Position numbers and translations under genes: made by a program. From Gemmatimonadota bacterium (GTDB lineage Bacteria > Gemmatimonadota > Gemmatimonadetes > JACCXV01 > JAHWKZ01), in contig JBHENR010000028.1 in the NCBI GenBank assembly GCA_046262555.1, positions 1 to 32,298 on the forward strand: 32,298 bases of DNA. The letters are read 5' to 3'. The notes under the pieces are model-generated. The model was not told the origin of the DNA. It ran no database searches and saw only the letters and a list, made by a program, of their open reading frames with translations. This document shows, piece after piece, positions 1-32,298 of this stretch (its first letter is position 1; every line of letters starts with the position of its first letter).

Positions 1-1638
1 GTCCGGGGGCTGCTGCAGCAGTCCCGCGAACTGCTTCACCCACAGCTCGCTGACATTGAGCGCGACGGCGAAGGGGAGCAGCGCGCTGAAGAGCTCGGGG
101 GTTTTCTCCGGCGCGTCGCGAAACTCGATCTCGGCCTTCTCGGCGCGGCGGATGTACTCCCGCAACCCCTCCAGGTCGCGCCGTACGCGCGCGCCGCCGG
201 CGGTCATCGCCGGCATGTGGAAGGAGAAGACGATCACCAGGAGGGCGCAGAGGATGAGCGCCGGGAGCAAGGTCCAGATGCCGGCCGCCGCCAGGGCGGG
301 GATGCCCGCGACGAGGGCGAAGACGAGCATCACGATGCCGCCGGCGAGCCACAGGTTGCGCGTCCTGGCCGGGCTGCGGGCGAAGTATTGCTGCTTCACC
401 AGCTCCTTATAGAGCGCCTTCTTGATGTCCGGCAGCTTGGTATAGAATTTATTGCGCAAGGCCGACAGCCGGCGTGCCGGCTCACCATCGAGAATGCCGT
501 CGAGCACGAGTCGTTCGTAGCGTTCGAGCTCGGCGGTGTCGTCCCGGCGGCGGACGATCTCCCAGTCGGGCTTGCGGAGCCCGAGCGACGTGAGCGCCCG
601 GCCGGCGAAGGACGCTTCGTCGATGCCCCCCAGCACCCCCTCTGGCGGCACCTCGCGCAGGGACAGCCAGCCGCGCACCGCGAGATCGAGCACCGTGGCG
701 ATCACGTCGTCCATGTCGGCACGCTGGTCGGCGAGCGCGCCCGCCGTCCCCGGCCGCAGACCCTCCGGCGTGCGCCACTGGGGCGCAATGCTGCCCAGCT
801 CGGGCTCGCGGCCATGCCGCCGCCACCAGCCGAAAAGGAGCGCGAGGATGAGGAGCGGCAGCGCCAGCGGGCCGTACAGCAGGACCTTATCCACCAGGCG
901 GCTCGCGCGGGTGGGCCCCGCGATCACGCCCTTGGGGAATCCGGCCGCGAGCGTGAGCCCCTCGCCGGGCCCGAGCGGCGCCGTGGTGGCGAACGCGAAC
1001 GCGCCGGGCGCGACGACGGTGGCGGTACATCCCGTGTCGCTGGTGCTCTCCGCCGACCCCGCGTAGCAGTGCGCCTGCCAGGGGGCGCTGTCGGCGAAGG
1101 CGCGCGCCGGGGCCGGCAGCTGAACGCGCGCGCTGGCGCGTTCGATCGGCACCGGCCACTGCGTTCCCGTCACCTGCCAGTACAGCTCGTCGAACGTGTC
1201 GAAGAAGCCGAGCCCGCCCGAGAGGGTGTAGTAGAGCACGTAGACCTGGTCGCCGGTAACGAGGACGTCCGGATCGCCGATCCGGATGCGCACCGTGCCG
1301 GAGCCGCTCACCTCGGTGAGAATGTCGCGGCCGGCGCCGTCGGTCACCCGATCGAGGTCGAGATCGAACCGCACCCGGCCGGCTGGAATCGGAACGGTGG
1401 GGGAGATGACCCGCCGATACCGAACCGGAATGTCGCGATAGATGCCGTGCCGCTGGAGCGCCGCGAAGTCCACCGTGATCCATTCGATGACGGCGAGCGA
1501 GCCGTCGGGCTGGACGTCGTAGCTCGCCTGGAAGTCCGTGATCGTCCAGCCGGTATCGGTCTCCTGCGCCAGGGCGGCGGCGGGAGCAACGGCGAGCAGC
1601 CCGACCGCCAGCGCGATCGCCGTCAGGAGCCGGCTCAG
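1..1638 (-). CDS. DUF2207-family membrane protein. The N-terminal ~545 codons are in the window and the C-terminus runs off the left edge.
   Basis: Absent from the ORF track because its stop lies outside the window. My translation of the minus-strand frame is open from 1638 to 1. It reads LSRLLTAIALAVGLLAVAPAAALAQETDTGWTITDFQASYDVQPDGSLAVIEWITVDF ... RLVDKVLLYGPLALPLLILALLFGWWRRHGREPELGSIAP ... PALAAAGIWTLLPALILCALLVIVFSFHMPAMTAGGARVR. That gives a signal peptide, an ectodomain and TM helices. It lies directly downstream of lemA, which is the usual lemA/DUF2207 pairing. The start is unresolved: there is no ATG/GTG/TTG before the signal peptide, and a CTG at 1638-1636 overlaps the lemA stop. 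Confidence 0.8.
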   Translation of the reverse strand, partial: MSRLLTAIALAVGLLAVAPAAALAQETDTGWTITDFQASYDVQPDGSLAVIEWITVDFAALQRHGIYRDIPVRYRRVISPTVPIPAGRVRFDLDLDRVTDGAGRDILTEVSGSGTVRIRIGDPDVLVTGDQVYVLYYTLSGGLGFFDTFDELYWQVTGTQWPVPIERASARVQLPAPARAFADSAPWQAHCYAGSAESTSDTGCTATVVAPGAFAFATTAPLGPGEGLTLAAGFPKGVIAGPTRASRLVDKVLLYGPLALPLLILALLFGWWRRHGREPELGSIAPQWRTPEGLRPGTAGALADQRADMDDVIATVLDLAVRGWLSLREVPPEGVLGGIDEASFAGRALTSLGLRKPDWEIVRRRDDTAELERYERLVLDGILDGEPARRLSALRNKFYTKLPDIKKALYKELVKQQYFARSPARTRNLWLAGGIVMLVFALVAGIPALAAAGIWTLLPALILCALLVIVFSFHMPAMTAGGARVRRDLEGLREYIRRAEKAEIEFRDAPEKTPELFSALLPFAVALNVSELWVKQFAGLLQQPPD

Positions 1639-2210
1639 CGGGCGTCCTCGGCGCCCACATCGGGCGCGCGCCGCTCGCCGGCCTCGGCGAGCTCGAACGG
1701 CTCGCCGGGATGAAATCCGAACGGGGCCGCCAGCAGCAGGTTGGGAAACGTCTCCCGGCGGGTGTTGAAATCGCGCACCACGGCGTTGTAGTACCGCCGG
1801 GCGCTGGCGATGTCGTCCTCGGTGCGGATCAGCTCGGCTTGGAGCGCCAGGAAGTTCGTGTTGGCGCGGAGCGCGGGATACGCCTCGGCCAGCACCAGCA
1901 GCTGGCCCAGCCCGAGCGAGAGCTCGCCCTCGGCGGCCGCCCGCGCCGCCGCCGCTTCGGGCGTCGCACCAGCGGTGCGCGCGTCCGCGCGGGCCGCGGT
2001 CACCCGCTCGAGCGTCGTCTGCTCGTGGCCGGCGTAGCCCCGCACCGCGGCGACCAGATTCGGCACCAGATCGGCGCGCCGCTTGAGCATCGCGTCCACG
2101 TCGCCCCACGCCGCCCGCAGCCGGTTGCGCAACCCGATCAGGCCGTTGAAGACCCACGCCGCCCAGAGGACAAGGAGGGCGAATGCACTTGCTATAAAGT
2201 AAACCAACAA
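1635..2210 (-). CDS. lemA: LemA family protein
   Basis: 191 aa ORF with an N-terminal TM helix (LVYFIASAFALLVLWAAWVF). The typical LemA core follows: NGLIGLRNRLRAAWGDVDAMLKRRADLVPNLV...YPALRANTNFLALQAEL...ARRYYNAVVRDFN. It starts at TTG, with AAGGAG 7 nt upstream on the minus strand (2222-2227). Confidence 0.9.
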   Translation of the reverse strand: MLVYFIASAFALLVLWAAWVFNGLIGLRNRLRAAWGDVDAMLKRRADLVPNLVAAVRGYAGHEQTTLERVTAARADARTAGATPEAAAARAAAEGELSLGLGQLLVLAEAYPALRANTNFLALQAELIRTEDDIASARRYYNAVVRDFNTRRETFPNLLLAAPFGFHPGEPFELAEAGERRAPDVGAEDAR

Positions 2211-2233
2211 GGGGAGGCTCCTTATCGTAGATG

Positions 2234-2282
2234 GTAAGAGACAGCTTACATATTGATTGACAAACTGTAAGTTATCACTTAC
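2234..2282. promoter_or_regulatory. Two copies of the palindrome GTAAG-N6-CTTAC (2234-2249 and 2267-2282), probable operators for the downstream HTH protein
   Basis: Read directly from the sequence. GTAAG occurs at 2234, 2267 and 2300, exactly 33 nt apart. CTTAC occurs at 2245 and 2278. The second palindrome lies in the spacer and -10 region of the promoter below. Confidence 0.45.
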
Positions 2283-2285
2283 AAT
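2257..2285 (+). promoter_or_regulatory. Sigma70-type promoter TTGACA-17 nt-TACAAT for the HTH/Fic pair
   Basis: TTGACA at 2257-2262, a 17 nt spacer, and TACAAT at 2280-2285, in a visibly AT-rich intergenic stretch. AAGGAGG at 2315-2321 sits 5 nt before the ATG at 2327. Confidence 0.55.
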
Positions 2286-2326
2286 AATAGCACTTAATCG
2301 TAAGCCATTCCTTTAAGGAGGACTCC

Positions 2327-2791
2327 ATGGGCGCTATGAAAGACCTCCAATTGCGTCAAATCGACACCAAACTACGGTCGCTGGCAAAACTGCGCACCCT
2401 TCCTGTTCCGCCCAAGGGATGGATCCATGACATCCGGGGAGCGTTGGGGATGTCCCTGTCGCAACTCGGGGGACGTCTGAAGATGTCACACTCGGCAATT
2501 TCCCAACTCGAGCGTGGGGAAGTGGAAGGTTCCATCACCCTCAAGACACTGCAGAAGGTTGCCGCGGGCCTGCACTGCGAACTCGTCTATGCTCTGCTGC
2601 CCGTCACCTCCCTCGGCGAATACCGTGAACAGGAGGCGCGGCGTGTCGCCACCGAGACGATTGACCGCGTGGGTCACACAATGGTGCTGGAAAACCAGGC
2701 CGTTTCCGCGGCGGAACGCAGCCTGCAAATCGAGGATCTCACGCAGGAATTGCTTAGAGAACGCCCGCGTGAGATCTGGAACGCCTCCTGA
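2327..2791 (+). CDS. XRE-family helix-turn-helix protein, 'mobile mystery protein A'-like (putative antitoxin/regulator)
   Basis: 154 aa. HTH core: GWIHDIRGALGMSLSQLGGRLKMSHSAISQLERGEVEGSITLKTLQKVAAGLHCELVYALLP. Its stop TGA (2789-2791) shares one base with the ATG of the Fic gene. GC is visibly lower than in the flanks. Confidence 0.8.
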   Translation: MGAMKDLQLRQIDTKLRSLAKLRTLPVPPKGWIHDIRGALGMSLSQLGGRLKMSHSAISQLERGEVEGSITLKTLQKVAAGLHCELVYALLPVTSLGEYREQEARRVATETIDRVGHTMVLENQAVSAAERSLQIEDLTQELLRERPREIWNAS

Positions 2792-3369
2792 TGGACGGGG
2801 AACCTGAAGGGGCCACCCCCCTCGACCCGGAAGAGGCCGTGGGACTACTTCCAGCGCACATCACTACGCGGGCCGAGCTCAATGCCTGGGAGCAGGCCAA
2901 TCTCCTCCACGCGGAGCCGTGGGCGTTCGGGCGCCGGCATCCCGAGATCCTCTCACTGGCGTTCATGAAGCGTCTGCATCGGAAGATGTTCGGAGTGACC
3001 TGGAAATGGGCGGGAGCTTTTCGACAGACCGACAGGACCATCGGTGTGTTGTGGCAAGATGTTCAGGTCGCGGTGCTGACGCTGTGCCGGGACGTGAACT
3101 TCTGGATCGAGCATCACACGTACGACGCCGACGAGCTGGCGGCGCGGTTTCATCAACGCCTCACGCAAATTCACCCCTTTCCCAATGGTAACGGCCGGCA
3201 CGCGCGGTGGATGACCGATCTGTTGCGACTCGAGACCGGACACCCCCGGTGTTCCTGGGGACGGCAGGACCTCACCAGTCCGAGTGATGTCCGGTCGCGC
3301 TACATCGCCGCCCTGCGGGCCGCGGATGACGGCGACTTGACCCCGCTTCTGGAGTTTCTGCGAACGTAG
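2791..3369 (+). CDS. Fic/DOC family protein, 'mobile mystery protein B'-like (putative toxin/AMPylase)
   Basis: 192 aa with the Fic active-site loop HPFPNGNGRHAR (nt 3172-3207). It is translationally coupled to the upstream HTH gene. Confidence 0.9.
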   Translation: MDGEPEGATPLDPEEAVGLLPAHITTRAELNAWEQANLLHAEPWAFGRRHPEILSLAFMKRLHRKMFGVTWKWAGAFRQTDRTIGVLWQDVQVAVLTLCRDVNFWIEHHTYDADELAARFHQRLTQIHPFPNGNGRHARWMTDLLRLETGHPRCSWGRQDLTSPSDVRSRYIAALRAADDGDLTPLLEFLRT

Positions 3370-3397
3370 CCGCGGGCGACATTCCCGTCCGGCCCTG

Positions 3398-3417
3398 GAT
3401 TTTCGGGAGATTTTCGG
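3398..3417 (+). repeat. Tandem direct repeat GATTTTCGG (3398-3406 and 3409-3417) with an 11 nt period, upstream of the polymerase gene
   Basis: Read directly from GGATTTTCGGGAGATTTTCGGTATTCT. The -10-like TATTCT (3418-3423) follows immediately. Function unknown. Confidence 0.5.
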
Positions 3418-3474
3418 TATTCTCATGGTCCCTCCCGGCCCCGCCGGCGAGCCAGACCCTCTCGAAAGTCGCCC

Positions 3475-6400
3475 ATGGCCCAGCCGTTCACGCACCTCCA
3501 CGTCCACAGCCACTACTCGCTGCTGGCGGGAGCGTGGGCGCCGGAGGAGATCGCGCGGGCGGCGGCGCGGCAGGGCCTCCCAGCGATCGCGCTCACCGAC
3601 ACCGACGGCCTCTACGGCGCGGTGCCGTTCGCCAAGGCGTGCGCGGCGGCCGGCGTGCGGATGATCCTGGGCGCCGAGCTGACCGATCCGGCGCGCGCCG
3701 GCCGGGGGGTCTTCCTGGCGCGCGACCAGGCCGGCTACGAGGCGCTCTGCGCGCTGGTCTCGGCGCGCCACCTGGACGCCGGCTTCACGCTGCGCGACGC
3801 GGTGGCGCGGCGCTCGCCGCACCTGGCGCTCCTGACCCGCGACCACCGGCTGCTGGAGGTGGCGGTCGCGGCCGGCCGGCGCGACGGCACCTATGCCGAG
3901 GTTCGCCCGGCGCCGGATGGGCCGGCTGGCGCCGCCGAGCGCGCGCTCCGGCGGGAGACGCTGGCTTGGGCGGCGCGGCTCGACCTGCCGCCGGTCGCCA
4001 CCGCGGGCGCCTACTACGAGGCCCCCCCGCGGCGCGACGCCCATCGGGTGCTGCGCGCGATCGGCACCCGCACCACGCTGGCGGCGCTGGCGGCGCGGGA
4101 AGCGGACCGGGCGGGCAGCGGCAGCGGCGCGGGAGGCGCCGGCTGGCGCCCCGGCGACCTCGAGACCGGCCCGGTCGCGCCCACCACCGCCTGGCTCCAG
4201 CCGGGTGCCGCGCTCGCGGCGGCGTTCGCCGACTGTCCGGCGGCGATCGAGAACGCCGGCGCGGTGGCCGCCGCCTGCCGCTTCGGGTTCCGCTGGGGCG
4301 CGTTCCACTTTCCCACCTATCCGACGGCGCCGGGGGAGAGCGCGTTCGCGATGCTGTGGCGGCTCGCGTTCGAGGGGCTGGCGGTCCGCTACCGGCCGCT
4401 CCCCGACGCGGCGATCCGGCGGCTCCAGGAGGAGCTGGAGGTGATCGAGGCGAAGGGGTTCGCCGACTACTTCCTCGTCATCCGCGACATCGCCCGCTGG
4501 GCGGCGGCGGAGCGCATCCCCTCGGTCGGCCGTGGCTCGGCGGCCAACAGCCTGGTGTCGTTCTGCCTCGGCATCACCCACGTGGATCCGCTCCGCCACC
4601 GCCTCTTCTTCGAGCGGTTCCTGAGTCGCGAGCGGGCCGACGCGCCGGACTTCGACCTCGACTTCTGCTGGCGGCGGCGCGAGCGGGTGGTGGCGTACGT
4701 GTCGGAACGGTTCGGCGCCGAGCACGTGGCGATGATCGCGACGTTCTGCCGCCTCGGCGCCCGCGGCGCCCTGCGCGAGGTGGCCCGCGCGCTGGGCGTG
4801 CCCGACCGCGAGATCGGGCGCGTCACCCGGCGGCTGCCGCATGGCGCGAGCGTGGCGATGCTGCCGGCCCTCTGCCAGACGCTGCCCGAGTGTCGCGGGC
4901 TGGGGCTCGACCGGCCGCCCTGGGACGCGGTGGTGGCGCTGGCGCTACAAATAGACATGTATCCGCGGCACCCCGCGGTCCACTCCGGCGGGATCGTGAT
5001 CGGCCCCCGGCCGCTCGACCGGTACCTGCCGCGCCAGCGGGCGGCCTCGGGAGTCGTCGTCACCCAGTTCGACATGTACCCGGTGGAGGACGTGGGGCTG
5101 GTCAAGATCGACCTGCTGGGGAATCGCGGCCTGTCGGTGATCGCCGACGTGAGCGACGCGCTGCGGGAAACGGAAGGGCTCGAGATCGCCTGGGCTCACG
5201 ACGAGGATGCCCCCGAAGAACCCGGCCACGTCAACCCGTTCCGCGACCCCGCCACCCGCGCCATCCTGCGCGCCGGCCGGACGATGGGGTGCTTCTACAT
5301 CGAGTCGCCGTCGATGCGGGGGCTGCTCCGCAAGCTCCGCTGCGACAGCTTCGAGATGCTGACCGCCGCCTCGTCGATCATCCGGCCGGGCATCTCCGAC
5401 AGCGGGATGATGGACGCCTTCATACGCCGCTTCCGCGGTGACGAGCCGGTCGTCCACCTCCACCCCGTGATGGCCGAGCTGCTGGGCGACACCTACGGCG
5501 TGATGATCTATCAGGAGGATGTGATCAAGGTCGTGCACCGCCTGGCCGGGATGTCGCTCGGCGAGGCGGACGGCCTGCGCCGCGCGATGTCGAAGAAGCG
5601 CGACTTCGAGGATTTCGGCGCGCACCAGGCGCGGTTTCTCGCCGGGACGCAGGCCCATGGCGTCGCGCCCGACGTCGCCGACGAGATCTGGCGCCAGATC
5701 GAGTCGTTCGCCGGCTACTCGTTCTGCAAGGCGCACTCCGCCTCCTACGCCCAGGTCTCGTTCCAGTCGGCGTGGCTGAAGGCCCACTACCCGGGTCCGT
5801 TCATGGCCGCCGTGCTCGCCAACGGCGGCGGCTTCTACCCCGCCTTTGCCTACGTCGAGGAGGCGCGGCGGCTGGGGCTGGCGATCCGGCTCCCCGACAT
5901 CAACCGCAGCGCCGCGACCTGGAGCGCGGAATCCGCCGGACCCGGCGGCGGTGCGGGCGCGATCCGGGCCGGGTTCGGCCAGATCGGCGAGCTGCCCGAG
6001 ACGACCGTGGCCCGGATCCTCGGCGAGCGCGCGCGGGGCGGCCCGTTCATCGCGCTGGGCGATTTCTGCGCCCGGGTGCCCGTCAGCGTGACCGACGCCC
6101 ACCGGCTGATCGATGCCGGCTGCTTCGACGCCTTCGATCTGACCCGGCCGCAGGCCAAATGCCGGGCCGAGCTGGCGCTGCAGGGCTGGCTGGCGCGGCC
6201 CGAGGCCGGCGCGCTGTTCGCCCCCGCGGCGTGGGCGGCGCTGGAGGCCCCGCCGCCGCCCGTGCCGGGGCTCGCCGACTACCCCGTCGCGGACCGCCGC
6301 CGGCGCGAGTGGGAGCTCCTCGGCGTGTCGGTGCATCACCATCCGCTCGAGTTCGCCCGCGAGGCCGTCGCCGCGGTCCGCCGCGCGGCGTCCCCGCAGG

Positions 6401-6696
6401 CCCCGGCGATCACGGCCGACGCGTTCGCCGGCTACGCCGGGCGGCGGGTCACGCTGGTAGGGTTCCTGACGTCGACCAAGCGGGTTCGCACCACGCACGG
6501 CGAGCCGATGATGTTCCTGACGCTCGAGGACGAGACCGATCTGTACGACGCGGTGCTGTTTCCCCGCGTCTATCAGCGGGCCGGGCACCAGTTGCGCGAC
6601 CGGGGGCCGTACATCCTCGTGGGCCGGATCGAGGACGACCCGCACCCCTCCACGGTGATGGTGGAGCGGCTGGAGCGGCTGGCGGATCGCGCCTGA
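3475..6696 (+). CDS. dnaE2: DNA polymerase III alpha subunit family, DnaE2/ImuC-like by architecture
   Basis: 1073 aa. N-terminal PHP domain (FTHLHVHSHYSLLAGA...ALTDTDGLYGAVPF), a palm region (PDFDLDFCWRRRERVVAYVSERFG, GIVIGPRPL, KIDLLGNRGLS), and an OB fold at the extreme C-terminus (VTLVGFLTSTKRVRTTHGEPMMFLTLEDETDLYDAVLFP). No tau-binding tail follows the OB fold, and the short length fits DnaE2 better than DnaE1. The subtype call is less certain than the family call. Confidence 0.85.
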   Translation: MAQPFTHLHVHSHYSLLAGAWAPEEIARAAARQGLPAIALTDTDGLYGAVPFAKACAAAGVRMILGAELTDPARAGRGVFLARDQAGYEALCALVSARHLDAGFTLRDAVARRSPHLALLTRDHRLLEVAVAAGRRDGTYAEVRPAPDGPAGAAERALRRETLAWAARLDLPPVATAGAYYEAPPRRDAHRVLRAIGTRTTLAALAAREADRAGSGSGAGGAGWRPGDLETGPVAPTTAWLQPGAALAAAFADCPAAIENAGAVAAACRFGFRWGAFHFPTYPTAPGESAFAMLWRLAFEGLAVRYRPLPDAAIRRLQEELEVIEAKGFADYFLVIRDIARWAAAERIPSVGRGSAANSLVSFCLGITHVDPLRHRLFFERFLSRERADAPDFDLDFCWRRRERVVAYVSERFGAEHVAMIATFCRLGARGALREVARALGVPDREIGRVTRRLPHGASVAMLPALCQTLPECRGLGLDRPPWDAVVALALQIDMYPRHPAVHSGGIVIGPRPLDRYLPRQRAASGVVVTQFDMYPVEDVGLVKIDLLGNRGLSVIADVSDALRETEGLEIAWAHDEDAPEEPGHVNPFRDPATRAILRAGRTMGCFYIESPSMRGLLRKLRCDSFEMLTAASSIIRPGISDSGMMDAFIRRFRGDEPVVHLHPVMAELLGDTYGVMIYQEDVIKVVHRLAGMSLGEADGLRRAMSKKRDFEDFGAHQARFLAGTQAHGVAPDVADEIWRQIESFAGYSFCKAHSASYAQVSFQSAWLKAHYPGPFMAAVLANGGGFYPAFAYVEEARRLGLAIRLPDINRSAATWSAESAGPGGGAGAIRAGFGQIGELPETTVARILGERARGGPFIALGDFCARVPVSVTDAHRLIDAGCFDAFDLTRPQAKCRAELALQGWLARPEAGALFAPAAWAALEAPPPPVPGLADYPVADRRRREWELLGVSVHHHPLEFAREAVAAVRRAASPQAPAITADAFAGYAGRRVTLVGFLTSTKRVRTTHGEPMMFLTLEDETDLYDAVLFPRVYQRAGHQLRDRGPYILVGRIEDDPHPSTVMVERLERLADRA

Positions 6697-6755
6697 GGGA
6701 CCCGCCGCGCGCGCCTGACTGGCGCGCCGAACGGGTGAACGGAAGATTCCGCCGC

Positions 6756-7322
6756 ATGGCCCGCCTGCCCCCCGTAGATCTCGACGCCGTCGCCGACGCG
6801 AAACTGCGTGCCGGCTTCGATGATCTGGCGAAACGGATGGGGGCGGTCCCCGAGAACGTGCTCCTGCTGGCGCACAAGCCGCTCTATGTCGAGCTCCTGC
6901 GGTGCGTCTCCGACACGATCGACGCCCCGACCGAAATCGACCCCGCGCTGAAGCAGCTCGTCGAGCTCAAGGTGGCCCGCCTCAACAGCTGCGACTACTC
7001 GGTGGACTTGCTCGAAGGGGCGCTGCTCGACAAGGACGTCTCCGACGCCAAGCTCCACGAGCTCGACTTCTACGAGGAGTCCACCCTCTACGACGAGCGC
7101 GAGCGGCTGGCGCTGAAGCTCACCGAGAAAATGGTATTCGGCGCGGTGGACGACTCGCTCTTCGGCGACGTGCGGAAGGAATTCTCGATCGTCGAAACGC
7201 TGGAGCTCGTCGTCACCGTGGCGCTCGAGAACTTCTACTCGCTCGTCAACCGCACGCTGGGACTCAAGCCCCAGGGATTCCGCGACCAGGCGCTGGCGCG
7301 TCGCGCCGCGCAACCCTCCTGA
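6756..7322 (+). CDS. Carboxymuconolactone decarboxylase (AhpD-like) family protein
   Basis: 188 aa, taken from the internal ATG of track ORF 5772..7322; the upstream part is shadow. CMD-like core: LKQLVELKVARLNSCDYSVDLLEG. The redox motif reads CDYS (CxxS) rather than CxxC. Confidence 0.75.
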   Translation: MARLPPVDLDAVADAKLRAGFDDLAKRMGAVPENVLLLAHKPLYVELLRCVSDTIDAPTEIDPALKQLVELKVARLNSCDYSVDLLEGALLDKDVSDAKLHELDFYEESTLYDERERLALKLTEKMVFGAVDDSLFGDVRKEFSIVETLELVVTVALENFYSLVNRTLGLKPQGFRDQALARRAAQPS

Positions 7323-7327
7323 CGGCG

Positions 7328-8041
7328 TTGCCCGCCGGCCGCGGCCGGCTGGTGGTGTTCGACGTCACCGGAACGCTCCTCACCCCCGCCGGCTCGGTGG
7401 GCGCGGTCTACGCCGACGCCGCGCGCGCGGCCGGGGGCGCGTTCGAAGCCGCCACGCTCGACACCGCCTTCGGCCGCGCGCTCGGCGCGGCCCCTCCGCT
7501 CGCGTTCGGCCACCTCGGTCCTGGCGATCGGGAGGCCGCCGAGCGCGACTGGTGGCGGGGGGTGGCCCGGAGCGCGCTGGGCGCGCTGCCGCCGGCGTTT
7601 GGCTTCGACCCCTTCTTCGACCGGGTCTGGCGCCACTTCAGCGAACCCCGCGCCTGGCGCGTCTACCCTGAGGTGCGGCTGGCGCTCCGGGCGCTCCGCC
7701 GCACTGGCCACCCGCTGGCCGTCCTCTCGAACTGGGACAGCCGCCTGCCGCCCCTGCTCGAGGCCCTGCGACTCGGCGGGTACTTCGCCCGGGTTCTGGT
7801 CTCGAGCGCGCTGCCCGCGGCCAAGCCGGATCCGGCGGCCTTTGCCGCGGCGACCACCGCGCTCGACGGGGTGGGCAACGGCGTCCCCATCATGGTCGGT
7901 GACCGGCTCGACCACGATGTCCTGCCGGCGCGGGCGGCCGGCTGGGACGCGGTCTGGCTCGACCGCCGCGGGGACGCGGCGCCGCCCGGCATCGCGCGCG
8001 TAACCGATCTGCGCGACCTCGCGCGGGACGAAGGCGCTTGA
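7328..8041 (+). CDS. HAD-superfamily hydrolase
   Basis: Motif I VVFDVTGTLL, motif II LAVLSNWDS, and motifs III/IV AAKPDP...MVGDRLDHDV. Start candidates are TTG 7328, GTG 7352, or CTG 7319, which overlaps the upstream stop as CTGA. The N-terminal part of track ORF 6902..8041 is shadow. Confidence 0.8.
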   Translation: MPAGRGRLVVFDVTGTLLTPAGSVGAVYADAARAAGGAFEAATLDTAFGRALGAAPPLAFGHLGPGDREAAERDWWRGVARSALGALPPAFGFDPFFDRVWRHFSEPRAWRVYPEVRLALRALRRTGHPLAVLSNWDSRLPPLLEALRLGGYFARVLVSSALPAAKPDPAAFAAATTALDGVGNGVPIMVGDRLDHDVLPARAAGWDAVWLDRRGDAAPPGIARVTDLRDLARDEGA

Positions 8042-8880
8042 CGCCTCCCGCGGGCGACTCCTACTCTCGTGGCGTGTCCCGCGCATTCTTCGCCGGCGCC
8101 CCGCCTCGTCAGATCGCCCACCGGGGCGCCAGCGGCACGCATCCCGAAAACACGATCGAGGCGTTTCGCGCGGCCCGTGCCGCCGGGGCGCAGGGGATCG
8201 AGCTCGACGTCCACCGCAGCACCGATGGCGAGATCGTGGTCATCCATGACGGCACGCTCGAACGGACGACCGACGGGCGGGGCGAGGTGCGCACCCGGAC
8301 GCTGGCCCAGCTCCAGGCGCTCGACGCCGGCTATCATTTCTCCGCCGATGGCGGTCGCACCCACCCGTTTCGGGGGACGGGGGTCCGCATTCCCATGCTC
8401 CGGGAGGTGTGCGAGACGTTCCCCGAGGTGCCCATGATCCTCGAGATCAAGCAGTGTGAGCCGCATCTGGAGCAGGACTTGGCACGAATACTGCAAGAAA
8501 CGGGGGCTGTCGAGCGGACACTGGTGTTTTCGCTCGACCAGGAGCCGGTCGGCCGTTACCGGGCGATGGGTCGCGACCGCCCTACGGGCTTCGGTCCCGC
8601 CGAGGTAGCCGACTTTCTGCGCCGCGTGGCGTCCGGCGACTGGCTGGGGTACCGGCCCGACGCGCTCGCCTTTGCGGTGCCGGTTCGGCACGAGGGGACC
8701 CAGATCATCAGCGCGCCGTTCCTCGAGGCCGCGCATCGCTTTGGCCGCGAAGTCTATGTGTGGACGGTGAACGATCCGCGGCAGATGCATACGCTGCTCG
8801 ATCTGGGAGTGGATGGACTGATCAGTGATTTTCCTGAACGGCTGCGCGCGGTCATCGCCGAGCGCGCGGTTTCGCCCTGA
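8038..8880 (+). CDS. Glycerophosphodiester phosphodiesterase (GDPD family)
   Basis: 280 aa with IAHRGASGTHPENTIEAF, GIELDVHRSTDGEIVVIHDGTLERTTDG and VYVWTVNDP. Its TTG start overlaps the HAD stop as TTGA. Confidence 0.85.
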   Translation: MTPPAGDSYSRGVSRAFFAGAPPRQIAHRGASGTHPENTIEAFRAARAAGAQGIELDVHRSTDGEIVVIHDGTLERTTDGRGEVRTRTLAQLQALDAGYHFSADGGRTHPFRGTGVRIPMLREVCETFPEVPMILEIKQCEPHLEQDLARILQETGAVERTLVFSLDQEPVGRYRAMGRDRPTGFGPAEVADFLRRVASGDWLGYRPDALAFAVPVRHEGTQIISAPFLEAAHRFGREVYVWTVNDPRQMHTLLDLGVDGLISDFPERLRAVIAERAVSP

Positions 8881-8899
8881 GGCGAGGGGAGAACCGAAC

Positions 8900-9700
8900 G
8901 TGCCGGATGCGAAGACGCTCAGCGCCGCGCTCGATGCGGTAGACGTCGGCATGGCCCTGGTGGGGCCCGACTGGCTGGTGCAGTTCTGCAATGTCGCCTA
9001 CGGCGAAACGGTAGGCGCCGCGCCCGAGGAACTGATCGGCTCCTCGATCTTCGCCGACGCCTGCCCGTGTGAATCGCTCGCCGCCCAAGAGGCCAGCTGG
9101 GACGACGGCGTCCTGATCAGTGTCAGCGGGGAAAGCCCGCTGGGGAACATGGTGGACGTCGTCGTGAGGCCGGTTATGCCGGGGTCCGATGTCCGGCTGG
9201 TCGTCGTGCAGCGCGCCTTCGTGCGCGCCGTCACGGGCCGGCGGTTGCCGCCTGACGTCACGACCGAGCTGCACGACATCGTCGCCGAGCTGACCGGTCA
9301 CACGACCGAGCAGACGGCGCTCGAGGCCGCGCCGCTGTCGATTCTGATGCTCGGCGTCGAGGGGATCGCCGCGCTGCGCGAGCAGCACGGTTCAGAGGCG
9401 GTCGAGCCGATCCTCCGCGAAGTGGCACAGGTGCTCGTGCTGCAGAAGCGGAAGGCCGACATCATCAGCCGCTACGGCGACGGGCAGTATCTGATTCTGG
9501 CGCCCGAGACGCCCCGCTACGGCGCCTCGATGCTGGCCGAGCGCATCCGCCGCCGGGTCTCCGCCCTCGACATCACGACGGGCGTCGGCGGACCCCCGGT
9601 GACGCTGCTGACCTACGCCAGCGAGTATCGGCCCCACCTGGATGGAACGGTCCGCGAGGCGATCGCCCGCGCGGCGGCCGCGACGACCACGCCCCGGTAA
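8900..9700 (+). CDS. PAS domain protein with a degenerate GGDEF domain
   Basis: GTG start at 8900 with GAGGGGA upstream (8884-8890). PAS-like N-terminus: LDAVDVGMALVGPDWLVQFCNVAYGETVGAAPEELIG. The GGDEF-fold C-terminus carries RYGDGQY (9470-9490) where RxGG(D/E)EF is expected. Confidence 0.75.
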   Translation: MPDAKTLSAALDAVDVGMALVGPDWLVQFCNVAYGETVGAAPEELIGSSIFADACPCESLAAQEASWDDGVLISVSGESPLGNMVDVVVRPVMPGSDVRLVVVQRAFVRAVTGRRLPPDVTTELHDIVAELTGHTTEQTALEAAPLSILMLGVEGIAALREQHGSEAVEPILREVAQVLVLQKRKADIISRYGDGQYLILAPETPRYGASMLAERIRRRVSALDITTGVGGPPVTLLTYASEYRPHLDGTVREAIARAAAATTTPR

Positions 9701-9754
9701 CACGCCCGCTCCGCGTTGACACGGCCCGGCGGGGCCGGTAAGCTCGCCCGCCAG

Positions 9755-11557
9755 ATGCCCCTGCGTTACCTCGACGGGATCCGCCTCCGCCGCGCGGCGA
9801 CCGCAGCTGCGCGCTGGGTCAGCCAGCGACAGGAAAATCTCAACGGGATCAACGTGTTCCCGGTCGCCGACGGCGACACGGGGACCAATCTCGCCGCGAC
9901 GCTGGTCAGCGCCGTCGAGCGCGCCCAGCGGCTCCGTGGCCGGGCGGTGGGACCCGTCAGCCGGGCGCTGGCCGACGGCGCGCTGTATGGCGCCTGCGGC
10001 AACTCGGGCGCCATCCTGGCCCAGTTCTTCGAAGGGTTCGCGGGCGGGCTCGAAGGCCGCCGGCGAGCGGGCGCCACGGCATTGGCCGCAGCCGCCGCGC
10101 GCGCGAGCGCCGCCGCCCAGGCCGCCCTCGAACGCCCCCGCGAGGGGACCATTCTCTCGGTCATGCGCGCCTGGTCCGATCGCTTCGCCACCCGCGGCGC
10201 GGTGGAGGGGGCCGACCTGCTCGAGGTCTTCCGCGACTCGCTGGACGCCGCCCACGAGGCGCTGGCGCGCACGCCGCAGCAGCTGCGCGAGCTGGCCGCG
10301 GCGGGCGTGGTGGATGCCGGAGCCCAGGGGTTCGTCTACTTCCTCGAGGGGATTCTCCACTTCGCCGAGGGGCGGCTCGCCGGCGCCGTGATCGAGGACG
10401 GCGACCACGCCGCCCCACTCGAGCGCGCCGTGATCACCGAGGCGCCTCAGGATATCACCTTTCGCTACTGCACCGAGTGCCTGGTGGAGGGCGACGCCCT
10501 CTCGCTGCCGGCGCTGCGGGACGCGGTGTCCGCGCTGGGCGACTCGCTGGTAGTGGCGGGCTCGCCGCGGCGGATCCGCATCCATATCCATACCGACTCC
10601 CCGAACGCCGTCTTCACCGCCGCCCGCGCGTTCGGCGTGGTGGTCCACACCAAGGCCGACGACATGCACGCCCAGCATCGCGCCCGGTTCACCCGCGGGC
10701 TGGTGGCGATCGTTACCGACACCGCGGCCGACCTGCCCGAGCGCGAGCTGCAACGGCTGCGGATCCACGCCGTGCCGCTCCGCGTCCTGCTCGGCAGCAA
10801 GGTGTACCTCGACAAGCAGACCCTGCGGCCGGACGAGATCTACGAGCGCCTCACCCGCGGCGAGCGGAGCGTGCGCACGTCGCAGCCGGCGGCGGGGGAC
10901 TACGCGGCGCTGTACGCGTACCTGTTCGAGCACTATGCGGCCGTGGTGGCGCCGAGCCTGTCCGGCGGACTCTCGGGAACGATTCAGGCGGCCCGCACCG
11001 CGGCGGCGTCGGTGGACGACGCGCGCATCACCGTGCTCGACACCGGCACCGCGTCGATCGCTCAGGGGCTGATCGTCCAGGCGGCCGCCGAGTGCGCGCT
11101 GGCCGGCGGCGGCGTGGAGGCGGTCGTCGCGGCGACGGAGGACGCCAAGCGGCGGGTCCGGTTCCAACTGGCGGTCCCGACCCTGGAGTACATCCTCCGG
11201 AGCGGTCGCGTCGCCGGTTGGAAGGTCGGTCTGGCGCAGCGGCTGGGGCTGGTGCCCATCCTGTCGATACGAACCGACAGCGGAGCCCTTCGCCTGGCGC
11301 GCCTGGCGCGCCGCGGACGGGTGCACCGCACCGCGCTGGCCGCGGTCCGCCGGCTGGTCCGGGCCGAAGCCACGCCGCCGGAACGGATCTGGATCGCGCA
11401 CGCCGCCGCGCCTTCAGTCGCCGAGTCGTATCGCGCCGCGCTCGCCCGGACGGCGCCGGATGCCGAGCTGTCGGTGCTCGAGGTCGGCCCCGCGCTGGGC
11501 GCCCACACCGGACCCGGCGCGGTCGCGGTCGCCTACCTGGCGGCGCCCCCTCGATGA
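9755..11557 (+). CDS. Dak2 (DhaL) domain / DegV (EDD fold) fusion protein, FakA/YloV-related
   Basis: N-terminal Dak2 motif: LNGINVFPVADGDTGTNL. The middle region resembles YloV (FRYCTECLVEG...GDSLVVAGSPRRIRIHIHTDSP). The C-terminus looks like a genuine DegV domain: VAIVTDTAADLP...AVPLRVLLGSKVYLD...RTSQPAAGDY...SLSGGLSGT. An ATG at 9755 is preferred over the TTG at 9716. Confidence 0.85.
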   Translation: MPLRYLDGIRLRRAATAAARWVSQRQENLNGINVFPVADGDTGTNLAATLVSAVERAQRLRGRAVGPVSRALADGALYGACGNSGAILAQFFEGFAGGLEGRRRAGATALAAAAARASAAAQAALERPREGTILSVMRAWSDRFATRGAVEGADLLEVFRDSLDAAHEALARTPQQLRELAAAGVVDAGAQGFVYFLEGILHFAEGRLAGAVIEDGDHAAPLERAVITEAPQDITFRYCTECLVEGDALSLPALRDAVSALGDSLVVAGSPRRIRIHIHTDSPNAVFTAARAFGVVVHTKADDMHAQHRARFTRGLVAIVTDTAADLPERELQRLRIHAVPLRVLLGSKVYLDKQTLRPDEIYERLTRGERSVRTSQPAAGDYAALYAYLFEHYAAVVAPSLSGGLSGTIQAARTAAASVDDARITVLDTGTASIAQGLIVQAAAECALAGGGVEAVVAATEDAKRRVRFQLAVPTLEYILRSGRVAGWKVGLAQRLGLVPILSIRTDSGALRLARLARRGRVHRTALAAVRRLVRAEATPPERIWIAHAAAPSVAESYRAALARTAPDAELSVLEVGPALGAHTGPGAVAVAYLAAPPR

Positions 11558-11805
11558 GCGTGGTCGTCTACTCGACCGATTTCTGCGGCTACTGCGACCG
11601 CGCCAAGGCCCTGCTGGCGCTACGGAAGATTCCGTTCGACGAGGTCCTGCTCTCGCGATCGGAAGAGGGGCTCGCCCGGCTGGCGGCGGTCGCGCCGCGC
11701 GGCCGCACCTTCCCCCAGATCGTCATTCACGGTCGCCCGATCGGCGGCTACGCCGAACTGGCGGCCCTCGACCGTGGCGACGAACTGACCCGGCTGGTCG
11801 GATGA
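11554..11805 (+). CDS. grx: Glutaredoxin
   Basis: 83 aa: VVVYSTDFCGYCDRAKALLALRKIPFDEV...TFPQIVIHGRPIGGYAEL. The active site reads CGYC. The ATG overlaps the upstream stop as ATGA. Confidence 0.85.
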   Translation: MSVVVYSTDFCGYCDRAKALLALRKIPFDEVLLSRSEEGLARLAAVAPRGRTFPQIVIHGRPIGGYAELAALDRGDELTRLVG

Positions 11806-12899
11806 ACGCCGGACGACTGGACCGGGCCCGCGCGGAGACGGAGGCGAGCGGCTGGGCCGGCGTACTGGCGACGCCGGGCATCAATTTCACCTGGCTGACG
11901 GGCCTCGCGCTGGACCGCTCCGAGCGCTTGACCTGCCTGGGGGTGCCCCGGCGCGGGACGCCCTGGATCGTCTGTCCCGCCTTCGAGGCCGAGCGGCTTG
12001 GGGCGGCGCTGGCCGGCATCGAGATCATTTCCTGGGAGGAGTCCGATGATCCCTTTGCGCTCGCCGCGCGGCAGTGCGCGGCCGCCACCGGACCCTGGGC
12101 GCTCGAGCCGACCACCGAGTGGCACGACGGCACGCGGCTGATGGCCGCGATGCCGGCGACGGCGGTGGAAGACGGCGCGGCGCTGTTCGCCGCGCTCCGC
12201 CGGCGGAAGGACGCGGGAGAAATCCAGGCGCTCCGGCGCGCGATCGCTGACGCCTGGGCGGTTTACGACGCGATCCTGCCGGAGCTGGCGCCCGGGGCGA
12301 CTGAGCGGGAGGTGGCCGACCGCGTGCTGGCGCTGTTCGGGGCGCGCGGCTGCCAGGGATGGGCGCTGGTCCAGTTCGGTCCCGGCAGCGCGGTGCCGCA
12401 CGGCGAGTCGGGCGCGCGGGCGCTCGAGCCCGGGCAGGCGGTGCTGTTCGACTGGGGGGGCTGGCGGGACGGCTTCACCGCCGACCTGACCCGCACCATC
12501 TGGTGGGAGGGCGGCTCGGTGCCAGCGGCCGACGCGCCGGCACCGTTCCGCGCGATTCAGGAACTGGTTCGTTCCGCCCAGCGGGCCGCGCTCGAACGGG
12601 CCGGCCCGGGCGTCGCCTGCGGGGCGGTCGATGCGGCGGCGCGCGATGTCATCACCGCCGCCGGGCACGGCCCGCAGTTCACCCACCGGCTGGGCCACGG
12701 GCTGGGGTTGGAGATCCACGAGGCGCCCTATCTCGTGACGGGCAGCCCTGTTCCGCTGGCGCCGGGAGATGTCGTCACGGTGGAGCCTGGCGTCTACCTG
12801 CCGGGTATACTGGGGGTGCGGTGGGAGGACGACGTCCTGGTGACCGACGGCGGCATCGAGGTCCTCTCCCATCGCGCCGCAACGGAGGAGGCACCATGA
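11802..12899 (+). CDS. M24-family Xaa-Pro peptidase
   Basis: Pita-bread metal ligands: FDWGGWRDGFTADLTRT, HRLGHGLGLEIHEAP, VTVEPGVY and VRWEDDVLV. The ATG overlaps the grx stop as ATGA. Confidence 0.85.
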   Translation: MNAGRLDRARAETEASGWAGVLATPGINFTWLTGLALDRSERLTCLGVPRRGTPWIVCPAFEAERLGAALAGIEIISWEESDDPFALAARQCAAATGPWALEPTTEWHDGTRLMAAMPATAVEDGAALFAALRRRKDAGEIQALRRAIADAWAVYDAILPELAPGATEREVADRVLALFGARGCQGWALVQFGPGSAVPHGESGARALEPGQAVLFDWGGWRDGFTADLTRTIWWEGGSVPAADAPAPFRAIQELVRSAQRAALERAGPGVACGAVDAAARDVITAAGHGPQFTHRLGHGLGLEIHEAPYLVTGSPVPLAPGDVVTVEPGVYLPGILGVRWEDDVLVTDGGIEVLSHRAATEEAP

Positions 12900-13303
12900 A
12901 GCCCACCATCCTGCTGCTCCTGACGATTCTTCTGTCGAGCTGCTCGAGCAACGTCTTGACGGACGACCGCGACGCGGGCATCAACGGCACACTCGCCGGC
13001 GTTGTCTCGATCGGCCCGATCTGCCCGGTGGAGCAGGAGGGCGTGCCCTACCCACCGCCCCCCGCGATGTACGAAGGGGTCAAGGTGCTGGTCTACAACG
13101 CCGCCGGCACGCGGCTGATCGAGCGCGTCTCCGTCAACGGCCAGGGCAACTACCAGGTGGCGCTCGCCCCCGGCACCTACCGCGTCAGGCTCGACCATGA
13201 CCTGGGCATCGACCGCGGCGCCAGCGAGCAGTCCCGCCAGGTCGCCATCGCCCCCTCGACCACGACCGAGGAGAACTTCGACATCGACACCGGCATCCGA
13301 TAG
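12896..13303 (+). CDS. Small lipoprotein, function unknown
   Basis: 135 aa. Signal peptide plus lipobox: MKPTILLLLTILLSSC. The rest is beta-rich (VKVLVYNAAGTRLIERVSVNGQGNYQVALAPGTYRVRL). The ATG overlaps the upstream stop as ATGA. Confidence 0.7.
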   Translation: MKPTILLLLTILLSSCSSNVLTDDRDAGINGTLAGVVSIGPICPVEQEGVPYPPPPAMYEGVKVLVYNAAGTRLIERVSVNGQGNYQVALAPGTYRVRLDHDLGIDRGASEQSRQVAIAPSTTTEENFDIDTGIR

Positions 13304-13359
13304 CAGGCAGGTGCTCGGCGAAGCTACAAGTAGTTAGGTAGGTGGTGGCCGCTTAAATC

Positions 13360-13398
13360 GGCGCGCCAATCCAGGCGCGCCCGGAAGTGGCGCCGTTT
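13360..13398. terminator. GC-rich hairpin region between two convergent genes, a possible bidirectional terminator
   Basis: GGCGCGCC-AATCCA-GGCGCGCC (13360-13381) is followed by GGAAGTGGCGCCGTTTT. The T-run ends at the stop codon of the minus-strand gene (13399). Confidence 0.3.
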
Positions 13399-15339
13399 TC
13401 AGCGGCCCGGAGGCGCTCCACACACCCACTCATAAGGCACCGGCCGCGCGGAAGGCACCAACCCACCCCGGTAGGTGTTTGAGCTGTCCGTGTCGGGGCT
13501 TTGATTCCCCGGCGACCGGCTGTACAAAATCCCCCCCGCATCCTCGTCGAAGCTGGTCAGCGCCATCGCCGAGATCGAAGGGGTCATCAAGCTCGGCGTC
13601 CGGCCGTCCATGTGGCCGAGCCCGAGCGCATGCCCCAGTTCGTGGCCAAGGACCGCGCCGCGGGAGGTCGCTGAGGTGCGGACCAGGCTGAAGCGGAGCC
13701 AGATGATACCGCTGGAGATGATCCGCGAGCCGTCCCAGAACGTGCGCGCCAGCCCCACGGTCCGGGGGCCGCTGTAGCGGCTGGCATTCTCATCGAAATG
13801 GATGACGATCGTTCCGGGTGTGCCGTCCGGCGGCGGCGCCGACCCGGCCGTCACCGAGGCGGCGTGGATCGCTCCGTTCGACCACCCCGCGATGTACCCC
13901 GCGACCGCGCCCTGGACCTGCGTGATCCAGGACGTGAGCTCGGCGCCGGCCGCGATGCCGGAGCCGCGGGTGTCGATGTAGACGGTGGGGTGAGCCATCC
14001 AGCGAATCGTGCGCGGCTCGTACTCCCGCGCGATGTCATTGAAGGCGGCCATGTCGAACGCGTCGGGAATCGCCGGCCAGCGCGAGTCGCTCGAGCGCGC
14101 GAAGGTCGTGCGGCGGTGCACGCCGGGGCCGCTGATCACGAGCGCGCGCAATGACCCGGAGGCGGTCCCGGGAACGGTGAACTGGCCGTTGGCGTCGGTC
14201 GTCGCGGTCGCGTCGGCGTAGGAAACCGAGACACCGGCCACGCCCGTGCCGGAGAACTGATCCACTACGCGCCCGGCCAGCGCGACCGTGCCCGTGGGCG
14301 GCGGGGGCGTCGGGGGTGGAGCGGTGGCGGTCACCGTCGCCGTCACGGGCACGGTCACCGCGCCGCCGTTGGATGTCAGCCGCACGATCGCGGAATGGGT
14401 GCCGGCGGCGAGGGTGCCGCGCGTCGCGGTGACGGTGAGCTCCTGCGTGGCGTGGGGCGCGATCGTGCCGGAATCCGGCGACCGGGTCAGCCAGGCCGCG
14501 CTGGCGGTGGCCAGCCAGTTCAACGGGCGGCCGCCTTCATTGACGAGCGTGACGATGCGGGTGGTTTCGGTGGCGCCGAAATCGAGCGGAACGGGCAGCG
14601 CGTGGAGCCGCGCGGGGGCGGCGACTTCGACCCGCAGGGCGACGGTGCCGGCCCCGCCATTGGAGGTCAGGGTGAGGGGGGCCTCATGCAGGCCGTCCGG
14701 CAGAGCGCCCCGCTGGGGGGTCACCGCGATCTGCGCCGTGGCGCCACCGGCGACGGTGCCGGCCGCGGGGCTGAGCGCGACCCAGGACGGACCGCTGAGC
14801 GTCCACGTGAGCGGCGCGGCGCCCGGATTCGACAGGAGCACCGTGGCGGTCGCGTCGTCGGGCGTGAGCGTCAGCACGCTGGGATCGAGGACGGCGAGCG
14901 GCGTGGCCGCGACGTCGGCTTCGACGGCGACGTCGAACGACCGGGCACCGAGCACGAAGCGCGCGCCTCCGCGATGGGTGCCGGCGGCGAGCCCCAGCCG
15001 GGTCACGCGCAGCCGGACGTCGGATTCTCCCGCGCTCAACGTTCCGCTGGTCGGCGTCGCGGTGAGCCAGGGAACGGAGAGCTCGAGCTGCCACGCCACC
15101 GGGGAGACGCCATGATTGGCGAGCCGCACGATCTGCTCATCGTCGGCCGGCTCGAACCGGATCGAGGTAGCCGAGACACCGACCCCGTCGGGGGTCCCGG
15201 GCGGATCAGACGGATCGTCGGGTCCCGCGGGCGTGTCTGGCTTGTCGCACGCGCTGAGGAAAAGCCCCAGCGCGACGGCGAGCGTCGGCAGCGAGCGCAG
15301 GGCCAGACAGAACCATAGGTAGGGTGAGCGCATCAGCAT
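13399..15339 (-). CDS. Secreted or lipoprotein metzincin metalloprotease with N-terminal Ig/BACON-like repeats
   Basis: 646 aa. Signal/lipobox: LAVALGLFLSAC. About four repeats of the type PLTWTLSGPSWVALSPAAGTV..GATAQIAVT. A CarboxypepD_reg-like segment follows (LAGRVVDQFSGTGVAGVSVSY..TDANGQFTV). The C-terminal zinc site is HELGHALGLGH (HExxHxxGxxH), with a Met-turn candidate SLMTP. Confidence 0.8.
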   Translation of the reverse strand: MLMRSPYLWFCLALRSLPTLAVALGLFLSACDKPDTPAGPDDPSDPPGTPDGVGVSATSIRFEPADDEQIVRLANHGVSPVAWQLELSVPWLTATPTSGTLSAGESDVRLRVTRLGLAAGTHRGGARFVLGARSFDVAVEADVAATPLAVLDPSVLTLTPDDATATVLLSNPGAAPLTWTLSGPSWVALSPAAGTVAGGATAQIAVTPQRGALPDGLHEAPLTLTSNGGAGTVALRVEVAAPARLHALPVPLDFGATETTRIVTLVNEGGRPLNWLATASAAWLTRSPDSGTIAPHATQELTVTATRGTLAAGTHSAIVRLTSNGGAVTVPVTATVTATAPPPTPPPPTGTVALAGRVVDQFSGTGVAGVSVSYADATATTDANGQFTVPGTASGSLRALVISGPGVHRRTTFARSSDSRWPAIPDAFDMAAFNDIAREYEPRTIRWMAHPTVYIDTRGSGIAAGAELTSWITQVQGAVAGYIAGWSNGAIHAASVTAGSAPPPDGTPGTIVIHFDENASRYSGPRTVGLARTFWDGSRIISSGIIWLRFSLVRTSATSRGAVLGHELGHALGLGHMDGRTPSLMTPSISAMALTSFDEDAGGILYSRSPGNQSPDTDSSNTYRGGLVPSARPVPYEWVCGAPPGR

Positions 15340-15616
15340 CCTGTCGATCGTGAAGGTAGGGAGTCGGCCCGCGGTCTGCCGGGTCTACTGCACTCCCCGT
15401 ACCACCGCGGGGGGAGCCGCCGCCCGCGAATCCCAGGAGAACAGGCCCGAAACCCCCCGCGCCCGGAAAAGTCGGGGTGGGAAGGGCTCGAGCGGTCATG
15501 GGGGCCCCCCGGACGGCTTCTCATGAACCCCGCAGGAGAAGCCGGGGTTCATTATTGTGGCCTCGCGCAGGCAAAGAAAAGCGCTTCCGGAGGGGCGGTT
15601 TCGAGGCCCCGCCGCC

Positions 15617-15645
15617 TTGCCCTCCCGCGAAACGCCTGTTACGAT
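15617..15645 (+). promoter_or_regulatory. Candidate sigma70-type promoter TTGCCC-17 nt-TACGAT for the trp leader
   Basis: TTGCCC at 15617-15622, a 17 nt spacer, and TACGAT at 15640-15645. This is a sequence match only. Confidence 0.3.
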
Positions 15646-15656
15646 GAGCGCCGATC

Positions 15657-15731
15657 ATGACCAACGTCCTCGCCCGCCCGACTGTTCTTTCCGCAACCCG
15701 CTGGTTTACGTCGTGTGGGGGCAGCGGGTAG
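15657..15731 (+). CDS. Candidate trp leader peptide (24 codons, one Trp codon)
   Basis: ATG 15657 gives MTNVLARPTVLSATRWFTSCGGSG, ending at TAG 15729-15731. The Trp codon is at 15702-15704, inside the 5' arm of a possible stem (15696-15703 pairing with 15722-15729). An alternative 41-codon ORF in another frame (15644-15766) has two Trp codons. The ORF is too short for the track. Confidence 0.3.
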   Translation: MTNVLARPTVLSATRWFTSCGGSG

Positions 15732-15756
15732 CGGGCGTTTTTCGTCCGGTCGCCTG

Positions 15757-15793
15757 GCCCGCCTGAAGCGATTCAGGTGGGCTTTTTTGTTTT
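15757..15793 (+). terminator. Intrinsic terminator or attenuator 17 nt upstream of the trpE start codon
   Basis: An 11 bp stem, GCCCGCCTGAA (15757-15767) pairing with TTCAGGTGGGC (15772-15782), with one G.U pair. The loop is the GNRA tetraloop GCGA. TTTTTTGTTTT (15783-15793) follows. The SD GGGAG (15800-15804) and the ATG at 15811 come immediately after, leaving no room for a promoter. Confidence 0.75.
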
Positions 15794-15810
15794 CAGCCCG
15801 GGAGCCTGTC

Positions 15811-17184
15811 ATGGTATCACCGCTGGAAATCGCCGCCGATCTCGACACGCCCGTCTCGGCGTTTCTCAAGCTGGCGGCCTTCGAGCCGTCGTTCCTGCTG
15901 GAGAGCGTCGCGGGCGGGGAGCAGGCGGGGCGCTACTCGTTTCTTGGTCTCGGCGCGCGCTCCCGAATCACGCTCGAAGCGGAGACGCTCGAGGTCGACG
16001 GCCGCTCCCTCCCCACCGGGGGCGATCCCCTCGGCGCCCTGCGCGGGTGGCTGGCGGCGGCCGCGTTGCCGATGGCCGCGGCGCTCCCGCGGGGGCCTGT
16101 GGGCCTGGTGGGGTACGTCGGGTACGAGGCGGCCGGCTGGTTCGAGCGGTTGCCCGCTCCGGCACGGGTCGCGGGCGCCCTCCCGACCGCCGCGTTCGTC
16201 GTGCCCGCGGCCCTGCTCGTGTTCGATCACGTGCGGTCCACGCTGCGCCTCCACGCCCTGACGGCGGAAGACGAGGCCCGGGCGCTGGCGCGGGAGGTGG
16301 CGCAGGCGCTCCGCACCGGCACCCCGGCGCCGCCCGCCGGACGGGCCAGCACGCCGCCCCGCGCGAGCCGCGACCAGGCGGCCTTCGAGCAGGCGGTGGG
16401 GCGCGCGCAGGAGCACATCCTGGCGGGGGACGCCTACCAGATCGTGCTGTCGATCCGCTTCGAGGGCGAGACCGAGGGGGATCCGTTCGCCGTGTACCGC
16501 GCACTCCGGCGGCTGAATCCCTCGCCCTACCTCTATTACCTGAAGGCCGGCGGCGCGGAACTGGTGGGCTCGAGTCCGGAGGCGCTCGCCCGCCTCGAAG
16601 GGCGCCGCGCGACGCTGCGGCCCATCGCCGGCACGCGGCCGCGGGGCGCCACCCCCGACGAGGATGCGGCGCTCGCCGCCGAACTGCAGGCCGACGCCAA
16701 GGAAAACGCCGAGCACACCATGCTGGTGGACCTGGCGCGCAACGACCTGGGACGGGTGGCGGCCCCGGGAACGGTCGCGGTCACGGCGCTCAAGACCGTC
16801 GAGCGGTACTCCCACGTCATGCACCTCGTCAGCACGGTCGAGGGCGTGCTGGCGCCCCACGCCGACCAGTTCGATCTGTTCCGGGCGGCGTTCCCCGCCG
16901 GCACCGTGACCGGCGCGCCGAAGATCCGCGCGATGGAGCTGATCCACGAGCTGGAGGGCGAGCCGCGTGGTCCCTACGCCGGATCGGTCGGCTACTTCGG
17001 CGCCGACGGCAGCATGGACCAGGCGATCGCCATCCGCACGCTCGTCTTCCACGACGGCCGCTACAGCTTCCAGGCGGGGGCGGGCATTGTCGCCGACAGC
17101 GTGCCCGAGCGCGAGCACGCCGAGGTGCTCAGCAAGGGCCGGGCGCTGGCGCGCGCGCTGGAGATGGCGGGGGAACCGGCGTGA
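15811..17184 (+). CDS. trpE: Anthranilate synthase component I
   Basis: 457 aa from the internal ATG with an SD. LLES motif (SFLLESVAGGEQAGRYSFLG), NPSPYLYY, and the chorismate-binding C-terminus (GTVTGAPKIRAMELI...RGPYAGSVGYF). trpG is adjacent. Confidence 0.9.
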   Translation: MVSPLEIAADLDTPVSAFLKLAAFEPSFLLESVAGGEQAGRYSFLGLGARSRITLEAETLEVDGRSLPTGGDPLGALRGWLAAAALPMAAALPRGPVGLVGYVGYEAAGWFERLPAPARVAGALPTAAFVVPAALLVFDHVRSTLRLHALTAEDEARALAREVAQALRTGTPAPPAGRASTPPRASRDQAAFEQAVGRAQEHILAGDAYQIVLSIRFEGETEGDPFAVYRALRRLNPSPYLYYLKAGGAELVGSSPEALARLEGRRATLRPIAGTRPRGATPDEDAALAAELQADAKENAEHTMLVDLARNDLGRVAAPGTVAVTALKTVERYSHVMHLVSTVEGVLAPHADQFDLFRAAFPAGTVTGAPKIRAMELIHELEGEPRGPYAGSVGYFGADGSMDQAIAIRTLVFHDGRYSFQAGAGIVADSVPEREHAEVLSKGRALARALEMAGEPA

Positions 17185-17759
17185 CCACGCGCGTTCTCGT
17201 CGTCGACAACTACGATTCGTTCACCTGGAATCTAGTGCAGGGACTGGCGGGCGACGGCCGCAAGGTAGTTGTGCGGCGGAACGACGCGATCACCGCCGAC
17301 GCGGTCGGCGCGCTCGAGCCGACCCACATCGTGATCTCGCCCGGGCCCGGCCGGCCGGAGCAGGCGGGCGCGACGTGCGCGATCATCGCGGCGTGGGGGC
17401 ACCGGCTGCCGCTCCTCGGCGTCTGTCTGGGACACCAGGCGATCGCCCACGTCAACGGCGGCCGGGTCGAGCGCGCGCCGCGCGTGGTCCATGGCCAGGC
17501 TTCGCGCGTCTATCACGACGGCCGAACGCTGTATGCGGGCGTCGCCAATCCGCTGAACGCGGGCCGCTACCACTCGCTCCTCGTCAGCGAGCGGGGCCTG
17601 CCGGCGGGCCTCGAGGTCGCCTCCTATACGCCCGAGGGCGAGATCATGGGATTGCGCGTGGCGGGGACCCGGATGGAAGGCGTACAATTCCACCCGGAAT
17701 CCATCCTCACGCCCGATGGCCCGCGGCTGCTGGGCAACTTCCTGCGAGAGGCGCGGTGA
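17181..17759 (+). CDS. trpG: Anthranilate synthase component II (glutamine amidotransferase)
   Basis: VLVVDNYDSFTWNLVQ, the catalytic Cys in LLGVCLGHQAI, and GVQFHPESILT. The GTG start overlaps the trpE stop as GTGA. Confidence 0.9.
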   Translation: MTTRVLVVDNYDSFTWNLVQGLAGDGRKVVVRRNDAITADAVGALEPTHIVISPGPGRPEQAGATCAIIAAWGHRLPLLGVCLGHQAIAHVNGGRVERAPRVVHGQASRVYHDGRTLYAGVANPLNAGRYHSLLVSERGLPAGLEVASYTPEGEIMGLRVAGTRMEGVQFHPESILTPDGPRLLGNFLREAR

Positions 17760-18147
17760 GCGCGCAACCGACCACGATCGTGGGGATCCGGGGCGCCGTC
17801 CAGGCGACCGCCGACACCGCGGCGGCGATCGAGGGAGCCACGCGCGAGCTGCTGTTCGCGATGGTGGCGCAGAACCGCGTGGACCCGGCCGCGATCGTCG
17901 CGCTCTGGCTCACCCAGACGCCGGACCTGACCGCCGCCCACGCCCCTGCGGCGGCGCGCGGACTGGGGTGGACGTGGGTGCCGCTCCTCGGCGCGCAGGA
18001 GGCGCCGGTGACGGGCCAGCTCCCGCGCGTGGTGCGCGCGCTGCTGCTGGCGCCGCGTAGCGACTCCGCCAGCGCCGTCCGTCACGTGTACCTGGGCGCC
18101 GCCCGCGTGCTGCGGCCCGACTGGAGCGAGGAGGACCCGGAGTCCGC

Positions 18148-18151
<4 letters not shown>
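17756..18151 (+). CDS. aroH: Chorismate mutase, AroH class
   Basis: 131 aa. It matches the B. subtilis AroH pattern as I recall it: IVGIRGAVQ, TQTPDLTA, GWTWVPLLGAQE, VTGQLPRVVRALLL, RHVYLGAARVLRPD. GTGA overlap with trpG. Confidence 0.85.
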
Positions 18152-19173
<1,022 letters not shown>

Positions 19174-19192
19174 CCGGGGCATCCACCGCGCC

Positions 19193-20476
19193 GTGAGCCG
19201 CGTGCGGCTCGAACCGCTGGGCACGGTGCGCGTGCGATTGACGGTGCCGGGCGACAAGTCGATCGCGCACCGGGCGCTGCTGCTCGGGGCGCTGGGGGAA
19301 GGCGTCTCGGCCGTACGGGGCGTGCCCGGGGGCCAGGACGTCGCGTCCACCGCGGCGGCGCTGGCGGCCCTCGGTGTCCGGGTCGATCGCGGCGGCGCGG
19401 ACGGGGAGGTCCGGGTAACCGGTGGGGGGGCGTGGCGCGCGGCGGCGGCGCTCGACTGCGGCAACTCCGGCACCACCGCGCGGCTGCTGCTGGGCGTGCT
19501 CGCGCCCCGGGCCGCGGCGCCGGTCACGCTGACGGGAGACGATTCGCTCCGCCGCCGCCCGATGGGGCGGGTGGTGACGCCGCTGACCGCGATGGGGGCG
19601 GCGATCGAGGGTTCCGCGGAGGGGAACCGGCTGCCGCTCACCGTGAAGGGGCGGCCGCTTCGCGGCGCGCTCCACCGGTTGCCGGTGGCGAGCGCGCAGG
19701 TGAAGTCGGCGCTGCTCCTGGCGGGGCTGGCGGCCGCCGGCGAGACGGTAGTGGTCGAGCCGGGCGCCAGTCGCGATCACACCGAGCGGCTGCTGGCCGC
19801 GATGGGAGCCGACCTGTCGGTCGAGCCCGGCCGGGTCGCGGTGCGCGCCGGGCCGCTGGCCCCGTTCCAGCTCACCATTCCCGGCGACTTCTCCTCGGCC
19901 GCGCCGCTCTTGGCGATGGCCGCCGCGCGGCCGGGGAGCGAGGTAACCGTGGATCACGTTGGACTCAATCCCACCCGCACCGGATTTCTCGACATCCTGC
20001 GCGCCTTTGGCGCCGAGGTCGAGACCCGCCTCGACGAGGAATCGCCGGAGCCGCGCGGGACGGTCCGCGTGACGGGGCGCGCCTTGACCGGCATCGCCGT
20101 CGATCGGGCGCTCGTGCCGCGGGCGATCGACGAGCTGCCCCTCGTCGCAGTGCTCGGCACCCAGGCCCGTGGTGAGACGCGCGTCAGCGGCGCGGCCGAG
20201 CTGAGGGTCAAGGAGAGCGACCGGATCGCCGCCATGGTGGAGGGATTGCGACGGCTGGGCGCGGCGATTGATCCCACCCCCGACGGGTTCCTCGTCGCGG
20301 GCCCGTCGCCGCTGACCGGGGCCGTCCTCGACGCGGCGGGGGACCACCGGATCGGCATGGCGCTGGCGGTCGCCGCCGCGCTGGCCCCAGAGCCGAGCAC
20401 GCTGACCGGCGCCGAATGGGTGGATGTCTCGTTTCCCGACTTCTTCCGCGCGCTCGCCACCTGCGGCGCCGCATGA
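19193..20476 (+). CDS. aroA: 3-phosphoshikimate 1-carboxyvinyltransferase (EPSP synthase)
   Basis: 427 aa with [60 protein letters not shown] and [13 protein letters not shown]. Confidence 0.9.
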
Positions 20477-21297
20477 CCGCCCGGTTGCAACTCGCCATCG
20501 TGGGCTGGCCGGTGGGGCACAGCCTGAGCCCGGCGCTCTGGGAGGGAATGGGCGCGCGGCGCGGAATGGTGATCGAGTATGGCCGCTATCCGATCACTCC
20601 CGGCGACGACGCGGCCTGGTCGGCGCTCTGGAGCTCGGACCTGGCGGGATTCAACGTCACCGCGCCGCACAAGGAACGGGCGGCCGAACGGTGCGCCACG
20701 CTGGGTCCCCTCGCCGCGCGCATCGGCGCGGTCAACACCGTGGTGCGGCGCGGCGGCGCCTGGGAGGGCCACTCGACCGACGGGTACGGGTTCGTGCGCA
20801 GTCTGCTGGCCTCCGGCGAGCGGATCCGCGGCCGCTGGATGGCTATCCTCGGTACCGGCGGCGCGGGCCGGGCGGTGGCGTGCGCGGCGCTGGACGCCGG
20901 CGCCGACGTCGCGCTGATCAGCCGCACGCCCGCGCGCGACGCCCCCGGCTGCGAGGCGTGCGAGCGGCTGTCGTGGGACGCGCTCACGCATTCGGGACCG
21001 TTCGACATCGTGGTCAACGCGACGCCGCTCGGCCGGTCAGGGGACGACGCGCCGCCCTTGCCGTATGCCTGCTGCGCCGACGCGCTGGCGGTGGACCTGA
21101 ACTATACCCCTGCGGCGACGCCCTTCCTCCGCGCCGCGCGGATGGCCGGCGCGCGGACGCTCAATGGGCTCGGCATGCTGGTCTATCAGGCGTGCCTTGG
21201 CGCCGCGCTCCTGCTCGACGGCGATCCCTCGGCTGCTGAGATGTACGAAGAGGATTTCTGGGCCACCGCGCGGCAGCTGCCGCAGTGGCGGAGCTGA
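20473..21297 (+). CDS. aroE: Shikimate 5-dehydrogenase
   Basis: SLSPALW, FNVTAPHKE, IGAVNTVV, TDGYGF, and a Rossmann motif ILGTGGAGRAV. ATGA overlap with aroA. Confidence 0.85.
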   Translation: MTARLQLAIVGWPVGHSLSPALWEGMGARRGMVIEYGRYPITPGDDAAWSALWSSDLAGFNVTAPHKERAAERCATLGPLAARIGAVNTVVRRGGAWEGHSTDGYGFVRSLLASGERIRGRWMAILGTGGAGRAVACAALDAGADVALISRTPARDAPGCEACERLSWDALTHSGPFDIVVNATPLGRSGDDAPPLPYACCADALAVDLNYTPAATPFLRAARMAGARTLNGLGMLVYQACLGAALLLDGDPSAAEMYEEDFWATARQLPQWRS

Positions 21298-22514
21298 TGT
21301 GGCGCTACCTCACCGCGGGCGAGTCGCACGGCGCGCAGCTGCTGGGCATCCTCGCAGGGCTGCCGGCGGGCGTTCCGCTCGTCCCGGCCGATATCGACGG
21401 CTACCTCTGGCGGCGGCAGGGCGGGGCGGGCCGCGGCGCGCGGATGCGGATCGAGCGCGATCGGGTGGCGATCATGGCCGGGGTCTGGCAGGGGTTGACC
21501 AGCGGCACGCCGCTCGGTCTGACCATCACCAACCGGGGCGCCATACCGCAGGCGAAGCAGCCGCGGCGCACCGTGCCCCGGCCGGGCCACGCCGACTTGA
21601 CCGGCATGCTCAAGCACGGCTTCGACGATGCCAATCCCGCGATCGAGCGGGCATCGGCGCGGGAGACGGCGATGCGGGTCGCGCTCGGCGCGGCGGCGCA
21701 GACGTTTCTGCGCGCGCTGGGGATCGGCGTCGCGGGGCATGTCGTGGCGGTGGGCGGCGTCTCCGCCGCGCTCCACGGCGACGACTGGGATCGGCGGCTG
21801 GCCGCCCGCGACGCGTCGCCGCTGGCCTGCGCCGATGCCGCCGCCGAGGCCGAGATGCTGGCCCGGATCGACGAGGCCAGGTCCCGCAAGGAAACCCTGG
21901 GCGGCGTGGCCGAGGTGGTCGCCCTCGGCGTGCCGCCCGGCCTCGGCTCGTACGCCCAGTGGGATCGGCGACTCGGCGCCGAGCTGGCGCGCGCACTGGC
22001 GTCCATCCCGTCGGTGAAGGCGGTGGCGGTGGGGGACGCGCTGACGACGTCGGCGGGCTTCGGCCGGGACGCGCAGGACGAGCTGTTCTGGGACGAAGGG
22101 GTCGTCCGGCGGACGAATCACGCCGGTGGCCTGGAGGGGGGCATCACCAATGGCGCGTCGCTCGTGCTGCGGGCGTTCTTCAAGCCGATCCCCACCCAGC
22201 GGCGGCCGCTGCGATCGGTAGATCTGGCCACCGGATCCGAGGAGGAGTGCCGGTACATCCGCTCCGACACGCTGGTCGTGCCGGCGGGCAGCGTCGTCGC
22301 CGAAGCGATGGTCGCGCTGACGCTGGCCGGCGCGGTGGTCGAGAAGTTTGGCGGGGACTCCCTGGCTGACACGCGCGCCGCGTTCGCGGCGTACCTGGCG
22401 CGGATCCCCTGGCACCAGCCGGAGCTGCCCGAAGCGCTGCGCGCGGCCTCGGCGGCGCCGGCGGACGCCGGGGGCCCGGCGCCGGACGGCGCGGCGTCGA
22501 CCGAAGAGGAGTGA
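21297..22514 (+). CDS. aroC: Chorismate synthase
   Basis: MWRYLTAGESHG, RRQGGAGRGARMRIE, RPGHADL, RASARETA, GGLEGGITNG and IRSDTLVVPA. The ATG shares one base with the aroE stop (TGATG). A GTG at 21285 is an alternative start. The C-terminal ~45 aa form an Ala/Pro-rich extension. Confidence 0.9.
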   Translation: MWRYLTAGESHGAQLLGILAGLPAGVPLVPADIDGYLWRRQGGAGRGARMRIERDRVAIMAGVWQGLTSGTPLGLTITNRGAIPQAKQPRRTVPRPGHADLTGMLKHGFDDANPAIERASARETAMRVALGAAAQTFLRALGIGVAGHVVAVGGVSAALHGDDWDRRLAARDASPLACADAAAEAEMLARIDEARSRKETLGGVAEVVALGVPPGLGSYAQWDRRLGAELARALASIPSVKAVAVGDALTTSAGFGRDAQDELFWDEGVVRRTNHAGGLEGGITNGASLVLRAFFKPIPTQRRPLRSVDLATGSEEECRYIRSDTLVVPAGSVVAEAMVALTLAGAVVEKFGGDSLADTRAAFAAYLARIPWHQPELPEALRAASAAPADAGGPAPDGAASTEEE

Positions 22515-24154
22515 TGGAGCGCTCGCGCGTTTTTCTGGCGGGATTGTCGGGCGTGGGAAAGTCCTCCATTGCGCGCCGGCTCGCGGCCTGGCTCGGCTGG
22601 CCGGCCCACGACGTGGATCGCGAGGTCGAGCGCGCCACCGGCGCCTCCATCGCGGAGCACTGGCGGACCGCTGGTGAGCCGGCCTTCCGCGCGGCGGAGC
22701 GGGACGCCATCGCCCGGTTGACGGCGCTGCCGGGATCGGGGGTCATCGCGCTGGGCGGCGGCGCGCTGGAGGATGCGGCGAGCGCGGCCCGGCTGGCGGC
22801 CTGGGGATGCGGCGTCTTTCTCGACGCGCCGGTCGAGACGCTGGCGCGGCGGGTGACGATGGCCCGGGGCCCGGCGGCCCGGGGCGAAGGGAGCGGGCGC
22901 CCATTGCTCGAAGCCGGCGATCCGCTCGAGGTGCTGGGCGCGCTCGCCGCCCGCCGTGCCGCTGGATTCGCGGCGCTGCCCCATCGGGTGAGCGCAACCG
23001 GCGCGTCGGCCGCGGCGGTCGCGGTCGAGGTGCTGCGGGCGCTGGAGTGGCCGGCCCCCGAGCCGGTGGCCGACGGAGTCTGGCTGGGGCGGAACGCGCT
23101 CGCGCACGCGGGCGCGGTGCTGGCGCGGGGCGGCCCCACCGAGGGCCGGTCCGCCGGGCTCACACCGCTGGTTGTAGCGACCGACGCGCGGGTTTGGGCG
23201 CTCCACGGCGATCCGCTCCTGCGCGGTCTCGTCGCCGCCGGCTGGAACCCCGCGCCCTGTCCGCTGCCCGCTGGCGAGGCGGCCAAGCGGCCGGCCGGTC
23301 TGGTGCGCGTCTGGGATGCCCTGGCGGCGGCCGGGGCGGAGCGCGACTCGCCCTGCGCCGCCCTCGGCGGCGGGGCGGTCGGCGACGTGGCGGGTCTCGC
23401 CGCGGCGACCTTCAAGCGAGGACTCCCGCTCACCCTCTTTCCCACCACGCTGCTGGCCCAGGTGGATGCCGCCATCGGCGGCAAGAACGCGATCAACCTG
23501 GCCGGGGTCAAGAATCTGATCGGGACGTTTCATCCGCCGGCCACGGTCGTGAGCGACTCGCTCTGCCTCCTGACGCTGACCGCGCGCGCCTACCGCTCGG
23601 GCTGGGCCGAGGTCGTCAAGACGGCGGTGCTGAACGACCCGGATCTGCTCGCCCTCTGCGAGCGGGAGCCCACCGCGATCCGCGCCCGCCGGCTCGAGAT
23701 CGTCGAGGAAGCCGTGGCGCGGGCGGCGCGGGTGAAGAGCGCCGTCGTCGCCACCGATCCGCGCGAGGCGGATGAGCGCCGCCGGCTCAACCTCGGCCAT
23801 ACGTTAGGGCACGCTCTCGAGGCGGCGTCCGGCGGCGCGCTGACCCATGGCGAGGCGGTGGCGATCGGCCTCGTCGCCGCCGCGCGGCTGAGCGCGGAGC
23901 TGGGTGTGGGGGCGCCCGACCTGGCCGATCGCCTGGCCGCCGCGCTGGTCGGGCTCGGGCTTCCGGCCCGCGTGCCGGAGGCGGCGCCGCCCGCGGCGCG
24001 CGACCCCGAACAACTGCTGGCCCTGATCGGCCACGACAAGAAGCGCCGCGGCGGGCAGCTGCACGTCGTGCTGCCGGTTCGTCCCGGCGAAACCATCATT
24101 CAGCCGGTCGCCGGCGACGTGCTCCGGCGCTGGGTCGAGGAGGCGGTGCGATGA
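22511..24154 (+). CDS. aroK-aroB: Bifunctional shikimate kinase / 3-dehydroquinate synthase (AroK-AroB fusion)
   Basis: The N-terminus carries a P-loop, FLAGLSGVGKSSIARRLA, plus DVDREVE. The C-terminal ~370 aa carry LGGGAVGDVAGLAAATFKRGLPLTLFPTTLLAQVDAAIGGKNAINL and LNLGHTLGHALE. The start is either GTG 22511 (GTGA overlap with aroC) or ATG 22514. Confidence 0.9.
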   Translation: MMERSRVFLAGLSGVGKSSIARRLAAWLGWPAHDVDREVERATGASIAEHWRTAGEPAFRAAERDAIARLTALPGSGVIALGGGALEDAASAARLAAWGCGVFLDAPVETLARRVTMARGPAARGEGSGRPLLEAGDPLEVLGALAARRAAGFAALPHRVSATGASAAAVAVEVLRALEWPAPEPVADGVWLGRNALAHAGAVLARGGPTEGRSAGLTPLVVATDARVWALHGDPLLRGLVAAGWNPAPCPLPAGEAAKRPAGLVRVWDALAAAGAERDSPCAALGGGAVGDVAGLAAATFKRGLPLTLFPTTLLAQVDAAIGGKNAINLAGVKNLIGTFHPPATVVSDSLCLLTLTARAYRSGWAEVVKTAVLNDPDLLALCEREPTAIRARRLEIVEEAVARAARVKSAVVATDPREADERRRLNLGHTLGHALEAASGGALTHGEAVAIGLVAAARLSAELGVGAPDLADRLAAALVGLGLPARVPEAAPPAARDPEQLLALIGHDKKRRGGQLHVVLPVRPGETIIQPVAGDVLRRWVEEAVR

Positions 24155-24585
24155 ATATCCTGGTGCTCAGCGGCCCGAATCTCAATCGACTGGGGGACCG
24201 CGACCCCGCCCTCTACGGCACTGCATCATTGGCCGACGTCGAGACCGCCTGCACATCGATGGCGAAAGAGCTGAAGCTACAACTCGAGTGGTATCACTCG
24301 AACCATGAGGGGGCGCTGATCGACCGGCTCCAGGCGCGCGCCGCGACCGCGTCGGGCGCGCTGCTGAATGCGGGCGCGCTCACCCATTATGGCTATGCGC
24401 TGGCCGATGCGGTGCGGGACTTCGGCCGTCCGGTGGTGGAGGTCCACTGCTCGAACGTCCACGCGCGCGAGGCGTGGCGGCGCCACTCGGTGCTCGCGGC
24501 CGCCTGCGCCGGCGGCGTGTACGGCTTCGGCGGCGACAGCTATCGGCTGGGACTCCAGGCGCTGGCGCGGCTGTTGGGGCGGTGA
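24151..24585 (+). CDS. aroQ: 3-dehydroquinate dehydratase, type II
   Basis: 144 aa with ILVLSGPNLNRLGDRDPALYG, SNHEGALID, NAGALTHY and VEVHCSNVHAREAWRRHS. ATGA overlap with aroK-aroB. Confidence 0.95.
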   Translation: MNILVLSGPNLNRLGDRDPALYGTASLADVETACTSMAKELKLQLEWYHSNHEGALIDRLQARAATASGALLNAGALTHYGYALADAVRDFGRPVVEVHCSNVHAREAWRRHSVLAAACAGGVYGFGGDSYRLGLQALARLLGR

Positions 24586-25946
24586 CGCCACCGCGCGCCG
24601 CCCGGCCGGGACCCGCCAGCCGCGCGCTCGCCGCCCGCGGCGCCCGCCGCGAGCCGGCGCCGCTGCTGGGAATCATGGACGGCACCCCGCCGATCGCCTG
24701 GGCGCGGGCGCGGGGTGCTGTCGTCGAAGACGTCGACGGCAACCGATATCTCGACCTGACCGGCGGTTTCGGCGCCGACCTCGTCGGCCACGCCAACCCC
24801 CGCGTCGTCGCCGCCGTCCGGCGCGCGGCTGGGCGGCTGCTGCATGGCCTGGCCGACGCCGCGCCCCACCCGGAGCGCGTTCGGCTGGCGGAGGAGCTCG
24901 CGGCGCGGGGCCCCTTCCGCGGCGGCATGGTCCACTTCGCCAGTTCCGGCGCCGAAGCGGTGGATATCGCCCTCAAGACCGCCTCCCTCGTCACCGGGCG
25001 TCCCGGCGTGGTCGCCTTTGACGACGGATATCACGGCACCAGTCTGGGCGCATTGCGGGGAACGGGCCGGGCGGCGTTTCGCGAGCCCTTCAAAGCGCTG
25101 CTGGCGCCCACAACACTGCGCGTGCCGTTCGCCGACTGCTTTCGCTGTCCGTATCGGCTCACGTGGCCGGCCAGTGGCCTCGCCTGTCTCGCCGCCGCGC
25201 TCGCCGAGATCGATGCCTGGAACGCCGACTCCGCCCGTCCGCCGCTGGGGGCCTGGATCGTCGAGCCGGTGATCGGCCGGGAGGGGTTGATCGTGCCGCC
25301 GCCGGGATTCCTCGCCGCGCTGGGCCGCGCCGCCCGGGCGCGGGGGCTCCTCGTCATCGCCGACGAGATCCTGACCGGCGGCGGCCGCACCGGCCGGTGG
25401 TGGGCGAGCGGGCCACTGAAGCCCGACCTGGTCATCGTGGGGAAGGGGATCGCCGGGGGGATGCCGCTGGCGGCGGTTCTCGGCCCCCGCCGCGTGCTCC
25501 GCATCTGGAACCGTCCCGGCGAGGCGCTGCATACGACGACCCACCTGGCGCACCCGCTGGCGGTCGCCGGGGCGCGCGCCGCGCTGGCCGAGATCGCCCG
25601 GCGCGACCTGCCCGGCCGGGCCCTGGCGATCGGCCGGCGGCTGGCGGCCGGCCTGTCGCGGCTCCAGCAGCGACACACCGCGCTCGGCGATGTGCGCGGC
25701 GTCGGCGCGATGTGGGGCCTCGATCTGGTGACGGACCGCGCTTCGCGGGCGCCCGATCCGGCGACGGCCGCGGCGGTCGCACGGGGACTGGCTGCGCGCG
25801 GCTGCCTGGCGCTCGCCGCCGGCCGCCACGGCAACGTCATCGCGCTCACGCCGCCGCTCACGATCTCGCGGCGCCAGCTCGACGCCGCGCTGGCCGCGCT
25901 GGACGGTGCCCTCAGCCAGCTCGACCACGGCCCCGGTCGCCGGTAA
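24582..25946 (+). CDS. Class III PLP-dependent aminotransferase, substrate unknown
   Basis: DVDGNRYLDLTGGFGADLVGHANP, FASSGAEAVDIALK, DDGYHGTSLGAL, IVEPVIGREG, LVIADEILTGGGRTG, and the catalytic Lys in VIVGKGIAGGMP. The GTG at 24582 overlaps the aroQ stop as GTGA. An ATG at 24675 is an alternative start. Confidence 0.85.
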   Translation: MTPPRAARPGPASRALAARGARREPAPLLGIMDGTPPIAWARARGAVVEDVDGNRYLDLTGGFGADLVGHANPRVVAAVRRAAGRLLHGLADAAPHPERVRLAEELAARGPFRGGMVHFASSGAEAVDIALKTASLVTGRPGVVAFDDGYHGTSLGALRGTGRAAFREPFKALLAPTTLRVPFADCFRCPYRLTWPASGLACLAAALAEIDAWNADSARPPLGAWIVEPVIGREGLIVPPPGFLAALGRAARARGLLVIADEILTGGGRTGRWWASGPLKPDLVIVGKGIAGGMPLAAVLGPRRVLRIWNRPGEALHTTTHLAHPLAVAGARAALAEIARRDLPGRALAIGRRLAAGLSRLQQRHTALGDVRGVGAMWGLDLVTDRASRAPDPATAAAVARGLAARGCLALAAGRHGNVIALTPPLTISRRQLDAALAALDGALSQLDHGPGRR

Positions 25947-25980
25947 ACCAAATCTCGACGCCGGGGTATTTATCGATCGA

Positions 25981-27639
25981 ATGACACGCCGCCGCGCCAA
26001 CCTGTCGATACTCCTGGTGTCACTGCTGGCTGTTGCGGCCTGCAGCGGGAGTGGACCCAACGGCCCGCGGGACAGCAGCGGCACGCTCGTCATCGAGGTC
26101 GAGCGCCCCGACGGCACGCCGGTGGCCGGCGCCTCGATTCTGCTGATGCCCGGCGCGCGCGCCGCCACGACCAATGCCCAGGGCGAAGCCCGCCTCACCC
26201 AGGTGGCGGCCGGTGACTACATCATCACCACCCGGCTGGGCGGCGGGAATCCCACAAATACATCTGTAGCTTTCCGGGACCCGTTCCCGGCCGCGGTTCG
26301 CGTCACGCTGCGGTCCGGGCTCGAATCGATTCAGGTCCACTGGGACGGCCGCGCGGTCGCGTGGGGCGCACCCGAGCCGCTGACGGCCACCGTCAGCGGC
26401 GCGTCGGGCGGTGAGATCGTCTGGGTCTCGCTCGACGACCCGTTCCTCGGGCAGCCGACCGAGCTGGGCCGCGGCGCCGCCATCACGACGGCCGCGCTCC
26501 GCCCGGGCGCCACCCGTGTCGAAGCCCGCTACGTGGTGAGTGGAACAATCGTCGCGCGCGCCACGGTCGTCGTCACCGCGACCTACCGCCAGACCTGGAA
26601 CGTCACGCGGGAGGCGCTCGTCCCGTATCCGGACAACACCGTCGGCGACGTCTGGGTGCACGAGGACCACGCCCTGCTCGCGCGCCGCGGCGCGGGGGGC
26701 ATCTCCATCATCCAGTTGAATGGCGCGATCGGTGAGGTCGGCCGGTTCGGCGAAGGGATGGGCCTCTTCACGCAGGACATCGTCGCCAGTGCCAACGACA
26801 TCGCCTACGTGGCCAACGAGCGGAGGGAGCTGCCCTTCTCGGTCTACCTCGTGGACATCGCCAGTCCCGGCGCCCCGCGACAGGTGGGAGTCGTTCCCAC
26901 GTCGATCGCGTCCACGGCGCACACCGTCTGGCATGATAACGGCGTACTCTACGTCGCGTCCCCATTCGTCTCGCAGGCGATACACCTGTTCGACGTGGCG
27001 GATCCGGCCGCGCCCCGGGAGCTCGGTCGCGTGAACGCCACCCGCGGCAACGCCCACGACACCTACGCCCGCGACGGGGTGATGTACGGTGCGTACCTGC
27101 CGCTATCCGCCGGTACCCAGGGCGAGCTGGTGATCGCCAACGTCACGAATCCCGCCGCCCCCGCGCCGCGCTCGTTCACCACCTATCCCGGCGCCTTCAC
27201 CCACTCCGCCTGGCTGACGGTGGACGGGAGGTACCTCTATCTGGCGGACGAGACGATCAACGCGCCGATCCGGATCTACGACGTGGCCAACCCGGCGCAG
27301 CCGGTGCTGGCCGGCACCTATCGGTCCCGCCTCGGCGCCGTCCCGCATCACTTCCAGGTGCTGAACGGCACCCGCGCCTACCTCACCAACTACAAGCACG
27401 GCGTCGAGGTGCTCGACATCTCGAACCCGGTGACGCCGCGGCTGATCGGCTTCTTCGACACGCTGGAGGGGATTCAAGCGGATTTCCAGGAGGACGGGCC
27501 GGCGGGCGGGCTGGTGCCGGCCGACGAGAAGGGATTCCATCAGTATCAGGGCGCTTGGGGCGTCCACTGGACGAGCGACGGCCGGTTCGTCGTCAGCGAC
27601 ATGCAGACCGGCCTGCACGTCCTGCGCTTTACGCCCTAG
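25981..27639 (+). CDS. Lipoprotein with an N-terminal CarboxypepD_reg-like domain and LVIVD-type beta-propeller repeats
   Basis: Signal/lipobox: LLVSLLAVAAC. Recurrent repeats of the type VYLVDIASPGAP, IHLFDVADPAAP, LVIANVTNPAAP, IRIYDVANPAQP and VEVLDISNPVTP. The internal ATG at 25981 is preferred over the track start at 25906. Confidence 0.75.
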   Translation: MTRRRANLSILLVSLLAVAACSGSGPNGPRDSSGTLVIEVERPDGTPVAGASILLMPGARAATTNAQGEARLTQVAAGDYIITTRLGGGNPTNTSVAFRDPFPAAVRVTLRSGLESIQVHWDGRAVAWGAPEPLTATVSGASGGEIVWVSLDDPFLGQPTELGRGAAITTAALRPGATRVEARYVVSGTIVARATVVVTATYRQTWNVTREALVPYPDNTVGDVWVHEDHALLARRGAGGISIIQLNGAIGEVGRFGEGMGLFTQDIVASANDIAYVANERRELPFSVYLVDIASPGAPRQVGVVPTSIASTAHTVWHDNGVLYVASPFVSQAIHLFDVADPAAPRELGRVNATRGNAHDTYARDGVMYGAYLPLSAGTQGELVIANVTNPAAPAPRSFTTYPGAFTHSAWLTVDGRYLYLADETINAPIRIYDVANPAQPVLAGTYRSRLGAVPHHFQVLNGTRAYLTNYKHGVEVLDISNPVTPRLIGFFDTLEGIQADFQEDGPAGGLVPADEKGFHQYQGAWGVHWTSDGRFVVSDMQTGLHVLRFTP

Positions 27640-28982
27640 CTCTCCGGCGGGCTCGCCGTGGCCGCGGTCAGCGCGATCCGGAGCCGGCTCACCCGCATCC
27701 CGTCCAGCGCCTCCACCGTCAGCCGGCAGCCCGGCGCCTCCACCCCGTCGCCCAGCTCGGGCCGCCGACCCAGCGCCCCGAACACATAGCCCCCGATCGT
27801 GTCGTACTCCGCCTCGTCGAGCGCCAGCCCGAAGTGCTCGTTGACGTCCTGGATGAGGAGCAGGCCGTCGATGAACGCCTCGCCCTCCGCGCCGGCCTCG
27901 ATGGCCGGCAGGCCGGCCTCCTTTTCGCTGCGCACCGCCCCGACGATTCGCTCCAGCAGGTCGCGAAGGGTGACGATCCCCGCCGTGCCGCCGAACTCAT
28001 CGATCAGCACCAGCATGTGGCGCCGGCTCGACTGCATCGCCGCCAGCAGCCGGAAGACGCGCACCGACTCGGGCAGGATGATCGGCGGGCTCAGGATCGG
28101 ACGCAGGTCGATCGCGTCGCCGGCGTCCAGCAACAGCGGCGGCAGCTCCTTGACGTTGATGATGCCGATGAGGTTGTCGAGCGAGCCATCGAAGACCGGA
28201 TAGCGGGTGAAGCCATGGTCCGCCAGCGTCTTCCGCAACTCTTCCCGCGAGATGGCGAGCGGCAGCCCGATCACCTCGGTCCGCGGCACCATCACCTGGC
28301 CGGCGGTCAGGTCGGCGAACTCGAACACCCGGTAGATCATGTCCTCCTCTTCGGGCTCGAGGAGGCCGGCCTCCGTGCTCGCCGTCACGATCATCTTGAG
28401 CTCCTCCTCGGTGTGGGGCACATGGTGCCCCGCGGTCGTCGAGGCGAAGCCGAACGCGCGCACGATCAGGAGCGAGCTCTTGTTGAGCACGTAGATGAAC
28501 GGCTTGAAGAGGATCAGAAACCAGTGGGTCGGGAGCGCGATGAGGAGGCTGGTCTTCTCCGCCTTCTGAATCGCCATCGTCTTCGGCGCCTGCTCGCCGA
28601 AGACGATGTGGAGGCTCGTGATCACTGCGTAGGCGATGATGATGGCGACGGTGTGGGCGCTCAGCCAGGCCCAGCGGTCGGGCAGCCAGGCGAACATCGG
28701 CTCGAGCATCGCGGCCAGGGCGGGTTCGCCGATCCACCCCAGGGCGATCGACGCCATCGTGATGCCGAGCTGGGCCGCCGCAATGTAGGAGTCGATGTCA
28801 TCGAGGGCGCGGCGGACGTACTTGGCGAGCGGGCGGCCCTCGCGCACCAACTCGTCAATGCGCGTCCGGCGGACGGTGACGAGGGCAAACTCGCTGGCCA
28901 CGAAGAAGCCATTCGCCGCGACCAGGATCAGCACGGCCAGGAGGCGAATCGCGATGTCGACGCCGGATAGTTCGGGCTCCAC
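27636..28982 (-). CDS. CNNM/CorC/HlyC-family transporter (DUF21-CBS pair-CorC_HlyC)
   Basis: 448 aa. DUF21 region: LLAVLILVAANGFFVASEFALVTVRRTRIDEL...AAQLGITMASIALGWIGEPA. CBS region: MVPRTEVIGLP...GFTRYPVF. The C-terminal transporter-associated domain is IDGLLLIQDVNEHFGL...YDTIGGYVF. Confidence 0.9.
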   Translation of the reverse strand: MEPELSGVDIAIRLLAVLILVAANGFFVASEFALVTVRRTRIDELVREGRPLAKYVRRALDDIDSYIAAAQLGITMASIALGWIGEPALAAMLEPMFAWLPDRWAWLSAHTVAIIIAYAVITSLHIVFGEQAPKTMAIQKAEKTSLLIALPTHWFLILFKPFIYVLNKSSLLIVRAFGFASTTAGHHVPHTEEELKMIVTASTEAGLLEPEEEDMIYRVFEFADLTAGQVMVPRTEVIGLPLAISREELRKTLADHGFTRYPVFDGSLDNLIGIINVKELPPLLLDAGDAIDLRPILSPPIILPESVRVFRLLAAMQSSRRHMLVLIDEFGGTAGIVTLRDLLERIVGAVRSEKEAGLPAIEAGAEGEAFIDGLLLIQDVNEHFGLALDEAEYDTIGGYVFGALGRRPELGDGVEAPGCRLTVEALDGMRVSRLRIALTAATASPPES

Positions 28983-29061
28983 GGGGCGGGAAGCTACGTG
29001 AGGGGCGCGGGAAAATCATCCAGTCGGCGCAGTTGCAGTGTGGTGACCCACGACCGGATTC

Positions 29062-29091
29062 TTGCAAAAGGGGGCGATTGAATCCTATACT
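29062..29091 (+). promoter_or_regulatory. Candidate sigma70-type promoter TTGCAA-18 nt-TATACT
   Basis: TTGCAA at 29062-29067 and TATACT at 29086-29091, about 60 nt upstream of the ATG at 29152. This is a sequence match only. Confidence 0.35.
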
Positions 29092-29151
29092 GCAACCCAG
29101 CGGAGGTCCCTTGGGGGTGGCCCCGCTAAACGACGACTACAGGAGGACTCG

Positions 29152-29559
29152 ATGCGACCACACTGGGTAGCGCAATGGGCGGTGTGCCTGTTGATCGGAG
29201 GCGGGGCCTTGACCGTCACGGCAAACGTGAGTGAAGCACAAGAACCGCGGCCCGGCGCGGCGGCGGGAGTGAGATCGGCTGAGATACCGTCTTCTCCTGA
29301 TTTCCAGCAAATCGGCCGCGAGTTTCATACGCTGGCGTGGGACGTGGAGAATTTGCTCGGAAAACTCGCTGGGGATCGAGCCCTGCGCCGGAGACTCGAG
29401 GCGGCGGCAATATCAAAGGACTACCGTGCGGTGGAGGAAGTGCTTCGGGCCGCAGGCGTACCTGAGCAGAACGCAATCACGGTGCAGCCCGCCTCGCCTC
29501 CCGCAACCATCACGATAACGATCTGTTTGGGCAAAATCTGCGTGACAATCGTATTATAG
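29152..29559 (+). CDS. Secreted hypothetical protein with a Nif11-like helical domain and a Cys/Thr/Ile-rich C-terminal tail
   Basis: AGGAGG (29141-29146) lies 5 nt before the ATG. Signal-like N-terminus: MRPHWVAQWAVCLLIGGGALTVTANVSEA. The segment DVENLLGKLAGDRALRRRLEAAAISKDYRAVEEVLRAAGV fits the Nif11 N-terminal domain pattern as I remember it. The tail is ATITITICLGKICVTIVL (29503-29556). Confidence 0.6.
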   Translation: MRPHWVAQWAVCLLIGGGALTVTANVSEAQEPRPGAAAGVRSAEIPSSPDFQQIGREFHTLAWDVENLLGKLAGDRALRRRLEAAAISKDYRAVEEVLRAAGVPEQNAITVQPASPPATITITICLGKICVTIVL

Positions 29560-29654
29560 GGGGCCATCAAACTGCCCCCCCTCCCCGCAGGTGACGAGTC
29601 GCGCGCGCGCGGCTAGGGAGCCCGCGTACGCGAACCGAGGAGCTGCTCCGCCGG

Positions 29655-29882
29655 GTGGAGGGGCTTGACCCCGCCACGCTCGACGCCTGCCAGGCGGCCG
29701 GCTACGTGGTGCCCACCCGGCTGACTGGCGGTGACGATTCGCGCTGGTGGGCCGAACAGGACGTGAGCCGGCTGCGCGACATCCTGCGGTTCCGGCGGCA
29801 GGGGCTGGAGCTGGCGGCGGCCTACGAGCGGGCCCGTGAGGATCGCTTCTTCGGCCTGTGCCCGTGCGACTGGCGGAATTGA
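29655..29882 (+). CDS. Small MerR/CbpM-like HTH domain protein, start uncertain
   Basis: 75 aa from the GTG at 29655: GLDPATLDACQAAGYVVPTRLTGGDDSRWWAEQDVSRLRDILRFRRQGLELAAA. The frame is open from 29595, and the upstream in-frame residues TEELLRR look like helix 1. No ATG/GTG/TTG lies there. Confidence 0.5.
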   Translation: MEGLDPATLDACQAAGYVVPTRLTGGDDSRWWAEQDVSRLRDILRFRRQGLELAAAYERAREDRFFGLCPCDWRN

Positions 29883-29896
29883 AACGGGAGGTTCAG

Positions 29897-30118
29897 GTGC
29901 ACATCACGATCGAGTACTGCACTGTCTGAAGTTACGAGCCCAAGGCGACCAGTCTGGCCGCCCAACTGAAAAAGGCGTTGGCTGTTGTCACGGTGGAGCT
30001 GATCCCGAGCGGCGGCGGCGTGTTCGAGGTCATCGCCGACGGCAAGGTCGTGCATTCCAAGAGGAAGACGGGGGACTTTCCCGATGCGGAGGCGCTGGTG
30101 CGGAAGCTGAAGGGGTAG
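29897..30118 (+). CDS. selW: SelW-like (Rdx family) thioredoxin-fold protein with an in-frame TGA at 29927-29929, a probable selenocysteine (CxxU)
   Basis: The ORF track misses it because the TGA splits it. A GTG at 29897 is preceded by GGGAGG (29886-29891). An alternative TTG at 29879 overlaps the upstream stop as TTGA. Translation: VHITIEYCTV[TGA]SYEPKATSLAAQLKKALAVVTVELIPSGGGVFEVIADGKVVHSKRKTGDFPDAEALVRKLKG, then TAG 30116-30118. The IEYC-x-x-[C/U] motif after beta-1 and the GxFEV...SK...G-FPD signature are those of the Rdx family. Confidence 0.8.
29930..29967 (+). other. Candidate bacterial SECIS hairpin downstream of the in-frame UGA
   Basis: The upper stem pairs GGCGACC (29944-29950) with GGCCGCC (29956-29962), with one A.C mismatch. 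The loop AGUCU contains GU. The stem begins 14 nt after the UGA. A possible 4 bp lower stem pairs AGUU (29930-29933) with AACU (29964-29967). Folded by eye only. Confidence 0.4.
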
Positions 30119-30134
30119 AACCGGGCGGCAGTTC

Positions 30135-30398
30135 TTACGGCGTGGCGGGCGGCGCAGCCGGCTCCGCGTCGGGCAGATCGAGAAAGTCGCGGATGGCCCG
30201 CTCGAGCATCTCCTGGGCGCGCGAGTCGCTCAGGTCCAGCCGGTTCTCGTTGATCACCATCACCTGCATCTTCTTGCAGTCGTCCCAGCAGGTGGCGCAG
30301 ACCGTCTCCAGGATGACTTGGCCCAGCTCATCGTTGTAGGGGCGGCGTGCGAGTCCCTCGCGGACCTGCTTGCAGCGACGGCAGGTGACCTCAGCCAC
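30135..30398 (-). CDS. yggX: Fe(2+)-trafficking / oxidative-damage protection protein YggX
   Basis: 87 aa. VTCRRCKQVREGLARRPYNDELGQVILETVCATCWDDCKKMQVMVINENRLDLSDSRAQEMLERAIRDFL is collinear with E. coli YggX as I recall it. The GTG start overlaps the greA stop by 8 nt. Confidence 0.85.
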   Translation of the reverse strand: MAEVTCRRCKQVREGLARRPYNDELGQVILETVCATCWDDCKKMQVMVINENRLDLSDSRAQEMLERAIRDFLDLPDAEPAAPPATP

Positions 30399-30906
30399 GC
30401 TTCGGCTTCTTCTTCTTCCCGTTCGCCATCTGCTTCGACACGTGCTCCCCGTGCAGGGTGATGACCTCGATCACCGTGTAGTGCTCCTCGCCCCCGGGCG
30501 TATCGAGCGTGACGGAGTCGCCCGGCTTCCGGCCGAGCATGGCGCGGCCCACCGGCGAGGCGAGCGAGATCATGCGGTCGCCGAGATCGGTGAACTCCGG
30601 GAAGACCAGGCGCCACGTCTCGCGCTTGCCGTCGGCGTCCTCGAGCTCCAGCTCGGAGCCGAAGCCGGCCGCGTCGGTGGCCACGTCGCGCAGATCGATC
30701 CGGCTCAGCTCGCTCTGGCGGCGCATCAGCTGGCCGAGCCGGGCGCGCACGAACTCCTGCCGCTCGAGCGCCGAGGTGTATTCGGCGTTTTCGCTCAGGT
30801 CGCCCATCGCCACCGCTGTCGCGATCGCCTTGGGCAGGTCGATCCGCAGCTCGCGGTCGAACTCCGCGATCTGGGCCTCCAGCCGGGCCTTGAGTTCAGC
30901 GAGCAT
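30391..30906 (-). CDS. greA: Transcription elongation factor GreA
   Basis: 171 aa from the internal ATG of track ORF 30391..31575. It contains GDLSENAEYTSALERQEFVRARLGQL and the C-terminal FKBP-like domain ISLASPVGRAMLGRKPGDSVTLDTPGG, plus a Lys-rich tail. Confidence 0.9.
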   Translation of the reverse strand: MLAELKARLEAQIAEFDRELRIDLPKAIATAVAMGDLSENAEYTSALERQEFVRARLGQLMRRQSELSRIDLRDVATDAAGFGSELELEDADGKRETWRLVFPEFTDLGDRMISLASPVGRAMLGRKPGDSVTLDTPGGEEHYTVIEVITLHGEHVSKQMANGKKKKPKRG

Positions 30907-31065
30907 GTGCGGACACTCCCCTCGGAGGACGAAAAAACGCGGCTCCGGGAGGGCGCCGCGCAGGGACAACTTGTGCGTTGGCGAGGCGGGGCGCAAGGGC
31001 TGCACCTGCACTGCCTCCATCACGCTCGTTTGACGCCGCCCGCGCCGGGGGGACAGATTTTCGCT

Positions 31066-32094
31066 ATGATTGCGATCGGACCTCTGCTGCTGGAGCGGCC
31101 GCTGCTCTTGGCCCCGATGGAGGACGTCTCCGACCTGCCGTTCCGCGTCATGTGCCGGCGGCTGGGGGCGGACGTCGTCTACACCGAGTTCATCTCGTCG
31201 GAGGGGCTGATCCGCGACGCCCGCATCTGCCGCGAGAAGCTCCGGCTGGACGGCGAGGAGCATCCGGTGGGGATTCAGATCTTCGGCGCCTCGGTCGAGG
31301 TCATGGTGCAGGCGGCGCGGATCGCGGAAGAAGTCGGGCCAGACCTGATCGACATCAATATCGGCTGTCCGGTGAAGAGCGTCGCCTGCAGCGGCGCCGG
31401 CGCCGGGCTGCTCCGCGATCCGGCACTGATGGAGGCGATCGTGGCCGGCATCATCGAAGCGGTGGATCTGCCGGTGACGGTCAAGACCCGGCTCGGGTGG
31501 GACGCCGACTCGATCCGGATCATCGAGAACGCGCAGCTGTTTGAGCGGCTCGGCGCCCACGCGCTGGCGATTCACGCCCGGACCCGGGTGCAGCAGCGAA
31601 AGGGCCAGGCCGACTGGGCCTGGATCCGGCGGACGCGAGACGCGATCGGCATTCCCGTGTTCGGCAACGGCGACGTCCGCACGCCCGAGGACGCGCTCCG
31701 GATGGAGGAGCAGACCGGCGCCGACGGCATCATGATCGGCCGCGCGGCGGTCGCCAATCCGTGGATCTTCCTACAAACAAAGGCGTACCGCGAGACCGGC
31801 GTGATTCCGGCGATCGCGCCCGGGGCGCAATTCGGGGCGGCATTCGAACACTTCGCGCTATCGCTCGAGCACAAGGGCCCGCGGCGGGGCGTGATCGAGT
31901 TTCGCAAGCACTGGAAGGGGTACCTCCGCGATCTGCCGCTCTCCGGAGCGGTGCGGAGCGAGATGATGCAGTTCACCGAAGCCGCGCCGGTCGAGGACCG
32001 GCTCCTGGCGTATTCCGCCGAGCTGGGCGTCGCTCCCGACGGTCCGCGCGGCAATCACCCGTATGCGGCGGGCGCGGCATCGGCCGCCGCCTGA
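31066..32094 (+). CDS. dus: tRNA-dihydrouridine synthase
   Basis: 342 aa from the internal ATG of track ORF 30370..32094. It contains LLAPMEDVSDLPFRVMCRRLGADVVYTEFISS, DINIGCPVKSV, VTVKTRLGWD, AIHARTR and GNGDV. Confidence 0.9.
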   Translation: MIAIGPLLLERPLLLAPMEDVSDLPFRVMCRRLGADVVYTEFISSEGLIRDARICREKLRLDGEEHPVGIQIFGASVEVMVQAARIAEEVGPDLIDINIGCPVKSVACSGAGAGLLRDPALMEAIVAGIIEAVDLPVTVKTRLGWDADSIRIIENAQLFERLGAHALAIHARTRVQQRKGQADWAWIRRTRDAIGIPVFGNGDVRTPEDALRMEEQTGADGIMIGRAAVANPWIFLQTKAYRETGVIPAIAPGAQFGAAFEHFALSLEHKGPRRGVIEFRKHWKGYLRDLPLSGAVRSEMMQFTEAAPVEDRLLAYSAELGVAPDGPRGNHPYAAGAASAAA

Positions 32095-32112
32095 CCGGGA
32101 GGAGAGCGCTCC

Positions 32113-32298
32113 ATGGATAAGGGAAGGCGTCCCACCCATTCCACCGCGACCCCGTGGAGCCGGTGGGCGGCCGTGCTCGTCGGACTCGCGCTGGCGGGCG
32201 CGCTCGTCTGGTTCGTTGCCAGGCCCGGCGCCGACGATGCGGCCGAGGAGGCCGCCGCCGACGGGTTCGCGCCACAGCCGCTCGAGACCGGCGGACCC
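32113..32298 (+). CDS. Partial ORF, membrane-anchored hypothetical protein (runs off the right edge)
   Basis: An ATG at 32113 follows GGGAGGAGAG (32097-32106). Translation: MDKGRRPTHSTATPWSRWAAVLVGLALAGALVWFVARPG..., which contains one TM helix. It is not in the track because no stop falls in the window. Confidence 0.35.
   Translation, partial: MDKGRRPTHSTATPWSRWAAVLVGLALAGALVWFVARPGADDAAEEAAADGFAPQPLETGGP

Follow-up and report, generated by a model that had tools for sequence, protein, structure and literature searches.

Introduction

Among the known systems that come closest to the gene pair analyzed here are the class I Fic toxin–antitoxin modules, represented by VbhT/VbhA, FicT/FicA (EcFicT/YhfG) and Fic-1/AntF. 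In these modules the gene for the antitoxin precedes that for the toxin and overlaps it. The toxins are Fic domains of approximately 190–200 amino acids that lack an inhibitory helix of their own, and the antitoxins carry an (S/T)xxLE(G/N) motif. DNA gyrase is the protein modified by VbhT and Fic-1, two characterized toxins of this class, and VbhT also modifies topoisomerase IV. In two other systems, hipBA and higBA, several palindromic operators overlap the promoter, and operator-like palindromes are placed in the same way at the locus described below.

How class I Fic proteins work has been described (PMC5033356, PMC13327609). Pairs made of an Xre-type regulator and a Fic/Doc protein appear in a list of candidate type II modules (PMC2701414), and the term antitoxin has been applied to a TIGR02612-like protein whose gene adjoins a Fic gene (PMC3936711). 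The earlier note regarded the pairing as one with no established function, and the literature bears this out: searches for mobile mystery protein, TIGR02612/TIGR02613, Xre-Fic and the motif HPFPNGNGR returned passing mentions or nothing, and no experiments on members of the mobile mystery A/B family were found in the literature searched.

Results

An Annotated Mobile Mystery Protein A/B Pair

The window (the whole stretch of DNA analyzed, 32,298 nt) belongs to a contig of a Gemmatimonadota metagenome-assembled genome (MAG). Two genes of the + strand are found between lemA and a polymerase gene: gene A (2327–2791), which encodes a protein of 154 amino acids, and gene B (2791–3369), which encodes a Fic-domain protein of 192 amino acids. 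The stop codon of A (TGA, 2789–2791) and the start codon of B (ATG, 2791–2793) share base 2791, and the junction is therefore a TGATG overlap of one base; in the class I modules the two genes overlap as well.

Domain searches agreed with the initial identification of an XRE-type helix-turn-helix (HTH) protein followed by a Fic protein, as Pfam HTH_3 was found on A (5e-10) and Pfam Fic (PF02661) on B (1.7e-11). The two family accessions of the earlier note, TIGR02612 for A and TIGR02613 for B, also proved correct when the suggested HMM search was carried out with the NCBIfam profiles. Protein A scored 159 bits against TIGR02612 (curated cut-off, 122.6 bits; E-value 7.4e-47), with residues 7–152 aligned to profile positions 4–149 of 150. 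Protein B scored 244.5 bits against TIGR02613 (curated cut-off, 124.4 bits; E-value 6.8e-73), with residues 8–191 aligned to profile positions 1–186 of 186. The source record names both genes mobile mystery protein A and B, and the public record places the start of A at Met4 (nt 2336). The nearest database relatives are 62% identical for B and 45–52% identical for A.

The pair is an ordinary, previously annotated member of the mobile mystery protein A/B family, which is widespread and with which it shares gene order, overlap, protein sizes and full-length profile matches. The family name stresses mobile DNA, whereas this copy is chromosomal. The view that the pairing recurs on mobile DNA holds for the family: 254 plasmid records, among them Agrobacterium Ti, Rhizobium and Coxiella plasmids, and 17 IMG/VR viral contigs carry B-like genes, and at least 6,400 protein clusters (90% identity) match B. 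Association of both genes is the rule. In 16 of the 16 IMG/VR loci that have upstream DNA, A immediately precedes B, and the two are also adjacent on pTiC58 and in every B-bearing Gemmatimonadota relative.

A link of the pair to LemA or to the polymerase was considered and rejected, since on plasmids and viral contigs lemA does not adjoin the pair. On pTiC58, an error-prone polymerase gene is found approximately 3 kb from the pair, a single case.

Promoter and Operator-Like Palindromes

A sigma-70-type promoter is found upstream of A on the + strand (2257–2285), with TTGACA (2257–2262) and TACAAT (2280–2285) separated by 17 nt. The two hexamers match the consensus at 11 of 12 positions, and this is the sole site of the kind between 1500 and 3700, a region in which shuffled sequences yield an expected 0.2 sites. 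Three operator-like palindromes spaced 33 nt apart are interleaved with the promoter. O1 (GTAAG-N6-CTTAC, 2234–2249) lies upstream of the −35 hexamer; O2, with the same half-sites (2267–2282), occupies the promoter spacer and overlaps bases 2280–2282 of the −10 hexamer; and O3, an imperfect third site (GTAAG-N6-CTTTA, 2300–2315), follows the predicted transcript start and precedes the ribosome-binding site of A (Shine–Dalgarno AAGGAGG, 2315–2321, + strand).

The promoter and palindrome layout recurs in four relatives; L049, L084 and L082 also have the third site in the same 33-nt register. When the half-sites change in relatives, they do so symmetrically (ATAAG...CTTAT). The earlier proposal of a strong promoter of the pair's own, with palindromic operators, is supported by the consensus match, by the interleaving and by conservation of the layout. 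Given the way in which the palindromes alternate with the −35 and −10 hexamers, binding of A to them would repress the operon. A two-gene operon with a predicted DNA-binding antitoxin and putative operators over its own promoter fits the general plan of a type II toxin–antitoxin module.

A predicted mRNA hairpin just before the start of B (2734–2777; −30.8 kcal/mol, z = −3.0) was set aside as a feature of the family, since four homologous loci do not conserve it.

Protein B: A Predicted Class I Fic Fold with a Variant Active Site

The Fic active-site motif of B reads H128-P-F-P-N132-G-N-G-R136-H-A-R139 and is encoded by codons 3172–3207 of the + strand (HPFPNGNGRHAR). Compared with the canonical motif, HxFx(D/E)GNGRxxR, protein B keeps the catalytic histidine, the GNG anion hole and both arginines. 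However, the Mg-binding position, which is Asp or Glu in canonical Fic enzymes, is occupied by Asn in B, and the same substitution is found in 117 of the 117 B homologues with a recognizable motif. With an invariant Asn at this position, transfer of AMP by B is not assured.

A structure model of B (pLDDT 88, pTM 0.87) had its best structural matches, over the full length, in VbhT (TM 0.72/0.74), EcFicT (0.70/0.74) and Fic-1 (0.66/0.70). Sequence identity to these toxins is only 18–25%. Only 127 residues precede the catalytic histidine, and the inhibitory motif [ST]xxxE[GN] is absent from B, as it is from 108 of 120 B homologues. Like the class I toxins, B is a Fic domain without an inhibitory helix of its own; its modelled fold and its size agree with those of class I toxins, as opposed to class II or class III proteins. 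An N-terminal 'DP' segment of B, TPLDPEE, resembles the DPY lock of class I proteins (PMC5033356).

Protein A: A Conserved Candidate Inhibitory Motif outside the HTH Domain

Protein A is predicted to start with a helix, which is followed by an XRE-type HTH domain (residues 33–87, nt 2423–2587) and a C-terminal helical domain (model pLDDT 89.5). The closest folds to its HTH are those of the antitoxins HipB, from HipBA, and HigA, from HigBA, with Foldseek E-values that are weak (0.05–0.1) and alignments that involve the HTH part alone. The toxins of HipBA and HigBA are a kinase or an RNase, in contrast with the Fic enzyme that accompanies A.

The C-terminal domain harbors a candidate inhibitory motif of the (S/T)xxxE(G/N) type, T118-M-V-L-E122-N123 (TMVLEN; 2678–2695, + strand), at the end of a modelled helix (residues 96–121). 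Similar motifs have been validated in VbhA (SQRLEG) and EcFicA (SRRLEG), and class I antitoxins share this kind of motif with A. A match is present in 113 of 120 A homologues, nearly always as (S/T)MxLEN, and the remaining seven keep Leu-Glu at the same place. In fact, (S/T)MxLE(N) is the single strongly conserved cluster of A outside the HTH domain. The residue that follows Glu is looser in the wider A family, where Asp, Glu, Gln, Ala and Ser are found besides Gly and Asn.

A match to the inhibitory motif in a single sequence has a chance probability of 14%, and no homology to VbhA or EcFicA is detectable, so that family-wide conservation alone carries the argument for an inhibitory function. 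Neither a profile search of the C-terminal domain of A against PDB sequences nor its comparison with VbhA and EcFicA by hhalign detected homology. As a control, EcFicA was used to search the PDB and missed VbhA as well. Such negatives are therefore uninformative, and sequence homology is unusable as a criterion for membership in this group. In addition to sequence, A differs from class I FicA antitoxins in architecture: the latter are helical proteins of 55–62 amino acids, while A has 154 amino acids and includes an N-terminal helix and the XRE HTH.

Stand-alone versions of the C-terminal domain of A were also sought and then dropped, as a search of 1.84 billion representative sequences gave 71 matches, and the short ones were truncated A proteins that start inside the HTH.

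Boundaries and History of the Locus

The region between 2211 and 3420 had been described as a low-GC islet. Its GC content is 0.597, compared with 0.718 for the whole window (z = −4.2), and is below that of all non-overlapping 1210-nt segments, the lowest of which has 0.636. GC at third codon positions is 0.68 in A and 0.76 in B; in lemA and the polymerase gene it is 0.89 and 0.95. The 116-nt spacer that precedes A (2211–2326) has a GC content of 0.40.

While the low GC is confirmed, the extent of the islet must be reduced. On the left, lemA (Pfam PF04011, 4e-49) is read from the minus strand, with a TTG start codon at 2210–2208 and a Shine–Dalgarno sequence, AAGGAG, complementary to 2218–2223, both read from the sequence; these are signals of a host gene, and they overlap the left edge of the region. 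On the right, an alignment with five related loci shows that the sequence CTGGATTTTCGGGAGATTTTCGGTATTCT (3395–3423, + strand), upstream of the polymerase gene, is conserved host DNA. The conserved promoter region of the polymerase gene begins at approximately 3395, and the variable spacer extends no further to the right. Consideration of both edges narrows the foreign stretch to about 2227–3394.

No direct or inverted repeats were found flanking the islet edges, and no reading frames for integrases or transposases were found in the stretch or its immediate flanks, in agreement with the previous reading. The window contains no tRNA genes. Neighboring genes in the window and in relatives (lemA, DUF2207, polymerase, ABC transporter) are of a housekeeping type.

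Comparison with related MAGs indicates that occupancy of the spacer is variable. Several of them carry the pair beside lemA, in either orientation; the lemA–polymerase spacer is, however, empty in one relative (L002) and occupied by a Phd/ParE module in another (L005). The accessory character proposed for the islet is thus upheld as regards variable presence, but a private, recent insertion is not, since several related MAGs share the pair at this place. Syntenic conservation with normal GC in all relatives, which would have spoken against an accessory element, is not observed: some relatives have the pair and others lack it, and a low GC was seen in each of the hosts examined. Furthermore, divergence of A and B is out of step with that of the flanking genes. 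Persistence of the pair at one chromosomal site across a clade is as compatible with a domesticated regulator as it is with an addiction module.

Discussion

The reading that we favor, and that we consider probable although by no means secure, is that A/B is a type II toxin–antitoxin module with a class I Fic toxin of the FicT/FicA type and an antitoxin fused to an HTH domain. The toxin–antitoxin-like architecture put forward in the earlier note has gained substance from the promoter and operator layout kept in relatives, the inhibitory-type motif in A and the predicted class I Fic fold of B.

If this reading is correct, free B would transfer a nucleotide monophosphate, probably AMP, to an essential cellular protein, and growth arrest would follow. 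In the presence of A, its HTH would bind the three palindromes, 33 bp apart, probably as dimers, and the operon would be shut off. The C-terminal helix of A, by analogy with VbhA, may present Glu122 to the active site of B, where it would pair with the last arginine of the Fic motif (Arg139) and prevent ATP from binding productively, in the manner in which VbhA inhibits VbhT. Translational coupling at TGATG would tie synthesis of B to that of A. Loss or degradation of A would then free B, and conceivable triggers are loss of the DNA segment, a block of transcription and, possibly, phage infection.

The latter trigger is central to an alternative view, which we deem unlikely: A/B may be an abortive-infection or anti-phage module, in which B is released when a phage stops host transcription or destroys A, thereby halting the infected cell while the phage cycle is still incomplete. 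Variation of the spacer among relatives is compatible with such a role, and B matches the PADLOC candidate PDC-S04 near full length (5.6e-20; this model has no curated cut-off) and, more weakly, SoFic (8e-7). SoFic has been reported to be a Fic-based defense protein (PMC12249575). In addition, a TIGR02612/Fic pair is found within a cas locus in Geobacter (PMC3936711), and TIGR02613 has been counted in the defense cargo of Tn7-like transposons (PMC8649781). However, PDC-S04 is an unvalidated candidate that displayed no defense activity in one native-host test (bioRxiv 10.1101/2024.12.20.629700). Catalogues list PDC-S04 and SoFic, both of which contain a Fic domain, as systems of a single gene, while B has an obligate HTH partner; and SoFic, which has the Fic domain in common with B, is unlike it a class II protein of approximately 360 amino acids with its own inhibitory helix. 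The housekeeping-type neighborhood, in the window and in relatives, is not a defense island, and the presence of the pair on phage-like contigs and plasmids is what one also sees with selfish stabilizers. That no close match was found among 50,697 GenBank phage records speaks neither for nor against a role in defense.

We give a similarly low probability to the possibility that the pair is a non-toxic regulatory unit, in which B would reversibly modify a host protein or A itself, thus tuning a stress response. Under such circumstances A might be mainly a transcription factor adjusted by B, and the A–B complex might chiefly de-modify, as reported for Fic-1–AntF. That several Gemmatimonadota lineages keep the pair at one and the same chromosomal site is in line with this possibility, as is the invariant Asn at the metal-binding position, which separates the B family from proven AMP-transferring toxins. 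Protein A is also roughly two to three times as long as known FicA proteins (154 amino acids compared with 55 and 62) and possesses an additional, conserved helix at its N terminus, and non-toxin roles have been proposed for EcFicT-like class I proteins (PMC5033356). Against this stand the patchy distribution of the pair, which extends to plasmids and phage-like contigs, its low GC in every host examined, the divergence of A and B out of step with their flanks, and its replacement by an unrelated toxin–antitoxin module in L005. These are the marks of a selfish accessory module rather than of a core regulator. As for the locus being a decaying remnant devoid of present function, the split of B over two frames in one relative (L066) might suggest so; but that frameshift is probably a sequencing error, since the MAG is of a nanopore style and its polymerase gene is frame-broken too. 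Both reading frames of the pair in the window are intact and full length, none of the family-invariant residues has been lost, and good promoter and ribosome-binding signals are present, which makes decay very improbable.

To return to the toxin–antitoxin reading, one extension of it is doubtful but would have consequences for the whole family. A/B might constitute a large branch of class I Fic modules in which fusion of the antitoxin to an HTH goes together with a chemistry or a target different from those of the gyrase-AMPylating FicT, linked to the Asn of the active site. A different nucleotide, another metal requirement or an A–B complex that mainly de-modifies would be examples of such chemistry.

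As far as the sequence is concerned, the pair is a routine, annotated accessory module, and interpretation of the contig is unchanged. Comparison with relatives also reveals, beside lemA, a small chromosomal spot at which different toxin–antitoxin modules take each other's place with no visible recombinase. From the viewpoint of the family, the pair is common, with Ti and Coxiella plasmids among its carriers, and yet no published functional study was found. Two family-wide features, the Leu-Glu motif of A and the Asn-variant Fic motif of B, provide a hypothesis that is testable and cheap. If a separate class I branch does exist, solving one member would give a function to a gene pair that has borne the label 'mystery' on Ti, rhizobial and Coxiella plasmids for two decades.

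A low-GC pair of coupled genes belonging to a named family

Between 2211 and 3420 the GC content drops to 0.597, compared with 0.718 window-wide (z = −4.2); the lowest value among same-size non-overlapping windows is 0.636. As the earlier note had described, this low-GC stretch carries two coupled genes: A (2327..2791, + strand, 154 aa) and B (2791..3369, + strand, 192 aa), and the TGA of A (2789-2791) has a single base in common with the ATG of B (2791-2793). GC3 is 0.68 in A and 0.76 in B, against 0.89 in lemA and 0.95 in the polymerase gene, and the 116-nt spacer ahead of A has a GC content of 0.40. The limits 2211-3420 hold as an outline of low GC, but they take in signals of both neighbors. 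The left edge contains the start codon and ribosome-binding site (complement of 2218-2223) of the LemA-family gene (1635..2210, − strand; PF04011, 4e-49), while sequence conserved in relatives upstream of the polymerase gene starts at about 3395. The variable DNA is thus delimited to approximately 2227-3394. No direct or inverted repeats framing 2211-3420 were found, and the window contains no tRNA genes.

An HTH_3 domain was detected in A (residues 33-87, 5e-10) and a Fic domain in B (1.7e-11). Both proteins match NCBIfam models along their full length and above the curated cut-offs: A matches TIGR02612 (159 bits, cut-off 122.6) and B matches TIGR02613 (244.5 bits, cut-off 124.4), the two accessions given in the earlier note. 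Sequences identical to A and B are found in a public Gemmatimonadota MAG record, annotated as ‘mobile mystery protein A’ and ‘mobile mystery protein B’. The pair is a member of a known, named and already annotated family, and the overall interpretation put forward in the earlier note is supported. The public record places the start of A at Met4; an upstream ATG at 2327, 5 nt past a strong AAGGAGG, appears to be the more likely start.

The right neighbor is a DnaE-type polymerase gene (3475..6696, 1073 aa) whose product scores below the curated cut-offs for replicative DnaE (708 vs 1002 bits) and error-prone DnaE2 (618 vs 939 bits). A divergent subgroup present in Gemmatimonadota, Nitrospinota and related phyla may include it. 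A 257-aa ORF downstream of lemA (887-1660, minus strand) matched no Pfam family. The corresponding protein in relatives, a DUF2207 protein, is about 600 aa long, and alignment to those loci reaches only 42-48% identity. The region is high in GC, and the ORF may be truncated, frameshifted or mis-delimited.

Promoter and palindromes upstream of A

The sequence TTGACA (2257), 17 nt and TACAAT (2285) fits a sigma-70-type promoter at 11 of 12 positions, and is the only match of this kind in a scan of 1500-3700. Three palindromes surround it, successive ones starting 33 nt apart. Two are perfect (GTAAG-N6-CTTAC): one lies upstream of the −35 hexamer (2234-2249), and the other occupies the promoter spacer and extends over three bases at the start of the −10 hexamer (2267-2282). 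The third, imperfect (GTAAG-N6-CTTTA; 2300-2315), follows the predicted transcript start and precedes the ribosome-binding site. Upstream of A homologues in three loci from related MAGs (L049, L084 and L082), the three sites recur in the same 33-nt register, with the −35 hexamer again separating site 1 from site 2. In L049 the half-sites are altered jointly (ATAAG...CTTAT), so that symmetry is kept. The common layout and the symmetric change provide good comparative evidence that the palindromes are protein-binding sites, and we infer that A is their binder.

Since no terminator-like site was found from the stop codon of B to the polymerase gene (3370-3474), transcripts started at the strong A/B promoter might, in this genome, continue into the polymerase gene, which runs in the same direction. 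A conserved sequence, CTTGATTTTCGGGAAAATTTCGGTAnACT, is shared by the window (3395-3423) and five relatives (L001, L002, L005, L049 and L066; alignment A3), about 50-110 nt ahead of the polymerase gene. It contains a tandem ATTTTCGG / ATTTCGG repeat, and could be a promoter, a repressor box (e.g., of the SOS type) or both. A stable mRNA hairpin (2734-2777; −30.8 kcal/mol, z = −3.0) is also predicted, with its end 14 nt short of the B start codon. Four homologous loci do not conserve it, and it may be specific to the window copy or a chance occurrence.

B resembles class I Fic toxins, and A carries a candidate inhibitory motif

The structure model of B (pLDDT 88, pTM 0.87) matches solved class I Fic toxins along its whole length, with TM-scores by query length and by target length of 0.72 and 0.74 for VbhT, 0.70 and 0.74 for EcFicT, and 0.66 and 0.70 for Fic-1. 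Bartonella Bep Fic domains are further matches, and most of the matched solved structures include a small partner protein (VbhA, EcFicA, AntF or BiaA). Only 127 residues precede the catalytic histidine in B. Neither B nor 108 of 120 homologues contain an (S/T)xxxE(G/N) motif, whose glutamate pairs with the final Fic-motif arginine and prevents ATP from binding productively (PMC5033356).

A sequence fitting this motif is present in A. Outside its HTH domain, strong conservation is confined to one cluster, H-T118-M-V-L-E122-N123-Q, and T118-N123 fits the inhibitory motif of Fic proteins. The match extends to 113 of 120 homologues, nearly all with (S/T)MxLEN; the remaining 7 have Leu-Glu at the corresponding place, and more distant members keep (S/T)xxLE with a variable last position. 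Leu-Glu is also shared with the validated antitoxins VbhA (SQRLEG) and EcFicA (SRRLEG). A single sequence would match the motif by chance with a probability of 14%, so the weight of the argument rests on conservation. No homology was detected between the C-terminal domain of A and VbhA or EcFicA, and those two antitoxins do not detect each other either. In the model of A (pLDDT 89.5), a long helix (96-121) comes after the HTH domain and ends in the motif; the HTH part is closest to the antitoxins HipB and HigA.

The active-site motif of B reads H128-P-F-P-N132-G-N-G-R136-H-A-R139. Asparagine occupies the N132 position in all 117 homologues with a recognizable motif, and likewise in distant phage-borne relatives; in canonical Fic enzymes that transfer AMP, it is taken by Asp or Glu. 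The residue at this position is a ligand of Mg2+ in known structures, and some class I subgroups conserve it poorly (PMC5033356).

A variable spot adjoining lemA

Polymerase relatives with 66-75% identity were recovered from other Gemmatimonadota MAGs, and the content of the lemA-polymerase spacer varies from relative to relative. The spacer is empty in L002 (about 267 nt); in L001 it holds a ZIP-family transporter gene and an ABC-2 permease gene fragment. L049 carries A/B in the window orientation, followed by an ABC-2 fragment, transposase remnants and low-GC genes. In L082 and L083 the pair is followed by an intact six-gene ABC/HlyD/OEP operon, with the polymerase gene further on, and in L066 and L084-L086 the pair is in the opposite orientation. 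In L005 the Fic pair is replaced by Phd/YefM antitoxin (PF02604) and ParE toxin (PF05016) genes (2273-2965 of that locus, − strand), which indicates that the spot accepts different toxin-antitoxin modules.

The ABC-2 permease gene fragments (L049, 1384-5558; L001, 5570-5857) adjoin the A/B pair or the polymerase gene. Their match to the intact operon of L082 and L083 suggests that this operon was deleted in the lineage of the window. The transposase-like remnants of L049 are accompanied by a block with GC of 0.46-0.56.

In every case A/B has a GC content of 0.56-0.63, against 0.69-0.75 in the flanks. Divergence of the pair is out of step with that of the flanking genes: between L049 and L083, identity is 92% for the polymerase but only 75% for B and 66% for A; between L049 and L084, it is 74% for polymerase and B alike. 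Altogether, spacer contents, GC and divergence indicate that A/B is a long-standing, variably kept occupant of a small variable spot adjoining lemA, with alleles that were probably replaced or inverted, and not a recent insertion private to the window.

Occurrence on mobile DNA

B matches at least 6,417 clusters at 90% identity (E ≤ 1e-10), a lower bound as the search was word-indexed. The pair was found in 254 plasmid records (Agrobacterium, 100; Rhizobium, 50; Coxiella, 19; Vibrio, 17), 101 of them conjugative plasmids. Seventeen IMG/VR viral contigs also carry it, one directly after a tail tape-measure-like gene, and in each of the 16 viral loci with upstream DNA, A immediately precedes B; GenBank phage records gave no match. 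On the Agrobacterium Ti plasmid pTiC58 (NZ_KY000036.1, 82281-90856) A/B adjoin a DUF3991-toprim gene, and an ‘error-prone DNA polymerase’ gene is found about 3 kb away. The latter echoes the polymerase neighbor in the window, probably by coincidence.

A proposed mechanism and its alternatives

The function of the pair admits more than one explanation. The one we favor, with some confidence, is that A/B is a FicTA-like type II toxin-antitoxin module with an HTH domain acquired by the antitoxin. Acting via the three operators, A would repress the operon, and its Glu122, judging from the motif, would block B; free B would stop growth by modifying an essential protein. As an analogy with Fic-1-AntF suggests (PMC13327609), the A-B complex could also strip the modification. 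A role of the pair in defence seems quite improbable to us, and so does a regulatory role without toxicity. That the Asn-variant Fic enzyme has a distinct chemistry or a distinct target is likewise a rather unlikely proposition.

The generic idea of an Xre-Fic toxin-antitoxin pair is not new, since Xre-Fic/Doc pairs were counted among candidate type II modules in 2009, with 22 occurrences (PMC2701414), and a 2013 paper applied the term antitoxin to a TIGR02612-like protein that adjoins a Fic gene within a cas locus of Geobacter (PMC3936711). No experimental work on any member of the mobile mystery A/B family was found in the literature. What is added here for the family is a specific, testable mechanism, that of a class I Fic module whose inhibitory partner is fused to an HTH domain and whose Fic motif is an Asn variant, and for the locus, the picture of a variable toxin-antitoxin spot adjoining lemA.

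Follow-up and report, generated by a model that had tools for sequence, protein, structure and literature searches.

The window analyzed here, a stretch of 32,298 nt with a G+C content of 71.8%, originates from an uncultured soil Gemmatimonadota bacterium. It carries a ten-gene aromatic operon (15811-25946) with overlapping starts and stops, within which no convincing internal terminator was found. The genes, as assigned by Pfam and NCBIfam, are the following:

15811-17184, plus strand, trpE (anthranilate synthase I)
17181-17759, plus strand, trpG
17756-18151, plus strand, aroH (chorismate mutase)
18148-19173, plus strand, DAHP synthase
19193-20476, plus strand, aroA
20473-21297, plus strand, aroE
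21285-22514, plus strand, aroC
22511-24154, plus strand, aroK-aroB fusion
24151-24585, plus strand, aroQ
24582-25946, plus strand, class III aminotransferase

The order trpE-trpG-aroH-DAHP synthase-aroA is conserved in relatives, the N terminus of TrpE can be aligned to the TrpE of these relatives, and the genome contains one TrpE copy. The original prediction had placed a Trp-sensing attenuator in front of trpE; trpE is indeed the first gene behind the element, but the putative target is the ten-gene aromatic operon rather than trpE alone. The elements recognized upstream of trpE are given below, with regions 1 to 4 denoting the RNA strands predicted to pair:

15617-15645, plus strand, predicted sigma-70-type promoter (-35 TTGCCC at 15617-15622, 17-nt spacer, -10 TACGAT at 15640-15645)
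15657-15731, plus strand, leader peptide ORF of 24 codons plus TAG (MTNVLARPTVLSATRWFTSCGGSG), with frame and stop column orthologous to those of the relatives' leaders
15671-15695, plus strand, region 1, candidate anti-antiterminator 5' strand, C-rich (CGCCCGCCCG...CCGCA), pairing with 15714-15737 in untranslated RNA
15702-15707, plus strand, putative regulatory codons TGG TTT (Trp16, Phe17), aligned with the W-W/W-Y/W-F cluster of relatives
15714-15737, plus strand, region 2, candidate antiterminator 5' strand, G-rich (TGTGGGGGCAGCGGGTAGCGGGCG), spanning the TAG stop codon at 15729-15731
15751-15767, plus strand, region 3, terminator 5' arm GGCCCGCCTGAA (15756-15767) plus 5 nt upstream, the strand common to antiterminator and terminator
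15772-15783, plus strand, region 4, terminator 3' arm TTCAGGTGGGCT, overlapped by the T-tract TTTTTTGTTTT (15783-15793), from the terminator scan and RNAalifold
15800-15813, plus strand, trpE Shine-Dalgarno GGGAG (15800-15804) and start ATG (15811), read from the sequence

As in ribosome-mediated attenuators, the leader ORF and trpE are separated by an intrinsic terminator. Previously described as an 11-bp stem with a GCGA loop at 15757-15793, it was measured here as 12 pairs from 15756, including two G-U pairs, with the GCGA loop at 15768-15771 and a hairpin energy of -21.9 kcal/mol. Considering the G+C content of the window, an 11-nt T-rich tract behind a 12-bp stem is unusual. The T-tract ends 17 nt before the trpE ATG, of which 6 nt precede the Shine-Dalgarno sequence, so that no promoter fits in between; this gap, together with a leader-terminator-trpE layout retained in every relative having upstream sequence, supports the earlier proposal that trpE transcription must pass the terminator conditionally.

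The promoter was absent from the output of a simple consensus scan. Since the leader ATG follows the -10 box by 11 nt, no space is available for a Shine-Dalgarno sequence, and the ORF is probably translated from a leaderless or near-leaderless message, judging by a transcription start placed from promoter spacing. The 24-codon frame and its TGG at 15702-15704 agree exactly with those described before, and the leader role is backed by 22 relatives. The accompanying caveat of a single Trp codon was confirmed, with one Phe codon found in addition. At 2 of 24 codons, aromatic residues are not enriched in the window leader (P = 0.30 versus a 4.8% background), which has the fewest among 23 leaders (others, 4 to 8). 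Its W-F-T codons are identical to the W-F-T of another leader (L018). Moreover, the nucleotides GTTCTTTCC at 15684-15692 look like the TTCTTCTTTACC Phe run of relatives and are out of frame in the window, where they read V-L-S.

A second ORF (15644-15766), mentioned earlier as another candidate, exists, but it was rejected as a leader, because the conserved -10 hexamer contains its ATG; the ATGs that relatives have at this place vary in frame and mostly run into a stop after 5 codons.

Conservation of the leader among relatives

Homologous leaders were found in 22 relatives belonging to the same Gemmatimonadota family as the window, comprising 16 genomes of that family and further metagenome and assembly contigs. 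Their trpE genes are orthologous, with 68 to 77% identity, and are preceded by ORFs of 20 to 25 codons with 4 to 8 Phe/Tyr/Trp codons (for instance, MRDTFDRGAFFFTGCWWSRPPVGAV), an enrichment with P values of 1e-5 to 3e-2 against the 4.8% background. With such codon sets, these leaders would integrate all three aromatic amino acids. Conservation and covariation in related genomes had been named beforehand as a check, and the ORF frame, stop, terminator, and antiterminator helix all turned out to be conserved. In the first alignment, which ran through 18 codon columns to the stop, the frame and TAG stop column were common to 17/17 leaders; all indels inside the ORF were multiples of 3, whereas those after the stop were of any length, and F, Y, and W swapped at aromatic positions (TTC/TTT/TAC/TAT/TGG). 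Thus, the indel pattern, fixed stop column, and aromatic codon swaps indicate that selection acts on decoding and not on the RNA sequence, and the short ORF between the promoter and trpE appears to be under constraint as a reading frame, as in attenuators. The promoter geometry (TTGACG/TTGACC, N17-18, TAnnnT, and then 7 to 11 nt to the ATG) was shared by 19 of the 20 tabulated leaders; the remaining one, L013, has the same geometry, as judged by eye, if an upstream in-frame ATG is taken as its start.

At the RNA level, the terminator was kept with covariation across 17 to 23 relatives, with three covarying pairs in the RNAalifold consensus. For the antiterminator (columns 63-72 versus 108-118), 91% of the cells were paired, compared with 34 to 51% in slid controls, and compensatory changes occurred at two pairs (CG/GC at 71:109 and AU in the window at 70:110). 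Complementarity between region 2 and the terminator arm exceeded that of shuffles at P ≤ 0.06 in 16 of the 22 relatives. In the window itself, the antiterminator did not outperform dinucleotide shuffles (P = 0.84 with the ORF part and 0.14 with the post-stop part added). As neither the window leader nor its antiterminator is statistically special alone, the case for both is drawn from homology with the relatives. No genome of the same genus was present in the databases searched, the nearest TrpE among 5.8 billion proteins being 77% identical, and the metagenome contigs yielded no closer locus with upstream DNA.

Leader codons were further compared with the genes that follow them. In related lineages, WWWW and WWAWWW leaders lie before trpEGDCFBA-DAHPS and an FFFSF leader lies before a chorismate mutase/prephenate dehydratase gene (pheA); the F/Y/W leaders lie before trpEG plus aro genes. 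Therefore, with Trp-only leaders at trpEGDCFBA and a Phe-only leader at pheA, leader codon content tracks operon content. At the family level, this suggests a logic in which Trp-only, Phe-only, or mixed Phe/Tyr/Trp leader codons match the products of the downstream operon. When the covariance model R1 was run against 401 Gemmatimonadota genomes, full-length matches were confined to the family of the window, plus one Phe-leader (G133); the remaining matches were ordinary ends of genes, combining GTGTAGCG with a terminator. Within the MAG of the window, a crude genome-wide scan for further leader-peptide attenuators gave false positives only, and no attenuator was seen upstream of trpDCFB (C39) and prephenate dehydratase (C260).

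Competing folds and the proposed switch

Two registers describe the antiterminator in the window. The 5' strand supported by homology is GGGGGCAG (15717-15724), within the 3' end of the ORF, and the best thermodynamic pairing joins GCGGGU-AG-CGGGCG (15724-15737) with CGCCUGGCCCGC (15751-15762) over 12 bp at -21.7 kcal/mol. The original prediction had paired GCGGGC (15731-15736) with GCCCGC (15757-15762); both blocks are present and GCCCGC is retained as a partner, but in a shifted register. Its hairpin between ACCCGCTG (15696-15703) and CAGCGGGT (15722-15729) likewise consists of blocks located exactly, but lacks comparative support as a 1:2 pairing: the equivalent in relatives (TGGTGG with CCACC) is limited to one genus and shows no covariation. 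Region 1 as defined here (15671-15695) is specific to the window and mostly missing in relatives.

The full leader had a minimum free energy of -62.8 kcal/mol (z = -2.1), and equilibrium folds containing region 4 favored the terminator every time. Such folds are therefore unable to show switching, and read-through would hinge on kinetics; switching was examined by folding nascent RNA under ribosome masks in place of equilibrium folding of the complete leader. Without a ribosome, 0 of 11 nt of the terminator 5' arm paired upstream in the nascent window RNA. With the ribosomal A site on TGG, 7/11 arm nucleotides paired upstream, and with the A site on TTT, 4/11 did so, while a ribosome at the stop codon masked region 2. 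Over the mask folds as a whole, a stall at aromatic codons mostly left 6 to 10 of the 11 arm nucleotides paired upstream; with a ribosome at the stop, the arm paired upstream only weakly (-0.5 to -6.9 kcal/mol), and the terminator was favored. These mask folds agree with the earlier idea that a stall at Trp frees the antiterminator and a ribosome at the stop masks it. In addition, if the RNA 5' of the stalled ribosome can pair, the C-rich 15671-15680 segment recaptures region 2 and no antiterminator forms in the folds, which could lock the leader in a terminating state.

Considering these features, we regard it as quite likely, from comparative sequence evidence, that the element is a classical ribosome-mediated leader-peptide attenuator, belonging to a leader family conserved in one uncultured Gemmatimonadota family. 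In the proposed mechanism, transcription would start a few nucleotides before the ATG at 15657, and the 24-codon ORF would be read as a leaderless or near-leaderless message. When charged aromatic tRNAs are plentiful, the ribosome would reach the TAG at 15729-15731 and cover region 2 (15714-15737), upon which the hairpin at 15756-15783 with its T-tract would form and transcription would stop about 17 nt before trpE. A ribosome stalled at TGG/TTT (15702-15707) would instead leave region 2 free to pair with 15751-15762, and this antiterminator would let RNA polymerase continue into the ten-gene operon for chorismate, anthranilate, and prephenate synthesis. If no translation occurs, region 1 (15671-15695) would sequester region 2, and termination would prevail. 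A single leaderless mini-ORF may thereby gate the entire common aromatic pathway.

As far as its sequence tells, the window copy is the most degenerate member of the family, the Phe/Tyr block being lost and Trp-Phe being left. Its response is predicted to be weak and directed mainly at Trp, with read-through depending on the amino acid. Modelling has related a low fraction of regulatory codons to low sensitivity (PMC1183508). A possible though somewhat doubtful extension is that specificity is being rewired here, an ancestral leaderless Phe/Tyr/Trp leader of the whole shikimate/anthranilate/prephenate operon having been reduced in this genus to sensing Trp and, weakly, Phe; indels would have shifted the Phe run out of frame, the antiterminator with its two GCGGG blocks would have been rematched to the change of the arm from CCCACC to CCCGCC, and a new anti-antiterminator would have been added. 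If true, the locus would offer a natural example of attenuator specificity and basal level evolving on a retained scaffold.

Alternative readings and known attenuators

The same degeneration may be read as decay of a leader descended from the aromatic family, in which no amino acid is sensed and the terminator acts constitutively, stopping part of the transcription and keeping the basal level low, with regulation exerted via the promoter or enzyme feedback (e.g., the ferredoxin-like domain of DAHP synthase). Two aromatic codons where other leaders hold 4 to 8, GTTCTTTCC as a former Phe run now read V-L-S, and an antiterminator no better than shuffles all fit this reading, and the strong window-specific 1:2 pairing could keep region 2 even in a stall. 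However, the ORF length, start-promoter spacing, stop column, W-F-T, and terminator have been kept even though the nearest TrpE is only 77% identical, and the A-to-G change that turned CCCACC into CCCGCC in the arm has its counterpart in two GCGGG blocks of region 2, yielding a -21.7 kcal/mol antiterminator that equals the terminator in strength. Moreover, an unrelievable terminator before the sole anthranilate synthase and the whole shikimate pathway would be costly. On balance, complete loss of sensing appears unlikely.

Control of a conserved RNA by something other than the ribosome, such as a T-box, a TRAP-like protein, a riboswitch, or another RNA-binding factor, would make the ORF incidental. 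Such control draws on the conservation of the leader RNA in its nucleotides as well (GGTGGGCGNCGTGTAGC) and on the fact that single-sequence folding cannot distinguish these mechanisms, but it gains no Rfam, T-box, or TRAP support, and leader codons vary with operon content from lineage to lineage. At the gathering score, neither the window nor 8 related loci matched any Rfam family, and at E ≤ 10, positions 15300-15900 returned no leader family and chance matches such as anti-hemB (24.8 bits against a 49.5-bit cutoff). T-box RF00230, characterized by a specifier loop, T-box sequence, and antiterminator bulge, matched neither the window nor the whole genome, while the family was detected in controls. 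Recognition of TRAP regulation was based on an MtrB gene plus about 11 (G/U)AG repeats spaced 2 to 3 nt apart; no TRAP gene (PF02081) occurs in the genome at its 86% completeness, and the one (G/U)AG triplet in 15650-15800 is the leader stop codon. The searches of window and genome thus agree with the previous statement that neither a TRAP-type triplet array nor a T-box is present, and non-ribosome control is considered very improbable. Hardly credible is a further reading, in which trpE has its own transcription and the hairpin and T-tract only close a small unit upstream of it, encoding a small RNA or a small protein. In favor of this, attenuation would leave a stable product of about 140 nt, and the trp attenuator RNA and peptide of Sinorhizobium are reported to have functions in trans (PMC6614838, PMC7298713). 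Against this stand the 17 nt before the trpE ATG, where no promoter fits, and the layout of leader, terminator, and trpE kept in every relative with upstream sequence; besides, a trans function would supplement attenuation, not replace it.

The mechanism favored here, ribosome-mediated attenuation by a leader peptide, is already known, and what is new would be the extension of this textbook regulation to Gemmatimonadota, as suggested by the comparative data. A full-text literature search returned no paper that brings together Gemmatimonadota, leader peptides, and attenuation. Annotations of these MAGs should include the leader ORF and the attenuator, and the present covariance model could serve as the seed of an RNA family, Rfam having no model for these leaders. 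Compared with trpL of Escherichia coli and Salmonella (Yanofsky model, RF00513), the window shares Trp coding in a short leader ORF, a terminator directly before trpE, and, by prediction, mutually exclusive 1:2, 2:3, and 3:4 pairings and masking of region 2 by a ribosome at the stop. In contrast, it lacks sequence or structure similarity to the RF00513 Trp_leader, and its leader ORF, which begins 11 nt behind the -10 box without a Shine-Dalgarno sequence, is probably leaderless. Two tandem Trp codons in E. coli are replaced by one Trp plus one Phe, the putative stall site falls in the loop between regions 1 and 2 instead of inside region 1, and the genes under putative control are trpEG, the whole shikimate pathway, and chorismate mutase instead of trpEDCBA.

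High-G+C and leaderless systems provide further parallels. According to a passage in PMC11802643 summarizing Neshat et al. 2014, the aroR leader of Corynebacterium glutamicum, a Phe-Tyr-Phe leader before aroF, responds to Phe. As described there, aroR likewise combines an attenuator before a DAHP synthase, mixed aromatic codons, and a high-G+C host with leader peptides from leaderless transcripts (PMC11802643). The window differs in belonging to another phylum, in showing no detectable homology, and in an operon that adds trpEG, aroH, and seven further genes; aroR uses Phe and Tyr codons, whereas the Gemmatimonadota family uses Phe, Tyr, and Trp and the window Trp-Phe only. In Deinococcus deserti, leaderless leader peptides, including that of trpEGD, have been described, with start sites mapped by differential RNA-seq (PMC4007540). 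The trpEGD leader resembles the window in an ORF start at or a few nucleotides from the transcription start, the absence of a Shine-Dalgarno sequence, and a predicted anthranilate synthase attenuator. Its start is mapped, whereas that of the window is deduced from conserved promoter spacing, and the leader sequences are unrelated.

Multivalent attenuators are known from E. coli, where the thr leader senses Thr and Ile and the ilvGMEDA leader senses Leu, Val, and Ile. In these leaders, one peptide mixes the end-product codons of a branched pathway, much as Phe, Tyr, and Trp codons are mixed in the leaders of the relatives, although the pathway is a different one and the multivalent character of the window copy is nearly lost. 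As a degenerate member, the window copy may show how such sensors decay or become retuned.

Leader ORF and terminator before trpE

The coordinates originally predicted for the terminator, leader ORF, TGG codon and trpE start signals all matched the window sequence, in which every complementary block named by that prediction was also present.

15657-15731, + strand: leader ORF of 24 codons, peptide MTNVLARPTVLSATRWFTSCGGSG, then stop
15702-15704, + strand: Trp codon TGG of the leader ORF
15756-15783, + strand: terminator hairpin of 12 GC-rich pairs, GGCCCGCCTGAA / loop GCGA / TTCAGGTGGGCT, -21.9 kcal/mol
15783-15793, + strand: T-tract TTTTTTGTTTT, continuous with the hairpin
15800-15804, + strand: trpE Shine-Dalgarno GGGAG, 6 nt past the T-tract
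15811, + strand: trpE ATG, product 457-aa anthranilate synthase component I

At the window's G+C content of 71.8%, a T-tract like this is unusual. Sixty related genomes were searched for TrpE orthologues, with metagenome contigs and assemblies supplying further loci, and 16 genomes, all from the window's family but from four other genera, carried orthologous TrpE at 70-76% identity. The collections searched held no genome of the same genus, the nearest TrpE being 77% identical. Every relative locus having upstream sequence showed four features before trpE: a promoter-like motif (TTGACG, N17-18, TAnnnT), an ATG 7-11 nt past the -10 box without a Shine-Dalgarno sequence, a short ORF of 20-25 codons, and a strong terminator. 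Relatives' leaders (e.g., MRDTFDRGAFFFTGCWWSRPPVGAV, MRPTTRPAPAFFFTGWYFNPRVGGV, MISRRASWYAFIWWYSPSVGGV, and MTANARRYFSFTWYREGGGV) contained 4-8 Phe/Tyr/Trp codons each (binomial P = 1e-5 to 3e-2, against a background of 4.8% aromatic residues in the operon proteins).

Alignment gaps inside the leader ORF were all multiples of three, while those after the stop were of any length, and the TAG stop column was identical across all aligned members. Aromatic codon positions swapped among TTC, TTT, TAC, TAT, and TGG, which points to selection on decoding, beyond RNA sequence alone. Each of the family's 23 leader ORFs closes with TAG and a following C (window 15729-15732; columns 76-79 and 79-82 of the two leader alignments A1 and A2), and TAG also ends the unrelated Trp and Phe leaders of loci L020, L139, and L115, while the ten operon genes stop at TGA (9/10) or TAA (1/10). 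Possible reasons are a slow-terminating stop context holding the ribosome over the antiterminator 5' strand, or constraint by RNA pairing.

Upstream of the leader lies a divergent BACON-repeat/metzincin lipoprotein gene (13399-15339, - strand), which is syntenic in the closest relatives (L212-L214); the whole intergenic region is therefore a conserved divergent promoter region. Inverted repeats that interleave, CGGCTTCTC/GAGAAGCCG and ATGAACCCC/GGGGTTCAT, occupy 15507-15552 between this gene and the promoter of the leader; they lie ∼65 nt ahead of its -35 box and are not part of the predicted leader transcript.

Antiterminator pairing and ribosome position

The RNAalifold consensus contained the terminator, three of whose pairs had changed on both sides (AU/GC, CG/UA, and AU/GC). 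For the antiterminator, the ORF 3' end GGTGGGCGCC (columns 63-72) was compared with columns 108-118 (GGCG-A-CCCACC), comprising the terminator 5' arm and the four preceding nucleotides. In this helix 91% of cells were paired, versus 34-51% with the partner slid by 1-3 columns, and 0/500 shuffles attained this value. Compensation was found at 71:109 (CG/GC, 8 versus 5 sequences), the window contributed an AU at 70:110, and a one-base shortening in L212 was matched across region 2 (GGGTGG-CGG), region 3 (GACCACCCGG), and region 4 (CCGGGTGGT). The duplex of the last 33 ORF nucleotides with the terminator arm was better than dinucleotide shuffles (p<=0.06) in 16/22 relatives. At family level these data support the originally proposed type of helix with the terminator 5' arm, with its 5' strand placed at and around the leader stop codon (region 2, 15714-15737); relatives also showed retention of the leader ORF and covariation of terminator and antiterminator. 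The originally proposed hairpin of 15696-15703 with 15722-15729 gained no comparative support: 1:2-type pairing of TGGTGG with CCACC was confined to one genus and did not covary.

Nascent RNA reaching as far as the terminator loop was folded under several ribosome masks, the stall mask covering everything through 12 nt past the aromatic A-site codon. Under this mask, 6-10 of the 11 terminator-arm nucleotides were predicted to pair upstream for most of the stalls. A ribosome placed on the stop codon left only weak predicted upstream pairing (-0.5 to -6.9 kcal/mol), so the terminator (-18 to -22 kcal/mol) would be free to form.

Predicted upstream pairing of terminator-arm nucleotides in the window
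No ribosome: 0/11
Stall at TGG: 7/11
Stall at TTT: 4/11
Ribosome at stop: 4/11, -6.9 kcal/mol

In the ribosome-free window fold, region 2 was sequestered by region 1 (15671-15695). Under a 30-nt footprint mask, the window's C-rich block at 15671-15680 was predicted to pair again with region 2 past the ribosome, if steric conditions allow, and the fold then lacked an antiterminator; this block is specific to the window, and relatives still switched under the same mask.

Leader codons and operon content

The ten-gene run headed by trpE, in which adjacent starts and stops overlap or nearly abut, comprises trpE, trpG, aroH (AroH-type chorismate mutase), DAHP synthase with a ferredoxin-like domain, aroA, aroE, aroC, an aroK-aroB fusion, aroQ, and a class III aminotransferase; the run ends at 25946. 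Inside it, the search for terminators and promoters gave no convincing candidate. The MAG containing the window (G000, 86% complete) has only one TrpE; trpD, trpC, trpF, and trpB lie together on its contig C39 and trpA on C226, both apart from trpEG, and neither leader nor terminator was seen upstream of trpD. In this MAG, the putative attenuator would cover only the first step of the Trp branch. In genus g7 (L032-L035 and L214), trpE and trpG are separated by roughly 200-600 nt, versus a 4-nt overlap in the window; the gap of L032 (4350-4955, about 570 nt) held no convincing ORF; its frames were rich in Arg, Pro, and Gly, as is usual for noise in high-G+C DNA.

Leaders and downstream genes compared
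Window's family: mixed F/Y/W leader; trpEG, chorismate mutase, common pathway
Other Gemmatimonadota families: leaders MKRLSMAPSMHESTSSWWWWRDPRPEVASA and ...GNGWWAWWWPG...; trpE-G-D-C-F-B-A, then DAHP synthase
Genome G133: Phe-only leader MNAAARRAFFFSFSLPHPGENGGA; chorismate mutase/prephenate dehydratase gene

Leader codons match operon products, as would be expected of regulatory codons. The original reading of Trp sensing before trpE was retained as to the attenuator and broadened as to signal and target, the family being predicted to sense Phe, Tyr, and Trp and the target being a ten-gene aromatic operon.

Trp-only leaders (WWWW; WWAWWW) with terminators occur in other Gemmatimonadota families on G043:C5 (L019/L210) and G037:C105 (L020/L211), before trpE-trpG-trpD-trpC-trpF-trpB-trpA operons whose last gene is DAHP synthase with a ferredoxin-like domain. 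In G043, a single 963-aa open frame (L210:6109-9000) contains trpD, trpC, and trpF, which suggests a fusion. The Phe-only leader of G133 (L115, contig C4) has a leaderless-type promoter and a terminator (about 1470-1640); the gene from 1666 encodes chorismate mutase through prephenate dehydratase with a C-terminus matching DAHP synthase, and may be a three-domain fusion. Metagenome contig JAEEGL015652556.1 (L139) carries an apparently leaderless Trp leader MHTPASMTQQWWWPCGFGFAGRDVL and a terminator before a 48%-identical trpE.

Mechanism class and the window's reduced copy

The evidence from relatives favors the leader-peptide reading and supports a putative Yanofsky-type attenuator. No Rfam family matched in the window or its relatives; neither a T-box nor a TRAP gene was found in the MAG's genome, and just one (G/U)AG triplet occurs in the leader. 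A separate trpE promoter downstream of the terminator would be an alternative, but the 17 nt before the ATG are too short for one, as had been argued.

The main live alternative is that the window's copy has decayed to a non-sensing, partial terminator. Its leader has two aromatic codons (P=0.30), the lowest among the 23 leaders, and the ORF part of its antiterminator was no better than composition-matched shuffles (p=0.84). The best helix, 5'-GCGGGU-AG-CGGGCG-3' (15724-15737) with 5'-CGCCUGGCCCGC-3' (15751-15762), reached -21.7 kcal/mol (shuffle p=0.14); G-rich composition by itself yields pairing of this kind. The relatives' Phe/Tyr block is T-V-L-S in the window, where GTTCTTTCC is similar to TTCTTCTTTACC of the relatives yet is read in a different frame, and the column before its TGG, TGG in relatives, is CGC (CGG in L010). 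The window and L018 have in common the frame, stop column, and codons TGG-TTT-ACG (W-F-T). In the window's terminator arm, CCCACC has become CCCGCC (A to G), and region 2 has two GCGGG blocks that match this change, which could be compensation or chance. Continued regulation by the reduced copy, mainly via its one Trp codon, is a plausible but unproven reading.

A full-text literature search returned no paper joining Gemmatimonadota with leader peptides and attenuation. The nearest functional precedent is Corynebacterium glutamicum aroR, a mixed Phe-Tyr-Phe leader before aroF that controls the aromatic pathway (PMC11802643). Mapping in Deinococcus deserti has shown leaderless leader peptides, one of them for trpEGD (PMC4007540); those predicted in the window's family resemble them. 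The prephenate dehydratase gene of G000 (C260, minus strand) has TTGACT-N17-TATGCT with an ATG 8 nt on, no Shine-Dalgarno sequence, and no attenuator; given this leader-like -10-to-ATG spacing, ordinary genes of this MAG may likewise be leaderless.

What the first reader, a model, noticed from the sequence alone, without database searches (positions are those of the whole stretch)
29897..30118. Hidden selenoprotein gene: SelW-like (Rdx) ORF with in-frame TGA at the CxxU position
The frame from GTG 29897 reads VHITIEYCTV, then TGA (29927-29929), then 62 more sense codons ending at TAG 30116.
- The TGA falls exactly where SelW/SelT/SelH (Rdx) thioredoxin-fold proteins carry the second redox residue of CxxC/CxxU, right after beta-strand 1.
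- The downstream part carries the rest of the family signature: GVFEV, HSK, GDFPDAE.
- Neither half makes a credible gene alone, and the stop-delimited ORF track cannot show it.
- A hairpin with GU in its loop starts 14 nt after the UGA, a plausible bacterial SECIS position.
- The gene sits in a visibly lower-GC patch and may be co-transcribed with a small MerR/CbpM-like ORF.
Basis: partly seen in the sequence, partly recalled or inferred. Interest (0 to 1): 0.75.

Follow-up and report, generated by a model that had tools for sequence, protein, structure and literature searches.

The report
SelW-like selenoprotein gene with SECIS
This is a genuine but ordinary small redox-protein gene of the well-known SelW-like family, in which an internal TGA "stop" is read as selenocysteine with the help of a conserved RNA hairpin just downstream.

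Summary
GTG 29897 to TAG 30118 (+) is a 73-codon gene with one in-frame TGA (29927-29929). Read through, it matches Pfam Rdx (71.7 bits, E 5.7e-20) and NCBIfam TIGR02174 CXXU_selWTH above their cut-offs, and the match spans the TGA.

- **Sec column:** the TGA aligns with the second Cys of CxxC in true Cys homologues and in solved Rdx structures.
- **Conservation:** all 52 related loci from other genomes, plus three syntenic relatives, carry TGA at this column and stay in frame on both sides.
- **SECIS:** a 7-bp hairpin lies 14 nt after the TGA (29944-29962, loop AGUCU). It is 90.7% paired across 53 sequences with compensatory changes, has an invariant loop G, and is degraded in five TGC/TGT homologues.
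- **Genetic code:** TGA ends 15 of 20 genes on the contig, so the code is standard.
- **Limits:** the hairpin in this sequence alone is not above chance. The Sec machinery (selA/B/C/D) could not be checked, because only this one contig of a Gemmatimonadota MAG is available.
- **Novelty:** bacterial SelW-like selenoproteins have been described since 2004-2005, and NCBI already calls an orthologue through its TGA.

The finding is correct and of low novelty. The conserved MerR-like neighbour, and an FAD oxidoreductase gene present in relatives but missing here, are minor side observations.

The parts
29897..30118 (+). SelW-like (Rdx family) selenoprotein CDS: 73 codons, GTG start, TAG stop
   Evidence: Pfam PF10262 at 71.7 bits, residues 2-71. 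TIGR02174 at 59.5 bits against a cut-off of 34.2. PDB Rdx proteins 2fa8 and 2npb match residues 3-71. 52 loci are homologous from residue 1.
29886..29891 (+). Shine-Dalgarno GGGAGG, 5 nt upstream of the GTG start
   Evidence: Read directly from the sequence. Homologues begin MHITIEYC at the aligned position.
29918..29920 (+). TGC, the Cys of the CxxU redox motif (codon 8)
   Evidence: C8 is invariant in the protein alignment and in all 53 loci.
29927..29929 (+). In-frame TGA read as selenocysteine (codon 11, the U of CxxU)
   Evidence: TGA in 53 of 53 aligned loci and in syntenic relatives. It aligns with the second Cys of CxxC in Cys homologues and in 2fa8.
29944..29962 (+). Bacterial SECIS apical hairpin: arms 29944-29950 and 29956-29962, loop 29951-29955 AGUCU with G29952 and U29953
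   Evidence: The helix is 90.7% paired across 49 distinct sequences. Three pairs change on both sides. The covariation score is 0.275 against 0.126 in shuffles (0 of 500 reach it) and at most 0.122 when slid. The loop G is invariant while its codon is Gly, Ser or Arg. The hairpin is degraded in five Cys homologues. The loop resembles the E. coli fdhF GGUC loop, one codon further from the UGA.
29655..29882 (+). Upstream small conserved ORF with weak MerR-type HTH similarity, probably co-transcribed. Homology to relatives begins at 29628.
   Evidence: It belongs to a family of about 83 aa at 64-76% identity. It lies directly upstream of the SelW-like gene in L061, L063 and L064. MerR_1 scores only 15.7 bits, below the 21.6 cut-off. 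GenBank lists it as a hypothetical protein, MFN2382865.1.
29528..29557 (+). Sigma-70-like promoter match upstream of the MerR-like ORF (consensus match only)
   Evidence: TGGGCA-18-TATTAT, 9 of 12 positions. Function not shown.

Best explanation
Positions 29897-30118 encode a 73-residue SelW-like (Rdx family) thioredoxin-fold protein. Its active site is Cys8-Thr-Val-Sec11.

**Shown**
- The frame, family membership, and the position of the TGA on the second redox residue.
- Conservation of TGA and of the reading frame on both sides across at least 56 genomes.
- A conserved, covarying hairpin 14 nt downstream that Cys-coding homologues do not keep.

**Inferred from the established bacterial Sec pathway**
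- When the ribosome reaches UGA 29927-29929, SelB-GTP carrying Sec-tRNA(Sec) is tethered by the hairpin's apical loop (G29952, U29953).
- It then delivers selenocysteine in place of termination, and translation continues to TAG 30116.
- The product acts as a small thiol/selenol oxidoreductase that cycles through a Cys8-Sec11 selenenylsulfide. Its substrate is unknown, as for all bacterial SelW-like proteins.

**Likely**
- The gene is co-transcribed with the small MerR-like ORF that ends 14 nt upstream.
For: **Family.** Pfam Rdx gives E 5.7e-20 over residues 2-71. TIGR02174 scores 59.5 bits against a cut-off of 34.2. Solved Rdx structures, Atu0228 (2fa8) at E 1.9e-9 and mouse SelW (2npb), align YCTQC with the window's YCTV-TGA.

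**Sec/Cys pair.** Eight true CxxC homologues align C with the TGA column, and their DNA reads TGC or TGT. Database 'CxxW' and 'CxxG' forms are TGA read under other genetic codes (L060).

**Conservation.** 53 of 53 loci carry TGA, with MHITIEYC upstream and conserved sequence in frame downstream. So do three syntenic relatives.

**SECIS.**
- The upper helix is 90.7% paired, with 41 cells changed on both sides, and exceeds all 500 shuffles and all slid registers.
- The paired codons swap amino acids together: Thr/Val, Ser/Glu, Ser/Gly and Ala/Ala.
- The loop G is invariant across Gly, Ser and Arg codons.
- Cys homologues keep only 3-5 of 7 pairs, at -3.0 to -6.7 kcal/mol against a median of -11.4 for TGA forms.
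- The loop sequence GGUCU/AGUCU at +25 to +29 compares with fdhF GGUC at +22 to +25.

**Standard code.** TGA ends 15 of 20 genes on the contig.

**Start.** A GGGAGG Shine-Dalgarno lies 5 nt upstream.

**Literature.** SelW-like CXXU proteins are an established bacterial selenoprotein family with in-ORF SECIS elements (PMC1088965, PMC1794560).
Against: - No selA, selB, selD or tRNA-Sec lies in the 32-kb contig. The rest of the MAG could not be searched, so Sec decoding in this organism is inferred and not shown.
- The window's own hairpin has an A.C mismatch, giving 6 of 7 pairs at -8.1 kcal/mol against a family median of -11.4. Alone it is not better than chance.
- The lower helix seen in some relatives is absent here.
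- No Rfam family matches.
- There are no expression or selenium-labelling data.
Confidence: 0.9

Rival explanations
1. The gene is a pseudogene. A CxxC Rdx gene suffered a TGC-to-TGA nonsense mutation and is no longer expressed as a full-length protein.
For: A single base separates TGC from TGA. Sec machinery was not found on the contig. The hairpin in this sequence carries a mismatch.
Against: The same TGA occurs in 53 of 53 loci from several phyla and in three syntenic relatives. Both flanks stay in frame and conserved, and GC3 is 0.85. A covarying hairpin is maintained only in the TGA forms.
Confidence: 0.03
2. UGA is decoded as a standard amino acid (Trp, Gly or Cys), either by a reassigned genetic code or by near-cognate suppression, and not as selenocysteine.
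For: Many database entries for homologues show W or G at this column. Sec machinery is unverified for this MAG.
Against: TGA terminates 15 of 20 genes on this contig, so there is no reassignment. The W and G entries trace back to a plain TGA in DNA and are gene-caller artefacts. The column is Cys in non-TGA homologues, as expected for a Sec/Cys pair. A SECIS-type hairpin has no role in simple suppression.
Confidence: 0.03
3. Only the downstream part is a gene, for example TTG 29978 to TAG 30118 (46 aa), and the upstream ten codons are untranslated leader.
For: Automated callers often report such fragments for homologues.
Against: The fragment lacks beta-strand 1 and the redox motif that define the family. 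The N-terminal MHITIEYC is the most conserved part in all loci. The Shine-Dalgarno precedes GTG 29897, not 29978. The 46-aa product is not on record for this contig.
Confidence: 0.02

Closest known systems
Bacterial SelW-like selenoproteins (Rdx family: Pfam PF10262, NCBIfam TIGR02174 CXXU_selWTH), described in prokaryotic selenoproteome surveys (PMC1088965, PMC1794560)
   Same: Same family by HMM above the curated cut-offs. Same roughly 70-80 aa single-domain size. Same CxxU motif directly after beta-strand 1. Same Sec/Cys alternation among homologues. Same in-ORF SECIS with a G in a small apical loop.
   Different: Nothing substantive. The host is an uncultured Gemmatimonadota MAG, a phylum for which I found no literature on Sec use. 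The score falls just short of the narrower equivalog NF041051 (84 bits against 88).
E. coli fdhF SECIS, the reference bacterial SECIS bound by SelB
   Same: A hairpin inside the coding sequence just 3' of the UGA. The apical loop carries a G-U, in GGUC(U). The distance from the UGA is similar.
   Different: The G-U sits at +26/+27 here against +23/+24 in fdhF, one codon further. There is no bulged U. The window lacks a continuous lower stem reaching back to the UGA. SelB binding was not tested.
Solved Cys-type Rdx proteins: Atu0228 (2FA8), P. fluorescens SelT/W/H domain (2OBK), mouse SelW (2NPB), human MIEN1 (2LJK)
   Same: Sequence homology over residues 3-71, with the redox motif aligned. 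These proteins have a thioredoxin-like fold with CxxC/CxxU (PMC3527542).
   Different: The bacterial structures are CxxC proteins of about 105 aa. The window protein is shorter (73 aa) and uses Sec.

Membership tests
Rdx / SelW-like (PF10262, TIGR02174) | Profile HMM score above the curated cut-off over the whole domain | tested here: met
   PF10262 scores 71.7 bits against 22.6, over residues 2-71 of 73. TIGR02174 scores 59.5 bits against 34.2.
Rdx / SelW-like (PF10262, TIGR02174) | CxxC/CxxU redox motif directly after beta-strand 1, with the TGA on the second redox residue | tested here: met
   YCTV-TGA aligns with YCTQC of 2fa8 and 2oka, and with CxxC of eight Cys homologues.
Rdx / SelW-like (PF10262, TIGR02174) | Sec/Cys pair: homologues carry either TGA or a Cys codon at that column and nothing else | tested here: met
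   TGA in 53 of 53 loci and in the syntenic relatives. TGC or TGT in five Cys forms.
Rdx / SelW-like (PF10262, TIGR02174) | Thioredoxin-like fold | not tested
   No structure was predicted, because the tool does not accept the read-through sequence. The fold is inferred only from sequence homology to solved Rdx structures at E 1.9e-9.
NF041051 SelTWH_Campy (NCBIfam equivalog) | Score at or above the equivalog cut-off of 88 bits | tested here: not met
   84 bits. The gene is therefore filed under the broader TIGR02174 subfamily only.
Bacterial SECIS element | Stem-loop within the ORF immediately 3' of the UGA | tested here: met
   A 7-bp helix at +18 to +36 from the U of UGA (29944-29962), present in register in 52 of 53 sequences with at least 5 of 7 pairs.
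Bacterial SECIS element | Small apical loop with a conserved G (G-U) at fdhF-like distance from the UGA | tested here: met
   G at +26 is invariant, and U at +27 occurs in 43 of 53 sequences. The loops are GGUCU, AGUUU, AGUCU, AGGUU and AGGCU. In fdhF the G and U are at +23 and +24.
Bacterial SECIS element | Structure maintained by selection: covariation, and loss in Cys forms | tested here: met
   90.7% paired, three pairs with compensatory changes, and 0 of 500 shuffles reach the observed score. Cys forms keep 3-5 of 7 pairs (n=5).
Bacterial SECIS element | Binding by SelB and SECIS-dependent Sec insertion | not testable with these tools
   This needs biochemistry or a reporter assay.
Sec-decoding trait | selA, selB, selC (tRNA-Sec) and selD in the same genome | tested here: inconclusive
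   None lies in the 32-kb contig or in the syntenic loci. selD lies 4-5 kb from the SelW-like gene in five Chloroflexi loci.
Sec-decoding trait | UGA remains a normal stop elsewhere (local recoding, not reassignment) | tested here: met
   15 of 20 annotated genes on the contig end in TGA.
MerR family (upstream ORF 29655-29882) | MerR HTH profile above the gathering score | tested here: not met
   MerR_1 scores 15.7 bits against 21.6. HspR scores 23.5 against 105. The 83-aa relatives have no Pfam hit. This is a resemblance only.

The most novel reading that the evidence does not exclude
In the window's Gemmatimonadota lineage the SelW-like selenoprotein is part of a conserved small operon: MerR-like regulator, then SelW-like, then an FAD/NAD(P)H pyridine-nucleotide-disulfide oxidoreductase. 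The oxidoreductase would be the dedicated reductase that recycles the Cys-Sec selenenylsulfide, giving bacterial SelW-like proteins a long-missing physiological partner. The window's genome would have lost that reductase and rely on another electron donor.
Probability: 0.12. Interest if true: 0.45.

Novelty: already known. Interest (0 to 1): 0.13.

Why it matters
**Practical value.** Stop-delimited ORF tracks and many metagenome gene callers break or mistranslate this gene. They produce 42-60 aa fragments, or W/G at the Sec position. Selenoprotein content in Gemmatimonadota and other soil phyla is therefore under-counted in protein databases.

**Sec use in the phylum.** All 28 Gemmatimonadota loci recovered carry the TGA form. 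This suggests Sec decoding is common in a phylum for which I found no literature on Sec use.

**RNA constraint on protein.** The data also give a clean example of an in-ORF RNA structure dictating coupled amino-acid changes in the protein.

None of this changes current understanding. The family, the motif and the recoding mechanism are textbook.

Tried and rejected
- **Single-sequence folding of 29927-29990 and 29880-30020.** The MFE was not better than shuffles, and the MFE structure did not even choose the conserved hairpin. Rejected as evidence either way.
- **Rfam.** Nothing relevant at gathering or permissive thresholds.
- **ARAGORN on the window and 59 loci.** No tRNA-Sec.
- **tblastn with E. 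coli SelA, SelB and SelD against the window and all loci.** Only selD was found, in Chloroflexi loci.
- **Exact-protein look-ups to trace the contig.** Several failed. The contig was finally identified through DnaE as an NCBI Gemmatimonadota MAG.
- **Resolving what GenBank protein MFN2382866 is.** Truncated, antisense, and X/C/W-substituted variants are not on record. A U-containing sequence is not accepted by the tool. Left unresolved.
- **Generic scan for other in-frame TGAs with coding-like flanks.** It gave mostly off-frame artefacts and missed SelW itself, so it is uninformative.
- **Synteny of the window's flanks with the 52 genome loci.** None. Synteny was found only through the MerR-like ORF.
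- **Proposed lower SECIS helix (columns 9-13 with 39-43).** Only 51% paired and absent in the window, so it is not claimed.
- **Foreign origin of the low-GC patch.** Rejected because GC3 is host-like.

Full report
**1. The observation.** The sequence is exactly as described.
- GTG at 29897 opens a frame that reads VHITIEYCTV.
- TGA follows at 29927-29929, then 62 sense codons, then TAG at 30116-30118.
- A GGGAGG Shine-Dalgarno lies at 29886-29891, 5 nt before the GTG.
- The stop-delimited ORF list shows only a 46-aa TTG-started fragment for this frame.

**2. Family.** I replaced the TGA by Cys for searching.
- The 73-residue product matches Pfam Rdx (PF10262) at 71.7 bits, E 5.7e-20, over residues 2-71 and across the TGA.
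- It matches NCBIfam TIGR02174 'CXXU_selWTH' at 59.5 bits against a cut-off of 34.2.
- It falls just short of the narrower equivalog NF041051, at 84 bits against 88.
- Against solved structures it matches bacterial Rdx proteins (2fa8 at E 1.9e-9; also 2oka, 2obk, 2ojl, 2p0g, 3dex), mouse SelW (2npb) and human MIEN1 (2ljk) over residues 3-71. Their YCTQC lies on the window's YCTV-TGA.
- These structures are described as thioredoxin-like folds with a CxxC/CxxU motif (PMC3527542).

**3. The Sec/Cys column.** Protein databases mostly hold C-terminal fragments of homologues that begin after the TGA. This is the expected signature of miscalled selenoprotein genes.
- An exhaustive search with the post-TGA segment found 155 relatives.
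- Among the full-length ones, eight carry a true CxxC.
- Many others show CxxW or CxxG.
- DNA for one CxxW entry reads TGA (L060), so those are TGAs translated under other genetic codes.
- DNA for five CxxC entries reads TGC or TGT.
- A formal alignment puts the window's column 11 on C, or on misread TGA, in every sequence. C8 is invariant.

**4. Conservation of the TGA.** A scan of one genome per species found 52 loci. Of these, 28 are Gemmatimonadota, and the rest are Planctomycetota, Chloroflexi, Acidobacteriota and others. All match from residue 1.
- All 52 plus the window carry TGA at the same column.
- MHITIEYC is conserved upstream, and conserved sequence continues in frame downstream.
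- The search patterns did not include the U column, so Cys forms were not excluded by design.

This rules out a private nonsense mutation.

**5. The SECIS.**
- *Alone, the hairpin is not significant.* The MFE z-scores are 0.34 and 1.73. A comparable hairpin follows 24% of random TGA triplets in this contig.
- *Comparison with relatives is decisive.* In the 53-sequence alignment A1, the helix at columns 18-24 with 30-36 (window 29944-29950 with 29956-29962) is 90.7% paired. Three pairs change on both sides, in 41 cells. The covariation score is 0.275 against 0.126 ± 0.013 in shuffles (0 of 500 reach it) and at most 0.122 for slid registers.
- *The paired codons change amino acid together.* Examples are ACC/GUA (Thr/Val), UCC/GAG (Ser/Glu), UCC/GGC (Ser/Gly) and GCC/GCG (Ala/Ala).
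- *The loop G is under RNA-level selection.* The G at column 26 (window 29952) is invariant although its codon is GGU (Gly), AGU (Ser) or AGG (Arg).
- *Cys forms lose the hairpin.* The five TGC/TGT homologues keep only 3-5 of 7 pairs, at -3.0 to -6.7 kcal/mol against a median of -11.4 for TGA forms. One of them (L058) retains a GGUCU 'fossil'.
- *Comparison with fdhF.* The loop GGUCU/AGUCU at +25 to +29 resembles the E. coli fdhF loop GGUC at +22 to +25, one codon further from the UGA.
- *The window's own hairpin.* It has one A.C mismatch, giving 6 of 7 pairs at -8.1 kcal/mol. Nine sequences share this mismatch.
- *The closest relatives.* They show G-C (L061) or U.C (L063, L064) at that position, so one internal mismatch is tolerated.
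- *Lower helix.* A lower helix seen in some Gemmatimonadaceae is only 51% paired overall and is absent here.
- *Rfam.* No matching family.

**6. Genetic code and source.**
- TGA ends 15 of 20 annotated genes on the contig, so the internal TGA is a local recoding site.
- The window is a complete 32,298-bp contig of an NCBI Gemmatimonadota MAG. Its DnaE is MFN2382842.1, 100% identical, on a contig of the same length.
- The contig is ordinary chromosome: dnaE, a shikimate-pathway operon, CNNM/CorC, a YggX-like Fe(2+)-trafficking protein, GreA and Dus.

**7. Sec machinery.**
- No tRNA-Sec, selA, selB or selD lies on the contig or in the syntenic loci.
- selD lies 4-5 kb from the SelW-like gene in five Chloroflexi loci.
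- The maintained TGA and covarying SECIS across 28 Gemmatimonadota genomes are indirect evidence that the phylum decodes Sec.
- I found no literature on Sec use in this phylum.

**8. Context.**
- The upstream ORF (29655-29882) ends 14 nt before the SelW start. It belongs to a conserved family of about 83 aa.
- Its MerR resemblance is below threshold.
- Three syntenic relatives were found through this ORF: L061, L063 and L064.
- Their gene order is CNNM(-), MerR-like, SelW-like, a Pyr_redox_2 oxidoreductase, YggX(-), GreA(-), Dus, and a DsbA-like gene.
- TGA and the hairpin are retained in all three.
- The window lacks the oxidoreductase. Only 16 nt separate the SelW-like stop from the YggX stop.
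- These neighbours do not accompany SelW-like genes in the other 52 loci.
- Co-transcription with the MerR-like ORF is therefore plausible within this lineage, but it is not a family-wide association.

**9. Is it 'hidden'?**
- In JGI, ENA and Logan calls it is hidden or mistranslated.
- In GenBank probably not. NCBI calls the L061 orthologue as 74 aa through the TGA.
- In the window's record, accession slot MFN2382866 lies between the MerR-like ORF (…865) and YggX (…867).
- I could not retrieve what it encodes.

**10. Comparison with what is known, and verdict.**
- SelW-like CXXU proteins are among the most abundant bacterial selenoprotein families. They were the largest family in the Sargasso Sea selenoproteome.
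- They have in-ORF SECIS elements with a small apical loop that contains a G (PMC1088965, PMC1794560).
- This gene meets every family criterion I could test.
- It is a correct call of a known kind of gene that works by a known mechanism, so interest is low.
- The conserved MerR-like / SelW-like / oxidoreductase cluster in one Gemmatimonadota lineage is a modest lead to a possible redox partner.

Noticed in passing
L061:10502-11719; L063:10504-11682; L064:3729-4907; window 30119-30134: In the three syntenic relatives, a Pyr_redox_2 FAD/NAD(P)H oxidoreductase follows the SelW-like gene by about 17-20 nt. It is ferredoxin-reductase-like and below all equivalog cut-offs. The window lacks it entirely: only 16 nt separate the SelW-like stop from the convergent YggX stop. 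It could be a reductase partner that this genome has lost.
   Followed up: partly
window 29628-29657: Homology of the MerR-like ORF to its 83-aa relatives extends 9 codons upstream of the annotated GTG 29655. Where L061 has its GTG start, the window has ACG (29628). Either the start is non-canonical or the protein is N-terminally shortened here.
   Followed up: partly
L058:3001-3234: This Cys-form homologue (TGT at the U column) still carries GGUCGGUCUGGCC with a GGUCU loop, 5 of 7 pairs in register. It looks like a fossil SECIS left by a Sec-to-Cys conversion.
   Followed up: no
P0004 and similar proteins; L060:216-437: Many 'full-length' database homologues show W or G at the Sec position. 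The one checked is a plain TGA in DNA with a perfect 7 of 7 SECIS hairpin. These are selenoproteins mistranslated by gene callers using genetic codes 4 or 25.
   Followed up: yes
L034:7272-8300; L037, L038, L041 and L049 at about 14150-15480: selD (selenophosphate synthetase) lies 4-5 kb downstream of the SelW-like gene in five Chloroflexi/Anaerolineae loci.
   Followed up: no
L061:15270-15995 (also L063:13670-14455): The DsbA-like gene after Dus in the syntenic relatives hits NCBIfam NF041057, 'Rcas_1661 family thioredoxin-like (seleno)lipoprotein', at 100 bits (cut-off 190). The window ends about 200 nt after Dus, so its counterpart cannot be seen.
   Followed up: no
L007:6276-6373: ARAGORN calls a 98-nt 'tRNA-Gly(GCC)' 3.7 kb from the SelW-like gene. 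No Rfam tRNA family matches it, so it is probably a false positive.
   Followed up: yes
window 28983-29654: This lower-GC stretch (0.60-0.63) between CNNM and the MerR-like ORF holds a 165-aa ORF (29062-29559) with no family match in Pfam and a hydrophobic N-terminal stretch. Syntenic relatives have no gene there or a different one (DUF1697 in L061).
   Followed up: partly
L064:8074-13480: Phage- or integrative-element-like genes (AlpA/HTH_17, DUF3987, capsid) sit next to the tRNA-Phe/tRNA-Thr pair downstream of the syntenic block in one JGI relative.
   Followed up: no
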